A stretch of 64,000 nucleotides of DNA from Theionarchaea archaeon (GCA_018992685.1 JACVGT010000002.1:16294-80293); one strand, 5' to 3'; counted from the first letter of the stretch, positions 1-64,000 are shown. Notes: generated by a model from the letters alone, not told the origin. A program made the numbers and translations.

Positions 1-1202
1 TAGATATATACACCGGGAGCTGTGATATCGGGCTTTATTCTGTCGTCAGTAGTAGGACCTCTGGAAGAGAAGCTGGCAAGAGCATCTGACTTGTCAGAAG
101 CACCAACAGTGATGACATCTGTTGCATCACCAGGTGTGCTAATGGTGCAGCATGCTGAACCATCATTTCCAGCAGCACATACGACGACAACACCCTGACC
201 TACAGCCCAGTTGCACTCCTTAGCCAATGCGCTAGTACCGTCGCCACCGCTTCCACCTAAAGACAGTGACTCCACATCTGCTCCCTGGGCAACTCCGAAG
301 TCAATACCCTGGATGATAGCACTGTCAGTGCATTGTCCGCCAGAAGTACATACTTTGGCCATCATGAGGTCTGCACCAGGTGCAACACCCTCAGGACTGT
401 CTTCGCCAGCGGCAATGGATGAGCAGTGGGTACCGTGTCCATGGTCATCGTAAGGTGTGGATTGACTGTTGACGTAGTCTGCCCAGGCAATGATCTTCCC
501 AGAGGGGAAGTCACAGTGGTTGGGGTCAATACCAGTGTCGATGATACATATTTTAATTCCAGTACCATCGTATCCAGCATACCAGCAGTCATCTGCGTTG
601 ATCAGCGGGATACTGTCAGATAAGGTGACGTAGGCGACACCGTCAGCTTCTACGAACTCAACCTCAGCGACCTCAGACAGAGCTTTGATGTTGGACACAC
701 GAATGTCCACAACAGCACCCATGCCACTGAGGAAGTTGTAGTAGACACTGCCGAATTTTTCCAGTTTGCTGGCAGCGTTGGGATTCTTGAACCATACTAG
801 AGTTCTTACAATGTCGTTTCCGTTCATGCCATTGATCTGGTCCTTGATTGACCACTTCATTTTGGCCACGTTGTTCGGTACGACGGCGACATATTCGTTA
901 GAACCTACTTCAGTTAAGTAGGCCATTGGTATCATGAAATCGGTATCACTGATCTGGACAATGGGAAGGTATTCTACATTGATTTCCTTCGTCACTCTGT
1001 TCAGAACACCAGAGCCAACCGATATGTACAGGAAGTCAGAATCTTCCCCTGTAATATCCATGTTGAGCTTCAGCAGGTCTCTTCCCTCGTATCCAAAAGT
1101 CTGGACGTGAATTACTCCCTTGGTGGGCTTAGCACTCACGGCAACTAGTGAGAAAACAAGCATACTTATTGTGGCAAGCACGAAGATCTTTCGACTCTTC
1201 AT
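1..1202 (-). CDS. Secreted S8 (subtilisin-like) serine protease; 3' end runs off the window
   Basis: Not in the ORF track because it is open at the edge. Hand translation from ATG 1202 (RBS GGAGGTGA) gives MKSRKIFVLATISMLVFSLVAVSAKP..., with catalytic motifs IIDTGID and DDHGHGTHCSSI. Paralogue of 5727..7277. Confidence 0.9.
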   Translation of the reverse strand, partial: MKSRKIFVLATISMLVFSLVAVSAKPTKGVIHVQTFGYEGRDLLKLNMDITGEDSDFLYISVGSGVLNRVTKEINVEYLPIVQISDTDFMIPMAYLTEVGSNEYVAVVPNNVAKMKWSIKDQINGMNGNDIVRTLVWFKNPNAASKLEKFGSVYYNFLSGMGAVVDIRVSNIKALSEVAEVEFVEADGVAYVTLSDSIPLINADDCWYAGYDGTGIKICIIDTGIDPNHCDFPSGKIIAWADYVNSQSTPYDDHGHGTHCSSIAAGEDSPEGVAPGADLMMAKVCTSGGQCTDSAIIQGIDFGVAQGADVESLSLGGSGGDGTSALAKECNWAVGQGVVVVCAAGNDGSACCTISTPGDATDVITVGASDKSDALASFSSRGPTTDDRIKPDITAPGVYI

Positions 1203-1269
1203 TTCTTCACCTCCTTTTTCCTTGTTATGCAGCTGCACAAGGCAGGCACACATTTCTGTTTGCCCTCAT

Positions 1270-1301
1270 GTATATAAATTTTTCGGTTAGACAATTGTCT
1301 A
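1270..1301 (-). promoter_or_regulatory. BRE/TATA promoter of S8 protease 1 with an upstream 14-bp palindrome
   Basis: Minus strand reads CTAACCGAAAAATTTATATA. Perfect palindrome TAGACAATTGTCTA at 1288..1301. The same BRE/TATA string lies upstream of S8 protease 2. Confidence 0.6.
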
Positions 1302-1454
1302 GTAGGTGATATTATAAGAAAAGGAGAAATATTTCTGACCTTCTAGGATTATGTACATTATCCCATGATAAGAAATAAGAATGAGAGCCGCTTTTCTATT
1401 GGGCAATAACTGGATCGAGATTGCACATTCACTACAATCTGGGCGTGTGAACTC

Positions 1455-2690
1455 TCACCGAACTACCCACGACACGATGAGGACAATCAGGAAGGTCACA
1501 GCAGTCAGTATTCCAAAGAAAACCAGAACGGCAAAGAAGATCAGTGCACTCATTTGCGGGCTGCTCAGAGGATTGGAAAGGAATGCAAGGAGTAAAGCAG
1601 GAACCACAAGATACTCATAGTCTTTGAGCCAGGACTCGACTCTGGTACCCCATCGTTCACTGTCCATTCTCACAGTGTTTATCATGAGAACACTTCCCGT
1701 ATATCCCAGGAGAAGACCGAAGGCTGTGTAGCTATACGTGATGACCTGCAACTGGAATGCGCTGAGAGCTCCAGCATCCAGGATTCCAAGAAAATCAGCA
1801 ATGTTCAGCCCAAAAAACATGAATATCTGGGGAAGCAGTCCAGGGACGTAGAACTTCCAGGTGTGCAGCTTCTCGAAAAGGGTTTTCTCGAAGAGGAGGA
1901 AAGCAATGAATACTCCCAGGAATATGCCAGTGCACCCCGAACAGGTTACAAATTGCTTTCCTGCAAAGAAATAGGAAGAGGCTCCCCACTGGTCACAGAA
2001 CACTCCACCGAACCTGAACAGGTATTTGTACAATGCTTCTGTCCATTCAGGTGCTGTCACAATCCATGACGGCATTGAGGTCATATTACTGTATACCAGA
2101 ACGTCCCAGATGACATGACTTATGGCAGGGGCCAGCAGATTCCGTATCTTCTCCATTTCTATGCTCAAGATCACTGATCCGATGCAACTGATGACCACAA
2201 TCTCGGCCAAGGACAGGGGGGAACGCAGGGAATAGAATACTGACACTTTGTACAGTCCAAACAGTGCCGTAACAATGATGACCTTGCTCACAAATCCAAA
2301 GCTCTCGGACAGTTTCCCCTGAAGATATCCTCTGAAGAAGAACTCTTCCGCAGCAGCTACCACTGTAACAGCAGCCACAATAGATGCATTAAAAGCAATG
2401 GTGGACAGACTCAGTCTCTCATAGACTACATATATGAGGAACATTGCCAGTCCAAGCACCAATCCCACTCCAATGTTCAGGGGCAAATCCTGATTCTTGA
2501 GTTGAAAGTCGTCAAACCCTCTTAGGGTACTGCTCCACACATATAGGACACCCAAGAATAGTGCAATTGACACCAGTTGTGCCCAGCTATCTCCGGTGTA
2601 GTACAGATAGATGACGGCGCACAGGCCGAGGGTGGCTATGATAGCCTGATTCGAAATCGAAATTGAACGTATCTTTTCAGTCACATTCAT
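1455..2690 (-). CDS. CPBP-family (Rce1/Abi, CAAX-type) intramembrane glutamic protease fused to a C-terminal DUF2085-like membrane domain
   Basis: Motifs AEEFFFRGY (EExxxR) and AISHVIWD. C-terminal FCDQ...SYFFAGKQFVTCSGCTGIFLG resembles the DUF2085 CHQ...CARC.G motif. Start placed at ATG 2690, which overlaps the ubiA stop (ATGA). Confidence 0.75.
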   Translation of the reverse strand: MNVTEKIRSISISNQAIIATLGLCAVIYLYYTGDSWAQLVSIALFLGVLYVWSSTLRGFDDFQLKNQDLPLNIGVGLVLGLAMFLIYVVYERLSLSTIAFNASIVAAVTVVAAAEEFFFRGYLQGKLSESFGFVSKVIIVTALFGLYKVSVFYSLRSPLSLAEIVVISCIGSVILSIEMEKIRNLLAPAISHVIWDVLVYSNMTSMPSWIVTAPEWTEALYKYLFRFGGVFCDQWGASSYFFAGKQFVTCSGCTGIFLGVFIAFLLFEKTLFEKLHTWKFYVPGLLPQIFMFFGLNIADFLGILDAGALSAFQLQVITYSYTAFGLLLGYTGSVLMINTVRMDSERWGTRVESWLKDYEYLVVPALLLAFLSNPLSSPQMSALIFFAVLVFFGILTAVTFLIVLIVSWVVR

Positions 2691-3547
2691 GATATTCCTC
2701 CTGCATAGGTGATTCCTGAGAGCAGAATGCTTGCTGTGCAAAAAAAGAAGCAGTTTATATAAGCTTTTTCATAAGAGTTGGTGTTGCCCATGAGTATGTG
2801 GATGTAGGCCATCCAGGGCACCAGGCCCAGATATACGAGGAACCATGGAGAGAATAACCCTGCAACAGCCAGTATTGGAAATCCCACCACAGGCACAGCA
2901 AGGCCCCCCATGACCACAGCGCGCGATGTGTTGATCCCCATGGTGAGAGGAACAGTGTCCACGTCAAGAGCGTCATCACCTTTGAGATCAATGAAATCTT
3001 TGCTGATACTGGCCCCTGCGGTTTGTGCAGTGAGAAGGGCAGCAATGATCATAATATCAGAATTCAGTGAGGAGTAGATGTCAAACCCACCGACGAGAGG
3101 TATCAAAACATACCCAGCTGCAATTGCCAGCGGTGCAGCCGCACCACGTGCCTTTATGCGGGTTGGCCGGATGGAGTAGGTTGTTGCCAAGATGAGACCT
3201 GCTATCACAAAGAGGGAACGGGTCAGGTCGAGGAACACTATTGACAAGAGGAGACCGCCCACAAAAAGGAATGCGGAAAAGTATAAAACTGTCTCTTTCT
3301 TTACGATGCCTTTGGGTATTGCCCTATCAGGACGTGTAATCCTGTCGATTCTGTAATCTGTGTATGCATTGAGGCTGTTGGCGTACCCCAGTATGAACAC
3401 AGGGAATAAAACGGCAATAAAGACAATGTCCTGGAGAGGAGGTATTCCCCGTAACGCAATCATCATTCCGGCCAGGATCGTGACGATTACAGAAACCCAG
3501 GTCATAGGGCGCATGGTTCGAATAAGTGCGACTGCTTTCGTAATCAT
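2687..3547 (-). CDS. UbiA-family prenyltransferase (DGGGP-synthase-like)
   Basis: RP N-terminal motif, Asp-rich motifs NAYTDYRIDRITRPDRAIPKG and KDFIDLKGD, multiple TM segments. Start is 3547 or 3571. Confidence 0.85.
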   Translation of the reverse strand: MITKAVALIRTMRPMTWVSVIVTILAGMMIALRGIPPLQDIVFIAVLFPVFILGYANSLNAYTDYRIDRITRPDRAIPKGIVKKETVLYFSAFLFVGGLLLSIVFLDLTRSLFVIAGLILATTYSIRPTRIKARGAAAPLAIAAGYVLIPLVGGFDIYSSLNSDIMIIAALLTAQTAGASISKDFIDLKGDDALDVDTVPLTMGINTSRAVVMGGLAVPVVGFPILAVAGLFSPWFLVYLGLVPWMAYIHILMGNTNSYEKAYINCFFFCTASILLSGITYAGGIS

Positions 3548-3751
3548 GCTATGTGGAACCCCAGCCTCCATAAAAGGTTTTCGATATGAAAGAGATTGAC
3601 CCAGGTGTGTGATAGTATATAAGAGGTACGTGATTTGATGACTGGTACTTTCTAACTTCTGAAGAAGAAGACCATGAATACCCGAAAAATCTTCAGGCTA
3701 GATTCGGGAAAGGTAGGAGAAAAAGAAAAAGGAAATAAGAGAGAAGTTGAC

Positions 3752-5608
3752 CTATCTCTTTCTGAACACTTCTACAGAACCAAAGAGCAGCAGTATTCCC
3801 AGGAGGACTGTTCCAAGGCAGCTTCCGCTGTTATCAACAGTCACAGTTATTGTATCGTCATCCACCAACTGACTGCTGGCATTGTATCCTTCAGCCTTCA
3901 CCGTGTGGCTGGCGTCAGAGTACTGGGTTGTGTCCCAGCTCCACGAGAATGGGGATGTACTGTCTGTGGCCACGTTCGTGCCGTCTATGTAAAACTTGAC
4001 GGATGTGACTTCTGTGCTGGTGTCTACGGTGACGCTAACTGTGCCAGAAACGGTCTGGCCCTGCGAGGGGTTGGTTATAGAGACTGCTGGAATGACCTTG
4101 TATGGATTGTCTGCGCAGTCGATAAAGTAGAGGGCACCTTGGTAGTTGTTTGCACACAGTGTGGGCAGCACTGAAGGCGGTGGGTAGAATTCTCCTCCCT
4201 CCAACTCAACTGTGAAGGAGAAGCACGGCATAGCGTCATTCTGTGTTACTCCGTAACTCCAGTCATCAGTAGTCCCAGAAGCCAGGTACAAATCTGCAGA
4301 CTGCTGAGCTGTGTATCCAACGTAGCTAGCATACTTGGCACCCATGGTCTCGTGAACCTTTCGGTCGCTTGCATCTGAAATAGCATCATAAGTGTAACCC
4401 CACGGCCAGAGTACTAGCTCGCCGTAAGAGTGGTAGGTCAGTAGCACATTGATATCAGGATGAGCATTGAAGAAGTCCCTTACAACTGCCGTCTCGGGAG
4501 CGTCAAAGGCCTCATACCCCCGGAAGGTGTCACTGGTGCAGTAGCCTGAAGAGCCGCTTCCACCCCATCCGTAGGAGTAGTTTCTGTTCAGATCAGTCCC
4601 AATGCCACCATCGCATGGCTGTCTGTTCTTTCTCCAGCTGAGTCCGCTGCCTGAGTAGCCACCAGAGTCATCATATACTTTACCATCTGGATTGATGATG
4701 GGCACAATGTAGATTTCTCTGTTATTCACCAGATCAGTGATTGTCTGATTCGAACCGTAGTTGTCAGTCAGCTGATTTATGATGTACATGGCAACTTCTA
4801 CTGTAGCACATTCTCTTGCGTGGTGCAGGGCACAGAAGAAGATCTCGGCTTCAGATTCTTCAGTTGCAACGTTGTCTGAAATTTTGAGGTATGGGATGGT
4901 TCTGCCTTCATATGAAGTCCCGAGAGAATATACTTTGGCAATGGACGAGTGATCCGATTCAATCTGACTGAGTTCACTGACGACTTCAGCGTAGGTGTGG
5001 TACTCATCTTCTATTACCAAGATCGACGGGCTGTCCACCACCTCAACGGTAAACCCAGAGAGGCAGAGTGCTATCAGACCTTCATAGGATACTAGAACAT
5101 TCATGTATCCCTCTTTAAGGTTCACTCCTGCAACGTCTACACCACTGATTGCCACCAGGGTTCTCAGGTACTTGTTGTTGGCGTACACTTTGACTTGAAG
5201 CTGCTCTGCTCCAATGTATTGATCGAACTCGGATGTGTCAATTTCCTTCTTCAGCACTGAGTGGGGCAGTTTGATCACGTAATCATTGAGTCCTTTCTGT
5301 TTGAGATCACTCTTGGCGATAGTCACTACAAAATAGCCTTGTCCAACTCCGGTGACTGTCAAATCAACGTATTTGACAGCTGAAGCTATGGCAAAATGAT
5401 ACTGGAACATTGCCATGTCCAGGTCAGTGAACTTACAGGTGATTGTCTTTTTGTCTTCCGAAATCTTTTCCAGTTGCAGGACGACAATATCCTCTTTTTC
5501 TCCTGCAATCTGAACGTGGACGGTAACTGTGTTTCCGAGTCCAGTGGCTGCTGCAGATAAAGCGAGTATAGCTGTTAGGAATACTAGAGCTCCGATTTTA
5601 CCTTTCAT
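3752..5608 (-). CDS. Secreted M14 zinc carboxypeptidase (carboxypeptidase T-like) with Ig-like domain and C-terminal CLGT-TM-basic tail
   Basis: Signal peptide; HHAREC (HxxE), WRKNR, DLNRN, TYHSY, FTVEL; Ig-like domain; ends NSGSCLGTVLLGILLLFGSVEVFRKR. ATG 5608 follows GGAGGTGA. Confidence 0.9.
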   Translation of the reverse strand: MKGKIGALVFLTAILALSAAATGLGNTVTVHVQIAGEKEDIVVLQLEKISEDKKTITCKFTDLDMAMFQYHFAIASAVKYVDLTVTGVGQGYFVVTIAKSDLKQKGLNDYVIKLPHSVLKKEIDTSEFDQYIGAEQLQVKVYANNKYLRTLVAISGVDVAGVNLKEGYMNVLVSYEGLIALCLSGFTVEVVDSPSILVIEDEYHTYAEVVSELSQIESDHSSIAKVYSLGTSYEGRTIPYLKISDNVATEESEAEIFFCALHHARECATVEVAMYIINQLTDNYGSNQTITDLVNNREIYIVPIINPDGKVYDDSGGYSGSGLSWRKNRQPCDGGIGTDLNRNYSYGWGGSGSSGYCTSDTFRGYEAFDAPETAVVRDFFNAHPDINVLLTYHSYGELVLWPWGYTYDAISDASDRKVHETMGAKYASYVGYTAQQSADLYLASGTTDDWSYGVTQNDAMPCFSFTVELEGGEFYPPPSVLPTLCANNYQGALYFIDCADNPYKVIPAVSITNPSQGQTVSGTVSVTVDTSTEVTSVKFYIDGTNVATDSTSPFSWSWDTTQYSDASHTVKAEGYNASSQLVDDDTITVTVDNSGSCLGTVLLGILLLFGSVEVFRKR

Positions 5609-5692
5609 GTCTTTCACCTCCTTTTGATTTGTCTCATTAGTGAGCTAATGAGCGTGATGCATGATATGATACGGTATGATGTGGTGAGCGTA

Positions 5693-5716
5693 AAAGAGAA
5701 ATAAAAAAGAAAAAAA
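5693..5716 (-). terminator. Oligo-T archaeal terminator after S8 protease 2
   Basis: A-rich run on the plus strand (T-rich on minus) just downstream of the stop at 5727. Confidence 0.4.
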
Positions 5717-5726
5717 GATGAATGAT

Positions 5727-7277
5727 TTATCTCCGCTTGAGTGCTACACCCAGCAATACGAGAGCAGATACAAAGGCAGTTCCAAGGCAGGTACCGCCAC
5801 ACTCACAACCACAATCTCCATCAGCTGGTGGAGACACACTGGGGTTGCTGATGATCTGCTGTACCGCAGCGTATGCATCTACACGGCCCCATCCCCACAG
5901 GCAGTCTTTGTTGACATTGCCCTTGTCGATGGCAGTTGCACCCATGCAGTTCTTGACCTGCAACGGGGTGGCTGTACCACGGGCATCCAGCATCAAGGCA
6001 GCAACACCTGCAATGTGCGGTGTGGCCATTGAAGTACCAGACATGGCAACATCACTGCATGAGGTTCCTGCATCGGCAGCGTAGATTGACACACCAGGAG
6101 CTGTGATGTCGGGCTTTATCCTGTCGTCAGTGGTAGGACCTCTGGAAGAGAAGCTGGCAAGAGCATCTGACTTGTCAGAAGCACCAACAGTGATGACATC
6201 TGTTGCATCACCAGGTGTGCTAATGGTGCAGCAAGTTGAACCATCATTTCCAGCAGCACAAGCAACGACAGCGCCCTGACCTACAGCCCAGTTGCACTCC
6301 TGAGCCAAGGTGCTGGTACCGTCGCCACCGCTTCCACCTAAGGACAGAGACAATACATCTGCTCCCTGAGCGACTGCCCAGTCAATACCCTGGACGATAG
6401 CAGTTGTGGTACCGGACCCGGAAGAGTTCAGCACCTTTGCACCCATCAATGAAGCAGCCTTGGCTACACCATATGGTGATGCAGCACCTGCAGCAATGGA
6501 TGCGCAGTGAGTACCGTGTCCATGGTCATCGTAGGCTGTGGTCTTGCTGTTGACATAGTCCACGAATTTCACAATCTTCCCAGAGGGGAAGTCACAGTGG
6601 TTGGGGTCAATACCAGTGTCAATGATGCAGATCTTAATTCCAGCACCATCGTATCCGGCATTCCAGCAGTCATCTGCGTTGATCAGAGGTACACTGGAAG
6701 ACAGTGTTGCGTAGACAATGGCGTCATCTTCCAGGAACAGAATTCCAGCATCCTCAGACAGTGCCTTGATGTTGGAAACAGCGATGGTCATGGATGCTCC
6801 CAGTCCACTGGCAAACTCGTAGGTGACTGTACCGAATTTGGTGAGGTCGACAGCTCCGCCCTTGTACATAACCATGATGTCCATCAGATCATTGCCGTTC
6901 TTTCCAGCGATCTTGTCCTTCAAGTTCCACTTGATCTTGGTGACATCGTTGGGGACGACAGCGACGAATTCATTGTCACCCACCTCAGTCAGATATGCTT
7001 TGGGGATGCCAAAGGTCGTCTCATTGATCTGGACAATGGGCAGCTTGTCAACGTTGATCTCCTTCTCGATTCTGTTGAGCATTCCGGGGTTGACGTTAAC
7101 ATAAATGTAGCCGGAGTCTTCACCAGTGATGTCAACGTTGAGTTTCAGAACGTCTCTTCCCTCAAATCCGAAAGTTTGAACGTGAATTGTTGCGTTGGTG
7201 GGCTTAGCACTAACAGCAATCAGTGAGAAAACAAGCATAGCCACTGTAGCAAGCACAAATACCTTTCGCGTTTTCAT
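5727..7277 (-). CDS. Secreted S8 serine protease with C-terminal CLGT-TM-basic tail
   Basis: Triad motifs IIDTGID, HGHGTH and SGTSMATPH; signal peptide; ends CGCECGGTCLGTAFVSALVLLGVALKRR. Confidence 0.93.
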   Translation of the reverse strand: MKTRKVFVLATVAMLVFSLIAVSAKPTNATIHVQTFGFEGRDVLKLNVDITGEDSGYIYVNVNPGMLNRIEKEINVDKLPIVQINETTFGIPKAYLTEVGDNEFVAVVPNDVTKIKWNLKDKIAGKNGNDLMDIMVMYKGGAVDLTKFGTVTYEFASGLGASMTIAVSNIKALSEDAGILFLEDDAIVYATLSSSVPLINADDCWNAGYDGAGIKICIIDTGIDPNHCDFPSGKIVKFVDYVNSKTTAYDDHGHGTHCASIAAGAASPYGVAKAASLMGAKVLNSSGSGTTTAIVQGIDWAVAQGADVLSLSLGGSGGDGTSTLAQECNWAVGQGAVVACAAGNDGSTCCTISTPGDATDVITVGASDKSDALASFSSRGPTTDDRIKPDITAPGVSIYAADAGTSCSDVAMSGTSMATPHIAGVAALMLDARGTATPLQVKNCMGATAIDKGNVNKDCLWGWGRVDAYAAVQQIISNPSVSPPADGDCGCECGGTCLGTAFVSALVLLGVALKRR

Positions 7278-7353
7278 TCTTTTTCACCTCCTTTGCGTAT
7301 TTTGACAGCCTGCGAATAGATTCTTACAGGCAATCATACATCTTCTGTTCACC

Positions 7354-7373
7354 TATATAAACTTTTCGGTTAG
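7354..7373 (-). promoter_or_regulatory. BRE/TATA promoter of S8 protease 2
   Basis: Minus strand CTAACCGAAAAGTTTTATATA, nearly identical to the promoter at ~1270..1290. Confidence 0.6.
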
Positions 7374-7433
7374 TGGGCAAATGAAATCCTCTCCAGTACT
7401 GAAAGAAAGAAATTCCGAAAGAATTGATGAATA

Positions 7434-8636
7434 TCACAGAGATATCCCAAGATGATAGATCAGGATCGGAAGGAGGAGAGCACCCATACAATGTGATCGG
7501 CGTATGGCCAGAAAAAGCGGAAGAAGTCCGATAAGGCAACCAACTCCCATCAGTGCAACCCCTCTTACCCCGGTCATTACCCATACCAGTATGACCAGCA
7601 TGCAACAAGTGCCAGCCACTACCGCGGTGTAGTGGACACGAGATAAGAGCTTCAGCATCTGTCGAGCAATAAAGAGAGCAGCAACAGATGCTATTCCAGC
7701 TGCAAGGAGTCCACAAGATAGGAGTTGCGCCAGCGCTGCTCTATCTACTTGGATCAGGTTCTGGATGGCAGCTACTGCCCCACTCCGTGCCTTTCCAACA
7801 GTATATGCTACAATGAGAGCATACACAGCATTTGCGGTGTTGACCCCAGAGACTGCCACCAGAAATGCCCTGGGAGAAGATCTCACGGAAATGACAGCAG
7901 TCGCATGAGCAGGGCCGATTCCTGGAAAGAGTGACACAAAAATGCCTGCCACTGCTCCCTTTGCCATATTCAGCATGATTTGAATCTGGCTCAGGTGGAT
8001 TCTGGAGTCAACGGGCTGAAGGGGAAGGGTTGCTGAACAAGTTGCGCTTACCAGTAAAGTACTCATTCCAAATAACCCACAGAACATAGGAAATAAGACA
8101 AGATCACTGCTGACCAAAGGAGAGTTCAGGGCGATGTATCCATAGATTCCTGATATCAGAAAGACCACACAGGCTGCCGAAATCCTGTAGAGAGTCCTTT
8201 CAGAACCAGCCATTAGAACCACAAATCCCAGCAGGATATATGCCAGGTACGGATTGATGGCCACATAGATGCAAGGAATTACCAGGACCAGCAGTGGGAC
8301 CAATGCACATGATATCATCAATGATCCCAAACTTCCTATTATCGTGAGCTTGATTGCTTCGTATCCCCTTCCCTGGAGAAGCAGCCGATGTGCTGGCAGA
8401 ATACTCAGGGCAGTGTCTTCGTCGGGGACCCCAAATAATGTGGATGGAATGAAGTCTAGAAATGTATGGGTCACAGCCAGGGAGAAAATGAGGACAGCGC
8501 CCATGGTTCCGGAAATAGGAAGCAGCACCACAAATGGCAACAGCGTATTGACGTGTAATCCTGGAGTCAATCCGGTAATAATTCCGAGACAGACCCCCGC
8601 TCCGCACATACTGGTAAATACTAGAACTTCATGCAC
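7434..8636 (-). CDS. Tripartite tricarboxylate transporter TctA-family permease (archaeal DUF112 type)
   Basis: GLTPGLHVN, THTFLDFIPSTLFGVPD...LPAHRLLLQGRG, FPGIG motifs; polytopic membrane protein. Confidence 0.85.
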   Translation of the reverse strand: MHEVLVFTSMCGAGVCLGIITGLTPGLHVNTLLPFVVLLPISGTMGAVLIFSLAVTHTFLDFIPSTLFGVPDEDTALSILPAHRLLLQGRGYEAIKLTIIGSLGSLMISCALVPLLVLVIPCIYVAINPYLAYILLGFVVLMAGSERTLYRISAACVVFLISGIYGYIALNSPLVSSDLVLFPMFCGLFGMSTLLVSATCSATLPLQPVDSRIHLSQIQIMLNMAKGAVAGIFVSLFPGIGPAHATAVISVRSSPRAFLVAVSGVNTANAVYALIVAYTVGKARSGAVAAIQNLIQVDRAALAQLLSCGLLAAGIASVAALFIARQMLKLLSRVHYTAVVAGTCCMLVILVWVMTGVRGVALMGVGCLIGLLPLFLAIRRSHCMGALLLPILIYHLGISL

Positions 8637-9564
8637 AGATGGTCACCGGTATAAGTTCCACCTTCCCATTGTACAGATGAACGATCCCGGTCACCGTGAG
8701 GGACTGATCTTCATGAAATGAGTTCACATCCACCTGCAACTGAGACTGCAAATCAGAGAAAATAGGGACAAGAATCGATCCTGTAGAATCTTCAATCACC
8801 ATGAAAATGTGTCCATTGGATGCAGTCACTGATTCAATGATGCCCGATATGGTTATGGGGTATCCTTCAGGCATTCTTCTTGCCTGCGCAATAGAGTCTA
8901 CTGCCAGGGGTTCCCAGGTGTAGTAGAGAACTCTTACCGTTTGGCCACTCTGGACGCCGAACCCCTTGACGGTACCTGGAGAAAGTGGACAGAAGGAGAC
9001 AAATGTGCGGTAGTCTCCGTACAGGAGAAATGTACTGGAGCTACCTCCAGTTGAAATGTCACATATTCTTCCTTCCAAAGACACCAACGGGATCTGGAGA
9101 CACCTTTCAATAAGGAGCTGACCTTCCTTCGTTGATCCTGCGAGAGCGTAGTCGCCGTCCGCCAGTGGGACAGAGAATGTACCCTGTTCTGTGTACAATA
9201 CTGAATTGACACATCTTCCATAAATGACGTTGGCTGCGCTCCATTTCTTGGGGATAAGTTCGAGCCTTCCTTTGTACAACGATACTGTCCCCTCGACCTG
9301 GAGTAAATCTCCCACCGATATCTTGTCTGAAAAATTGAATAAAGGTACCAGAATAGGAGAACCATCAAAAAGCGTAACAAAGGTGTGCTCTTGATTCTGG
9401 AACGTTTCCCACACAATGCCTTCACAGGCAACGTATGAGCCGGGCTCACTCACAGATGATATCGGACATAGTACAGGATGTGACAGATGGACTGCAGCGG
9501 CCAGCCCGGCTAGGCCGCACACAGCACAGACTGCAGCCCCCATGGTAATGCCCATGTTTTTCAT
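8629..9564 (-). CDS. Membrane-anchored multi-OB-fold protein
   Basis: N-terminal hydrophobic segment; OB-fold patterns VEGTVSLYKGRLELIP and HIFMVIEDSTGSI...VTGIVHLYNGKVELIP. Confidence 0.7.
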   Translation of the reverse strand: MKNMGITMGAAVCAVCGLAGLAAAVHLSHPVLCPISSVSEPGSYVACEGIVWETFQNQEHTFVTLFDGSPILVPLFNFSDKISVGDLLQVEGTVSLYKGRLELIPKKWSAANVIYGRCVNSVLYTEQGTFSVPLADGDYALAGSTKEGQLLIERCLQIPLVSLEGRICDISTGGSSSTFLLYGDYRTFVSFCPLSPGTVKGFGVQSGQTVRVLYYTWEPLAVDSIAQARRMPEGYPITISGIIESVTASNGHIFMVIEDSTGSILVPIFSDLQSQLQVDVNSFHEDQSLTVTGIVHLYNGKVELIPVTICA

Positions 9565-9742
9565 GAGGCGTCCCCTCTGTAAGAGGCTATAACCCTTTGG
9601 TGTGCACTTCAGAGTGCTGACTGATAGATACTGATAGTAGGAAAGGAAAACCTTTTAACGGTTTAGTGGAATGTCTGTACATCATGAGCTCTTCACATTC
9701 AATGAGATATTGCTTGAAGAGTTCTCTCGCGGAAGTGGGATC

Positions 9743-10435
9743 GTGAAATACCAATGGGTCATTTCTGTTCTGGTAGGGATGGTGCTTCTTACACCACTTG
9801 GCCAGGCCGGTACCGAGTATGTGTGGACTGAGAGAGGGTGTAATGCATCATATACTGTTGGAGAGAAGATCACAGTCTATTTTGTAACGATCAAGGATGT
9901 AGAATTTGAATTGTGGGCCTATGACGTTCTTATGAGAGAAACCGTGCTTGCATCAGGAGTAGGTGACGGAAGTACTTTCTTCGTTGAAGTAACTGCATCC
10001 ATGCCGTCTGGCCCGTTCACCTTTGTGCTGAAGATGCCCTGCAATGAGGAATGCGAGGCATGTCTGTGTGATCTTGACCAGTGTACGCTGCACATCCAGG
10101 AGGAGGAGTGCGAAGGCCACTGCTCCAACGGCAAGCAGGACTGCGGAGAACGCGGTATAGACTGCGGCGGGGGATGTCCCTTCACGGATTCTGATGATGA
10201 TGGAATAGAAGATTGCAGGGACCAATGTCCTGATACTGAGTGCAGAAGTATTAGTTTGAATGGATGCGAATTGGATTCAGATGGTGATTCCATCGGCGAT
10301 TGTTCGGACCAGTGTCCTTTGAGGAGAGGAGACTTATCCAATGGTGGATGCCCCACCGGGATGAATTATCCCCTGTATCTGGTAGGGGGTGTAGCAATTG
10401 TGGCAGCAGGCATTGCCGTGTGGAAGCTCAGATAG
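9743..10435 (+). CDS. Secreted/surface Cys-rich protein with thrombospondin type-3-like Ca-binding repeats and C-terminal TM anchor
   Basis: Signal peptide from GTG 9743; CSNGKQDCGERGIDCGGGC; DSDDDGIEDCRDQCP and DSDGDSIGDCSDQCP repeats; C-terminal TM plus KLR. Confidence 0.75.
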   Translation: MKYQWVISVLVGMVLLTPLGQAGTEYVWTERGCNASYTVGEKITVYFVTIKDVEFELWAYDVLMRETVLASGVGDGSTFFVEVTASMPSGPFTFVLKMPCNEECEACLCDLDQCTLHIQEEECEGHCSNGKQDCGERGIDCGGGCPFTDSDDDGIEDCRDQCPDTECRSISLNGCELDSDGDSIGDCSDQCPLRRGDLSNGGCPTGMNYPLYLVGGVAIVAAGIAVWKLR

Positions 10436-10439
10436 CAGG

Positions 10440-10862
10440 TTATTTCTGTTCAGGGCAGCATTCTCCTCTAGGTATGCCGTTCCCGTGTGGGCATTCCCGC
10501 GGATGATCCAGGAATATGCACAGCTTTGTGGCAACTTCGCTTGAAATTGAATGCTCGCAAGAACAGGCAATTTCCTCAATATCTCTCCTGTCGATGTGAA
10601 CTACTCTGTTCAGAAGCACTTCCATGAGTCTGTGGGCTCTTACTATTTGTTTGGCCTCTGTCTCCCCCTTTTCGGTCATAATAATCCCCTTTTGCCTTCT
10701 GTACGTGACCAGCCCCTTTTTCTCCAGTTTTCTCAACATTTCTACGGCACTGGGGGGCTGCACATCCAGCAGCTGGGCTATATCCCTGATTCGACAGATA
10801 CTGTCACCGCTTTCCCTCAGGTACCACAGAGCTTCCAGATATTCTTCCCCGCTTTCACTCAT
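10440..10862 (-). CDS. DtxR/MntR-family metal-dependent transcriptional regulator
   Basis: EEYLEALW, HTH IAQLLDVQPPSAVEMLRKL, RAHRLME, CEH, CPHGNGIP. Start ATG 10862 overlaps the feoB stop. Confidence 0.92.
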   Translation of the reverse strand: MSESGEEYLEALWYLRESGDSICRIRDIAQLLDVQPPSAVEMLRKLEKKGLVTYRRQKGIIMTEKGETEAKQIVRAHRLMEVLLNRVVHIDRRDIEEIACSCEHSISSEVATKLCIFLDHPRECPHGNGIPRGECCPEQK

Positions 10863-12760
10863 ATCAAAATCCCTCCTGCTCTCACCAAGAGAGCCAGAAT
10901 CACCGCCAGCCCAGTTGTCAAGAATACAATGGACACCGTTCTTTGGATCCCAAATTCCTTTAACAGAACGCCAATGGTAGCAACACATGGAACATAAAAC
11001 ATGACGAACACCGTGAATGTCAAGACCTGTACTCGTGTCAGAACGTTGAGCACCTGAGATGTACCCAGAGCCTGGATCAACATGACCAGAGAGAGTTCTT
11101 TCTTCAATACACCAAATACGAGAGTCACTCCCACTGCAGCGGGGAGGCCCAGCACCATTGTGATTGGGCTGAGAGCCTGGTTAATGGAGAAATCAACTCC
11201 TACGTAGGTCATGAGACTGAGCACAGAACTTCCTCCTATGAGAAGAGGCCATGCAATGTATATAAACTCTCTCACCCGAAGCCAGGTTTTCAACAACACG
11301 TTCTTTACAGAAGGAACGTGGTACGTTGGAATTTCAAGGATGAGTCCCGGGGTAACCTCCGGCATGAACCGAGACATGACAAGACCCAGTGCTACGACCA
11401 CTACTATATTGAAGGCGTAAAGACCTAAAGCAGCATTGGGAGATATGAAAAAGGCTACCAACCCTAAAATTACGGTAGTCCGGGCAGCACAGGGTATAAG
11501 AGTTGATAAGGTGGCTGTAATGAAACGATCCCGTTCAGATTCCAGAATTCGAGTGGCCATTATTGCAGGAACAGTACACCCATACCCCAGTATGACGGGT
11601 ATTACAGCCTTCCCGTGGAGACCAATCCTGTGCAGGAACGTATCCATGAGAAAAGCTATCCGGGGCAAGTACCCGATATCTTCTAGAATGGCAAGTCCAA
11701 TCAGGAAAGGGACCAGGTAGGGCAGGACAATACCCACCCCTCCAGAGAATCCTTCCAGCACGCCTTCAGCCATTTCCAGTGGCAGCCCGCTCAGATACTC
11801 CGACAGGTGAGGCATGAGGTGTTCAAACGCGTGAAGAACGTAAGATTCCACGATTTGGCCAATTCCGAAAACCACATTAAAAAAGACGTAGAGGATAACA
11901 GCCAGGGCAACATATCCTCCGTACCTGTGCATTAGTACATCATCGAGCCGGTCTCTCAGAGAGATCTCGGGCTCTGTGACTACTCCTACTTTTTCGAAAA
12001 TATTCATAGCCTGGGCGTGCCTTTCTGAGGAGATTACTACATCTGCAGCTCTTCCGTGGGATTTTTCCAGTCGGCTTTGAAAGGTTCGCACCTTCTCCAG
12101 GATTTGTGAGTCTCCAATCGATTCTATGAAAAACTGGTCATTCTCCAGGAGTTTCAGTGCCAGAAGTCTGGATGGCACGTTTAAGGTTTCACTCTCTCCT
12201 ATGAGTTCTCTTTCCAGTTCTGTTATAACCTTCTCGATATCTTTGCTGAACTCAATCTTGTGAGACAGGGTTCCTGCTCGAGCAGTGGCTATGGCAGCCT
12301 GGAATACTTCTCTGATTCCCTTTCCCTTGACTGCAACAGCAGTTACCACTGGGATTCCCAAAATTCTCTTCAGCTGCTCTGTGTCTATATGTATTCCCTT
12401 TCGTTCTGCTTCATCCATCATGTTCAAGACAAGTACCAGAGGAATATCCAACTCTGCGATCTGAATGGTTAGTTCCAGGCTTCGTGACAGCCGGGAAGCG
12501 TCAACTACATTGACGACCACGTCTGCTTCCTTTCGCAACAAGTACGTGCGGGCTTCAAGTTCTGCAAGATCAAAAGAAGTCAAGGAATACGTTCCCGGAA
12601 GATCCACCACATCCAGGATCTGACCTGAAAACTGAACACGGGATTCGTTGTATTTCACCGTTTTTCCAGGGAAATTGGAGGTCACTGTCTTGTATCCAGC
12701 GATTTGGTTGAAAAGGGTACTCTTGCCGGAATTGGGTTGTCCTGCCATGGCCACGATCAT
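10859..12760 (-). CDS. feoB: Ferrous iron transport protein B
   Basis: GQPNSGKS, NFPGKTV, DLPGTYSL, NMMD GTPase motifs; gate motifs GYGCTVPA, PCAAR, FYVPC. Confidence 0.96.
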   Translation of the reverse strand: MIVAMAGQPNSGKSTLFNQIAGYKTVTSNFPGKTVKYNESRVQFSGQILDVVDLPGTYSLTSFDLAELEARTYLLRKEADVVVNVVDASRLSRSLELTIQIAELDIPLVLVLNMMDEAERKGIHIDTEQLKRILGIPVVTAVAVKGKGIREVFQAAIATARAGTLSHKIEFSKDIEKVITELERELIGESETLNVPSRLLALKLLENDQFFIESIGDSQILEKVRTFQSRLEKSHGRAADVVISSERHAQAMNIFEKVGVVTEPEISLRDRLDDVLMHRYGGYVALAVILYVFFNVVFGIGQIVESYVLHAFEHLMPHLSEYLSGLPLEMAEGVLEGFSGGVGIVLPYLVPFLIGLAILEDIGYLPRIAFLMDTFLHRIGLHGKAVIPVILGYGCTVPAIMATRILESERDRFITATLSTLIPCAARTTVILGLVAFFISPNAALGLYAFNIVVVVALGLVMSRFMPEVTPGLILEIPTYHVPSVKNVLLKTWLRVREFIYIAWPLLIGGSSVLSLMTYVGVDFSINQALSPITMVLGLPAAVGVTLVFGVLKKELSLVMLIQALGTSQVLNVLTRVQVLTFTVFVMFYVPCVATIGVLLKEFGIQRTVSIVFLTTGLAVILALLVRAGGILI

Positions 12761-12996
12761 CTGATAACCTCAACTGTCACCTTCATGGCAACCCCTCGTC
12801 CCAGAGCGACCTCACACGAGTTGACCTGCACTCTGACTGGACCTCTCCACAGGCTAGAGTTGGCCATGGTCACGACCTGTCCCGGGAGTATCCCCATCTC
12901 ACACAGTCTCTGTCTGAGACCCCATCCTCCCTGCACTTCTACCACTGTTGCCTTTTGGCCAGGTTCCAGAGTATCCAATGTCTGAATTAGGCTCAC
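12757..12996 (-). CDS. feoA: Ferrous iron transport protein A
   Basis: RLCEMGILPG...GPVRVQV...VALGRG; directly upstream of feoB. Confidence 0.92.
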   Translation of the reverse strand: MSLIQTLDTLEPGQKATVVEVQGGWGLRQRLCEMGILPGQVVTMANSSLWRGPVRVQVNSCEVALGRGVAMKVTVEVIR

Positions 12997-13000
12997 CTAA
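12987..13000. promoter_or_regulatory. Putative DtxR/SirR-type operator TTAGG-N4-CCTAA over the feoA start
   Basis: TTAGGCTCACCTAA inverted repeat just downstream of a minus-strand TTTATAA TATA box (~13020..13027); a DtxR gene is in the same operon. Confidence 0.7.
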
Positions 13001-13278
13001 CTTTCTAGTGAGGGCAAACTTATAAACCTTACGGTTGCTGAAGTGCTTGGAACTGAGGTGGCCTTTGAGGTGACTTTGTCAGTATAATCTCCACACAACA
13101 CAAGGTCTCAGGTAGAATTGGGCTGGTAAAGAGGTATTATTCAGGTTCAAGCTTAGAATACCTTCAAAAGGAATGTAAGAAGAAAAGTATTTAAGGAAAG
13201 CAGAGGAAAAAGAGAAAGAGAGTCTTGGAGTTATTGTCTTGCATCAGAATGAGTCCTATGAATGTGGAGGGAAACAAA

Positions 13279-14034
13279 ATGAGAGAACGAAACCCGAGAG
13301 ACTGGAAGACTCCGGAATTCTGCTTGGTTGTGGTCATGTTAGCGGTGCTTGTTCTTCTGGTTGGAATAGTGCTGTGGATGCCAATCAATATCCCTGCTGC
13401 GGACAAAACAACGACAGGGAAGGACCTTCTTGAATATCGGAGAACTATCCTGACTGTCATAATCACTGCCTTTGGTGCATGGGTAGGGGCAGGAGCTGCG
13501 TATTTTTTTGGGCGTGAGAACCTTCGTGAGGCTGCGGAAAGTCTGCTGGAAATGCGGCAGCTCACACCGAGAGAATTTCTCCGCAGAATCCAAGTTCAAG
13601 AGATCCCGCCCAGAAAATTGACGTGGCGTGTCAAAAAAAGTGACAACATCAGGGACATCTTGGAAAGGCTCAGAAAAGATCCCAGCTACTGGTTTATTCC
13701 GGTTGTCACAGATAAAAACACTCTGGAAACTGTCATCCATGAAGAGGCTGTGTGGCGATTCATAGACAGTAAGACCGAAGAGAAGATTGAACGTGACAAG
13801 ATTGTGGGTGCGACAGTCTCGGATGTGCTTGACTACCTTAAGGGAAATGAGGATCTCAATAAGGTCGTTTCAGGGGCGTACGTACTAGTCAGTATGGATC
13901 AGAGTCTTGCAGACGCCGCAGACCTCATGGATGATAGAAATGTGAGTCTTGCCATCGTGAGAGATGAGGCAGGTATCCCCGTGGGATTTATCACTACAAA
14001 GGACGTGAGGGAAGCGCTCTTCCGATCCAGATAG
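13279..14034 (+). CDS. Two-TM membrane protein with C-terminal CBS-domain pair
   Basis: Two hydrophobic helices, then IPVVTD and DQSLADAADLMDDRNVSLAIVRDEAGIPVGFITTKDV (CBS). GGAGG RBS before ATG 13279. Confidence 0.75.
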   Translation: MRERNPRDWKTPEFCLVVVMLAVLVLLVGIVLWMPINIPAADKTTTGKDLLEYRRTILTVIITAFGAWVGAGAAYFFGRENLREAAESLLEMRQLTPREFLRRIQVQEIPPRKLTWRVKKSDNIRDILERLRKDPSYWFIPVVTDKNTLETVIHEEAVWRFIDSKTEEKIERDKIVGATVSDVLDYLKGNEDLNKVVSGAYVLVSMDQSLADAADLMDDRNVSLAIVRDEAGIPVGFITTKDVREALFRSR

Positions 14035-14245
14035 AGTCTTTGACGTCTCAGCTGAAGTCTTTCTGTGCCTGACGAATTGCTCGTTCGGTATACGCAAGTA
14101 GTGTTACGCTTGAAGAGTTGGCAATAATTCTTTAAGCGGCAAAGGTCGAACGATTCAAAACTTATTTATTGGGACACGTCATTGAATGAATAGTGCACAG
14201 AGAACGTGACATCGAGGAGAAGGAGGAAAAGAGGGAGAAAGGATC

Positions 14246-15328
14246 ATGGACTTAACAACATCTGAAAAGAAACTCCTCACACTCATTGGAAAGAATCCCT
14301 CACATACCAGGTCGGAATTGCTGCATGAGCTCAATTACAAACGGGCCACTACACTGAGCAGTAAAATGAGTGAATTGAAAGAGTCTGGATATATCAAGGG
14401 GCCATACTACCACGTCAATCTGAATGCTGTATGTGAGACTCCCGTATTCAGCATGTTGGTTGAAATTCGATTCAGCCCCCACAACTACGATGTGGTCTTC
14501 AAGAGTATTCTATGCATTGACTGCTGGGAGTGGATTTTTCCCGCCATACAGGGAGAGACACTCTTCGCATTTTTCAGATCCTGCGACTGTTCTCATCTCC
14601 ACAGGTTGCTGAACTTTCTGAGGAATAGGGGGTTCATTGAGTACCGCTCATATTCTTCTCAGAACAGGTGGTTTGTGCAGAACCCAGACTTCTCAGGAAA
14701 CATTTTTCCACAGACGTCTGATCTTTTTCGTCCTGTAGACATTGAGCTCTGCTATCCACATAAGGCTCATGACACCACGTGGCAATTTATCGATCTAAAA
14801 GTGATGCAATACCTCCAGGTGAGAACCAGCAGCATAACAGAAATACAGAAACTGGAAATGAACCTGCATAAGAGGTTCTGGAGGCGCCATCAAATCAAAT
14901 ACAGCATTAGGAAGATTACTGAAGCGGGAATTGCGGAAAGAAAACATTACAACATTTCTCCCTATCCTCGAGGTGAGGAGTATGCATTTCTGTTGATGAT
15001 TGAAGGTGACAGCATGGATGTTCTGCAGTTCATTTCGAATTTTGGCGAAGGATGCAGACTGTATAAGGCCTTCACGATAAGTGGTGAGACAGGGTTTCTA
15101 TGGTGCTGGTGCAACCCCCAGGTCGGTCCAACGTTGATGAAGAGGCTTGATGGTCTTCGTCCGCGAATCGAAGCCCGCTGCCTCCCATTGAAATCCAGGG
15201 GATACGATGATACCCTGAAGAAATCGTTTAACGAAGAGTATTTTGATCTTGAAAAGCAGAAGTGGACGTTTCGCTTCAAGAAATGCGAAGATGAAATAAA
15301 AAAGATAATGGAAAGAAAGAACGAATAG
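14246..15328 (+). CDS. Winged-helix (tandem Lrp/AsnC-like) transcriptional regulator
   Basis: N-terminal HTH (LTTSEKKLL...TLSSKMSELKESGYI) and a second HTH-like unit (IDLKVMQYLQ...IKYSIRKITEAGI). Confidence 0.55.
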   Translation: MDLTTSEKKLLTLIGKNPSHTRSELLHELNYKRATTLSSKMSELKESGYIKGPYYHVNLNAVCETPVFSMLVEIRFSPHNYDVVFKSILCIDCWEWIFPAIQGETLFAFFRSCDCSHLHRLLNFLRNRGFIEYRSYSSQNRWFVQNPDFSGNIFPQTSDLFRPVDIELCYPHKAHDTTWQFIDLKVMQYLQVRTSSITEIQKLEMNLHKRFWRRHQIKYSIRKITEAGIAERKHYNISPYPRGEEYAFLLMIEGDSMDVLQFISNFGEGCRLYKAFTISGETGFLWCWCNPQVGPTLMKRLDGLRPRIEARCLPLKSRGYDDTLKKSFNEEYFDLEKQKWTFRFKKCEDEIKKIMERKNE

Positions 15329-15641
15329 ATGCTTTTCAGCAGGGAGTGTCTTTATCATCACCTTCAACTCCCCCACAGGGGGTTATTCTCCAGATGATGT
15401 CCGGAAGAACTGATTTCTGTATTGTATTGTACATTCTAGACCACCTAGTGGGTGGATTGAGCAGGTACTTAAGAATCGTTTCGCCTTTATTACATATGCG
15501 AGGGATTCTCAAAATTTAAGAATTCACTGGGTTCAGATATGGGAACCCTCTCATATCTTTGGGAACCGGTGCGAGCAGAACCCGAGGGAACCCGGCGGAA
15601 GAGAAATCAGTCTGAGACTGGAGAGAGCCCTGCAACCATGA

Positions 15642-17003
15642 TCATCCCTCTGGAGGGGTGATGAGATCCATTTCGAAACTGACAAGTGCATTGTATGCCC
15701 TTCTGACATCTTCTGAGGTCCCTGTTTGCAGCGCCTCCCTGTATTTTTCTTCAAGGAATTCTCTCTTTTCTTTCGCACTGATCTCTCTGACGTTTCGTTT
15801 CACTTTTCTGATCTCTACAGAGTCACCCAGCTGTTCATAGAGATGAAGACTTCTCTCCCAGTGTTCCCTGGCTCTGGCCAAGTCTTCTTTCCGGGCATAG
15901 CACAGTCCTTCATTATGAAGCGTGCCTGCAGTCCTGAATGCACAATTTCCTGCCAGGGCCAATGCTTTCTCAAACAATGCCAGAGCATCATCAATGTCAT
16001 CATTCATGTAGAGGCAGGAACCCAGATTGTTCAACACATCTGACAGCAGTGGGATATCCTGCACATCTTGAGCAATTCCTTGGCACCTTCTGTAGTAGTG
16101 CTCTGCCACTAGGAAGCTCGATCTCTTGTATGACACGTTTCCCAGTCCCTTCAATGCGTATGCCCTCCCTCTGTCGTCTCCTGTCTCTCCACATATCCCC
16201 TCCATGCGGAGAAATGTTGCCTCTGCCTTGGCCAGGTCACCCTTCAATTCATAGACGTTTCCTAAAGTATAAAGTGCCCAGATACTCTGAGAGTTGTCCA
16301 ACCCATCAGGGAGGACAGCATCCAAGGCATGAAAAAGTGCTGTGTCATCCTCCTCTCGTTCTCGCGTTACTTTCTCAAGTATCTTCTTGAGAGCAGTATC
16401 CCATTCCTCAGACGTTCGCAGCCGGGAAGCTGCATCCGCCTTTGTCATGTAAAAGATTTCTTCCCCTTTTTTCGAAAGTCTGTACTGACTCTGATCAATG
16501 TGGCTCTTTTTCTCATATGCTATGTACCCTTTCATTCTCAGGTGTTTCAAGTTCCGGTAGATGCTTGCTCTTGATACACCCTTTATACCACCAAGATATG
16601 TGTTGAAATAAGCTTCAATTTCTCCTGTTGTAACGAACTGCCTTTTTCCGACCACATGAATGATGTGAACCATGATCTCCCAAGGTTTCACCTCCAATTC
16701 TTCCATTACTTTGATGATTTTCTTTCCAATCTCTGTCTTGAGCTTCTCTGGGGCTGGCTGGGATTTCCTCACGTCTCCGAAGAGGTTTAGCCCTCTTGAC
16801 GTGATTGTGTAGAAAGGAGGAATATCCTGCTTTTCGACTTTCAGGAGGTACTCCTGGGCAAGAAGCTTGAGCAGAATAGACTGGGCGCTGCCACCCCCAA
16901 GTTTTCTGGCTTGATCTTCTGTGATTTTTCTCCCGTGGCGACGTGCGAAGTCCAGCACCTCAACCATGAGCTCAACCTCCTGTTTGTCACTGACAAGAGT
17001 CAT
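15642..17003 (-). CDS. Winged-helix plus TPR-repeat protein (putative regulator)
   Basis: wHTH motif VSRASIYRNLKHLRMKGYI...YRLSKKG; TPRs ALYTLGNVY, ALKGLGNVS, VLNNLGSCL, TLHNEGLCY. Confidence 0.75.
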   Translation of the reverse strand: MTLVSDKQEVELMVEVLDFARRHGRKITEDQARKLGGGSAQSILLKLLAQEYLLKVEKQDIPPFYTITSRGLNLFGDVRKSQPAPEKLKTEIGKKIIKVMEELEVKPWEIMVHIIHVVGKRQFVTTGEIEAYFNTYLGGIKGVSRASIYRNLKHLRMKGYIAYEKKSHIDQSQYRLSKKGEEIFYMTKADAASRLRTSEEWDTALKKILEKVTREREEDDTALFHALDAVLPDGLDNSQSIWALYTLGNVYELKGDLAKAEATFLRMEGICGETGDDRGRAYALKGLGNVSYKRSSFLVAEHYYRRCQGIAQDVQDIPLLSDVLNNLGSCLYMNDDIDDALALFEKALALAGNCAFRTAGTLHNEGLCYARKEDLARAREHWERSLHLYEQLGDSVEIRKVKRNVREISAKEKREFLEEKYREALQTGTSEDVRRAYNALVSFEMDLITPPEG

Positions 17004-17222
17004 GAAGTGTCTGGGGAATTCACTTTAATATGCGTTTTGGAGAGCTGGGCTGCGTTCCCATTACTAGTGATCTGTTCGTTCTTTGCCATAGGGACCCCCT
17101 TTCTTTCAAGTAACAGCTCTAGTGTGGGAAAACGCTGCTTGATAATGAAGCGTCATGACCTCGTCAAAAATCGCTGTATGTACCGTCTCGTACAACCTTT
17201 TTCCACGGTTGAATCAATAGCA

Positions 17223-17639
17223 TTATTGAAAATCCCTTTTATCCATGAGAAAGTCGACAATCTCCATGGAGAACTCAAGGGGAAATTCATTCTCTGACAA
17301 GAGCTTGAGCATCTTTTCTTCGAGGCCCTTGTTGCTTTCAGAATCCACCATGCGAGTCATCCCCGTGAAAAGGACATAAAAGGCTCGAACCACTTTGGGA
17401 GCCATGACGCCCCTGTTCCCCTGGTGTGTTGATGGTTTTCCTGCATCCCTGACTGAGGGTCCCTCGAAATCCCACACTGCATTCCTGGCTGCATGGGCGA
17501 CATTCTTCCGTTCCCCGATGGCTTCCATAAACGTCTCCCATATAATATGGAGGTAGGGGACTTCCTCGGGGTATTCTCGTTCTATGAATTCTTCTGCATA
17601 CTGTCTGACCTTGTCCACGATATCCTCTTTTGTGTTCAT
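17223..17639 (-). CDS. Hypothetical protein, divergent from the CHAT-STAND gene
   Basis: 138-aa ORF with GAGG RBS and protein-like composition; no motif recognised. Confidence 0.6.
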   Translation of the reverse strand: MNTKEDIVDKVRQYAEEFIEREYPEEVPYLHIIWETFMEAIGERKNVAHAARNAVWDFEGPSVRDAGKPSTHQGNRGVMAPKVVRAFYVLFTGMTRMVDSESNKGLEEKMLKLLSENEFPLEFSMEIVDFLMDKRDFQ

Positions 17640-17827
17640 GAATAATCCTCATCCCTCTCTTCTAACGTTCATTGATGCCTTATAAGACTTTATGGTGCTT
17701 CTTCATCTTTCATTTTTTCGTGCCACATCAGGAATGGTGCTGCACGATTCGTGCCAAACCTATAAGAATGTGGGCATGCATGGTAATGGTAGACACTATC
17801 GGGAATTGCACAGAAACGGAGGTTACG

Positions 17828-20686
17828 ATGATCACCCATCCAAAGATCCTCTACTTGTTCTCTGGACCTCTGGTAGCCTTGGACGGCAGCCCTCTTGACG
17901 TGCTGGATTTGAAAACGGAACGTGATATCATTGTGAGAGAGGTTTCTGCCTGTGAGATGACATGTTCACTCCGAATCGGGTATGCAACCATAGAAGAACT
18001 TGCCAAAGGCATTGAAGATGGATTCAACATTCTGCATATAAGTACACATGGCAGAGCGGAATGTCTCCTATTTGAAGATGGGAAGGGCGGAAGTCAGCCT
18101 GTCACAGGCGAGTACCTCAAGAGAGTGATAAGCACAAAAGGGTTACTTGAGTTGATCATCATCAGTGCCTGCCATTCAGAAGAGATTGGTGCAATGCTGG
18201 CAGACGCAGGTGTTCCACATGTTGTGGCTATCAGGCGCGATTCCTCTGTAGTAGATCAGTCAGCCATTCTCTTCACAACCCACTTCCTTCGCAATCTCTT
18301 TCGGGGAAGTTCTGTACAGAAAGCCTTTGAAATGGCTTCCCTGCTCGTAGAAGGGAACCCTGAATTGATGAAGATGAAACAACGTCTTGAGGTCATTGCC
18401 TACAGAAAAAAAGGGACATTCATTCCAGAAGAAAAGAAATTCATTCTACTTCCCACAGATGCTGCCCACCACGATCCTCTCCTCTCTCAAGAAGTCCCCT
18501 CAGGTACCGTGACAATTGAAGAGCCCCCGGTTTCACCCTCGAATCTTCCCACAAAGCCGCAGTTCTTTGCAGGTCGACTTGAGGAGATGCATACCATCAT
18601 CAACGAACTCATTCAGGGTAGGTTTGTCACCCTGACAGGAGTGGGAGGCATTGGAAAAACAACGGTAGCTCTTGAGGTGGCACGATGGTTTTCTTCCAGG
18701 AGGGTTTTTCCTCATGGAATCTACTACATAGACCTCCGGCAGACTGATACTGCAGATGGAGCCCTTGATCTCTTGTGTTCAGCTCTCAAAGTACAGGTTT
18801 CTCGGCTCCAGAACGTTATCACCTACCTGGCGGACCGTCGCTGCTTGCTGCTTTTTGATAATGCAGAGGATGTTCTCTGGCACAATGAGAAAGACCTGCA
18901 GCATCTCTTCAACACAGTCCTGAAGACTACTCCCCACTCCACGATGTTGATAACAAGTCAGAGACCGGTTGGAGGCAACCTGCATGAACCCGAACATGTG
19001 TGCAGAATATTTCCACTGGAACAGACATATGCTTGGATGCTTTTCTGTGCCACCACAAAGAGGAGGATTTTGCCCGATGAATGTGAATCGCCCCTCTTTT
19101 CTGCCCTCCTTGCCCGATTGGGGGGACACCCCTTATCAATTGTATTAACAGCACGTCAACTTGCTCCCGGGGTGACTCTGGAGGACATATACGAAAGGAT
19201 TGAGACATACAAGGCCGCAGCAATCAAAATAAAGCATCGTACAGATAGAATCCTGGACCACGGAGAAAGCCTCATGACAGCTCTGGCTTCTGCCTACCAC
19301 ATCTTGTCAGATCGAGCACAGATACTCTTTCAAGTGCTTTCCCTTCTTCCAGCGGGTGCCAGACGTGATATACTGGAAGAAATCTGGGGCAACCCAGTCT
19401 GGGAGCACGTACAAGAACTCAATGATGCTTCCCTGGCAGAAGTGAGAAGCAGACGGGTGACTCTGCTGCCTCCAGTGCAACTATTTGCATTCACTGTTCT
19501 TGCTGAGGAAGTCAAAGAGTACTATGGTCCCAGAATCGTGGAAGCTATGGGGACATATGCCAAGACGCTGTACAAGGGCCACACCACAGAGGATTCGAGA
19601 GAATACCGGATTCTCTTTACTGTAGAAGAGCCAACCTTCCGAGCTATTCTAGACCTTCCCGATGAATCATTTCAAGCAGGGAAGAATGGTTCATTCCTTG
19701 GGTTCTTCGGAGCTGAACTCATTTACTTATATATTTTCCATAATCGGTGGAAAGAAGCAGAAACCATTGGTTCTAGGATACTGTCTCATCTTGGACGATG
19801 TGAGGATTTTCAGGGTGAAGCACATGTTCTTGTAGCCCTGGGGGTCCTTGCTTTTCGAACAGGAAACCTTGAAGAAGCTAGGACAAGGTATGAAAAAGCT
19901 CTCAAAACATACCAGAATATCCACGCGAGAATGGGAGTCGCAAATGCGTTTTGGGCACTGGGCGATCTTTTCTTTAGAACAGGAGATTTCGAAGAGGCTC
20001 AAAGGCGATTTGAAGAAGCTCTGGATATATACCAGGAGATTGATGTGAATCTTGGTAAAGCAAATGCCTTCTTACGTTTAGGGATGCTTACTTTTCTAAC
20101 AGGCAATTCTGAAGAAGCTCAAGAACGGCTTGGAAAGGCCCTGATGATCTATCGATATATTCACGTCGAAATCGGTGAAGCAAACACTCTCCGCATACTG
20201 GGAGATGTCGCCATGTGGACAGGTGATGTGGACGCAGCCCACATCCAGTACCAGAAAGCCCTGAGAATCTATGTGCACAACAGCGTGAAGGATGGTGAAG
20301 CGCGTGCCCTGGTTCACCTAGCCCGGTGGGCCGCTCTTACAGGCAGAAGTGAGCACATGCAGACGTATCTTGATGATGCATTCACAATATATAGGGAGAT
20401 AGAAGACCTTGATGGACTGGCCCACGCGCACTTGGTAAAAGCGCTTCTCTTTCTCAAGACTCACAATACGATCAAAGCAAGGCGCCAACTCGATTTTTGT
20501 TCATCTATCCAGGAAAAAACGTGCCAACATTCTGAAACAGCCCAATGGCTCATTACGTATGCAGACCACTTCATGTACTGTAAAGAAGAAGCAGTATTGT
20601 GTTTGGAATATGCAGAGGAATTTGCCATGATGGCACGAAATCTCTACCTTCTTGGCAGAATAAGAGAAAAACAGGCATTGCTGTGA
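17828..20686 (+). CDS. CHAT (caspase-like) protease - STAND/NB-ARC ATPase - TPR protein
   Basis: CHAT dyad ILHISTHG / IISACHS; Walker A GVGGIGKT, Walker B LLLFDNAE, GGHPLSI; C-terminal TPRs. GGAGG RBS before ATG 17828. Confidence 0.85.
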   Translation: MITHPKILYLFSGPLVALDGSPLDVLDLKTERDIIVREVSACEMTCSLRIGYATIEELAKGIEDGFNILHISTHGRAECLLFEDGKGGSQPVTGEYLKRVISTKGLLELIIISACHSEEIGAMLADAGVPHVVAIRRDSSVVDQSAILFTTHFLRNLFRGSSVQKAFEMASLLVEGNPELMKMKQRLEVIAYRKKGTFIPEEKKFILLPTDAAHHDPLLSQEVPSGTVTIEEPPVSPSNLPTKPQFFAGRLEEMHTIINELIQGRFVTLTGVGGIGKTTVALEVARWFSSRRVFPHGIYYIDLRQTDTADGALDLLCSALKVQVSRLQNVITYLADRRCLLLFDNAEDVLWHNEKDLQHLFNTVLKTTPHSTMLITSQRPVGGNLHEPEHVCRIFPLEQTYAWMLFCATTKRRILPDECESPLFSALLARLGGHPLSIVLTARQLAPGVTLEDIYERIETYKAAAIKIKHRTDRILDHGESLMTALASAYHILSDRAQILFQVLSLLPAGARRDILEEIWGNPVWEHVQELNDASLAEVRSRRVTLLPPVQLFAFTVLAEEVKEYYGPRIVEAMGTYAKTLYKGHTTEDSREYRILFTVEEPTFRAILDLPDESFQAGKNGSFLGFFGAELIYLYIFHNRWKEAETIGSRILSHLGRCEDFQGEAHVLVALGVLAFRTGNLEEARTRYEKALKTYQNIHARMGVANAFWALGDLFFRTGDFEEAQRRFEEALDIYQEIDVNLGKANAFLRLGMLTFLTGNSEEAQERLGKALMIYRYIHVEIGEANTLRILGDVAMWTGDVDAAHIQYQKALRIYVHNSVKDGEARALVHLARWAALTGRSEHMQTYLDDAFTIYREIEDLDGLAHAHLVKALLFLKTHNTIKARRQLDFCSSIQEKTCQHSETAQWLITYADHFMYCKEEAVLCLEYAEEFAMMARNLYLLGRIREKQALL

Positions 20687-20689
20687 TAT

Positions 20690-21601
20690 TCAACTCCCTG
20701 GATCGTCCCTGTCTGAGGGAGGCTGGGGGAACGGCTCTGAAAGATTCTCTATGAACTTTCTAACATCCTCAACCAGCTCTGGTGCACTATCAATCTTGTC
20801 ATTGATGCTGAAGAGTCCCACTGCTTCTTCGAAACAGTGGAGAATCAACGTAACCTGGGTGGGATCATCATCTTTCGCTTGTTTCCAGAGAATATTGGCC
20901 TCTGTCCAGAGCCTGTTTGCCCTTCTTCTCAGTCTGTTCGCACGATTCCGGAATTGTTTCTTGAATTCTACTGGAATGCTTCTTTCTTCTCTTGTATCCC
21001 TTGTACCCTCCTGCAGACACTTGGTTTCATGGGCCAGGAGGATATCATACACATGACCAACTATGCCATCTGGATGGGTTTCACCTTCAGCCTTCCAGTT
21101 GTTCTTCGTTACTGCTGTTATCTCTAATCCACACGCTTCCTTAACCAGATCGGCAGAATTCTGTATCATGGGCCTGGAAGCAGACGGGTTATAGCTTGAA
21201 AGGTTGGCCAGTCTTTCAGCAGGTGCTGTGTATCCCTGATACCCGTTGCACAGATACTCCCAGTGTGTTCCCAGCAAATTGAAGTGAGTGGGGATTATAT
21301 CAGGCTGCCCCCATCCCTCACGCGCGTAGGAGTCGGTGAGGAATCTTGAAAGAACTTCTGTCATCTCAATGACAATTTCCAGTAGTTCTTTCTCTTTCCC
21401 TACTAGTGTAGAAGTAAGAACCACCATTTCGTCTCTCTTTTCGTCAATGGCACCCATATTGAAAAGCACGGCGTCACCTGTCTTTAATGCTGCAGCAGCC
21501 GCTCCTTTGAGTGCTTCGTCAAAACTCCTCTTGATCTGCTGTTCTATACTGATGATCCTATTTATTTCCAGTTCAATGCTGTTTTCTTTTTGCCTTTCCA
21601 T
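20690..21601 (-). CDS. Hypothetical helical protein
   Basis: 303-aa ORF with GAGG RBS, convergent on the CHAT-STAND gene; no family recognised. Confidence 0.65.
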   Translation of the reverse strand: MERQKENSIELEINRIISIEQQIKRSFDEALKGAAAAALKTGDAVLFNMGAIDEKRDEMVVLTSTLVGKEKELLEIVIEMTEVLSRFLTDSYAREGWGQPDIIPTHFNLLGTHWEYLCNGYQGYTAPAERLANLSSYNPSASRPMIQNSADLVKEACGLEITAVTKNNWKAEGETHPDGIVGHVYDILLAHETKCLQEGTRDTREERSIPVEFKKQFRNRANRLRRRANRLWTEANILWKQAKDDDPTQVTLILHCFEEAVGLFSINDKIDSAPELVEDVRKFIENLSEPFPQPPSDRDDPGS

Positions 21602-21786
21602 GAGTTCGCCTCATATCGAATTGTTCTGATACATTCTCATAATAACAAGTGAGTATTCCTTTAAGAATCTTGGGTTGGAGGAGGTATTCTCATCCTCCCA
21701 AGGATTTCAGAGAACCAACCTGTACAAAAGTCTCAAGGAAAAGCATGAGACATTGGTGAAAAAAGGAGAAAAAAGGACTCCCTGGT

Positions 21787-22833
21787 CTAATCAGTCACCA
21801 AGATGTGTTCCAGTTCCTGCCAGCACCGCGGATCTTCTCCAAGGAAGTCGCCCGTTGCAGAAGCAGCTCCTCTACAGCCTCCGCAGGCGAATTTGTACTT
21901 ACAGCCACCACATTTCCCTTCAAGTGCTGATCTGGAATGGCGAAAATTATCTAGAAGTTCATTCTCAAACCAGATTCTTTCCACGTTCTCTCTTGTGGCA
22001 TCAGCCACAGAGATGGGGAAATAAGGACAGAGCTGCACAATCCCCTGAGGGTTGATGTAGAGCAGCGTAAAAGCAATCGAGCAACCAGTAACTGCTATCC
22101 CCTGCATGAGATCTGAATCAATGTCTATCTCTTTCTGTCTGGTCTCGTTCACGAACATCTCAGGGAAGGGGTCACTGAACCCAACCCTCATATTCAATTC
22201 TTCACCCGTTTCCCATATTCTCTCGCACAGCCTCCGGTACTGATCCGCATCCACCATCCTATTTGTAGCTCGTCCCACTGGAACGAGATACCGGAAATTG
22301 AATATCCTGACGCCAATGCTATCTACAAATCGCATGAGAGCTTCAGGTTCATCTTCTCCCTGATGAAAATATGTCATCCGGACAGCCACTGTGGCATCAC
22401 TTTCCACGAGAAGGTTTAATGCCTGGACAGTCTTTTCAAAAGATCCTCTGCCCCGTACAGAATCGTGTATTCCTGGAGTTGCCCCTTCCATGCTGACATT
22501 GAACCCCCGGACTGTTTCTAAGAGCCAGTCAATTCTCTCAGGAGTTATCAAGGTTGCATTGGTGAGAAGCTCAACGTGATTTCCAGGCAGGTTGTCTCTA
22601 ATGTAGGAGAGAATCTCCTGGAGGTCAGCTCTCATGAGAGGTTCCCCTCCTGCCATCGCAAGGGCTGCATGTGGTGAAAGAGAGTGTATCTGATTCAGCA
22701 GTGATACAATTTGCTGATATGTCAAGTCTGCCGCAGTCTTGTCCAGGACACTTGCCCGACAGTGTTTGCATGCCAGGTTACACTGGCTTGTAATGTCCAT
22801 CTGGACAATTCTTGGTGGGTATTGCCATTTCAT
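21787..22833 (-). CDS. Radical SAM/SPASM-domain protein (putative peptide maturase)
   Basis: CNLACKHC (CxxxCxxC), GGEPL, SPASM cysteines GC...LCPY...CGGCKYKFACGGCR...DPRC. Confidence 0.9.
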   Translation of the reverse strand: MKWQYPPRIVQMDITSQCNLACKHCRASVLDKTAADLTYQQIVSLLNQIHSLSPHAALAMAGGEPLMRADLQEILSYIRDNLPGNHVELLTNATLITPERIDWLLETVRGFNVSMEGATPGIHDSVRGRGSFEKTVQALNLLVESDATVAVRMTYFHQGEDEPEALMRFVDSIGVRIFNFRYLVPVGRATNRMVDADQYRRLCERIWETGEELNMRVGFSDPFPEMFVNETRQKEIDIDSDLMQGIAVTGCSIAFTLLYINPQGIVQLCPYFPISVADATRENVERIWFENELLDNFRHSRSALEGKCGGCKYKFACGGCRGAASATGDFLGEDPRCWQELEHILVTD

Positions 22834-22857
22834 TTCATCACCTCTGGTTGTGTGGAT

Positions 22858-22883
22858 AAAAAAACGGGGGCATGAAGCCCCCC
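22858..22883 (-). terminator. GC hairpin plus T7 tract between the peptide gene and the rSAM gene
   Basis: Minus strand GGGGGC-TTCAT-GCCCCC-G-TTTTTTT just after the peptide stop codon. Confidence 0.65.
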
Positions 22884-22890
22884 ACTCTAG

Positions 22891-23139
22891 TTACTTCGGC
22901 AAAATGCAGATATCGCATCCGCCACATGGCCCCTGCAAGTCGGGATAGAATGGCCGTAGAGGATGAATCGTCTTCAGTTTCTGCAACCTGTCTTCAATAT
23001 CCATCTTCTTTGGCTCTCCTATGACAAGGTCGCATCCTCCACATGGACCTTGAGCTGCGTACACCGGGATCTTGTTTTGTTTCGCATGTTCCAAGGCATC
23101 TATCAACTCTGATACAGAGTAGTGTTTGTTTGTATCCAC
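22891..23139 (-). CDS. 82-aa peptide with two QGPCGGCD motifs; putative RiPP precursor
   Basis: GTG 23139 after AGGAAGTGA RBS; internally duplicated ...YAAQGPCGGCDLVIGEPK / ...YPDLQGPCGGCDICILPK; directly upstream of the rSAM/SPASM gene. Confidence 0.75.
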   Translation of the reverse strand: MDTNKHYSVSELIDALEHAKQNKIPVYAAQGPCGGCDLVIGEPKKMDIEDRLQKLKTIHPLRPFYPDLQGPCGGCDICILPK

Positions 23140-23546
23140 GTTAATCACTTCCTTTCTTGCTGTGAGGTTGCTCTCTTTCCACAATGCAACCTCATACAGA
23201 CACGTATCTGGGTTCCTCTTCTTTCATGAATGTTATTATGGAGGATTAGACAACTCTTGGACAAAAAGGTTAGATTCATCAGGCCAGTTTTGACATTTTT
23301 CAGCAAAAATCATACATCTGAGGTATTGAAAATTCAAATAACCTGTTTCTAGAGACATAATGAACTAGATAATTCAATTGCCTGGATTGAGCATTGAGAA
23401 CGAATGTCTAGGAATGTTAATTGTGAGGCCCTCGCTCGACTGTCATTTGAAAACATCAAGGCTTTCTGGGGACAACATCGAGGGATCATGGTATCATTAG
23501 GCGAGTTCCGGTGCCAGAAGCAGGTCTTCAATTGCAGGAAACACAG

Positions 23547-24635
23547 CTAATCCACATCTTCTGCAGCAATGCTGTCCCGATAGTTCTTCTTGATCCAGAG
23601 GTTCCGCACAGGAATCAAGAGCCGAAATGCACCATTCAGGACTGGATTCGAAAATCTAATTGAAGCTTTTTTTTCCAGAAGAGTGCAGCCAATACGACGT
23701 TTCACAATATAGGTTGTTGGACCGAAGTACATTCGTTTGCATCCTCGTCTGATCATTTCTCGAACTACCTCATAGCAAATGTTGAAGTAGGCATTATATT
23801 CTCTTCCGTATGTCTTTTCCACTCCAGAAATTGCCATAGATGCCAGATCGCCATCAAAGAAATAAATCCAGTATCCAAGCAATTTGTCCTCAAGGTAACA
23901 GCGCAGGATGAACGCATAGTCACCAACATACTTTTCAAGTCCCTTGTAGAAATTCGAAGTGAAAGAAAGAGGATAGTTGTGTCCGTGTTCCAGAAGGTTG
24001 TCTCTGTGGAAACTAAATAGGAATTCTGCATCTGAGAAATCCTGGGAATGTTCCAGCCGAATTCCTCGTCTTTCTCCCTGGTTCAGAGTGTGTCGTATGT
24101 TCTTCTTTGATTTCCTCGGTAGTGATTTCAGGTAGTCCTTGAACGTCTTCCACCGGACATCAAGATATGTTGAGGGCGAGACCTCCAAGAGAGAGGTTTT
24201 TTTCTTGAGAAAGGACACATACGGCTCGTTGTCCACGTTGGCAATGACGATGGCTTTGGTGTGTTCCTTCCGTGCGGCATCCATCATGCTACCGTACAAA
24301 AGCGAGAGGATTGGTTCAGCAGGTTCCCCCTCTTTCACATGAATGCCGATTTCATCTGAGAAGGGGCACAAACAGGCGAGGCTTGACACATACACCCCTA
24401 GGATCGCCCTGTATGACAGAAAACAGACTGCAGATCCCACAAGCTGATCGTCCCGAGTGACGGTGAGGAAGTATGGGGAAATGCCTTCCCGGAGAGAATG
24501 CTCCAGGAGCTCCATCCACCTGTAGGTGTGGAAGGTTCTATTATTGACCACATTGTCCCATTCCTCTCGGGGAATCTCACTAATGTGATGGTGAACATGG
24601 GCTGTAAGGTTCATGGCTCTTTCACTATCCTTCAT
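23547..24635 (-). CDS. FemAB-like tandem GNAT-fold protein
   Basis: ISEIPREEWD, WKTFKDYLKSLPRKSKKNIR, YFNICYEVVREMI..., YIVKRRIG patterns typical of this GNAT family. Confidence 0.75.
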   Translation of the reverse strand: MKDSERAMNLTAHVHHHISEIPREEWDNVVNNRTFHTYRWMELLEHSLREGISPYFLTVTRDDQLVGSAVCFLSYRAILGVYVSSLACLCPFSDEIGIHVKEGEPAEPILSLLYGSMMDAARKEHTKAIVIANVDNEPYVSFLKKKTSLLEVSPSTYLDVRWKTFKDYLKSLPRKSKKNIRHTLNQGERRGIRLEHSQDFSDAEFLFSFHRDNLLEHGHNYPLSFTSNFYKGLEKYVGDYAFILRCYLEDKLLGYWIYFFDGDLASMAISGVEKTYGREYNAYFNICYEVVREMIRRGCKRMYFGPTTYIVKRRIGCTLLEKKASIRFSNPVLNGAFRLLIPVRNLWIKKNYRDSIAAEDVD

Positions 24636-24817
24636 GGAAGACTCTTCTCATTTCTCCTCTTAAAAGGTTTGGTCTCAGCCATTCAGGGCAACCTACCCGC
24701 ATTCTCTGTGGATAGAACGCTCAGGTCTGCAGTGAACCTAGTTCTGACGAAAAGGTGAGAGGAGTGGAATGAAAAAGGTTATTATATGCCAAGGCCAGCT
24801 TTTGTCGGAGGAATCAC

Positions 24818-26350
24818 ATGATACGCACAGCATCATTTACTCGTGCTTTCCTTGAAACAGGACTGCCTGTCTGGCTACTTTTTGCTGCATTGCAGGTGGT
24901 TCAGGAAAATCGATCCCCCGGGATTATCGTCTTTTTCGCTCCTGTGTGGGGTGCTATTCGCCTTACCCAGCCCGATGGCTCATCCTGGAAGCGGCTGGAA
25001 TACTACGTCAGATTCTGTTTGCTTCATGTTGCTGCAATGCTTGTGGTGATGTATGCAGCTGGATACGTCTCCTACGTGGCGGGGGCAATTCCAGAGCCAC
25101 CCTCATGGACTTCTTTTAGCACTAACACATTTCTCTTGCTGACGATGATTATTATTCCGTTCGTTGCAGTGCGTGGGCTGCTATTCTTATGTGATTCATC
25201 TAGAGAACCAGGATTTCCAGCGCAGTCCTTCTCAGAAGAAAGAGGAGAAAGAACCAGAATATTCGCTTTTGATGCAGTACGTGGGTGGGTGATGATCTTC
25301 ATGGCCCTGGATCATGCGATGTACTTCTGCTATGTGCACATTTTTGCTGAAGGGTTTCAGAATTTACGGCCAGATCCCCTGCCTGATGCCATCCACTATT
25401 TGACCCGATTTGTCACCCACTACTGTGCCCCGACATTTATCTTCTTGGCTGGCGTGAGCGTAGCTCTCTATGGTGCATCACGCAGATCATATATGACAGA
25501 GGGGCGCATCACGAGACATCTGGTGACCCGGGGTGTTCTTCTCATCCTCTTACAGATGGTACTTGTGAACTGGGCATGGGGGTTCACCATCAGGGCCGGG
25601 CAGACTCTTGTGTACTTTGGAGTCCTGGCATGCATTGGATCAGGACTCGTCATACTGGCTCTCATAAGACGCGCCCCCTGCTCTCTGGTGATCATTGGCT
25701 CCGTGATGTTACTGTTGATGATTCCGGTATTACTGAGTACCTTCGCTGTGCAGCCGGGAGCTGATCAGCCGCTTCTTGAAATCCTCCTGCAACCTGACAC
25801 TGAAGGATGGATTAGTTCTCTCTACCCAATTCTTCCCTGGTTCGGCGTTATGGGGCTGGGATACGGGGTCGGAGTGGTAGTAAGCAGAAAGCCCGAAAAG
25901 ACCACGAGAGTGTTCCTGGTACTGGGGATTATTTTGCTGGTATCCTGGATTCTATTACGATTGGGTGGCGGCTACGGAAATCTGACCGTGTATCAGGGTG
26001 GAGACTGGAGGGATTTCATGCTCATGTCCAAGTATCCGCCCAGTCTCGTTTTCCTATGCTGGAATGTGGGGGGCATGGCACTGGCTATAGCTGTGCACAA
26101 CTATTTCGGGAGGAGATTGCCTTTCAGAAGATTCTGGGACAGCGTTGTCCTCTTCGGTCAAACACCTCTATTCTTTTACGTGGTTCACCTGTACCTATAC
26201 AGGACGCTTTCCCTGATCCCCGTTCTCAGAGGTTCCCTGGCTGCAGGATACGTGGCGTGGCTGGTGGGATTGATGGTGATGATCCTCCTTTGCAGACAGT
26301 ACCAGAGGCTGCAGAAAGCTCACCCTGATAGTGTCCTCAAGTATGTATAA
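24818..26350 (+). CDS. DUF1624 / heparan-alpha-glucosaminide N-acetyltransferase-like membrane protein with N-terminal TM extension
   Basis: RIFAFDAVRGWVMIFMALDH, TRFVTHYCAPTFIFLAG, YPILPW, KYPPSL, FGQTPLFFYVVH. Confidence 0.8.
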   Translation: MIRTASFTRAFLETGLPVWLLFAALQVVQENRSPGIIVFFAPVWGAIRLTQPDGSSWKRLEYYVRFCLLHVAAMLVVMYAAGYVSYVAGAIPEPPSWTSFSTNTFLLLTMIIIPFVAVRGLLFLCDSSREPGFPAQSFSEERGERTRIFAFDAVRGWVMIFMALDHAMYFCYVHIFAEGFQNLRPDPLPDAIHYLTRFVTHYCAPTFIFLAGVSVALYGASRRSYMTEGRITRHLVTRGVLLILLQMVLVNWAWGFTIRAGQTLVYFGVLACIGSGLVILALIRRAPCSLVIIGSVMLLLMIPVLLSTFAVQPGADQPLLEILLQPDTEGWISSLYPILPWFGVMGLGYGVGVVVSRKPEKTTRVFLVLGIILLVSWILLRLGGGYGNLTVYQGGDWRDFMLMSKYPPSLVFLCWNVGGMALAIAVHNYFGRRLPFRRFWDSVVLFGQTPLFFYVVHLYLYRTLSLIPVLRGSLAAGYVAWLVGLMVMILLCRQYQRLQKAHPDSVLKYV

Positions 26351-26427
26351 GGGTATCATGGCAATATCACTGCCATTTTCCAGTATGTACTGGAAAACTA
26401 TTTCAGGTAGGAATCAGAGAGAACTCT

Positions 26428-27306
26428 ATGACCGAAAAATCTCTTCCATCGCAGCATGAGACGCTGGCCCTCAAGTACTCACCGGAGCTGTACTACGCGG
26501 AGACAAGAGATCCTTTCAAAGATGTTTGCTCTGACGATTTTGGAGGGATTTACTGGAGAGCTGTAGAGAGCTCGGTTGCTTGGGCTGACGTGTGTATCCA
26601 GTACCTCCTGTATTTCAAAGAGCAGCACTGGGTCCCCAGTCCCCTTGATGGAATTCTGAGTAAGCTAGCGGGGAAGGGGGGAAAACTGCCTGGTAATCAC
26701 CCCAATGACTATGCTCCCATTTTTCTCTACTTCAAGGATGGACATCCAGTCAGAGCCGTCTTTGACGTCTGCCACTATGAGGCTGTGGGAGTTCTGGCTG
26801 AAGGCTCTGGATTTCTTCCTCCTGATTCGAAGCTGAAATTCCAGATAACAAACTTCTACAGAGGGCTCAGGCCATTGACAGAGAGTGAAGACCTTACCTA
26901 TCTTCAAGAAAGTTTTGTTCCCCGTCTTTTGAGTCAGGAGCGTCTCGAAGATTGGTGGGAAGGGCTCACAGTTTCTGGAACATTTCAGGAGGCTGCAAAG
27001 CTCATAATCAGAGAGAAGATCCATAATCCGTTCCAGGAAATATCCACCTTTCGCGACATTGGAAGTAAGCTTGGAAAAATCTTTGATTTAATATTCCGTT
27101 CGACAGAGAACATACCTGTGATTAGAGTCTCGACTGGGGATACAGGAATTGTTTCCGAGATACAGGAAAAAATGCCTGATAGAGACGATATTTCTGAAGA
27201 AGATATCAAAGGAGTACTGAGATTTGCAGAAGAGCATGTCTTGGAGGATCCTCATGCATCAAACTATCTCCCTGTGGGGAGACACGACAAAGCATACCCT
27301 ATGTGA
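26428..27306 (+). CDS. Hypothetical protein
   Basis: 292-aa ORF. ALKYSPEL...IQYLLYF...GNHPNDY weakly recalls the Vps62/NPP1-like H.HDWE region. Confidence 0.6.
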   Translation: MTEKSLPSQHETLALKYSPELYYAETRDPFKDVCSDDFGGIYWRAVESSVAWADVCIQYLLYFKEQHWVPSPLDGILSKLAGKGGKLPGNHPNDYAPIFLYFKDGHPVRAVFDVCHYEAVGVLAEGSGFLPPDSKLKFQITNFYRGLRPLTESEDLTYLQESFVPRLLSQERLEDWWEGLTVSGTFQEAAKLIIREKIHNPFQEISTFRDIGSKLGKIFDLIFRSTENIPVIRVSTGDTGIVSEIQEKMPDRDDISEEDIKGVLRFAEEHVLEDPHASNYLPVGRHDKAYPM

Positions 27307-27355
27307 CGCTCTCAGAGCCAGCAGTGATCAAGAAACCACGCAGAAAACCTTCACT

Positions 27356-28048
27356 CTACTCGTCATCCCTGAAAGCGATCCTTTTGTATGGGTTCCCCCA
27401 CCGTTCGCAATAGAACACTGATTCTAGCGGAAATCGGGAAGGGCCCAACATTCTCGGGATTTTGGGAACACCAATGGACAAGGTGGCTACAGGTATCCAT
27501 GTGCGAGGGACACCAATTTTCTCACAGAGTAGTTCACACCGTCTCGGTTCCATGACAGGAAGGGCCTGGTATCCAGCGCCATACCCTAGTGCATGGGCAG
27601 CATACCACATGTTCAGAATCCCCATGGCGACTACAATAGACCCGAAGTACTCCAGCTCATAAATCAACGGGGAGTCATGGAACGTCTCACTTCCACAGCC
27701 GATAATCACGACGTCTGCATCTTGTGGGTACTCGAAGAGGTCGCCACGTCGCATGTCCTCAAACGTAGCTGGCCTGTTATGATCCGGCACATACCATATC
27801 CTGCCCTGAGTTATCTCATAGGGGGCTGACCCGAATAATTCGCTGGCTGCCTGCCTGGACACATCTGCCACGAATTTCTTTAGCTCCTGGTCTTCCCTAA
27901 TAACAACGTACCGCCACATTTGCATGTTTTCTGGGCTGGGAGCATATCGAGCAGCATCCAGGATTTTCTCCAGATCATCATCAGGGATCTTCTCTCCCGT
28001 GAAGTCCCGAATACTTCTTCTTGTTCTGACAGCTTCAAAGACATCCAT
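27356..28048 (-). CDS. Nitroreductase family protein
   Basis: AVRTRRSIRDF, ARYAPSPENMQMW, AHALGYG. Confidence 0.9.
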   Translation of the reverse strand: MDVFEAVRTRRSIRDFTGEKIPDDDLEKILDAARYAPSPENMQMWRYVVIREDQELKKFVADVSRQAASELFGSAPYEITQGRIWYVPDHNRPATFEDMRRGDLFEYPQDADVVIIGCGSETFHDSPLIYELEYFGSIVVAMGILNMWYAAHALGYGAGYQALPVMEPRRCELLCEKIGVPRTWIPVATLSIGVPKIPRMLGPSRFPLESVFYCERWGNPYKRIAFRDDE

Positions 28049-28319
28049 AATGAATCCTCCTGTCGCTTGCTTGCAGGTGGCTCACAGACAATCCAACACT
28101 ATATAATAGTATGCATGACTCCGGTCGTGTCACGTACTTCCACAGTCATCCACTCCACAGCAACCCAAGAGGGAGGGAATGCGATCCGCTGAAAAGCCAG
28201 GAAGACAACTGCCACCTAGAAATGACCTGGGTCCTTCTCAGGGTTAAGAAAAGGAATCGACAGCATGCCAGAATCGTACCAACCCTTTTCTTGGATGCCC
28301 ACCAATAGCAGATGATACC

Positions 28320-28724
28320 ATGAATGATCAGGAACTGATGAGCGCAGCGAGAAAGGCAGTTGAAACCTCCTACTCCCCATACAGCATGATTCAGGTAGGT
28401 GCAGCCCTGATAACCAAGGGTAATGAAGTTTTCACCGGCTGTAACGTCGAAAATGTCTCCTACTCACTTTCCATGTGCGCAGAGAGGATTGCTGTCTTCA
28501 CCGCGGTTCTGCACGGAATGAAACCAGGAGAACTCACGAAGATTGCGGTGGCGGGAAAGACCTCAGATGGCCAATGGCAGTCCTGTCCCCCCTGCGGGGC
28601 GTGCAGGCAGGTCATTTGGGAATTCGCTGAAAGCCCTGAAACTCCCATCATATACCAGGATAGAGAAGAGGTGAAATCTAAGTCCATTGGCGAACTGCTC
28701 CCCGATGGGTTTGACCTCAGGTGA
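28320..28724 (+). CDS. cdd: Cytidine deaminase
   Basis: YSPYS...VGAAL, GCNVENVSY, CAER, PCGACRQ. Confidence 0.93.
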   Translation: MNDQELMSAARKAVETSYSPYSMIQVGAALITKGNEVFTGCNVENVSYSLSMCAERIAVFTAVLHGMKPGELTKIAVAGKTSDGQWQSCPPCGACRQVIWEFAESPETPIIYQDREEVKSKSIGELLPDGFDLR

Positions 28725-28730
28725 TCCAGC

Positions 28731-29921
28731 CTATCTTTCATATACTACTTTACCTTTCTTTACTACCATGTCGACCAGGTTGATCCCAAAGTGGTATCCC
28801 ATGTGTTTGTAATTGGGTATATCCAGAACAATGATATCAGCTTGGGTTCCCACTTCCAGCGACCCGATGTCCTCTCTGCCTACCGAATACGCAGCATTCA
28901 CCGTGGCTGCTGCAATAGCTTCAGCGGGAGTCATTCTCATTTTTATGCAGGCCAGACTGATCATGAACTGCATGGACTCTGTCATACAGTTGGGATTGAA
29001 GTCAGTAGCTAATCCCACAAGGGCTCCTGCTTCAATCATCCGCCGAGCATCAGGGTACTTCCCGTTCAAGACAAAAGGTGTTCCAGGCAGCAGTATCGCA
29101 GCAGTCTGGCTCTCTGCCAGGGTCTGGATGCCGGCTTCAGTGGTGTTCTCCAGATGATCTGCTGACAGACACTTCAGGTCAGCTGCCAGTTCAGCCCCTC
29201 CAGAAGAGAATTCATCCACGTGCAGACGAGGACGCAACCCATGATGTCGGGCAGCCTCAACAATCTCTCTTGTCTGTGCAAATGAAAATACTCCTTCTTC
29301 ACAGAAAACATCCACAAATTCTGCCAGTGGAGCTGCATGTGGAAGGATATTCTCAATTACGTACTGCGTATAGTCTCCAGAGTACCCTTTTGGTACAGCG
29401 TGGACCAAATAAGTAGGTATGCGTTCGACACAGTGCTCAATCTCGCCAATGCATTCCAGTGATTTGACTTCTGTTTCCAGATCAAGGCCATACCCTGACT
29501 TTGCTTCAATCGTGGTGGTTCCGTACTGCAGCATGCGGGTCAATGTCTTCACTGCACGCTTCTTCAGTTCCTCTTTGGTGGCCTTCCGTGTCTTATCAAC
29601 GGTATAGTAGATTCCTCCTCCAGCTTTCATAATTTCCATGTATGGCTTCCCTTCAATCTTCATTTGGAACTCTTCTTCACGAGTTCCATCGAAAATCAAG
29701 TGAGTATGGGGGTCTACAAATCCTGGCATGACTACTTTTCCCTCTGCATCAATGACCTCTCCTGCACAATCAATGCGTGACGACTTTCCTACTGCAGCTA
29801 TGGTCTCTCCTTCTACAGCGACTGCACCCTTCTGTATGATAGACAGGTCTCTCATTCTCTCTTTTCTTCTGGGTCCACCTCTTAGCGTGAGGAGCTCTGA
29901 TGCATTCTTGATGACGAGCAT
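28731..29921 (-). CDS. hutI: Imidazolonepropionase
   Basis: PGFVDPHTH, GGGIYYTV, EAKSGYGL, DVFCE, SADHL, ATDFNP. Start ATG 29921 after GGTGG. Confidence 0.93.
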   Translation of the reverse strand: MLVIKNASELLTLRGGPRRKERMRDLSIIQKGAVAVEGETIAAVGKSSRIDCAGEVIDAEGKVVMPGFVDPHTHLIFDGTREEEFQMKIEGKPYMEIMKAGGGIYYTVDKTRKATKEELKKRAVKTLTRMLQYGTTTIEAKSGYGLDLETEVKSLECIGEIEHCVERIPTYLVHAVPKGYSGDYTQYVIENILPHAAPLAEFVDVFCEEGVFSFAQTREIVEAARHHGLRPRLHVDEFSSGGAELAADLKCLSADHLENTTEAGIQTLAESQTAAILLPGTPFVLNGKYPDARRMIEAGALVGLATDFNPNCMTESMQFMISLACIKMRMTPAEAIAAATVNAAYSVGREDIGSLEVGTQADIIVLDIPNYKHMGYHFGINLVDMVVKKGKVVYER

Positions 29922-30012
29922 GATTCCACCTACAAACCAGGTACCTATAACAGTTTTGCCGGAGCCAAAGCCAGAGATTCGATCATCTGCAGATGTGACT
30001 CTTCCAGCAGAG

Positions 30013-30576
30013 TTACACCTTCGTGGTCTCGGGCATGAATTCATTCTCCAGAATGCTCATCATGATAAAATCATGATAGTGATGGTCGTAGTAGTACCCA
30101 TCCCTTTGAATACCTTCCGTTTCGAACCCAACTTTCTGGTAGAATTGTACCGCTCTCTCGTTGAAGCCTACCACCCCAACAGCTACCCTGTGGAAATTCA
30201 AGTATCCAAACGCATAGTCAAGCAGAAGGAGTATGGCTTCTGTCCCGTATCCCTTTCCCCAGCAATCTTTCTCTCCAATAATGAGTGTTAGATCCGTAGT
30301 CCTCCAGAAATGGAACATTCTCAAAAGGCCTGCTTCTCCGATGACGCGATCATTTTCTTTCAAGACTACAGAAAACCATACTCTCTCTTTTTCGGTGGAT
30401 ATCTTTTTCAAGAATTCTGTGGCCTGGCTCATGTTCATGGGCAGAACCTCACCAGTTAGCTTCCGTATCTCAGAATCATTTGCCCACTGACACAATAGCG
30501 GGAGGTCATCTGGCTCCATGGCTCTGAGGAAGATTTTTTCTCCCACAAGAAAAGGATTATGAATGTTCTCTGACAT
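30013..30576 (-). CDS. RimJ/RimL-type GNAT N-acetyltransferase
   Basis: IFLRAME, WGKGYGTEA, NERAVQFYQKVGF. Confidence 0.88.
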   Translation of the reverse strand: MSENIHNPFLVGEKIFLRAMEPDDLPLLCQWANDSEIRKLTGEVLPMNMSQATEFLKKISTEKERVWFSVVLKENDRVIGEAGLLRMFHFWRTTDLTLIIGEKDCWGKGYGTEAILLLLDYAFGYLNFHRVAVGVVGFNERAVQFYQKVGFETEGIQRDGYYYDHHYHDFIMMSILENEFMPETTKV

Positions 30577-30860
30577 GGATTCCCCTTGATTGCTGTACAA
30601 AAAAACCTTTAGTTCGTCACGTCAGCTATGCCTGATGACCCACATTGTAGATCAATACAACCGTAATCTCCCGGTTCTTTGCTGTTCACCCCTGAAACCC
30701 TTGACACTCTTTGTGGATTCTTTTCTTGAAATTGCTCATTCGATTCACGGTGGATAATTCTGGAGCACAAGAAAAACACTGGACGATTCTCAAGGGTTGT
30801 GACCTCCATCCTAGCAGGATGAACCAGAAGAGTCATATATAGTGGTGGAGAATATGCTGC

Positions 30861-31907
30861 ATGAAGAACAGGTTACGTGTGATCACATTCATTTTGATGG
30901 TTCTCGCGGTGGCAGCCGCATCTGATTTGTCTCTTGTACAAGGAGATTCTGTGGGAAAAAATGTGCCCAGAGAAGACAGATGGGGAATATACGCTTTAGA
31001 TCTTGCCACTGAGGAGATTTCTTTAATTTACAGCTCTCCCATGAAGATATCTGGACTCCAATTGAATGGGAAGGGAGATACTTTTGTCTTTTCTCAGGCA
31101 TTCGGTGATGCGAGTGGTCAGGAGGAGATTTGCAGCATACGAAGTGATGGAGAAAACGTCAGAAGATTGACCAACAACACTCTCATGGATACGTATCCTT
31201 GTTGGTCACCTGATGGCAAGAAGATTGCATTTCTTTCCTTCAGGGATACTCTGGACATCTATGTCATGAATCAGGACGGGAGTGAGGTGACCCTCCTGTA
31301 TGATTCGGGCTCCCATGACGGGGACATCCACTGGGCTGGTGAGACTATTGTCTTTACCAGGGACAACCGGATATGGATGATGAACCAGGATGGAACAGGT
31401 GCCCGTCCTGTAACTGATCCACCCCGTGCAGGGGAATGGGGAAAGGCTGTCCTTCCTTTTGGAGATTACGATCCCCGACTGAGTCCTGATGGTAAAAGAA
31501 TTGTCTTCGAACGGTTGGTTGATGATGAGACTCGCCACGGTAACTACAATCTGTACTGCATCAGTATTGATTCTTCTTCAGAACAGGCCCTGACCTCCAC
31601 AGGGTACACTCAGGGAATGGCAACCTGGTCTCATGACGGAAGCAGAATAGCCTATGTGGTCACAGCAGTTGGAGAAAAGGGCGTATACCGCATCTACATG
31701 ATGAACGCGGATGGAACGGACCAGAGTGATGTGACGCCTGAGTACTTCCCCGAGGCATTTCTCTGCCATGCAGGATGGTTTTCCCCTGATGACACGGTCT
31801 TCTTCTTCGTGGGAGAATGGTGGGAAGGAGAATCGGCATGGGGGATAGGGTTGACAGTAGCTGGATTGCTACTGTTGCTGATAATGAGGACTCATCTCGC
31901 ACGATGA
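30861..31907 (+). CDS. Secreted TolB-like beta-propeller (PD40 repeats) with C-terminal TM anchor
   Basis: Signal peptide; WSPDGKKIAF, LSPDGKRIVF, WSHDGSRIAY, IYMMNADG repeats. Confidence 0.85.
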   Translation: MKNRLRVITFILMVLAVAAASDLSLVQGDSVGKNVPREDRWGIYALDLATEEISLIYSSPMKISGLQLNGKGDTFVFSQAFGDASGQEEICSIRSDGENVRRLTNNTLMDTYPCWSPDGKKIAFLSFRDTLDIYVMNQDGSEVTLLYDSGSHDGDIHWAGETIVFTRDNRIWMMNQDGTGARPVTDPPRAGEWGKAVLPFGDYDPRLSPDGKRIVFERLVDDETRHGNYNLYCISIDSSSEQALTSTGYTQGMATWSHDGSRIAYVVTAVGEKGVYRIYMMNADGTDQSDVTPEYFPEAFLCHAGWFSPDDTVFFFVGEWWEGESAWGIGLTVAGLLLLLIMRTHLAR

Positions 31908-32016
31908 GATGCAAAAGCGACAGGATACAACCGAGAAACAGAACGCATTCTAAGAAAAAGAAAAGGGAATACTTCCAGTGTATCTAACTCTGTGAATTCC
32001 TGATTCTCTAGACCTT

Positions 32017-33693
32017 TTAATGGACAACCCAGGGCAGCTTCTCGGGTGCAATCTCATGGAGTCTCATGGTGTGAGCATCAATAAAAGTTGGCTCGTCGGT
32101 CTTCAGTGCCATTTTCAAGGCTTCTTCAAATTCCCTGTCCGTCTCTGCAACAGAGGATGACAATCCCAGTGATTCTGCAACACCATCGTACTTCACCTCA
32201 GGCAAGTCCACTGAGAGGTACTTCTGTTCCTTCCGGTATTTCAAGTGGACCTTTATCCAGCCATACTCATTGTTATGGAAGAGAATGACCACAGCAGGAA
32301 TCTGTTCTCTCGCCACACTGGCGAGTTCAGCCATGCTGACCAACATGCTTCCGTCTCCTGTCAAAGAGATGATCCGCGACGAGGGACGTCCTTTATGTGC
32401 CCCTACGGCGCCCGGGATGGCATACCCCAGAGAACCAAACGCTCGGGGACTCAGGAACATCCTTCTCGCTCTGGAAGGATAAAATGAGGCAAAATACGGG
32501 GTAGGTGTTCCTGCATCAGCAACCAGAATCACGTCCTCAGGCAAAAGCTTCTTACATGTTTTCACAACAGTCAGAGGATGTATGGATCTCGAAACACTCG
32601 GATCTGCCAGTTCAGCTTCTTTCCATGCAGTGATGGTTTCATTCAGCCTTTCACTTCTTCCTGCATCTTTTCTCATTTTCGTCTCCAGCCCTCGTACCAG
32701 AATCTCTAGGACGCTTCGTGCATCTCCCACCAGTCCGCAGCTCACATCGTAGTTTCTCCCTATCTCTTGAGGATCAATGTCTATTTGGATGATCTTTCTC
32801 CTTCCATCATTTGGAGGTGTGTGCCAGTGACTGGTGACGACAGAACCCGTCTGTGTTCCTACAAAGATCACCAGATCGGCCTCATTCAACATCACATTCG
32901 CAGCAGGACTTCCTCCATTCTCTCCCACCACTCCCGCGCTGAGTGGATGTTCCTCATCCATGCTCCCTTTGCCAGTTATGCTGGTTCCCACCAGGCTGCC
33001 CGTGATCACAGCAAACTCCTCAAGTGCCTCATACGCCTGGGAAAGGTGAATACCTCCGCCTGCCACCACGAAGGGAGTCTCCGATTCCATAATGATGTTC
33101 AGTGCTTCACTTACATCATCAGTGGAAGGACAAATCCGGACTGCAGGAAGGGATGTATACAGCCTTCTGAATGCTTTCCTTTCTGCAGAACCCTCACAAC
33201 CAAGAACATCCATGGGAAAACTGATGTGGACTGCTCCTGGCTTTCCTGTGGTGGCTTCTCTGAAGGCATTTCTCACTGTTTCAGGTATCTTTTCCGCCTG
33301 AGTAACTACCGTGCTCCACTTGGTAGCATCTTCGAAAAAATGCACCTGATCCATTTCAGTGAGCACGGCCTTTCCTTTCCCTGCAACTGGTATGTCTGTG
33401 TTTATGGCAACCATTGGCAGTGATGAATAATGAGCTTCATACAACCCAGGTATAATATACGATGCTCCTCCGCCGGAAGGTCCTTCACACACGCCCGGCC
33501 TGTTGGTGATCCTGGCATAGGCATCTGCCATGTATGCTGCATTTCGTTCATCGGTGGCCAACACGTGGCAGATTTCATCCTCCGCATCATACAGGGCCTC
33601 GTAAAGATCCAGGCTGGTATCTCCTGGCAGTCCAAAAATGTACCTCACTTCGTGCTCTATCAACGATTCAACCAGAAGTGCAGCTCCTTTCAT
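32017..33693 (-). CDS. Thiamine-diphosphate enzyme, acetolactate-synthase-like
   Basis: IFGLPGD, DERNAAYMADAYAR, GKPGAVH, TGDGS...HNNEYG TPP motif; divergent from the SSS operon. Confidence 0.88.
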   Translation of the reverse strand: MKGAALLVESLIEHEVRYIFGLPGDTSLDLYEALYDAEDEICHVLATDERNAAYMADAYARITNRPGVCEGPSGGGASYIIPGLYEAHYSSLPMVAINTDIPVAGKGKAVLTEMDQVHFFEDATKWSTVVTQAEKIPETVRNAFREATTGKPGAVHISFPMDVLGCEGSAERKAFRRLYTSLPAVRICPSTDDVSEALNIIMESETPFVVAGGGIHLSQAYEALEEFAVITGSLVGTSITGKGSMDEEHPLSAGVVGENGGSPAANVMLNEADLVIFVGTQTGSVVTSHWHTPPNDGRRKIIQIDIDPQEIGRNYDVSCGLVGDARSVLEILVRGLETKMRKDAGRSERLNETITAWKEAELADPSVSRSIHPLTVVKTCKKLLPEDVILVADAGTPTPYFASFYPSRARRMFLSPRAFGSLGYAIPGAVGAHKGRPSSRIISLTGDGSMLVSMAELASVAREQIPAVVILFHNNEYGWIKVHLKYRKEQKYLSVDLPEVKYDGVAESLGLSSSVAETDREFEEALKMALKTDEPTFIDAHTMRLHEIAPEKLPWVVH

Positions 33694-34176
33694 GCTATCA
33701 CATTCCTCCTTTGGGGATTCCATTTAGAGACAGCCCCCTTAAAATGTTATTGCCATACTATTTTGGGAAATCTCCAGGTCAGGTGATCTGACAGAGACGC
33801 AGCAACCACCCATTACTGGAATCCTCACGAATCGCGAGGCCTCTGTGATGAAAACCTCCTTCAAAGCATCCAGCATCTCTAAGGAAACTCTGGAGGAAGG
33901 AATACACACCATCACACACTCTAATCTGCAAAAGAACCTGAAGAAGAGCATATTCTCATCTCCATACAATCATGCCCGGGAATTTTTCCATGTTCTCACA
34001 AGATGACCCCTGCTGATACCTTTCACTGAGTTTAATATAGTGTTACCAGAATATTCTGGGAAAATTCATAAGAACTTCCATTCCCTCTGCTGAATGAGGA
34101 TGATCCTGACAGTAAATGCTGCAGGTGACACAAACACCATAGTGTCAAAACACAGATGAGGAAAGGAGGACTGAAA

Positions 34177-34434
34177 ATGAAGGATTTTTGGTTTGCCAAA
34201 AAGAAAGCAGTGACGGCTATGATTATCTATGCTGTCGTTTTCTTCCTGGTATTGTATGAATATCCAATGCTGGGTTGGTTCGACAGTCCAACGCTGACTG
34301 CTGGAATGCCTACTTTTGTCCTGTACATTTGGATCTTGAATGTACTGTACATTGTCTTGACTGGAGCTGTGGTCATGTGGATGTTCAAGAACGCAGACAG
34401 GATTGAGTGGAAAGGAGCACCTAAGGAGGGATAA
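34177..34434 (+). CDS. Small two-TM partner subunit of the solute symporter (DUF3311-like)
   Basis: Two TM helices with a GMP motif, AGGAGG RBS, immediately upstream of the SSS gene. Confidence 0.7.
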   Translation: MKDFWFAKKKAVTAMIIYAVVFFLVLYEYPMLGWFDSPTLTAGMPTFVLYIWILNVLYIVLTGAVVMWMFKNADRIEWKGAPKEG

Positions 34435-34436
34435 GA

Positions 34437-35954
34437 ATGGAATCATGGGTTATTGTATTGCTCGGTCTTTTTGCTTACATCCTGGTGGCAGTCTACATCG
34501 GGCTCAGAGGCTATAAGACCACGAAGCACACGCTGGAAGACTACTTCCTGGGTGGTAGAGGAATTGGCGTCATTCTGCTGTTCTTCACCATGTACGCCAC
34601 GTACCAGAGTGCCTACATGTATATTGGTGTGACTGGATTCACGTATACGCATGGTATTGGTATCTGGTACTCGAATGTGGCCAACCTGATGTGGGGATTC
34701 CTGTTCCTCTTGATTGCCATCCCAATGTGGAAGCTGGGAAAGAACTTTGGCTACGTGACGCAGGCTGATTTCTTTGCCGACCGATTTGGCTCAGAGATTC
34801 TCAGACTGATCATTGCCTTGTGGATGATTCTGGGATTGACGCCATACATTGGTTCTCAAGTTCTGGCTACTGGAAGGACTCTGAATACCATCTCAGGTGG
34901 TGTTCTCACTCTTGGCGTGGCTGCTGCCCTTTACATCATTACAGTGATCATCTATACCAGTCTTGGAGGATTGAAAGGTGTGGTGTGGACTGATCTGATT
35001 CAGGGTCTACTCATGCTGATCTTTATCTGGCTGGGAGTCTTTGTACTGGTGGGAAAAGTAGGCGGGTTTGGAGCACTCTTTGAGCAGATCCAGGCTATCA
35101 AACCAGAACTGCTGACCATCCCGGGTCCAAAAGGACTCTTAACGCCGCGTGCATGGTTCGGGTTCCTGCTGGTGGATGCACTGGGAGGAATCATGTGGAT
35201 TCAAAACTGGATGCGATACTACGTCGGCAAGACCTGGAGAACAATGGCAATGATGTCATTCTTGGTTCCAATCGGGACAACCCTGACATTCCTGCCCGCA
35301 ATGCTGATCGGGCTGTCAGGTGTGATTCTGGAACCCGGACTGGCCTCAGGAGACGCAATCTTCCCCACTCTCATGGTGAATTACCTCCCCGTGTGGGTAG
35401 TCATGGGATTGATTGTGGGTCTGTTCGCAGCGTCCATGTCTACGGTGGATTCACTGTCACTGGCATTGTCAGCCAGTATATCCAAAGATATCTACGGACT
35501 GATCAAACCAGGTACTGACGAGGCGAAGTTGGTCAAGATGGGCCGCTTCTTGATTATTGCCGTGCTGGTGGCCGGTGGACTGGTAGGCTATGTTGCTGCT
35601 GGAACGTACATTGTGGTTCTGTTGACCTTGCTTTCTCTAGGCTTGAGTGCTGTGCTGTTCCCCGTGGCTGTGGCTGGTATCTACTGGAAGGGCGCCAACC
35701 GGTATGGAGCTATTGCAGGTATTCTCGTTGGTGCTGCAGTGGGTGTCAAGACCCTGCTCATTGGACCTGAGTTCTGGCTGGGTGTATACGGTGGATTGTG
35801 GGCTGTACTAGCCTGTGCTGTTGCACTGATAGTTGTCAGTCTCGTTACACCACACAGTGAGAAGGAGAAGAGAGCAGAGAGTAGGATTTCTGAGGCCCTG
35901 GCCTCTCCCGTCATAACCATGATGGACGTCTCAAAGGACTACAGTGCGAAGTAG
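34437..35954 (+). CDS. Sodium:solute symporter (SSS) family protein
   Basis: DYFLGGR, YTSLGGLKGVVWTDLIQ, AASMSTVDS; many TM segments. Confidence 0.93.
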   Translation: MESWVIVLLGLFAYILVAVYIGLRGYKTTKHTLEDYFLGGRGIGVILLFFTMYATYQSAYMYIGVTGFTYTHGIGIWYSNVANLMWGFLFLLIAIPMWKLGKNFGYVTQADFFADRFGSEILRLIIALWMILGLTPYIGSQVLATGRTLNTISGGVLTLGVAAALYIITVIIYTSLGGLKGVVWTDLIQGLLMLIFIWLGVFVLVGKVGGFGALFEQIQAIKPELLTIPGPKGLLTPRAWFGFLLVDALGGIMWIQNWMRYYVGKTWRTMAMMSFLVPIGTTLTFLPAMLIGLSGVILEPGLASGDAIFPTLMVNYLPVWVVMGLIVGLFAASMSTVDSLSLALSASISKDIYGLIKPGTDEAKLVKMGRFLIIAVLVAGGLVGYVAAGTYIVVLLTLLSLGLSAVLFPVAVAGIYWKGANRYGAIAGILVGAAVGVKTLLIGPEFWLGVYGGLWAVLACAVALIVVSLVTPHSEKEKRAESRISEALASPVITMMDVSKDYSAK

Positions 35955-35974
35955 GACTCAGAATCTCTATCCAT

Positions 35975-35995
35975 ATTTTTTTATTTTTTTGTTTC
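35975..35995 (+). terminator. Oligo-T terminator after the SSS gene
   Basis: Two T7 runs ~20 nt after the stop codon. Confidence 0.45.
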
Positions 35996-36007
35996 TTACT
36001 ATAAAAG

Positions 36008-36496
36008 GTGATTTCAATGCAGAGAGAATTGTTTGACACGCTGTGCTTGTATGGACTGTCTGTTGGATATCCCAGAAGCTGGAAAATAATCATAGACTCA
36101 CGGCAGGTGACCTTCAAGGAGGGTAAGGTCAACGCACTGGGCAATGACATTCTCATGGGGGTTTTGTGGGAAAAAGTGGAGAAAGCCATAACCCTGGAAG
36201 AATATGAAGAACGGGTATTGACCAATCTGAAGAAAAAAGACAAGAAATTCAAGCTTATCAGGAAAGAGGTTGACGAGGTCTCTGGACACCGAGCGTTCAA
36301 GGAGACCATGGAAACCAGAGGGCGTTCCGGGTTCATCGGGCTACAGAAGGGAGCAGTTGAACACAACCACTGTATCTTCTTTTGTGAATATCACAGGCGA
36401 TTTGTCACCGTGTATGTGTCTCTGGTGCCCTCCTTGAGGACGGAGTATCAGTTTGTGATTGATGAGATATTCGATTCAATCACATGCATTCACTGA
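36008..36496 (+). CDS. Hypothetical protein (possibly PsbP/DcrB-like fold)
   Basis: GLSVGYPRSW start and FVIDEIFDSI end resemble PsbP/DcrB-like proteins; weak. Confidence 0.5.
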   Translation: MISMQRELFDTLCLYGLSVGYPRSWKIIIDSRQVTFKEGKVNALGNDILMGVLWEKVEKAITLEEYEERVLTNLKKKDKKFKLIRKEVDEVSGHRAFKETMETRGRSGFIGLQKGAVEHNHCIFFCEYHRRFVTVYVSLVPSLRTEYQFVIDEIFDSITCIH

Positions 36497-36622
36497 CCGA
36501 TGGAAACCCTGTGATCCGAATACACGGAAAAGGAACCTCAGAACGTCTATTCACGAATCGGAACAGGAAAAAGAAAGGAGAGGAAAGAAAATCTGTGCCC
36601 AAGGTCGAGAGGAGGTAAGAAG

Positions 36623-37597
36623 ATGGATAGCGAAATAATACAGATGATGGTGGGAGCCAAGAAAGTGATCAAGGAATGTGCCCAGACGAAGCCAGGCGAG
36701 AAGGTTCTGATAGTGACAGATACAGAGATTGAACTCAGCATATCGACTGCACTGGCTGCAGCTGCTTACTATGAAGATGCTGAACCCTTGATCGCTGTCA
36801 TGACTCCTCGAAAAGGACACGCTGAAGAGCCCCCAGCACATGTCAGGGAGGCCATGCTGGCTTCTGATGTGATCGTCACCCCCACATCCAAAACACTGTT
36901 CCATACGAAAGCCACCAGGGATTCCTGTGCCAAAGGTGCACGTGTTCTCTCCATGACGGGTGCCCTCCCCCGCACTCTCATGCGGGGAGCAATTACTGCC
37001 AACTTTGAGGAGATAGAACCCATCTGCAGGAAACTGGCTGATCGGCTAACCGAGGCAGAAAAGATACATCTGACCACACCAGGGGGAACAGACATCACAT
37101 CCTCCCTAAAGGGGAGAGTAGGACAGTTCGAGCCTGGTATTGCCAGGAACAAAGGTGATCTTGTGGGAGTGCCCGATATTGAGGCAAATATCTCTCCTGT
37201 GGAAGACACCTCCCAGGGGGTCTTCGTAATAGATGTGACAGCCACCGACTTCGGGTTTGTGGACGCACCCATCAGAATTGAAGTGAAAAATGGAAAGGCA
37301 GTTAAAATTGAAGGTGGTGTCATAGCAGAGCGCCTGAAGAACTTGCTGGAGAGTGCACATGATCCCAACCAGTACTTTGTCGCAGAGTATGGACTTGGAC
37401 TGAATCCAAAAGCAGAGCTGCAGGGGCGCATTATTGAGGATGAATCTGCTCTCGGTACAGCACACATTGCCCTTGGTGACAACATCACCCTTGGTGGACA
37501 GAATAGGGCACCGTTTCACATTGACCTCATTATGAAAGATCCCACAGTAGAGCTGGATGGCAAGGTCGTCATTGACCGGGACAAGGTCATGGTGTAG
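36623..37597 (+). CDS. M29 aminopeptidase-like / NicX-like metalloprotein
   Basis: KPGEKVLIVTD, TPGGTDI, AEYGLGLNP, EDESALGTAHIALGDN, HIDL. Confidence 0.8.
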   Translation: MDSEIIQMMVGAKKVIKECAQTKPGEKVLIVTDTEIELSISTALAAAAYYEDAEPLIAVMTPRKGHAEEPPAHVREAMLASDVIVTPTSKTLFHTKATRDSCAKGARVLSMTGALPRTLMRGAITANFEEIEPICRKLADRLTEAEKIHLTTPGGTDITSSLKGRVGQFEPGIARNKGDLVGVPDIEANISPVEDTSQGVFVIDVTATDFGFVDAPIRIEVKNGKAVKIEGGVIAERLKNLLESAHDPNQYFVAEYGLGLNPKAELQGRIIEDESALGTAHIALGDNITLGGQNRAPFHIDLIMKDPTVELDGKVVIDRDKVMV

Positions 37598-37605
37598 GTG
37601 GATAC

Positions 37606-38322
37606 ATGTATGGCTGGCGGTGCAGAATAGGGCTGATCATACCTTCAGATAACACAGTCATGGAGAGTGAATTCAACAAGCTGTTCAGAGACATACCTGG
37701 TGTGAGTGTCCACGCAACCCGTGTCTTTCTGGAAGAACTCACTGTGGAAACATTGTTGCAGATGAAAGAGGGGTTGAAGAGAGCATGCGAAGAGCTCAAG
37801 AGTGCAGAGATGGATGTCCTTGCCTATGGTTGCACCAGTGGCAGCTTTGTTAAGGGATTGCATTTTGACCAGGAGATCATCCAGGAAATCGAAGAAGAGA
37901 CCCAGATAACTGCCACCACCACCTCCACAGCAGTTATTGAGGCATTGAGGAAGCTCAAGGTCAACAAGATCGCTCTGGGAACTCCCTATTCTGACGAAAT
38001 CAACGAGAAGGCAATCCACTTCTTTGAAGGAAACAACATTGAAGTGACCAATTCTCGAGGGCTGAATGTTGTGCCTGACGTTGATGTTGGAAAGCAGGAA
38101 CCCTACATTGCATACAACCTGGGAATCAAAGTGAATACAGAGGATTGCGACTGCGTTTTCCTGAGCTGTACTGATTTCAGGACGGTTGAGATTATAGACC
38201 TTCTGGAAACCCGATTGAAAAAACCTGTCATCAGTTCAAACCAGGCCACCTTATGGCACTGTATTGCTCTGAAGAACCTGGGGATGACTCTCCCCGGGTA
38301 TGGGACGCTTTTGGCAGGGTGA
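37606..38322 (+). CDS. Maleate cis-trans isomerase / Asp-Glu racemase superfamily protein
   Basis: IGLIIPSDNTVME, YGCTSGS and LSCTDF (two catalytic Cys), PVISSNQA. Confidence 0.88.
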   Translation: MYGWRCRIGLIIPSDNTVMESEFNKLFRDIPGVSVHATRVFLEELTVETLLQMKEGLKRACEELKSAEMDVLAYGCTSGSFVKGLHFDQEIIQEIEEETQITATTTSTAVIEALRKLKVNKIALGTPYSDEINEKAIHFFEGNNIEVTNSRGLNVVPDVDVGKQEPYIAYNLGIKVNTEDCDCVFLSCTDFRTVEIIDLLETRLKKPVISSNQATLWHCIALKNLGMTLPGYGTLLAG

Positions 38323-38335
38323 AGAAGGTGTAACA

Positions 38336-39670
38336 ATGTCAGAAGAAATCGAAATTGACGAAGCACGGTTGAACCAATTTGTCCCCGAACCAGGGTACCT
38401 GGACGTCAACCAGAAGGGACACCTTGAGTTTGACGGGGTGGACTGTGTGGATCTCCGGGATCAGTATGGGTCCCCCTTGTATGTCATGAGTGAGAGAAGG
38501 ATACGAGAAAACTACCGCAGTCTTGTGAACACCTTCACAGCACTGTACAGCAGGGCGAAGATTGCCTATGCCTACAAGGCAAACCCCATATTGGCAGCTT
38601 TGAGAATTCTCAATGAAGAAGGTGCTACAGCAGAAGTGATATCCACGGGTGAACTCTTCCTGGCAAAAGTGGTAGGTGTCAGGGGAGACAATATTGTGCT
38701 CAATGGGTGCTACAAGGACAGGAAGGGTATCAGACTGGCCATCAGAATGGGTGCTGTGATTAACGTTGATTCATTTCATGAACTGGACATGGTTGATGAG
38801 GAAGCATCTCATGTGGGGATACCTGCCAGGATTGGAATCCGCATAAACCCCATAGTCAGAACGGGTACATTGAGTGTCTGGGAGACTGCCTTGGACGAAA
38901 GCAAATTTGGGATCAGGTTGGAAAAGGGGTTGGAAGCCTACAAAAAGGCAAAGAGCTTGAAGAACGTGGAAATTGTTGGAATACACACTCATATTGGATC
39001 TCAGATTGAGAATACCAACCCGTACCGCGTAGCCAGTACTCGGATTATGGATTTTGTGGGAGATCTCAAAGAAAAGCTGGACATTGATCTTGAACTGGTG
39101 GATCTAGGTGGCGGGATTGCTGTCCCCTTCAAGTACATTGACCGTGCTCTCCTGGAGGAGTATGCTCATGCCATACTGGATCCTTTCATCCAGAAAAAGG
39201 AAGAGTGTGGATTGGGAGATTGTGACGTGGTCATTGAGCCGGGAGGGAGTATCATCGGCACCTCCACTATTCTGCTGGTGACTGTGGGAACTGTAAAGAG
39301 AGAGGAATCAGGCAGGAAGTGGGCCCTGGTGGATGGTGGTGCAAATATCAATCTGCGGGCTACCCAGGGGTGGTATGTGTACCAGTCTGTGTGCTGCAAC
39401 AAAATGAGGGAGACAAAAAAAGAGGTTGTCAATGTTGCAGGTCCTCTGTGTTATGCAGGAGACGTTCTGGGATACAACAGGGAGTTGCCCTACCTGGATG
39501 AAGGCGATGTCCTGGCATTTCTGGATTGCGGAGCATATACCATGGCTATTCTCAATAGGTACAATTCCTATCCCTTCCCTGCAGCTGTCCTCATCACAGA
39601 CAGTGTACCCAGGATTATCAAGAGAAGAGAAGCTCTAGTTGATCTTTTCATGGGAGAGGAACTTATATAG
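38336..39670 (+). CDS. Divergent diaminopimelate-decarboxylase-like PLP enzyme
   Basis: YAYKAN, SKFG, HTHIGSQ, DLGGG present, but EPGG replaces EPGR and CYAGD replaces CESxD. Confidence 0.8.
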   Translation: MSEEIEIDEARLNQFVPEPGYLDVNQKGHLEFDGVDCVDLRDQYGSPLYVMSERRIRENYRSLVNTFTALYSRAKIAYAYKANPILAALRILNEEGATAEVISTGELFLAKVVGVRGDNIVLNGCYKDRKGIRLAIRMGAVINVDSFHELDMVDEEASHVGIPARIGIRINPIVRTGTLSVWETALDESKFGIRLEKGLEAYKKAKSLKNVEIVGIHTHIGSQIENTNPYRVASTRIMDFVGDLKEKLDIDLELVDLGGGIAVPFKYIDRALLEEYAHAILDPFIQKKEECGLGDCDVVIEPGGSIIGTSTILLVTVGTVKREESGRKWALVDGGANINLRATQGWYVYQSVCCNKMRETKKEVVNVAGPLCYAGDVLGYNRELPYLDEGDVLAFLDCGAYTMAILNRYNSYPFPAAVLITDSVPRIIKRREALVDLFMGEELI

Positions 39671-39699
39671 TTCTTCTTTCTATTATATTGTGTGATAGT

Positions 39700-40923
39700 A
39701 TGGATTTTCGCCAATTGACTGAGATCAGGACAACATATGGAACTCCGACCTATGTGTATGACAAGCAGGTCATGGTCACGCAGTATCAGACCCTGGCTCA
39801 GAGCATTCACTATACTCCTCTCAAAATATATTATGCCTGTAAAGCTAACACCAATTGCGTTATACTGAGAATATTTAAGGAGTTAGGGTGTGGGGTGGAC
39901 TGTGTCTCACCTGGCGAAGTCTTTCTTGCTTTGAAAGCAGGATTCGATTCTTCTGACATTTTATTTACAGGCAACAATCTCACAAATTCTGAAATGAAGT
40001 ATGCTGTTTCTCATGATGTTTTGATGACTGCAGATTCTTTGTCTCAATTGGAGCTGTATGGGCAGATAAACCCGGAATCTGACGTTTGTGTCAGGATCAA
40101 TCCCAACCTGGGGGCAGGGCACCACAAACACGTCATTACGGGAGGGCTTCAGAGTAAATTCGGCATATACCAGGCTGATGTTCCTTACATCAGGTCGCTT
40201 CTACATAAGTATAACCTCCATTTGAAAGGCGTCCACATGCATATTGGCTCGGGGATTCTAGAGCCCGGACTGCTTCTCAAGGGCGTGAGTTCTCTCTTGG
40301 ACGTGGCCAGTGAGTTCCCGGACCTGGAATTTGTAGACATTGGAGGGGGACTTGGGGTCCCATACGAGCCAGAGGAAGCACCCATGGATGTGCAGAAATT
40401 TGGCGAGCTGCTCACAGACATGATAACCCAGTGGGTTGAGCAGCATCACCAGATTGCCCTGGCCTTGGAACCAGGACGATTTCTGGTGGCAGAATCTGGC
40501 ATTCTTCTAACTACGGTGACTGCAGTCAAAGAGAATCCCAAGTACACCTTTGTGGGTGTGGACACAGGGTTCAACCATTTCATGAGGCCTGCCCTGTATA
40601 ATGCGTACCATGAAATCGTCAAAGTGGAGCCTTCAGAATCCAGAGGAGGACTTCAGGAACGTGTTGACGTCACGGTGTGTGGTGACATCTGTGAGAGTGC
40701 AGACATATTTGCCAGAAACAGAGCCCTCCCACCACTCAAAGAGGGTGATCTTCTGGCTATTTTGGATACGGGAGCATATGGATTCAGTATGGCATCAGAG
40801 TATAATTCCAGACCGCTCCCTGCAGAAGTCCTGGTTGATAAAACAACTGTTACCGAGATCAGAAAGAGAGGAACGTTCCAGGACTTGTTACGCAATCAAT
40901 GTGAGGTAGATACCAATGGATAA
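39700..40923 (+). CDS. lysA: Diaminopimelate decarboxylase
   Basis: YACKAN, SKFG, HMHIGSG, EPGRFLV, RPALY, GDICESAD, GAYG, YNSRP. Confidence 0.9.
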   Translation: MDFRQLTEIRTTYGTPTYVYDKQVMVTQYQTLAQSIHYTPLKIYYACKANTNCVILRIFKELGCGVDCVSPGEVFLALKAGFDSSDILFTGNNLTNSEMKYAVSHDVLMTADSLSQLELYGQINPESDVCVRINPNLGAGHHKHVITGGLQSKFGIYQADVPYIRSLLHKYNLHLKGVHMHIGSGILEPGLLLKGVSSLLDVASEFPDLEFVDIGGGLGVPYEPEEAPMDVQKFGELLTDMITQWVEQHHQIALALEPGRFLVAESGILLTTVTAVKENPKYTFVGVDTGFNHFMRPALYNAYHEIVKVEPSESRGGLQERVDVTVCGDICESADIFARNRALPPLKEGDLLAILDTGAYGFSMASEYNSRPLPAEVLVDKTTVTEIRKRGTFQDLLRNQCEVDTNG

Positions 40924-42043
40924 CCAGGAAATTAGGGCCCATTTCGAGCCTGCGGTGAGCAACTGGACATATTTGAACGCCGCAGCGTGCGGGCTTTCCC
41001 CGCAATTCAGTAAGACTGGATGCGATACGTGGTGGGACGATAAACTGACCCATGGATCAGTACATTACCATACATGGGAGGATGACACTCTCGAAATCAA
41101 AGCCAAGTTTGGGACCCTGATCAATGCAGAGAAAGAAGAGATTGCCTGCGTGATGAACACGTCAGAAGGGTTGAACTTTGCCATCAATGGTATGAGGTTC
41201 AAAAAGGGGGACAACGTCGTTGTGAATAAGTACGATTTTCCCTCCAATTTTCTGCCCTGGCTGGCCTTGAAGCAGAAGGGCGTCGAGGTACGGTTGATGG
41301 AGGTTACGGATAATAGGATCCCCGTGGAACGTATTCAGGAGAAAGTCGATGAGAATACCAGAGCTGTGTCTATCAGCAGCGTTCAATTCAAGAACGGATT
41401 CCGCAGTGACCTGAAAGCACTTGGAGCATTGTGCAAGGAGGTTGATGCATATTTTGTGGTAGATGCTATCCAGTCACTGGGAGCGCTTGAAATGGATGTA
41501 AAACGGTATGGAATTGACATTCTGTGTACCAGCAGCTACAAATGGTTGCTAGGCCCTGATGGTGTTGGCTTTCTGTACTGCAGCAAGGACATTCTGGATG
41601 AGATTTCCACCACGAATATTGGATGGATGAGTACACCTGATCCATGGAGTTTCCCCACTGAGCTGGAGTTCATGAAAACGGCTCAGAAATTCGAGTCTGG
41701 GACATTGCCCTGGGCCCTCCTGTACAGTATGGACCCTATCCTTGATTTCTTCCTCAAGGTAAAGGTGAAGAATATTACAGAACACGTTTTTGGGCTTCTT
41801 GATTACTTGATTGAGGAGCTGGAAGCCCTGCATGTGGACATTGTTTCATCCCTTCGAGAGAACGAGCGGAGCTGTATCCTGGTCTTTGATGTCAAGGACA
41901 GAGAGAAGCTTGTAGATCTCTATCAGAGCAAAAAGGTGAGAATCAGTCTCAGGGATGGAATACGGGTAGCCCCTCACATCTATAACAATGAGGATGATAT
42001 TACCCGGCTTGTATCCATTTTAAAGGAGTTTCTGGGTGGTTAG
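40916..42043 (+). CDS. Aminotransferase class V-fold PLP enzyme (cysteine desulfurase/lyase-like)
   Basis: YLNAAA, NTSEGLN, VDAIQSLG, SSYKWLLGPDGVG, FESGT, IRVAPHIYN. Confidence 0.88.
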   Translation: MDNQEIRAHFEPAVSNWTYLNAAACGLSPQFSKTGCDTWWDDKLTHGSVHYHTWEDDTLEIKAKFGTLINAEKEEIACVMNTSEGLNFAINGMRFKKGDNVVVNKYDFPSNFLPWLALKQKGVEVRLMEVTDNRIPVERIQEKVDENTRAVSISSVQFKNGFRSDLKALGALCKEVDAYFVVDAIQSLGALEMDVKRYGIDILCTSSYKWLLGPDGVGFLYCSKDILDEISTTNIGWMSTPDPWSFPTELEFMKTAQKFESGTLPWALLYSMDPILDFFLKVKVKNITEHVFGLLDYLIEELEALHVDIVSSLRENERSCILVFDVKDREKLVDLYQSKKVRISLRDGIRVAPHIYNNEDDITRLVSILKEFLGG

Positions 42044-42865
42044 ATGAAAATAGAAGGAATTACGTTCTATAAAATGTCTGGTGCAGGAAATGATTTCCTG
42101 GTTATTGACAATCGAGAAGGCATCATCCCTGAGAAAGAGAAGGGTGACGTTGCCAGAAGAGTGTGCAGGAGACGGCTTTCAGTGGGAGCAGATGGGATTC
42201 TTCTGGTGGAGCTATCACAGATTGCCACCTTCAGAATGAGATATTTCAATGCAGACGGGACTGAAGGGGAAATGTGTGGAAATGGAGCACGATGCATTAC
42301 CCGATTTGCTTTTGTGAAAGGGATTGCAGGCGAAGAAATGACAATTGAGAGTATGTCCGGGATACTGGAGGCACGCGTCATGGGTGAGAAGGCCACAATC
42401 ACGCTGAACCCAGTGACAGAAAAGGAACTTGACAGGGAGATTACGGTTGATGGCCAGAAGATACAGTTTGATTACATAGAAGAAGGAACACCCGGACTGC
42501 CGCACAGCGTGATATTCAAAGATGATCTGACTGAGGAGGAAGATATCGAAGAGATTGGCAGAAAAATAAGGTACCACAAAGCCTTTCAGAGGGGAACAAA
42601 TGCTAATTTCTGCAGAGTCCTGGGGAAGGATACAATCCTGAACAGGACCTACGAGAGGGGCGTGGAGAGAGAGACCCTGGCCTGTGGAACTGGGTCTGGA
42701 GCTGCTGCGTGTGCAGTATTCTTGCACGGAATCTGTGGACCTGAAATCGAGGTAAAAACCAAAGGTGGAACTCTCAAGGTCACCATAGGAGATGAAAACC
42801 TGCAGAAGATTTATTTGACTGGAGATGCTCGAATCGTGTATGAGGGGATCTTAAAGGAGGTATGA
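42044..42865 (+). CDS. dapF: Diaminopimelate epimerase
   Basis: KMSGAGNDF, GADG, EMCGNGARC, ERGVERETLACGTG; both catalytic Cys present. Confidence 0.93.
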   Translation: MKIEGITFYKMSGAGNDFLVIDNREGIIPEKEKGDVARRVCRRRLSVGADGILLVELSQIATFRMRYFNADGTEGEMCGNGARCITRFAFVKGIAGEEMTIESMSGILEARVMGEKATITLNPVTEKELDREITVDGQKIQFDYIEEGTPGLPHSVIFKDDLTEEEDIEEIGRKIRYHKAFQRGTNANFCRVLGKDTILNRTYERGVERETLACGTGSGAAACAVFLHGICGPEIEVKTKGGTLKVTIGDENLQKIYLTGDARIVYEGILKEV

Positions 42866-43035
42866 TCGGAGCTGGGTTGAACCAGGACGTGGACAGATTG
42901 TCTGGTGCAGAGTCAGGGAATCGGATAAAATTCAGTAGTATTAGTTCTTCCGGAAAAGAGAGACTTCTTTTGATACATTTCTGCAAACGTGGTATATAGA
43001 CCTTGCACTTGGAGAATTTTTTCAAATTTGCCATT

Positions 43036-43325
43036 TGATTCACTGTATCCCTTCCAGGGATAACCTAAGGTTTCTCTACTCACACAGATCTAAATTGGTG
43101 TCATCGATCACAGTAATCGGCATATATCCATCGATATGACTTTCACGCTCAGGATAATACTTATATTGAACAAAACCACCGGGCAATCCATGGCTACAGA
43201 ATCCAGAAGAAGATTCACCTTCCCTGTAGGATACCATGAGTTCCACAGAGACCAGGTTTTCAATTTCCAGCTCAATCGCTGGTATTCTCTTGGATATACA
43301 CGATTCGAAGATTTGAAAGAGGCGG
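43036..43325 (+). repeat. 290-bp direct repeat, copy 1 (copy 2 at 61493..61782)
   Basis: Ungapped hand alignment with about 20 mismatches, nearly all in the first ~125 bp. Confidence 0.92.
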
Positions 43326-43402
43326 TTTCCTCCAGAATTCTAGAGTTTAGAAAAGGGCCACGACTGCATAATCTCAGTTTGATTCGAAAGAGAACACTCT
43401 AG
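43190..43402 (+). pseudogene. Truncated 5' duplicate of the alpha/beta hydrolase gene at 61647
   Basis: MATESRRRFTFPVGYHEFHRDQVFNFQLNRWYSLGYTRFED matches the intact copy, then diverges after KEA and stops. Confidence 0.85.
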
Positions 43403-43798
43403 AACAGCTGATCACTTCTTGTATCTACTCCGTTCTTTTCCTCCATGAATGGGGAACCTTATGAAAAGAACTGAAGGTATCCATTCCCGCTTCGTATGAA
43501 CTACTATTTCTTCTACTGTATTTCAACGTTTTAGTTCCAGGCTTTTTTCAAGTCCTCAAAAGTACTTTTCTAGCTGTTTTTTAGAAAATATGTCCTTAAA
43601 ATATGAAGGCTCATAAACGTTCATAGTTCTACTATTCTTACCTTCAATTCTGCACTTTATGAATCATGTTTTTCTACCACGAACGCAAAGTAACAGTCAA
43701 ATACGACATTCCAGTCCCGACTCCAGAGACTTGGTGCGCGTCATGAGTGAATAGCTAGATTTTTATATAACAGGTTTCAATGTCAAAATGGCGATGAA

Positions 43799-46237
43799 AT
43801 GATACATTGTCCAGTATGCGGAGCAGAGAATCCTGTAGATTCTTTCTTCTGCGGAAGATGTGGAGAAAAGATAATTATTGAAAAGAGATCTCTGATTGAC
43901 TGGCCAGATTTTGAGAAGGCAGTTATTGACCGTTTGAAGAGAAACATTGGAAAAGAAGAAGATGATAATCAGAATAGAGCTATTGGAGCTCCTATCAACA
44001 GCTCTCTCTTCGTGGTTGCAGGTCCAGGGAGTGGCAAGACCACGGTTGTCGCTCTCAGAATACTGAAGTTGATATTTGTGGACGGTATAGATCCATCTTG
44101 TATCATCGCGACGACTTTTACACGCAAAGCAGCAGCTGAACTCCGATCTCGAATTCTTGGATGGGGAGATCAACTCAAACAATGGTTCATTACTGGCTCC
44201 ATCTCTGAGTCTGATAGAGAATGGCTGAAAAAGCTTGATTTGAATCGGATTATTACAGGAACTCTTGATGAAATTGCAGAAACAATTTTAGGGGAAAACC
44301 GTTTCCCCGGAGACACTCCCCCTATTATAATCGAAAATTTCGTGTCAAAAGTACTGATGTTAAAATGTGGTCTTCTTCAGACCAATCTGCATTCTGATAT
44401 GAACCTGGAAAACTTCATTATCTTTCTGAGAGATAGTAAATGGGAACTCACTATTTCGGAGAAGTGTTCCATTTTGCTCGAGTTGAAAGACAGATTTCTT
44501 CATGACCGTGTAGACGTTAGAGAATATCGTTCAGACTCCAGACACGCGGGAGCCAGACTAGCGTGTGAGGCAATAGGGGCATATATAGTTGAACTGAAGA
44601 AGAAAGATCTCTTTGATTTCGCATTATTGGAATTACGATTATTCAATGATCTTAAAAATGGATTGTTAAATGAATTCCTTGGCAGTATCAGGTTTCTTCT
44701 AGTTGATGAATACCAGGATACGAATTTGCTCCAGGAAGGAATTTATTTTGAAATTGCCAACGTGGTCACGAGAAATGATGGGAGCATTACTGTTGTTGGA
44801 GACGACGACCAGTCTCTGTACCGATTTAGAGGGGCAACAGTTGACCTTTTCAAGACATTTCAGGAGAGAGTGAGTGAACAGCTGGGTCTGAACCCGTCTC
44901 AGATATTTCTTTCCAACAACTATAGATCGACGTCGACTATTGTTAATTTTTGTAATGATTTCATCAGACTTGATCAAAATTATCAGAAGACAAGAGTCAA
45001 AGAGAAGCCTTCTGTAAGACCAGCTCGTGCTAGGAGAAATCCAGAGTTCCCAGTCATCGGAATGTTCAGGCCTAATGTTGATCAGCTTGCACAGGATATT
45101 GCCACGTTTGTCCACGAAGTCATCCGTGGGAAGGGCTTCCGTATCAGGGATAATCAGAACGACATGACCTACACTATAAGAGTTGACGCTGACAGAGGAG
45201 GTCCTGCAGATGTTGCCCTTCTCTTTCATTCTCCTCGTGAATATAGTTATGAAAGAAGGAGACTCCCCTTGCTTTTGCGAGAAGAATTCAGCAAGTTCTT
45301 GCCACCACTCCTGGTTTTCAATCCTCGAGGTCAGAATTTCGAGGAAATTCCTACTGTCAAAATACTCTGTGGCTTGTTACTGGAATGCATAGACCCAGGT
45401 AGTCGCGTCCAAAATGCGCTTAACCTCTCCTCTGCAGCACATGAGGTCATGGAAAAGTGGAGGGAGACTGCAAGGAGGTATGTTGAAACAAATCATGTAT
45501 CCTCATCAATGGGCAGCCTTCGTTCCTTCATAGATACCTGGCAGAAAAGATCAACCCCAGGAATGAAGCGAAAAGTCAACATGAACGTGTCTCTGATAGC
45601 ATTGGTGTACAAACTTATTACGTGGATACCACCCATGCAGGATGACATAGAGAATCTGGTCTATCTGGAAGCCATCGTAAGAACGATCAATCAACTGAAC
45701 CCTTCTGGTAGATATGGGGGGCACATTGTGCTCAACAGTGAGAAGCTCTGGTTGCAGCAGGATTCCATAGAAGAAGCGATATACAGTATATTTTTCCCCA
45801 TGGCATCTGGAGCAGTGGAGGTCAACGAGGATCTTTTTGAAACTCTTCCCAGGGACAGAGTCAACTGCATGTCCATTCATCAATCCAAGGGCCTGGAATT
45901 CCCTCTTGTTATCGTGGATGTGGGTTCTGAATTTCTAGGAGATAATGAAATGCAGGCATTCAAGAGATTCCCAAGACGAGGTGGAAGGACAAGTAGAATC
46001 GAAGATGAGACCAGAGACTATTCTGATCTGAGATTTTTCACAAGAACAGGCTTAGATAGGGAATTTGACGATTTGATTAGATTATATTTTGAAGCCTATA
46101 GTAGAGCCAAAGACTGCCTGATGCTCGTAGGCCTGGAAAGCGTCAAGTCTGGTCGAGTACCACATGTCGCCACCGGATGGGATCGAAACAGAACCTGGTT
46201 CTGGAGGCATACACTTGGAAATGTGCTCTATATCTAG
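43799..46237 (+). CDS. UvrD/REP-family SF1 helicase with N-terminal zinc ribbon
   Basis: CPVCG...CGRCG; AGPGSGKT, TFTRKAA, VDEYQD, VGDDDQSLYRFRGA, NYRS, SIHQSKGLEFP, SRAK. Confidence 0.92.
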   Translation: MIHCPVCGAENPVDSFFCGRCGEKIIIEKRSLIDWPDFEKAVIDRLKRNIGKEEDDNQNRAIGAPINSSLFVVAGPGSGKTTVVALRILKLIFVDGIDPSCIIATTFTRKAAAELRSRILGWGDQLKQWFITGSISESDREWLKKLDLNRIITGTLDEIAETILGENRFPGDTPPIIIENFVSKVLMLKCGLLQTNLHSDMNLENFIIFLRDSKWELTISEKCSILLELKDRFLHDRVDVREYRSDSRHAGARLACEAIGAYIVELKKKDLFDFALLELRLFNDLKNGLLNEFLGSIRFLLVDEYQDTNLLQEGIYFEIANVVTRNDGSITVVGDDDQSLYRFRGATVDLFKTFQERVSEQLGLNPSQIFLSNNYRSTSTIVNFCNDFIRLDQNYQKTRVKEKPSVRPARARRNPEFPVIGMFRPNVDQLAQDIATFVHEVIRGKGFRIRDNQNDMTYTIRVDADRGGPADVALLFHSPREYSYERRRLPLLLREEFSKFLPPLLVFNPRGQNFEEIPTVKILCGLLLECIDPGSRVQNALNLSSAAHEVMEKWRETARRYVETNHVSSSMGSLRSFIDTWQKRSTPGMKRKVNMNVSLIALVYKLITWIPPMQDDIENLVYLEAIVRTINQLNPSGRYGGHIVLNSEKLWLQQDSIEEAIYSIFFPMASGAVEVNEDLFETLPRDRVNCMSIHQSKGLEFPLVIVDVGSEFLGDNEMQAFKRFPRRGGRTSRIEDETRDYSDLRFFTRTGLDREFDDLIRLYFEAYSRAKDCLMLVGLESVKSGRVPHVATGWDRNRTWFWRHTLGNVLYI

Positions 46238-46240
46238 GAT

Positions 46241-47440
46241 GTGAGAGGAATGACATTATCACCACAAGTCCCGCCGTACAAGATACCTGAATACAGCCTG
46301 ACAGGAGATTTACTGGCATACTTGAATTGTGGACTTCAATACAGGTACCATAATAGAGGATGTCTGCCGCCTTCAAGGCCAATTCAGTTGTGGTTTGGTG
46401 AGTTCATTCATTCAGTCATGGAGGAAGCTTTCCTCCAATGGAAGCAAGATGCTCAGAAGAAGATATTTCCATGGATGTGGAATCCTGATATCCGCAACAT
46501 TGAGCAAGAGATAGGCAAAAGACTGAGAGCACGAGGACTGATTCCACCTGCGAGAATCTTCTGCCCGTATGACTCATCATACCGGAGACAGGGATGGTGT
46601 CCAGATGGAAAGCACCCTCATAAACTGATTGCAAGCCGGAGAGCTGAAGAAGCGATTAACACATGGGGGGTACATCTCTTTCCCTTAATTGACAGTGCTG
46701 AGGTCCGGCTGAAAGGTATTCGTGATATGCCTGGTTCTACGGGGGAAAGGAGGTGTGATTACTATGAGATAACAGGGATCATTGATGTGATAAGCTCTGT
46801 CAATCTTCGTAATTCACTGTCTGGAAACCTGATATTGCACTACATGCAGAGAAACCCCGCTGTGAAGAAGTACATTGACAGTCTGAAGGGGCCTGAGTAT
46901 GAGATTATCGTTGACTACAAAGGAATGGGGAGACCCTCTTTAGGAGACCCGAGAAGAACCTGGACGTATCATGAATGGCAAATACTCACGTATGCCTGGC
47001 TTCGCAGTCAGCAGCCCGATGCCAGGCCTGTAGCTGCGGGGATCATTTTCTATCTCAATGAATTGGCGCCGGTGAGGCGAGACATCAGAGAGCTGCGCGA
47101 GAGTGTAGAAAGAGGTTCAACAGATGTCGTACCTCAAGGACAGGATTTAGACGTCGTCCAGAGTCTGGGAAGGAACGTACCCTTCCCATTTCTCTCGAGA
47201 GAATTCAGGGAAGAAAGGTCTATAAGGATTATTCCAATGAGTGAAGAGAGAGTCCAAGCCTCTCTACATGAATTTGATACTGTGGTGAAAAACATCGAAT
47301 CTTGCGTGCACCTGGAGGTTTCTGGAAATGGCATTAGGTCGTCATGGCCTGCACAACCACTTGAACGTATGTGCACGCTCTGCGATTTCAGGACATTCTG
47401 CCCACATCCGGACGTCTCTGAGTATGGAGAAAGCAGATGA
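46241..47440 (+). CDS. PD-(D/E)XK nuclease (AddB/Cas4-like, probable Fe-S staple)
   Basis: N-terminal NCGLQY...FGEFIH, GIIDV...IVDYKG, WQILTYAW, C-terminal CTLCDFRTFC. Confidence 0.85.
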   Translation: MRGMTLSPQVPPYKIPEYSLTGDLLAYLNCGLQYRYHNRGCLPPSRPIQLWFGEFIHSVMEEAFLQWKQDAQKKIFPWMWNPDIRNIEQEIGKRLRARGLIPPARIFCPYDSSYRRQGWCPDGKHPHKLIASRRAEEAINTWGVHLFPLIDSAEVRLKGIRDMPGSTGERRCDYYEITGIIDVISSVNLRNSLSGNLILHYMQRNPAVKKYIDSLKGPEYEIIVDYKGMGRPSLGDPRRTWTYHEWQILTYAWLRSQQPDARPVAAGIIFYLNELAPVRRDIRELRESVERGSTDVVPQGQDLDVVQSLGRNVPFPFLSREFREERSIRIIPMSEERVQASLHEFDTVVKNIESCVHLEVSGNGIRSSWPAQPLERMCTLCDFRTFCPHPDVSEYGESR

Positions 47441-47444
47441 TACT

Positions 47445-48701
47445 ATGGAAATGAAGTTCTATTTGCCAGATTGGGAAGACCGGCTGGATCCAGATTTTGA
47501 TTTCGCCAATGACGAATATTCGGAAGGGCACAAAGAGAACCCCTATACATATGATATGTATGCGCATCAGCTCTTTGATACACCTCTCTGTGATGGAATT
47601 CTCGTCAGTCTGAGTATTTTCAGATCGAAAATCTCTTTGAATAAGGAAGAGACAAGCTATAGTATACGAGATTGCAGGAACATAAAGGATTTCCTCAGAA
47701 TCCCGGGAGATTCCACATTGAGAGTCATGGGCGATTGTGGGGCTTTTGGATATGTCAAAGAAATAGAGCCTCCAAAGCCCTTTTATAGTGTTGAAAATGT
47801 GGTCAATTTATATGAGAAGCTTGGATTTGATTTTGGGGTGTCTGTGGATCATCTGGTTGTGGATTACGTGTTGACAAAGAATATTCGCAATGGAAAGAGA
47901 GAAAAGAGGGTTATGTCCATAGATGAGAAGAGAAAGAGGATTCAATTAACGCTGAAAAACGCGGAAGAATTCTTGAGGTTGCACAAGAAAGAGAAGTGCG
48001 ATTTCATTCCGGTGGGTGTTGCTCAAGGGTATGATCAGGACACATACCGGCGATCAGTGAGGAACCTGACGAGAATGGGGTACGAATATATTGGAATGGG
48101 CGGCCTGGTGCAGTACTCCTCGGAATTCATACTACATGTTTTAAGAAGTATTAATTCATTGATTAAAGGGAAAGATGTTCATTTATTTGGCACTGTAAGA
48201 CCAGATTATTTGAGGGATTTTGAAAGCCTGGGTGCAACGAGTTTTGACAGTGCTTCGTTTCTTCGCAAGGCCTGGCTCAGAGATGGACAGAACTATCTGG
48301 CACCAAATGGAAAATGGTACAGTGCAATTAGAGTCCCCCAATCCTCAAACTCCAGACTTATGAGGACCGCCCGTTTGAATGATTTCTCTCTGGATGATCT
48401 CAGGAGGATGGAACTTGATTCCCTGGAAGCGTTGATTGACTATGATCAGACTGAGAGTGATCTGGACCACGTCCTGGATGTCGTCCTGAGATATGATGGC
48501 CTCCTCTTGCGAAGCACCAAACATGGAAACCTTAGAAAGAATTACAGGAAAACATTGTTAGATATGCCATGGAAACACTGCAAATGTGATATCTGCAGGA
48601 AGATAGGAATACATGTGATCATTTTTAGAGGGTCGAACCGAAACAAACGCAGAGGATTCCATAATATATGGATCCTGAATAGGCTGAAGAATGACATTTG
48701 A
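47445..48701 (+). CDS. dpdA: DpdA-like tRNA-guanine transglycosylase paralogue (7-deazaguanine DNA insertion family)
   Basis: MKFYLPDWEDRLDPDFDF...YAHQLF...DGILVS N-terminus; GDCGAF, SVDH, AQG, GGLV, HLFG, SFDS; Zn motif PWKHCKCDIC...RRGFHN. Confidence 0.78.
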   Translation: MEMKFYLPDWEDRLDPDFDFANDEYSEGHKENPYTYDMYAHQLFDTPLCDGILVSLSIFRSKISLNKEETSYSIRDCRNIKDFLRIPGDSTLRVMGDCGAFGYVKEIEPPKPFYSVENVVNLYEKLGFDFGVSVDHLVVDYVLTKNIRNGKREKRVMSIDEKRKRIQLTLKNAEEFLRLHKKEKCDFIPVGVAQGYDQDTYRRSVRNLTRMGYEYIGMGGLVQYSSEFILHVLRSINSLIKGKDVHLFGTVRPDYLRDFESLGATSFDSASFLRKAWLRDGQNYLAPNGKWYSAIRVPQSSNSRLMRTARLNDFSLDDLRRMELDSLEALIDYDQTESDLDHVLDVVLRYDGLLLRSTKHGNLRKNYRKTLLDMPWKHCKCDICRKIGIHVIIFRGSNRNKRRGFHNIWILNRLKNDI

Positions 48702-48887
48702 TGTCTGGTAGGACATGGGCCATCTTCGGGCACAGATCTGTGCATGCTTTGGTCAACAAGCATCCTTGAGGATAGACTGCGGACCTGGCGCTTGAGCTTC
48801 TTGGTGAGAAACTGATCTCAAGGAAGGAGGTGCTTTTTGCTGAAAACGGTAGCGTTTCAGTCGTTTAGGAGGAGTATAACCAGTAAT

Positions 48888-49565
48888 TCAGATATGCCAA
48901 TAAAGTGGATACTGCCCTAAAAGCACATTGTACTTTGGTCCCTTCTTATCCTCATTTTCAGAGGGATATTTTGTTATTGCTTCATAAAGAAGAGGTTCTA
49001 GCTTTGTTTCAACATATTCTGCTTGTTTTTCAGTCAAGTAACCTTTCCATACACGCGGGATGAACCCCTTCACATTATTCAGTTTGATGTTAATTCTTGA
49101 ATTTCTGGTAATTGACAGAATTTTCATATCTCCATCCTTAATTACCTCATGGCTGATCTCAGCAAGTGTTGCATAGAACTGATATTCAAGGAGAACCAGG
49201 TGTAAGTACTTTTTCAGCATTGTAACATCATTTGACTCAAAGATATCTTTGAAATCCACTCTTAACTGTAATCGGTCACATTCGGGCAGCGTATAGATCT
49301 TTCTAAAGCGTCCCGTTGCTGGTACTGATACTGATAGAATTTCAGTTTCAACCATTTTTGTCAGATGGTATGATAGAGTGCTTCTCTGTATGCGAGTGAG
49401 CTCCATGAGTTCTTCAGTAGTTGCCTGGTTTTCTCTCAGGATGAAAAAGTAGATTCTCGCTCTTTGAGGATCCTGAAGAACCTCCAACTGTTCTATTACT
49501 GTGTCTACATCAATTGTCGTGACTTTGAGTTCTTTCTCAATCCTATCGTGTGGTTCTCCAGTCAT
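48888..49565 (-). CDS. ArsR-like winged-helix transcriptional regulator
   Basis: LQDPQRARIY...ATTEELME...RSTLSYHLTKM; divergent from the serine hydrolase. Confidence 0.75.
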   Translation of the reverse strand: MTGEPHDRIEKELKVTTIDVDTVIEQLEVLQDPQRARIYFFILRENQATTEELMELTRIQRSTLSYHLTKMVETEILSVSVPATGRFRKIYTLPECDRLQLRVDFKDIFESNDVTMLKKYLHLVLLEYQFYATLAEISHEVIKDGDMKILSITRNSRINIKLNNVKGFIPRVWKGYLTEKQAEYVETKLEPLLYEAITKYPSENEDKKGPKYNVLLGQYPLYWHI

Positions 49566-49663
49566 ATTTGGTCATATGACCTTCATTGCGATAGTTATAA
49601 AGTTTTCGATTACCGTCGAAACATTTTTATACTCATCGAATTATAGAATCTCAGGTGATACGA

Positions 49664-51112
49664 ATGGACCTGGAAAGAGCCAAAGAGCAGCATGCCCTGA
49701 TAGCAAAAGCCCTGGAAGAACTGGATTTTGGAAAATTGTATTTACAATTCATGACCGAAATGCCAAAAAAAGGATGCACATGGTTACAGAAATTTATAAG
49801 AGAGCACAGGTACGAATTAGAAGACGAGGAAAAGAAGGAAACCCTTCTATTCATCTATATTTTTGGGAAATTACTCGCTGGAGAACAATTCTACTTTATC
49901 AATTCACGAAATATCTCAGAGAAACTAATAGAGGTGGATTTTTTTACCTCCAAGAGTAATGTAATCTTATTCTCAAAAATGAGCAGAAAATCAACAGAAA
50001 ATATGGATTTGGATCTACTGAAGATTACTTTTCCCGGGTTTGAAGACATGTATCAAGATAATACTCTCGTATCATTAGAAGAAGCAGTAACCAGACTGGA
50101 CAGAATCTTTGATGAGCTTGAGGAGAAGAACATCTTTTCGGGGAGTGTTGGCATCACCAAGAATGATGAATTCATTTTCAGACGATCGTTGGGAGAGGCA
50201 GACATGAGATATCATGTTCCCAATAACATAGACACCAAATTTAATCTGGGTTCAATGAACAAGATATTTACTGCTGTAGCGATTTTACAACTGTATGAAG
50301 AGAAGAAGCTCGATATCCTCGACACGGTTGCAACATTTTTGCCGGAATTTCCACATGGAGACGAAATATCTATTCATCACTTGCTATCACACACTTCAGG
50401 GCTGGGGTCTTTTTGGAATCAAAAGTTTGAACAGAGGTTCAAGAGCATTCGATCCATTGATGATTATATGGACTTATTTATTGAAGAAAGTCTTCTTTTT
50501 CAACCCGGAGAGCGCTTTGAATACAGCAACGCAGGATTTATTGTGTTAGGAAAAATAATTGAAGTAATCACAGGTAAATCATACGATGAATACGTTCAAC
50601 AGCATATCTATGATGTTGCAGGAATGCAGAATACCTGCTGCTACGAAATAGACCGAACCGTTCCAAATCTGGCAATGGGGTACACCCATGACCCCGATAT
50701 TGACAGGGGTTGCCAGGATCACTACATTAATAATTTCCTGATGATACCCGTGAAGGGCAGCTCTGCGGGGGGCGGTTATTCTACACTTGATGACCTCGTA
50801 TCATTTGCCAAAGCGCTGAAAAAAGGAGAATTAATCTCTGAGCATTCATTGAACATGATGCAAGAACCACGTATCACAAAGGGAATCGAATCCCGACCCT
50901 CAGAGGATTATGGTTATGGATGTCAAACGGGAAGTATAGGGAAAAATAAGTTTTACGGTCATGGTGGTGGTGCTCCCGGTGTAGCAACGATGCTAATGAT
51001 CTTCCCAGATATCGATGTAGTTGTAGCACTACTCAGTAATTGGGATCCCATGTATGAGATTTTTGCTGAACAACAGATTTTGAACATCGTCATGAGAGTG
51101 AGCTTTTCCTAA
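49664..51112 (+). CDS. Serine hydrolase, beta-lactamase class C / D-alanyl carboxypeptidase family, with N-terminal extension
   Basis: GSMNK (SxxK), LLSHTSG, YSN, GHGG motifs. Confidence 0.88.
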   Translation: MDLERAKEQHALIAKALEELDFGKLYLQFMTEMPKKGCTWLQKFIREHRYELEDEEKKETLLFIYIFGKLLAGEQFYFINSRNISEKLIEVDFFTSKSNVILFSKMSRKSTENMDLDLLKITFPGFEDMYQDNTLVSLEEAVTRLDRIFDELEEKNIFSGSVGITKNDEFIFRRSLGEADMRYHVPNNIDTKFNLGSMNKIFTAVAILQLYEEKKLDILDTVATFLPEFPHGDEISIHHLLSHTSGLGSFWNQKFEQRFKSIRSIDDYMDLFIEESLLFQPGERFEYSNAGFIVLGKIIEVITGKSYDEYVQQHIYDVAGMQNTCCYEIDRTVPNLAMGYTHDPDIDRGCQDHYINNFLMIPVKGSSAGGGYSTLDDLVSFAKALKKGELISEHSLNMMQEPRITKGIESRPSEDYGYGCQTGSIGKNKFYGHGGGAPGVATMLMIFPDIDVVVALLSNWDPMYEIFAEQQILNIVMRVSFS

Positions 51113-51233
51113 AATCCTGTAAAACCGGTTCTTGTCTAATTCATTTCTCCAGTAAGACTCTCGCCCACTGATGGTTAATCCGATCTTGAGGAAGGAGGAA
51201 GTATGTGGAAGAGACAAAATGTCTAAAGGTCTC

Positions 51234-52019
51234 CTACGATCTCATAAGTATCACAAGGGGGGAATTCTCCACTGGGTGACTCTGTACTATGGCTTCGACT
51301 CCAAAAATCTCTCTCATATTTTTCACAGTCAGCACTTTTTCAGGATTCCCAAAAGCAAGAACATTTCCTTCTTTTAAGACTATTAACCTATCAGAATACA
51401 AGGATGCAAGGTTTAGATCATGGATAGCACAGATCACAATCAGCCCCTCTTCTGTCAACCGTTTCACGAGATCGAATATCTCGATCTGATGGCGAATGTC
51501 AAGGTTGGCTGTGGGTTCATCAAGTAACAAAACCTTTGGAGATTGGGCGAGTGCCCTGGCAATAATAACCCTCTGTCTTTCTCCTCCTGAGAGATTCGTT
51601 ATCACCCTATCTCTCAAATGAAAGGTATCAGTAGCCTCCATCGCCTTTCGTGCAATCTCAATATCCTCCTTCCCCTCAAATTGGAACAGGGTTAAATGAG
51701 GATTCCTCCCCATTACTACAATATCAGATACAGTGAAGGAGAAGGTCATGGGAGAGTCCTGTGGTATCACTGCAAGAATTCGAGCCACCTCTTTCAACTT
51801 CATGGACTCAATCTCCACATCTCCCAGATAGACAGTACCACATGTTGGTTTCAATATCTTACTCATGACATGAAGCAGGGTTGATTTTCCGGAACCGTTA
51901 GGTCCAATGACTCCTATGAATTCCCCTTCTCTCGCAGTAAAATTGATATCCTGCAGCACATCGCCCAGGTTATACCCTGCATGGATGTGCTGTACTCTAA
52001 CCTTTTGCAAACATATCAC
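51234..52019 (-). CDS. btuD: Corrinoid ABC transporter ATP-binding protein
   Basis: GPNGSGKS, LSGGERQR, LLLDEPT, HDLN; context of cob genes. Confidence 0.85.
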   Translation of the reverse strand: MICLQKVRVQHIHAGYNLGDVLQDINFTAREGEFIGVIGPNGSGKSTLLHVMSKILKPTCGTVYLGDVEIESMKLKEVARILAVIPQDSPMTFSFTVSDIVVMGRNPHLTLFQFEGKEDIEIARKAMEATDTFHLRDRVITNLSGGERQRVIIARALAQSPKVLLLDEPTANLDIRHQIEIFDLVKRLTEEGLIVICAIHDLNLASLYSDRLIVLKEGNVLAFGNPEKVLTVKNMREIFGVEAIVQSHPVENSPLVILMRS

Positions 52020-52998
52020 CTCGCTTCTTTCTCAGTAAATAAATGAAGAATGGAGCCCCAAAAAATGCAGTCACCACCCCCACCGGCAATTCAGAAGGTG
52101 AAATTACCGTCCGTGCCACATTATCAGCCCATATCATGAAAATTCCCCCAAGGACAGCAGAGCTGGGTAGTAAAATCCTGTGGTCCGGACCCACAATGAT
52201 TCTCACCATGTGGGGGACAACGAGCCCGACAAACCCAATGATACCACTCACAGACACGGCTGCACCAGTCATCAGTGACGTCATCACCACCAGGACTCTC
52301 TTAACAGCATCCACCTCCACTCCCAGATGTTGCGCAGTTTCTTCTCCCAGGAGGATGGCATTCAAGTCCCGTGAAAAGAGAAGAGATACCATAATGCCAC
52401 CACCTGTAAAGGGGAGTAACAAGAAGACATATGTCCAGCTTGCAGTCCCGAACCCTCCCATTAGCCAAAAATACAGACTGTGAAGCCATTTTTCCGAGAC
52501 ATAAATCAGAAAAGAGAGAACTGCAGACAGAAACGTAGACATGGCAATTCCCGATAGCAGGAGGGTCTCAACCGACATGGTACCATTCGTCTGTGCAATA
52601 GTATACACAGCACAAATAGTGATTGTTGAAAAGAAAAAAGCAAGAAGAGGAACAAAATATATGGATGTGAGGGCAAGGCCAGACACGATGGCAACTGCTG
52701 CTCCCACTCCTGCTCCCGAAGACACTCCTAAAATGAAGGGATCTGCCATGGGATTTCTGAAAAGCCCCTGCATGATGCAGCCAGAAGTGCCAAGACATCC
52801 CCCCACCATCATGGCCAATAAGACTCTGGGGAGCCGTATCTTAAGAATGATGGCTTCCTGAGCCGCATTATAGTAGTGGGTATCGAAGAATATTCTCATA
52901 ATCGTTATGACATTGATCCGTATTGATCCAAGAGCAATAGACACAAGTACAGTTATGAGAAGAATTAGAAGGAGAGAAGAAAGTTTGAATCCCTTCAT
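51997..52998 (-). CDS. btuC: Corrinoid ABC transporter permease (FecCD family)
   Basis: IRLPR, FRNPMADP, GIIGFVGLVVPH, ELPVG...GAPFF. Confidence 0.87.
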   Translation of the reverse strand: MKGFKLSSLLLILLITVLVSIALGSIRINVITIMRIFFDTHYYNAAQEAIILKIRLPRVLLAMMVGGCLGTSGCIMQGLFRNPMADPFILGVSSGAGVGAAVAIVSGLALTSIYFVPLLAFFFSTITICAVYTIAQTNGTMSVETLLLSGIAMSTFLSAVLSFLIYVSEKWLHSLYFWLMGGFGTASWTYVFLLLPFTGGGIMVSLLFSRDLNAILLGEETAQHLGVEVDAVKRVLVVMTSLMTGAAVSVSGIIGFVGLVVPHMVRIIVGPDHRILLPSSAVLGGIFMIWADNVARTVISPSELPVGVVTAFFGAPFFIYLLRKKRGDMFAKG

Positions 52999-53026
52999 TC
53001 AGAACACCTTCTTCTGAGAAAGCCAT

Positions 53027-53962
53027 TCATGCACATTCCCACATGGGAAGGAACACCTCACTGGACTCATAGACTGCATTGCTAATGAAGCCTGCGAGAA
53101 TCTCTAACCCTTCAACGATTCGCGGACCTGGTCTCAGCACCAAATCACCGTCAATGACATAGATCGCATTGTTCTTCACTGCAGCAATTGTGTCCCATCC
53201 GGGTCTGCTCACCAACTCTTCAATACCAACTCCTCCCATCCCCGATACAAGGATGATGAGAACAGGATTCTCAGCGATAATTGTCTCACTGGATATATTT
53301 GGATATGATGTATCAGCATCTGCTGCAATATTGCGACCACCTGCCAGGAAAATCAGGTCGTCAACAAAACTGCCAGGCCCGAAAGAACCATACCCACTGG
53401 TGGATACCCATCCTTCAACATATAGTGTCAGGGGTTCAGAGGGTGCATTCGTCTTCACAGCTTCTATCCGTGCTTCAAGATCAGCTCTCAGGTCCTGTGC
53501 AGCCTCTTCTTCACCCACTGCCACCCCAATCAATGTAATACTATTGAGGATATCAACCAGTGTTAAAGGATTGAGGATGATGACAGGAATTCCCAGTTCC
53601 TCGAGTCTCTCCGCGATCTCCTGGTGGTTACTGGTGGCAACCACAATATCGGGGTTCAACGAGATGATCTTTTCAATATTAACATCGCTGAATCCACCCA
53701 CTTTTTCTGTATGTAATGCATCCTGGGGATAGGTGCAGTATGATGTGGTTCCTACAATTTTCTCACCCGCACCAATCGCATACAAAATCTCGGTATTGGA
53801 GGGTGCAAGGGAGATAATTCTTTCAGGATGTTCTTCAATGAATACCTCTTTTCCCGTGTCATCCACAATGGTTTTGGGGAATTCACCTTCAGGTTGAGGG
53901 CTTTCCTGACCCAGACAACCCAGGAGTATGAGGACTATGAAAATTGCTACACCTTTTTTCAT
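53027..53962 (-). CDS. btuF: Corrinoid ABC transporter substrate-binding lipoprotein
   Basis: Lipobox LLGC; RIISLAPSNTEIL, NIEKIISLNPD, RPGPR. Confidence 0.87.
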   Translation of the reverse strand: MKKGVAIFIVLILLGCLGQESPQPEGEFPKTIVDDTGKEVFIEEHPERIISLAPSNTEILYAIGAGEKIVGTTSYCTYPQDALHTEKVGGFSDVNIEKIISLNPDIVVATSNHQEIAERLEELGIPVIILNPLTLVDILNSITLIGVAVGEEEAAQDLRADLEARIEAVKTNAPSEPLTLYVEGWVSTSGYGSFGPGSFVDDLIFLAGGRNIAADADTSYPNISSETIIAENPVLIILVSGMGGVGIEELVSRPGWDTIAAVKNNAIYVIDGDLVLRPGPRIVEGLEILAGFISNAVYESSEVFLPMWECA

Positions 53963-53970
53963 TATATCAC

Positions 53971-53991
53971 TTGGATGGTCTATCCATCCAA
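53971..53991. promoter_or_regulatory. Operator palindrome TTGGATGG-N5-CCATCCAA upstream of btuF
   Basis: Perfect 8-bp arms between the minus-strand TTTATATG TATA (~53995..54002) and ATG 53962. Confidence 0.85.
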
Positions 53992-54072
53992 CCGCATATA
54001 AACCTTTCCATTGATCAAAATTCGGGTAGTGGTTCTCTCATTCTTAAAAGAAAATGGTTGTTGCCATGCTCT

Positions 54073-54663
54073 TTAGACAGGTTCTGTGAGATATTTTTGA
54101 AGAGTATCGATGTCGTCTATAGTATTGACATTGAGAGCGACTTCAATTCTATTGAGGATCATCACCTCTTCCTCCTGTGCATCGTCAGGGTTTTCCATGA
54201 TCATTGCACCCGAGACTACATTGATCCCTGAAGGGGATAACAGCTCTTTTTTGACAATTCCATGCTTTTCACAAAAATCTTTTGTTATATACACAGCGAG
54301 AGCAGGGGTTTCTGATTTTTCATTTATAGTAACGACGTCATTCAAAATTCCTGGTGTGATCAGGGGCACATCGGAGGACAGAACAAGAACGGGTTCAGAA
54401 ATGTTCTTCTCACGAATGACTTCTCTCATGTCTTCAATGTATCCTCTCCCAGCTGTAACTATCTTTTGAACAGCTTCTGATTCTATAAATTTTCCTGTTT
54501 CTGGTGTATTTTCTGAGACTGCAACAATAATCTCTCCTATGTTGGCCTTTTTTACAGAATCAATGACTTTCTTTATCATTGGAGTTCCCCCTATGGAAAG
54601 GAGAGGTTTTTCTCCCATGTGCAGTCTCTCTCCTTTTCCACCAGCCATTATGAGCACCTTCAT
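54073..54663 (-). CDS. cobY: Adenosylcobinamide-phosphate guanylyltransferase
   Basis: MAGGKGERL...EKPL, GYIEDM, SSDVP, NVNT; follows cobS. Confidence 0.85.
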   Translation of the reverse strand: MKVLIMAGGKGERLHMGEKPLLSIGGTPMIKKVIDSVKKANIGEIIVAVSENTPETGKFIESEAVQKIVTAGRGYIEDMREVIREKNISEPVLVLSSDVPLITPGILNDVVTINEKSETPALAVYITKDFCEKHGIVKKELLSPSGINVVSGAMIMENPDDAQEEEVMILNRIEVALNVNTIDDIDTLQKYLTEPV

Positions 54664-55385
54664 CTCATCACCACAATAAGAAGTATCATGGACATCATTC
54701 GCGTCGTATCGTGGGTTACTCCTATGAAATCTCCACCGATTCCACCGAGATTCCTTTCTGCACCTATTGTGAGGAGATACGCAAAGACTAATGTTGATGC
54801 GAATAATAATGCCCCAACTTCCAGGAAAACGGACAATAATATCCCGGAAATCAGGCAGCTTTTCAAAAATAATTTCCTGTCAGTAGCCTGGATAAACCAG
54901 CTTCCCATTCCCTTATGACTTGAGGTCCCGAAAAATGCTATACAGTTCATGGAGAATTTCGCAGACACTTCAGACCCTATCAACCCAACGAATAGTGAAT
55001 CTAGGGCCATAAGTTCCACAATACAATATACAGTCGTCAACAAGACAAAAAACGCCATAAAAAATCCTCCAATTCCTATAAAGTGGTCGTGCATTACGTC
55101 AATCTTCTTTTCTCTTGTCCCGGTGACCAGGAGTGCATCTCCCACATCCAGCAGCCCATCAGTATGGTGTAACCCTGTGAGAACCATCAAAAATCCCAGG
55201 GTGAATACCCCTGCCAGTGTATGTGGACATACCCTGAGAGCACACCATGAAAAGGCAAAACTCGCACATCCGACACATAACCCTATCAAAGGGAATATGT
55301 AGGATGCCTCTGCAGTTTCTTCTAGAGTTCCTCCTTTCACAGGAATCCGGGTGAGAAATGCCAGTGCGTATGTCACTCTTTTCAT
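54660..55385 (-). CDS. cobS: Cobalamin (5'-phosphate) synthase
   Basis: FLTRIP, FPLIG, TGLHHTDGLLDVGD, MHD, GGIGGD. Confidence 0.92.
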   Translation of the reverse strand: MKRVTYALAFLTRIPVKGGTLEETAEASYIFPLIGLCVGCASFAFSWCALRVCPHTLAGVFTLGFLMVLTGLHHTDGLLDVGDALLVTGTREKKIDVMHDHFIGIGGFFMAFFVLLTTVYCIVELMALDSLFVGLIGSEVSAKFSMNCIAFFGTSSHKGMGSWFIQATDRKLFLKSCLISGILLSVFLEVGALLFASTLVFAYLLTIGAERNLGGIGGDFIGVTHDTTRMMSMILLIVVMR

Positions 55386-56416
55386 GTTCTGACCTCATGA
55401 AAAATCTTCGAAGAAATCCCAGCAAGTAACCCCCCCAGGATGTCATCAAGAAAAGGACCAGCCCTCCCAATGATGCCTGGTTTAACCCGTTCAACTCTTG
55501 AAAATTCATACACTGCCAGGGTCCCTCCAATGTAATTTGCTATTGCATTTCCCAGGATTTCATCGGCCACTAAATGTATGGGATCTTTTTCAAACTCTTC
55601 TCCAGAAAGTGAAGGAATGAGACCTTTTCTGCCATCTTCTTCTAATCTCAGTGCTCCAAGAATGAGAGAGGACACATTTATATCCTTTAATATAGAAATG
55701 AGTTCATCTCCAAATAATCTTCTGAAATCCTCTCTGGAGAGAGTGTCATTTTCAAGGAACATTTCCATCTCAGCATCCACTAGATCTTCAACAGAAATAG
55801 ATCTCTCAGCAAGTCTTTTCATGATTTCTCTTCCCGGTTGAATTTTCTCGAATGACATCAATGCTTCGAGAACACAGGTTTTCACAGAATCGAAGATGGT
55901 CCTCCCTAGATCTGTAGCTCTCCCGCAATATTTCACTTCTTTTCCTTTTCCAGTGCACGCAACAACTACTGAATCTGTTACTGTTCCCCACAGGCCTTCA
56001 TAGATACTTTCTCTTATATCCAGATCATGGAATGCTGCAGCTTTGGCTTCACATGCAACGAGGACAGCATTCACCATTCCCTGCAGGGTGATATCCCCAT
56101 CTATGATGAGGATTGTGTTCACCGTGTTAGCATATCCTGCAGTGACAATGCATAAGACTTCACCCTCCTCACGTGTGCGGTAGCTGTTCACATCCACTGC
56201 AGTCATCATACCAATAAAATGGGATATTCCATACAGCTGTGCAAAGGCTTTCAGGTCTGATTCAGGATTTCCATCGTATTCTTTGGGTACCTGGAGATTC
56301 AGGATGGTAGTGGTTGTAGCATACCCCCCGAAAGTGGCAGAACTCAATGAGGTAAGATCTCTCTCAGACTTCACAAAAATACAGTTATCTTTCACATATA
56401 CATCTACACCTTCCAT
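55382..56416 (-). CDS. cbiS: Fused adenosylcobinamide amidohydrolase (CbiZ) / alpha-ribazole phosphatase (CobZ)
   Basis: N-half GMMTAV, TVNTI, EAKA, GTVTD (CbiZ); C-half DPIHLVADE...YIGG...KPGII...PFLDD (CobZ). Confidence 0.8.
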   Translation of the reverse strand: MEGVDVYVKDNCIFVKSERDLTSLSSATFGGYATTTTILNLQVPKEYDGNPESDLKAFAQLYGISHFIGMMTAVDVNSYRTREEGEVLCIVTAGYANTVNTILIIDGDITLQGMVNAVLVACEAKAAAFHDLDIRESIYEGLWGTVTDSVVVACTGKGKEVKYCGRATDLGRTIFDSVKTCVLEALMSFEKIQPGREIMKRLAERSISVEDLVDAEMEMFLENDTLSREDFRRLFGDELISILKDINVSSLILGALRLEEDGRKGLIPSLSGEEFEKDPIHLVADEILGNAIANYIGGTLAVYEFSRVERVKPGIIGRAGPFLDDILGGLLAGISSKIFHEVRT

Positions 56417-57312
56417 ATTGCCACCTCCACCAGGAGAAGGATAACCACAAAAATCAGTGTCGATCCCTTCATGACAGTCAATGTATCTGCAATGTGATGC
56501 GGGGCAAGGGCCTGACTATCATGCCCCAGGGTGTAACGCCCTCTCTTCTCAAACGTAACATGTAATACTCCTGCCATCATTGCCATGGTATTTCCTGCAT
56601 TTGGACTTTCTGTCTTATTCCTGTCCCGTAAGAAGATCTTGAGACCATTTCTCCAATCACATCCATGCACTACCCCGGAAAGCAAAACAAGAGCTGCAGC
56701 TAACCGTGAAGGAATGAAATTGAGGACATCATCAAGTCTGGCAGAGAGAGTTCCTATCCTCATGGATTTGTAGCCTACCATTGAGTCCAGTGTGTTCATA
56801 CCCCTGTACACGGCTGCACCATACAATCCCAGGACAGAATAGTAGAACAAGGGCGAGATAATAGAATCAGTGATGGACTCTGCAACTGATTCACACGCTG
56901 CAGAGATGACTTCTTTTTCAGAAAGGTCACTGGTATCCCTCGATACAATTTCTGACACTTTCTCTCTCCCCTTTTGAAGATCTCCCGCTTCTAACGCTAT
57001 TTTTACCTCAGAAGCAGCCTGATGTAAGAATCGTACAGAGAATGTGGTCTTCAATAGTAATGAGAGTGCAAGAATTCTCAAAATGAAAGGTACTGCTGAT
57101 GCGAGGTGAAGATAACAATAGACGAACATCACAGTCACAGACACTATCGAGAACACTATAAAGCATCCCCAGAGCATTTCATGATCTCTCGAATCAAAAA
57201 AAGATTTCTGGATGGAAACGAGGGTTCCAATATACCTGACAGGGTGGATGAACCCCGGTGGTTCCCCAAAAAGCACATCCACTGCCAGGGCAGTGAGAAT
57301 GATCTCAATCAC
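56404..57312 (-). CDS. cbiB: Adenosylcobinamide-phosphate synthase
   Basis: GEPP...HPV, VSRDT, ESVAES..D, YRGMNTLDSMVGY, ARLDDVLNFIPSR, SPNAG. Start moved to GTG 57312 to avoid a long overlap with cbiP. Confidence 0.9.
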   Translation of the reverse strand: MIEIILTALAVDVLFGEPPGFIHPVRYIGTLVSIQKSFFDSRDHEMLWGCFIVFSIVSVTVMFVYCYLHLASAVPFILRILALSLLLKTTFSVRFLHQAASEVKIALEAGDLQKGREKVSEIVSRDTSDLSEKEVISAACESVAESITDSIISPLFYYSVLGLYGAAVYRGMNTLDSMVGYKSMRIGTLSARLDDVLNFIPSRLAAALVLLSGVVHGCDWRNGLKIFLRDRNKTESPNAGNTMAMMAGVLHVTFEKRGRYTLGHDSQALAPHHIADTLTVMKGSTLIFVVILLLVEVAIWKV

Positions 57313-58789
57313 GTGTACCACCAAAAATAATCTGTTGAAGGGTGTCAAAATCCACGTGGTCCAAAAACACTGCTGCCAGTCTTTCAATGCTCTCATCCCA
57401 TGCATCTTTTGCAGATTTTGTGCTTTTCACCTTCTTTATCCCCTTTTTCATCCTCAAATAGGTTAGAAATGCATTTTTTATGTTGAGGTTGTCAAAAATC
57501 CCGTGAAGATAGGTTCCATATGTATTATTGTGGGCTGATCCTTCTCCTCTGCCACCAATCATGAAAAGGGGGCTGCACTTTGTGACAGTTGTGCCCATGT
57601 GTATCTCATACCCTTTGAGTGACTCCCCACAAATCTCAGAGAATACTGGTGTATCTAAAATGGTTGCTTCGACTCTCTTTACAGATTTTTCATATGATGC
57701 AAAAGAGGTTTCTGCATCGAGAAGGGAGAGTCCTTTAACGCTCCCATATCCACTTTCCAGGTGAGGTTCGTCATTGATTCTGGTCCCCAGCATTTGATAT
57801 CCTCCACAAATCCCGAAAATGACAGCAGTGCTGGATAACTCCTTTATTCTATCCTCGAATCCTCTTTCCCTCAGCCACTGCAAGTCTTCAACAGTGTTCT
57901 TGGTCCCAGGGAGGATGACTGCATCAGGATCTCTCATCTCCTGAACAGTTTCCACAAATCTCACACCTTCCTCCTTCAGTGGTTCGAAATCAGTAAAATT
58001 AGAGATCCTGGGAAGTCGTATTACTGCAATATCTACTGTTTTTGGCTGGGAATCTTTAATTCCCAGTGAATCTTCCTCCGGGAGTGAATGATTCATGTAC
58101 GGGAGAATTCCCAAGACGGGTACCCCGGTTAGTTCTTCAATTTTTGTGATGCCACTTTCCAGAATTGATTCTTCCCCTCTGAATTTATTGATGATGAACC
58201 CCTTCACCCTTTTCTTATGGTGTTCTTTCAAGAGCTGGTATGTTCCATACATGGAAGCAAAAACTCCTCCCCTCTCTATGTCTGCAACGATGATGACAGG
58301 TGCATCTGCCATATCTGCTGTTATCATATTGGCAATTTCGAGTTCATGCAGGTTTACTTCTGCAGGAGACCCTGCACCCTCAATGACAACTACATCAAAG
58401 TCACTGAGTAATACGTCGAGAGAATCTTGAACAGAAGCCACGCCATACGTCTTCAAAAAAGATGAATAGTACTCATTCACATCCATATCCCTGAAAGGAG
58501 CCCCCAGGAGAACAATCTGAGATGTTTTTTCTCCTTTGGGTTTTAAGAGTATGGGATTCATCTCCTTTCTTAATTCGCAACGGGCAGCAAATGCCTGTAC
58601 AGCCTGTGACCGTGCCACTTCATGGCCTCCTTGAGTGACGTACGAGTTCAATGACATGTTTTGAGCTTTGAAAGGAGCAACAGTGAACCCTTTATTGGAG
58701 AGAATTCTCAGAATAACTGCAGTTACTAGTGATTTTCCCGCGTGAGATGCTGTCCCCTGGACCATGAGTACGTTATTCCGGTTCTTCAT
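57305..58789 (-). CDS. cbiP: Cobyric acid synthase
   Basis: QGTASHAGKS, PFKAQNMS, EGAGSPAE, DIERGG, ISNFTD, GICGGYQMLG, GYEIH, GTYLHG. Confidence 0.95.
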   Translation of the reverse strand: MKNRNNVLMVQGTASHAGKSLVTAVILRILSNKGFTVAPFKAQNMSLNSYVTQGGHEVARSQAVQAFAARCELRKEMNPILLKPKGEKTSQIVLLGAPFRDMDVNEYYSSFLKTYGVASVQDSLDVLLSDFDVVVIEGAGSPAEVNLHELEIANMITADMADAPVIIVADIERGGVFASMYGTYQLLKEHHKKRVKGFIINKFRGEESILESGITKIEELTGVPVLGILPYMNHSLPEEDSLGIKDSQPKTVDIAVIRLPRISNFTDFEPLKEEGVRFVETVQEMRDPDAVILPGTKNTVEDLQWLRERGFEDRIKELSSTAVIFGICGGYQMLGTRINDEPHLESGYGSVKGLSLLDAETSFASYEKSVKRVEATILDTPVFSEICGESLKGYEIHMGTTVTKCSPLFMIGGRGEGSAHNNTYGTYLHGIFDNLNIKNAFLTYLRMKKGIKKVKSTKSAKDAWDESIERLAAVFLDHVDFDTLQQIIFGGTRD

Positions 58790-59846
58790 GAAGACGCCTC
58801 AACTCCTGTACAAGCATTTCATTGGTTTCGTGTGGTTTCACACACAGTCTCACGTGAGAGGAGTCCAACCCCCTGAAGTTTGAACAATCTCGTATTAGGA
58901 CTCCCCTCCCCAGGAGCAGTCTTTTCAACCTATGGGATTGGATTTTTGTCTTCAAGAGAAAGAAGTTAGTATCTGAAGGATAGGGATCAAGATAAGGGAT
59001 CTTTGAGAGTTCTGAATAGAGATAGTGCTTCTCTCTTTCTAAGAATCTTCGTGTATCTTCAATGAAGGATTCATTGCAGAGGGCCCTTCTCACTGCCTCC
59101 TGTGCGATGTAATTCACATTCCAAGGTGTGGCGACCTTTTCCATGTATGCAATGACATCTTTACTGGAGAATCCATATCCACATCGCAATGCAGGTATAG
59201 CGTACAGTTTTGTTGCTGACTTTAAGACAAACAGATTTGGGGTTGATTCCTGGACGAGAGATTTCCTACGAGAAAAATCAATGAATGCTTCATCTAGAAA
59301 TACGATAACGCCTCTTTTCTCAGCTTCATCCACCACAGACATGATGTCCTCTGAATAGAATCCTGTGGGATTATTGGGATTGCAGAGAAAGATAACCTTT
59401 GTCAGATCTCCTATTTTCTCTATGATCTCATGAGGGTCAATGAGCAGGTTCTTCATCTCTACAAATGTACACGTTCCTCCATGCAATTTCACCATCCTTT
59501 CGTATTCAGAAAACGTTGGAACAGGTATGAGTACTTCGTCTCCTTTCTTTAAAAAACACTGACAGAACAAGCGTAAGACTTCAAGAGAACCATTTCCAAC
59601 AATGATATTCTCCACGGGAACTGAATAGGTACATGAGAGTTGTTCTTTTAATCTGGTACAACCTGTATCAGGATAGTGACGTAATTGTACGGGGTCAAGG
59701 GTTTTGATGAATTCCACTATCTCTGCAGGAGGTCCCAGAGGATTCACATTGGCACTGAAATCGATGGCATCATAGTGAATGGCATCGTCACCATGAGAAT
59801 AATCAGGTAAGGAACGTATGTCAGGATTGGGACAGAAGATATGCAT
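58773..59846 (-). CDS. cobD: L-threonine-O-3-phosphate decarboxylase
   Basis: HG...DFSANVNPLGPP, CNPNNPTG, DEAFIDF, SATKLYAIPALR, IRDCSNFRGL; first gene of the cob operon. Confidence 0.85.
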   Translation of the reverse strand: MHIFCPNPDIRSLPDYSHGDDAIHYDAIDFSANVNPLGPPAEIVEFIKTLDPVQLRHYPDTGCTRLKEQLSCTYSVPVENIIVGNGSLEVLRLFCQCFLKKGDEVLIPVPTFSEYERMVKLHGGTCTFVEMKNLLIDPHEIIEKIGDLTKVIFLCNPNNPTGFYSEDIMSVVDEAEKRGVIVFLDEAFIDFSRRKSLVQESTPNLFVLKSATKLYAIPALRCGYGFSSKDVIAYMEKVATPWNVNYIAQEAVRRALCNESFIEDTRRFLEREKHYLYSELSKIPYLDPYPSDTNFFLLKTKIQSHRLKRLLLGRGVLIRDCSNFRGLDSSHVRLCVKPHETNEMLVQELRRLHEEPE

Positions 59847-59865
59847 GGATGGTCAATCCATCCAT
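59845..59865. promoter_or_regulatory. Operator palindrome ATGGATGG-N5-CCATCCAT at the cobD start
   Basis: Perfect 8-bp arms overlapping the ATG, next to a minus-strand TTTAAAA TATA (~59869..59875). Confidence 0.85.
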
Positions 59866-60072
59866 TCCTTTTAAAGGTTCTGTCAGAGGGGTTCAGGGAT
59901 AGGAAATGAGATATGTTGAAGAGGGGAGTTGGGAATCCAAGGAGTCCTCGAATTCTTTGAGACATTTCAGGGGATAGGGACAGGAATTCTGAGTGAAGAG
60001 GCATCTGTTTTTAAAGTTCTTCCGAAGGAGATACTCCTGCGATTTCCCGGAGAATCACAATGTTTATATATA

Positions 60073-60095
60073 GATGGATGGATAAGCCATCCATC
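60073..60095. promoter_or_regulatory. Operator palindrome GATGGATGG-N5-CCATCCATC upstream of cblT
   Basis: Perfect 9-bp arms 2 nt downstream of TTTATATA (60063..60070). Confidence 0.85.
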
Positions 60096-60106
60096 AAGGT
60101 GATATC

Positions 60107-60586
60107 ATGGAATTTTCATCTTCAGCAAAAGTTGCACGTATTGGTGTATTCGTGTCTCTGGCACTTGTTGGTTCATTCATTAAGATTCCAAGCCCCATAG
60201 GGAGTCCAGCACTTGATTCAGCCCCGGGATATTTCTGCTCACTTGCTTTTGGAGCATTTGAAGGGAGTATGGTAGCAGCATTGGGGCACGTTGTGACGGG
60301 TCTCACTGCGGGGTTTCCCCTGGGATTGCTTCACGGATTGATTGCTGTGGGAATGGGTGGATGTGCTGTATTGTTCAGGTACGTATATGAGAGAGTGAAC
60401 CTCACGTGTGCTGTACTTCTTGTTGTTATAATGAACGGAATTGTCCTCCCCGTCGTGGTGATTCCCGGGTTTGGAGTTCCTCTGTATGTCAGTATTGTCC
60501 CTTCGTTGGTAGTAGCATCAGTGGTGAACAGTGTACTGGCTGGGGGAATATACGTTAAAGTGAAAGAGAGGATAGTCTCCCGGTGA
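60107..60586 (+). CDS. cblT: ECF S-component, alpha-ribazole transporter-like
   Basis: GSFIKIPSPIGSPALDSAPG...GFPLG; paired with cblS in a cob context. Confidence 0.75.
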   Translation: MEFSSSAKVARIGVFVSLALVGSFIKIPSPIGSPALDSAPGYFCSLAFGAFEGSMVAALGHVVTGLTAGFPLGLLHGLIAVGMGGCAVLFRYVYERVNLTCAVLLVVIMNGIVLPVVVIPGFGVPLYVSIVPSLVVASVVNSVLAGGIYVKVKERIVSR

Positions 60587-60590
60587 TGGT

Positions 60591-61292
60591 GTGAAGATTC
60601 ATCAAGAGAAGGATGTGACAGTGATTGAAGAGTGTGAGAAAACCATAGTGGTATCATGCGATTCTGCTGGAGCGATTGGCTACAAAAAGCATGATATCTT
60701 ACAAGTTGATCCATATCTTGTAGGAAGGATCACTACACGAGTTGCGCTCATGGAACTGGCATGTGTAGGTGCAACTCCCTTGGTGATTGTTGATACCTTG
60801 TGTGTGGAAATGGATCCCACAGGTGAGAGAATTCTCGAGGGCATTAAAGAAGAAGCGAAAGAGATAGCAGTCATTACTGGAAGTACTGAAGAAAACATGA
60901 AGACCTGTCAGACAGGTGTGGGAATCATGTGCATTGGAATGTGTGATTCTCTGAGAGTTGGAAAGAGTAATCAGGGTGATCTTGTGGTTGCTGTAGGTAT
61001 TCCAATGGTTGGGAGTGATGTGTTGGGAAGTGGTGAGGCTATAGCTGATTTGCAGGATGTTGAGACTCTTCTATCACTAGAGTATATTGGAGCTATTCTT
61101 CCTGTAGGTTCAAAAGGAATTAGAAAAGAAGCAGTGTGTCTGGGTCCTGTAAAATTCCTTGACTCAGGCCTTGACTTAGATGGTTCATGTGGTCCCTCCA
61201 CCGTTGTTCTGATTACAATTCCCAAAGAAAGGGTGAGAGATTTGAAGAATGTCGTGAAAAAGCCGATAACTGCTGTGGCAGAATTGCTCTAG
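60591..61292 (+). CDS. cblS: Alpha-ribazole kinase-like (PurM/AIR synthase fold)
   Basis: SCDSAGAIG.K..D, RVALME, TGSTEEN, LPVGSKG, GPST. Confidence 0.75.
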   Translation: MKIHQEKDVTVIEECEKTIVVSCDSAGAIGYKKHDILQVDPYLVGRITTRVALMELACVGATPLVIVDTLCVEMDPTGERILEGIKEEAKEIAVITGSTEENMKTCQTGVGIMCIGMCDSLRVGKSNQGDLVVAVGIPMVGSDVLGSGEAIADLQDVETLLSLEYIGAILPVGSKGIRKEAVCLGPVKFLDSGLDLDGSCGPSTVVLITIPKERVRDLKNVVKKPITAVAELL

Positions 61293-61360
61293 CATTCTAC
61301 TCGAAATTGGCTTTCTCCTGAGAGATCCATCAAACAGACGAGCCAATGAAAGATTCGGTA

Positions 61361-61510
61361 GATGATGAGAACCCATCCTGGTCATCCGATGGGAAGAAAA
61401 TTGCATTTGAATCAGATCGAGATGGGAATAGAGACATATGTCATGAATGCTGATGGTACTAATCAGGTGAATATGTCCAATAATCCCGCTGATGATTCAT
61501 TGTATCCCTT
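61361..61510 (+). pseudogene. Frameshifted PD40/TolB-repeat gene fragment
   Basis: One frame reads DDENPSWSSDGKKIAFESDRDGNRDI, then shifts to (Y)VMNADGTNQVNMSNNPADD; no plausible start or full-length gene. Confidence 0.7.
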
Positions 61511-61782
61511 TCAGGGACAGCCTAAGGGTTCTCCACTCCCATAGATCTGAATCGGTGTCATTCATTACAGTAGTCGGCATATATCCATCGATATGACTGT
61601 CGCGCTCAGGACAACACTTATATTGAACAAAACCACCGGGCAATCCATGGCTACAGAATCCAGAAGAAGATTCACCTTCCCCGTAGGATACCATGAGTTC
61701 CACAGAGACCAGGTTTTCAATTTCCAGCTCAATCGCTGGTATTCTCTTGGATATACACGATTCGAAGATATGAAAGAGGCGG
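61493..61782 (+). repeat. 290-bp direct repeat, copy 2
   Basis: Matches 43036..43325. Confidence 0.92.
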
Positions 61783-62798
61783 GTCAGCAGATTGAGACTT
61801 TCGATGATTGGAAACGAGTAATGGTGAACCTTGCCGAGAAAGCTGTCTCAGATGAAAGGCTCATGAATGCAGCGTTCTACTATCGGGCGGCTGAATTCTA
61901 CACATTTTCAAATGATCCCGACAAAGAGCTCCTGTATGATACGTTCATTAAGCTGTTTTGCGAGTGTTTCAGCAATGATGGAATTGAAAGACTCCGAGTT
62001 CCCTATGGTGAAACATTTCTGCCGATCATGAAAATACCTCATGAAGGACAGAAAAAAGGCACTATCGTCATGCATGGGGGATTTGATTCATATATTGAGG
62101 AGTTTTATTCCTGGATGAGATATTTCTCAGACCATGGCTATGATGTTTTCTCGTTTGAAGGTCCAGGCCAGGGTGCTGCTTTGAAGAAATACGGGCTTGT
62201 TCTGGACTACCAATGGGAAAAGCCCACAAGGGCCGTGTTGGATTTTATCGACCTGAATGACGTCACGTTGCTCGGAATATCAATGGGCGGCTATTTCTGC
62301 TTCAGGGCTTCAGCATTCGAATCAAGAATAAGAAGAGTCATCGCGTCAGGGATAGCCTATGACTACATGCAGTTTGAGAATATTGTAAACCGGAATATAA
62401 TGAACTTCTTTGCCAAATACTTCAGGAATTTCACCAATAAGATGGCTCTGAAGAAGATGGAAGAGGACAGAATGCATGCATGGACCATCAGCAACCTGAT
62501 GTACATCACCGGGACCAAAACACCCATGGAAGCACTGGATGTCGTCTATCAGCTTAGTGCTGAGAACCTTCACTCGGATCTGGTCAAGCAAGATGTCCTG
62601 CTTCTTACTGGAAGAGAAGATCACTTCATTCCTTTCAAGATGCATGAGAAACAGGTGAGAGCATTGACCCATGCCAGATCTGTAACAGGCAGGATCTTTA
62701 CCAGCAAGGAACACGCTCAGAACCATTGCCAAATAGGAAACGTAGGTCTTGCACTCGATGTTATGGTGCAATGGATTGAAGAAAAATCACATCCGTAA
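61647..62798 (+). CDS. Alpha/beta hydrolase (FrsA / 2,6-dihydroxypseudooxynicotine hydrolase-like)
   Basis: YYRAAEF, HGGFDS, EGPGQG, GISMGG nucleophile elbow, EDH, HCQIGN. TTATAT TATA ~25 nt before ATG 61647. Confidence 0.85.
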   Translation: MATESRRRFTFPVGYHEFHRDQVFNFQLNRWYSLGYTRFEDMKEAGQQIETFDDWKRVMVNLAEKAVSDERLMNAAFYYRAAEFYTFSNDPDKELLYDTFIKLFCECFSNDGIERLRVPYGETFLPIMKIPHEGQKKGTIVMHGGFDSYIEEFYSWMRYFSDHGYDVFSFEGPGQGAALKKYGLVLDYQWEKPTRAVLDFIDLNDVTLLGISMGGYFCFRASAFESRIRRVIASGIAYDYMQFENIVNRNIMNFFAKYFRNFTNKMALKKMEEDRMHAWTISNLMYITGTKTPMEALDVVYQLSAENLHSDLVKQDVLLLTGREDHFIPFKMHEKQVRALTHARSVTGRIFTSKEHAQNHCQIGNVGLALDVMVQWIEEKSHP

Positions 62799-63086
62799 GG
62801 GGAGAATCCATTCGGCCTGGAAGTACTCCTCAGATTCTGCCTTCTCCTGGAAAACCTTTTACATAATGGGGGTTGGCTGTTCTTATTGTGTCCTGTAAGC
62901 GATCAGAGCTTTCTGCAAAAGCTACGCGGCACTAAAATTTATAAGAGAGGAAAAGGGCTTGAGGGCCAGCGTTATTGAGCTCCGCTGAAGTTCTCATTGC
63001 TGAAGAAAAATAAACGATCCCTGAGGAGTTCCCAAACCAGTCCAGGACGTATCTCAGGAGATCTTGTCTTAGATATGTTCTCTGTT

Positions 63087-63995
63087 TCAGGTAGGCTTTT
63101 CACCCTTCACGTTGATACTCACTATAGATTGCAGAACTTCAAAAGCTTTCTCAGGTGAGATGGAGAATTTCTCAGCAACAGCTCCTACAGCAGGATCCTC
63201 ACGTACGTGCTCAACCACAACTGGTGTCTCTTTCTCGATGGTGACATTGACAAACCCGGCATTCTTTACGAGCCCTACATAGCTGTCCTTCAGTACAGCT
63301 CCACCCATGCAGGAGACATATGCATCCACCGAATTCCTGATTGCTTCTGGAATCTCCTTCAGTAACACCATGTCTGAGATCATCAACCGTCCTCCTGGCC
63401 TGAGCACTCTGAAAGCTTCCTCAAAGACTTTCTTCTTGTCAGCAGACAGATTGATGACACAGTTTGATATTATCACATCAACGGAGTTGTCCCCTGCAGG
63501 TAAATGTTCTATTTCACCCAGTCTGAATTCAACATTTCCGGAGTCGAATCCTTCTGCATTCTCTCGTGCTTTGTCAATCATTTCAGGAGTCATGTCGACA
63601 CCAATCACTTTTCCAGTGGTACCAACCTTCTTTGCCGCCAGGAAGCAGTCAAACCCTGCACCCGATCCCAGGTCCAGGACAGTCTCTCCTTCACGCAAGG
63701 AAGCGAGAGCAACTGGATTTCCACACCCAAGTCCGAGATTGGAGTCGTCAGGCACATCTTTGAGATCTTCTCCAGAATACCCCAGCATCTTAGCAATCTC
63801 TTCCAGATTACTTGTACATGCAGCCCCCATTTCGAATTTCTTGGTCTTCTTCTCTTTTCCTGCTGAAGATCCGCAGCATCCTGACCGGACTTCCACAGCC
63901 TGTGCGTTCCCCTGGCAGCAGGAAGATCTAGCTTGTTTCTGGGCTACTCTGGCATAGCCTTCCCGTACGACTTTCTTAATTTCATTCTCTTTCAT
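63087..63995 (-). CDS. arsM: Arsenite S-adenosylmethionine methyltransferase
   Basis: N-terminal CC pairs, [32 protein letters not shown]. Confidence 0.9.
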
Positions 63996-64000
63996 GTCAA

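Follow-up and report, generated by a model that had tools for sequence, protein, structure and literature searches.

A new cysteine-type C-terminal sorting signal predicted in Theionarchaea, and a coupled UbiA/CPBP-DUF2085 gene pair as a candidate for its processing

Introduction

Four cysteine-type C-terminal sorting signals (the MYXO-, JDVT-, Synerg- and CGP-CTERM class) have each been tied to an enzyme of the CPBP family, and the accessible parts of the sources describe the lipidation enzyme as unknown, as an earlier preliminary description of the present locus had also stated. According to the same parts, removal of the tail has been shown experimentally for MYXO-CTERM and its myxosortase MrtX in Myxococcota (mBio 2025, PMC11980579), and the pairing of CGP-CTERM with the archaeomyxosortase MrtA in Thermococcales is predicted in silico (Haft preprint 10.1101/2023.06.07.544157). 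As far as the available text of the reports goes, AliA and AliB are experimentally supported in archaeal cysteine lipidation, and in Methanosarcina the artA gene adjoins pssA and pssD, two lipid-synthesis genes required for anchoring (PMC7157517).

Here we analysed a window of 64,000 nucleotides from a Theionarchaea archaeon (GCA_018992685.1 JACVGT010000002.1:16294-80293). The host is an uncultured sediment archaeon. The preliminary description had noted a common C-L-G-T tail on two secreted hydrolases that are encoded beside a UbiA-family prenyltransferase and a CPBP/Rce1-family protease, and it had proposed that the first enzyme adds an isoprenoid to the tail cysteine and the second removes the tail. 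Our sequence comparisons point to a signal that is real and new, and make the UbiA/CPBP-DUF2085 pair a plausible candidate for its processing.

Results

The genes on the minus strand and the tails given in the preliminary description were matched exactly by our ORFs and tail translations, and Pfam agrees with the assignments (Table 1). The ATG of the CPBP gene (2690-2688) overlaps the TGA of the UbiA gene (2689-2687), and comparison with orthologues places the start of UbiA probably at 3547. The CPBP-DUF2085 fusion gene is flanked in the window by three genes for CLGT-tailed proteins. The Cys-rich protein gave no match to our tail HMM; its orthologue (54% identity) stands between M14 and UbiA in two other loci, L059 and L065, and it is possibly a peripheral member of the cluster.

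Table 1. Features of the locus, with positions counted from the first nucleotide of the window.
Feature	Position	Strand	Evidence
Third S8 subtilase, N-terminal part	3..1253	-	ORF; gene runs off the window
CLGT tail of third S8	G000:C4:15942-16025, just outside the window		tail HMM E 2.8e-11
CPBP (Rce1-like) + DUF2085-like Cys-cluster membrane domain, 411 aa, candidate tail-processing enzyme	1455..2690	-	Pfam PF02517, PF09858
ATGA overlap, UbiA stop/CPBP start (translational coupling)	2687..2690	-	seen in 9/9 loci
UbiA-superfamily prenyltransferase paralogue, chlorophyll-synthase-like branch	2687..3571	-	Pfam PF01040 104.9 bits
Secreted M14 carboxypeptidase with Big_7 domain and CLGT tail	3752..5617	-	Pfam Peptidase_M14 225 bits
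M14 CLGT tail: CLGT, hydrophobic helix, RKR	3755..3820	-	translation; tail HMM E 3.1e-11
Secreted S8 subtilase with CLGT tail	5727..7277	-	Pfam Peptidase_S8 195.5 bits
S8 CLGT tail	5730..5789	-	translation; tail HMM E 2.8e-11
Cys-rich membrane-anchored protein ending GGCPTG, helix, KLR	9671..10435	+	ORF; no Pfam family

Among all ORFs of at least 80 aa in the whole genome, CLGT was seen 28 times; 20 of these occurrences fall within the C-terminal 35 residues, and 19 of these belong to a tripartite tail in which C-L-G-T is followed by a short membrane helix and basic residues. This number of tails is far beyond chance. The tripartite architecture with its cysteine was kept in all 18 tails that were aligned (19 occur genome-wide), and C, L, G and T were the sole invariant columns. 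Three further tails in the genome are variants, namely CLGS, CAGT and a single outlier without the cysteine (GAGLGT). The pattern is G-x-C-[L/A]-G-[T/S], a short helix of 16-18 residues and a basic end, with 16-21 residues between the CLGT motif and the C-terminus of the protein.

The proteins that carry the tail are unrelated to each other. A Pfam scan of 12 of the 19 gave ten distinct domain families, with S8 (twice), M14, C25, SBP_bac_5 (twice), metallo-beta-lactamase, Big_7, PD40, TPR and ABC_transp_aux among the matches, and one protein with no family. The carriers thus include proteases, peptide-binding proteins and others, amounting to about 20 exported proteins per genome. Visual inspection assigned a signal-peptide-like N-terminus to at least 15 of the 19; the tail would therefore hold the carriers in the membrane and place its cysteine at the outer face. 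When three tails were scanned against NCBIfam (E up to 10), no model attained its cut-off; only the S8 tail gave matches, to TIGR03382 at 12.7 bits (cut-off 15.85) and to NF045638 at 10.8 bits (cut-off 440). The name 'CLGT-CTERM' was not found in the literature searched. Taken together, these results indicate that the CLGT tail is a genuine C-terminal sorting signal of the cysteine type, specific to the Theionarchaea lineage, and that it is spread more widely than over the two hydrolases from which it was first described.

In a class of 133 genomes, the tail was confined to a single genus (g1), where all three genomes have it, with 22, 13 and 9 matches to the tail HMM in G000, G032 and G033, respectively. 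Elsewhere in the class, ten genomes gave single partial matches with E 0.0088 or worse, and the tails of Thermococcales were not found by the HMM in this search. The CPBP-DUF2085 fusion was present in G000 and G032 and absent from the 130 genomes without the tail. It is missing in G033 because the syntenic contig stops inside M14, where the pair would be expected, and the pair was not assembled. Beyond the class, both the fusion (30 clusters, 59-100% identity) and the UbiA clade (36 clusters, 54-100% identity, after which identities drop to 44% and 28%) were confined to Theionarchaea-like records, and many contigs of the two sets agree in length; a search among 1.84 billion representatives gave only one full-length cluster. 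The pair was found only in tail-bearing lineages in the searches made. All of this evidence comes from a single lineage and therefore amounts to about one evolutionary observation.

We retrieved seven metagenome loci with a DUF2085-motif pattern. Each of the seven has UbiA immediately upstream of the CPBP-DUF2085 gene (61-67% identity), and a CLGT-tailed M14 orthologue accompanies the pair, adjoining UbiA upstream or standing one gene off; a CLGT-tailed S8 was present in five of the seven. The ATGA overlap was seen in every locus examined (the window and eight others), and GGAGG stands upstream in seven of these nine pair loci. The coupling described earlier is thus borne out, and the pair is a conserved unit. 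However, the region is syntenic as a whole, from OB-fold, TctA, S8 and M14 through UbiA and CPBP to an Lhr helicase. Because this synteny takes in the unrelated Lhr, the adjacency of pair and tail may be inherited gene order, and the neighbourhood is weak evidence. DUF2085 and CPBP were also found fused in the reverse order in other metagenomes (P0094 and P0037).

The UbiA gene scores well above the PF01040 gathering score of 34.2, and its best NCBIfam matches, ChlG and DGGGP synthase, are far below their cut-offs: the ChlG/BchG models gave 105 bits against a cut-off of 313 and 104 against 212, and the DGGGP synthase models (NF009521 and relatives) gave 90.6 against 296. Among solved structures, chlorophyll a synthase is the closest (99 bits), and DGGGP synthase gave 60 bits. 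The second Asp-rich motif (KDFIDLKGD) is intact. The first reads N-[A/M]-x-x-D-x-x-x-D, in which N, D+4 and D+8 are kept; the leading Asp of NDxxDxxxD has given way to Ala or Met in each of 14 clade members. The genome has eight UbiA genes, and on the DGGGP synthase model the paralogues of contigs C21 and C9 reach 260 and 244 bits, respectively. These are better DGGGP synthase candidates, and the UbiA of the pair is not the housekeeping enzyme; had it been the only one in the genome, the preliminary interpretation would have been refuted.

The positive-inside rule (K+R 18.6 vs 1.7) puts both Asp-rich loops of UbiA in the cytoplasm. Since the active site would thus be cytoplasmic and the tail cysteine is outside, direct prenylation of the cysteine is unlikely, and the claim that UbiA adds an isoprenoid to it directly was not borne out. 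A role of UbiA in making a lipid donor fits better. We know of no member of the UbiA family that acts on or for a protein.

The fusion matches PF02517 (Rce1-like) at 49.7 bits (gathering score 22.4), and its match to DUF2085 (PF09858) is marginal, 26.2 bits with a cut-off of 25. Among PDB entries, its structure model (mean pLDDT only 69.7) resembles 4cad (MmRce1) most closely, at probability 1.0 and a target TM of 0.51. On the myxosortase core model Mrt_core (NF040914) it scores 32.5 bits (cut-off 100), and MrtA (NF040590) was not among its NCBIfam matches. The EExxxR motif is kept (E115, E116 and R120 invariant in 19 of 19 sequences), and in the alignment of fusions the HxxxN/D motif (H192xxxD196) and, in the DUF2085 half, C232, C250 and C253 are invariant as well. 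However, FxxxH has become F144xxxK148, the Lys being invariant in 19 of 19, and hhalign aligns K148 with the motif-2 His of a canonical paralogue. Our topology estimate places the CPBP glutamates towards the cytoplasmic side of TM4, a long way from the tail cysteine. This position and K148 weaken the case for the fusion as the tail protease.

Discussion

We propose, tentatively, that the CLGT tail is matured by the products of the coupled operon, a ChlG-like UbiA and CPBP-DUF2085, with the tail as sorting signal and UbiA as the source of a lipid donor. UbiA would work at the cytoplasmic face to supply isoprenoid, and would more likely build a dedicated donor than prenylate an exported cysteine directly. 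The DUF2085 half, presumably showing its three invariant cysteines at the outer face, could engage the CLGT motif, and the CPBP half would clip the tail helix in the manner of a myxosortase. The donor lipid may end on the cysteine or on the new C-terminus, as with PssA and PssD for archaeosortase. If this is true, UbiA is a candidate for the lipid-attachment step of cysteine-type tail systems. The earlier suggestion that CPBP removes the tail thus stands in part: the genes are coupled and restricted to the tail lineage, but the enzyme is without the motif-2 His, and a second CPBP has the same profile.

That second CPBP is central to the strongest alternative, which we consider rather unlikely: other enzymes process the tail (a CPBP of the type on contig C12 or another protease, with an AliA-like or other transferase), and the pair does another job, such as tailoring of membrane lipid or pigment, with its CPBP half altered, possibly non-proteolytic, and its position a matter of inherited gene order. 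The canonical CPBP at G000:C12 keeps FxxxH, has the best Pfam CPBP score in the genome (90.9 bits) and is its most MrtA-like CPBP (30.7 bits). Its orthologues (75% and 48% identity) occur in all three tail-bearing genomes and in 0 of the 130 others of the class, a fit to the tail that equals or betters that of the fusion, within one lineage and with the fusion counted in two of three genomes, the third having the broken contig. The His-to-Lys change of the fusion and the synteny with Lhr speak in the same direction, as do AliA and AliB, which in the available text are experimentally supported components of archaeal cysteine lipidation and are neither UbiA nor DUF2085. However, the C12 gene has no CLGT-tailed neighbour, whereas the fusion gene has three, and because several other paralogues are likewise genus-restricted, the phyletic profile of the C12 protein does not discriminate.

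It is quite improbable that UbiA prenylates the thiol of the tail cysteine directly and that CPBP then cuts after the prenyl-cysteine, a CAAX-like route with a prenyltransferase of a different family. Prenyl diphosphates are cytoplasmic, as the Asp-rich loops of UbiA are predicted to be, but the cysteine lies at the outer end of a stop-transfer helix; moreover, the closest characterised relatives act on small molecules (ChlG on chlorophyllide, DGGGP synthase on GGGP), and in none of 30 Thermococcaceae loci did a UbiA gene lie within 1.5 kb of mrtA. The route does agree with the ATGA coupling, with the confinement of the pair to tail-carrying lineages, with a second Asp-rich motif and most of the first being kept, and with a loose likeness of C-L-G-T to C-a-a-X. 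In the accessible parts of the sources, Rce1 and MmRce1 cut only after lipidation of the cysteine, and the enzyme that modifies cysteine tails is described as unknown. What survives of the prenylate-and-clip interpretation is a real cysteine-type tail and a coupled pair; for its specific mechanism we found no support.

Least probable of all is a permanent C-terminal membrane anchor, in which Cys and LGT serve packing, a disulfide or metal and there is neither cleavage nor lipidation: a crude filter for a C-terminal helix and basic end does select 146 ORFs of the genome, 17 of them with CLGT, and one variant lacks the cysteine, but the helix boundary carries four invariant residues on unrelated proteins, across lineages with enzymes of about 60% identity, which fits an enzyme recognition site better, the helix is short, and every cysteine-type tripartite tail described in the accessible sources is tied to a CPBP enzyme.

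Comparison with known systems

Eukaryotic CAAX processing (farnesyl/geranylgeranyl transferase, Rce1 and ICMT), together with MmRce1, shares with the CLGT system an Rce1-like fold, a cysteine with small or aliphatic residues after it, and the notion that isoprenoid addition goes together with proteolysis. However, CAAX forms the C-terminal four residues of a cytosolic protein, whereas CLGT stands on an exported one and has a helix and basic residues behind it, and the candidate prenyltransferase is an integral-membrane UbiA, not a soluble alpha/beta enzyme. ChlG/BchG and DGGGP synthase are the nearest sequence relatives of the UbiA paralogue, with the same topology and second Asp-rich motif; unlike them, it falls far below every equivalog cut-off and has lost the first Asp of motif 1.

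CGP-CTERM/MrtA is alike in being archaeal, of the same GTDB class, and in having a tripartite tail with an invariant cysteine abutting a short helix, many exported carriers and a candidate enzyme of the CPBP family. It differs in its signature, CGP instead of CLGT, and its tails are missed by our tail HMM. An MrtA orthologue was not found in the genome (best match 31.5 bits, cut-off 200), and the candidate enzyme here, unlike MrtA, is a fusion with DUF2085 whose motif-2 His has become Lys and whose gene is coupled to UbiA.

MYXO-CTERM/MrtX likewise has a cysteine-type tripartite signal and a CPBP intramembrane protease that removes the tail, which is shown for MrtX and a candidate function here; its model is the best, though weak, NCBIfam match of the S8 tail. 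In the available text, lipidation of its cysteine is proposed, by an enzyme described as unknown, and MrtX keeps the His (H188) where the fusion has Lys. It belongs to another domain of life with another envelope, and the present system involves neither an outer membrane nor type II secretion; the S8 tail and the fusion both stay below the cut-offs of the respective models.

ArtA/PGF-CTERM with PssA and PssD (Haloferax and Methanosarcina; PMC7157517) is unlike the present system in that ArtA is a Cys protease of an unrelated family, its signal has no cysteine and its lipid enzymes come from other families. It nevertheless places the gene for a sorting enzyme beside lipid-synthesis genes whose product is needed for lipid anchoring, and by this likeness would be the best analogue for UbiA as provider of a lipid donor.

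The protease cluster of the window

The five genes of the cluster agree with the preliminary description and all lie on the minus strand, and Pfam confirmed every domain assigned there. The tails quoted for the M14 and S8 proteins were identical in our translations, and the two middle genes are coupled as claimed, the ATG of the CPBP gene overlapping the TGA of the UbiA gene to give ATGA.

Positions and strands of the genes of the cluster and of two further genes of the window
Feature	Position	Strand	Remarks
Third S8 gene	3-1253	minus	runs past the window edge
CPBP+DUF2085 fusion	1455-2690	minus	Pfam; DUF2085 at 26.2 bits (cut-off 25)
UbiA	2687-3571	minus	Pfam; start probably at 3547, from orthologues
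M14	3752-5617	minus	Pfam
S8	5727-7277	minus	Pfam
Cys-rich membrane-anchored protein	9671-10435	plus	Asp-rich repeats resembling calcium-binding repeats
HGSNAT_cat homologue	24818-26350	plus	65.6 bits

The gene of the Cys-rich membrane-anchored protein lies 6 kb away from them on the opposite strand, and its product ends in a GGCPTG tail, not CLGT. Its orthologues in two metagenome loci (L059:7614-8387 and L065:4626-5399) sit between M14 and UbiA.

CLGT as a genome-wide C-terminal signal

All open reading frames of at least 80 aa in the 3.03-Mb assembly were searched for CLGT. It occurred 28 times, in 20 cases no more than 35 residues from the C-terminus; 19 of these 20 were tripartite tails, in which C-L-G-T is followed by a short membrane helix and basic residues. 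The twentieth belonged to an unrelated repeat protein. When 18 tails were aligned, only the four residues C, L, G and T proved invariant; a Gly at position -2 before CLGT was mostly conserved and, by our own reading of the alignment, 15 of the 18 keep another Gly some 13 residues into the helix. The preliminary description had proposed building a profile of the tail and counting its targets in the genome. This profile gave 22 matches, three of them variants: one CLGS, one CAGT and one GAGLGT that lacks Cys. A crude filter added one more CLGS and one more CAGT tail.

The five variants, two CLGS, two CAGT and the GAGLGT without Cys (in a 588-aa reading frame), lie at C3:35690-35773, C22:49376-49447 and C3:210614-210676 and on contigs C9 and C18. 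A solute-binding protein (C15:55886-57808) carries CLGT with a truncated helix and may be a decaying copy.

Pfam was run on 12 of the 19 tail carriers, and identified two S8 proteases, an M14 protease, a C25 gingipain-like protease, two family-5 solute-binding proteins, a metallo-beta-lactamase, Big_7, PD40 and TPR proteins and an ABC_transp_aux/DUF4350 protein; one carrier had no family. On visual inspection, a signal-peptide-like N-terminus is present in at least 15 of these 19 carriers. None of the NCBIfam models matched the tails at its cut-off, the best being the MYXO-CTERM model (12.7 bits against 15.85), and the name CLGT-CTERM did not occur in the literature searched. We conclude that the CLGT tail is almost certainly a new Cys-type C-terminal sorting signal.

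Association of UbiA with the CPBP/DUF2085 fusion

Seven metagenome loci were retrieved with a DNA pattern of the DUF2085 motif. In all seven a UbiA gene lay directly upstream of the fusion gene (itself at 61-67% identity) and overlapped it; all seven also contain a CLGT-tailed M14 gene, and five a CLGT-tailed S8 gene. The ATGA overlap was found in nine of nine loci, with GGAGG upstream in seven. In a collection of 5.8 billion proteins the fusion formed 30 clusters of 59-100% identity and the UbiA clade 36 clusters of 54-100%, after which identity fell to 44% and 28%; contig sizes coincide for many records of the two lists. Synteny nevertheless extends over more than 10 kb and takes in an unrelated Lhr helicase, so that adjacency of the pair to tailed genes may be inherited gene order.

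A single full-length cluster of the fusion was found in a set of 1.84 billion representatives, and its next relatives (P0033 to P0041), at about 30% identity, are CPBPs that stand alone and are some 215 aa long. The domain order is reversed in two metagenome proteins, P0094 and P0037 (413 and 422 aa): DUF2085 comes first and CPBP last, with the motif-2 His intact. This arrangement suggests that the domains were joined a second time, separately, and so are functionally linked. Searched against the whole phylum, P0094 matched solely the fusion of the window, and its look-up in the ESM Atlas returned generic CPBP clusters. None of the 18 loci listed from a search of genome contigs had a UbiA neighbour, but the matches listed were generic CPBPs and are silent on the fusion family itself. 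Longer, fused forms of UbiA were searched for and not found, which is weak evidence.

Sequence features of the UbiA and CPBP proteins

According to the preliminary description, the proposal would fail if this UbiA were the only DGGGP synthase of the genome and treed with housekeeping ones. The genome has eight UbiA-family genes, and on the DGGGP-synthase model the paralogues on contigs C21 and C9 scored 260 and 244 bits against 90.6 for the UbiA of the window; the latter is therefore not the housekeeping enzyme. Its best NCBIfam matches were chlorophyll synthases (105 bits), with all NCBIfam scores far under their cut-offs, and it scored 99 bits on a solved chlorophyll a synthase versus 60 on DGGGPS. 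The first Asp of the NDxxDxxxD motif is replaced by Ala or Met in 14 of 14 members of the clade, the remaining motif residues being kept. A further divergent UbiA paralogue (45.7 bits, Pfam) shares the contig of the cluster; it lies about 11 kb beyond the window (C4:4414-5391), where it adjoins a TldD/PmbA pair and a fused ABC permease.

The CPBP domain of the fusion keeps EExxxR and HxxxD without variation. In FxxxH the His gives way to an equally invariant Lys, which aligns with the His of a canonical paralogue, and the nearest stand-alone relatives have the same 'YK'. In the myxosortase MrtX the corresponding His (H188) belongs to a water-activating pair, according to the sections available of PMC11980579. 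An AF2 model of the fusion was of moderate quality (mean pLDDT 69.7), and a fold search with it gave MmRce1 as the best PDB match; no PDB sequence was matched when the fusion alignment served as a profile query. The literature searched, available in part, held no functional report on DUF2085.

Distribution in the class

We examined 133 genomes, including that of the window, from the GTDB class, which here equals the phylum. The tail profile matched only the three genomes of the genus to which the window belongs, with 22, 13 and 9 matches; ten other genomes had single partial matches with E values of 0.0088 or worse. G031 (91% complete), which represents the other genus of the family, had neither a tail match nor orthologues of the CLGT-tailed S8 proteins. 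Within the class the fusion was found only in two of the tail-bearing genomes, the genome of the window and G032 (80% identity), and the G032 contig begins within the UbiA gene and continues with CPBP and S8. Neither gene of the pair was found in the third, G033 (84% complete). True absence was rejected for G033: its syntenic contig (OB-fold, TctA, tailed S8 and M14 genes) stops inside M14, so the pair is unassembled rather than absent.

The pair was found only in lineages with the tail, but several further CPBP paralogues are equally restricted to the genus, so that phyletic profiles do not discriminate, and all evidence on the pair comes from a single lineage. Apart from these paralogues, a second, canonical CPBP on contig C12 is a candidate for the tail enzyme in place of the fusion; its orthologues occur in each of the three tail-bearing genomes and in no other genome of the class, but it has no tailed neighbour.

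Predicted topology and the possible role of UbiA

Helix boundaries were taken from hydrophobicity and AF2 helices, and K+R were counted over the orthologue alignments as our own estimate: 18.3 versus 5.3 for the fusion and 18.6 versus 1.7 for UbiA. By this estimate, both proteins would have their N-termini inside, both Asp-rich loops of UbiA would be cytoplasmic, and the CPBP glutamates would lie close to the cytoplasmic end of TM4. In DUF2085, the loop that bears the three invariant cysteines is predicted to be outside, as is the tail Cys, which would make this loop the sole conserved reactive feature on the side of the tail Cys. The original proposal, that UbiA prenylates the exported Cys directly, is disfavoured, because the predicted topology sets the Asp loops and the Cys on opposite faces.

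It is more likely that UbiA supplies a lipid donor than that it prenylates the Cys directly. That the UbiA-CPBP/DUF2085 operon is the maturation machinery of the CLGT tail we consider roughly a toss-up. It is possible, if rather doubtful, that the ChlG-like UbiA is the lipidating component, with an isoprenoid placed on the Cys or the new C-terminus, or a donor lipid made for transfer by DUF2085 at the outer face. AliA and AliB (arCOG02177 and arCOG02178) are other candidates for lipidating the tail; as far as the available part of the source goes, they lipidate N-terminal lipobox proteins in Haloferax. The exosortase/archaeosortase family PF09721 had no match in the genome of the window, but it matched only one of 14 control genomes and missed Haloferax volcanii, which has ArtA; absence of an archaeosortase thus cannot be concluded.

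If this reading of UbiA is true, either variant of it would give the UbiA family its first member devoted to protein anchoring and would assign DUF2085 a function for the first time. The new archaeal Cys-type signal is paired with a compact two-gene candidate machine, a membrane prenyltransferase and a protease fused to a Cys-cluster domain, which makes the question of lipidation directly testable. The system would show how uncultured protein-degrading sediment archaea display proteases and peptide-binding proteins. Even if the link to UbiA fails, the CLGT signal is a new family that is easy to model and has about 20 clients in each genome.

Comparison with known sorting systems

Cys-type C-terminal sorting signals are now described in several phyla, with one protease, MrtX, validated, in the sources as available. 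The available portions of a preprint by Haft (10.1101/2023.06.07.544157) tie four such signals to CPBP enzymes and expect a separate, unidentified lipidation step; those of a 2025 mBio paper (PMC11980579) report that cleavage depends on MrtX and put Lgt forward as a candidate. In the same portions both papers explicitly call the Cys-modifying enzyme unknown.

Unlike the fusion of the CLGT system, the archaeomyxosortase gene mrtA of Thermococcaceae has no UbiA neighbour: a UbiA gene was found within 1.5 kb of mrtA in none of 30 loci, which come mostly from one genus and are not independent. In 21 of the 30 (L096-L125) the next gene downstream of mrtA, on the same strand, encodes an HGSNAT_cat/Acyl_transf_3-type membrane acyltransferase (for example L096:2089-2871; PF07786 gave 209-232 bits in the two that were scanned). 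Since the HGSNAT_cat family carries acyl groups across membranes, this enzyme may be a candidate modifier of CGP-CTERM tails. The sole homologue in the genome of the window is about 17 kb from the cluster and not adjacent to it.

MrtA-like CPBPs of 176-192 bits were found in five of six and five of seven genomes of two other families of the order (f2 and f4; G002-G006, G024-G030), and a sixth f4 genome had a partial match of 119 bits, all under the 200-bit cut-off. These sequences raise the possibility that an MrtA/CGP-CTERM-like system reaches beyond Thermococcales, where the preprint puts it.

In Methanosarcina, artA adjoins pssA and pssD, and the Haloferax homologues are needed for anchoring ArtA substrates, as stated in the available part of PMC7157517. 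Of the systems compared, this arrangement of artA with pssA and pssD comes closest to a lipid-donor role of UbiA.
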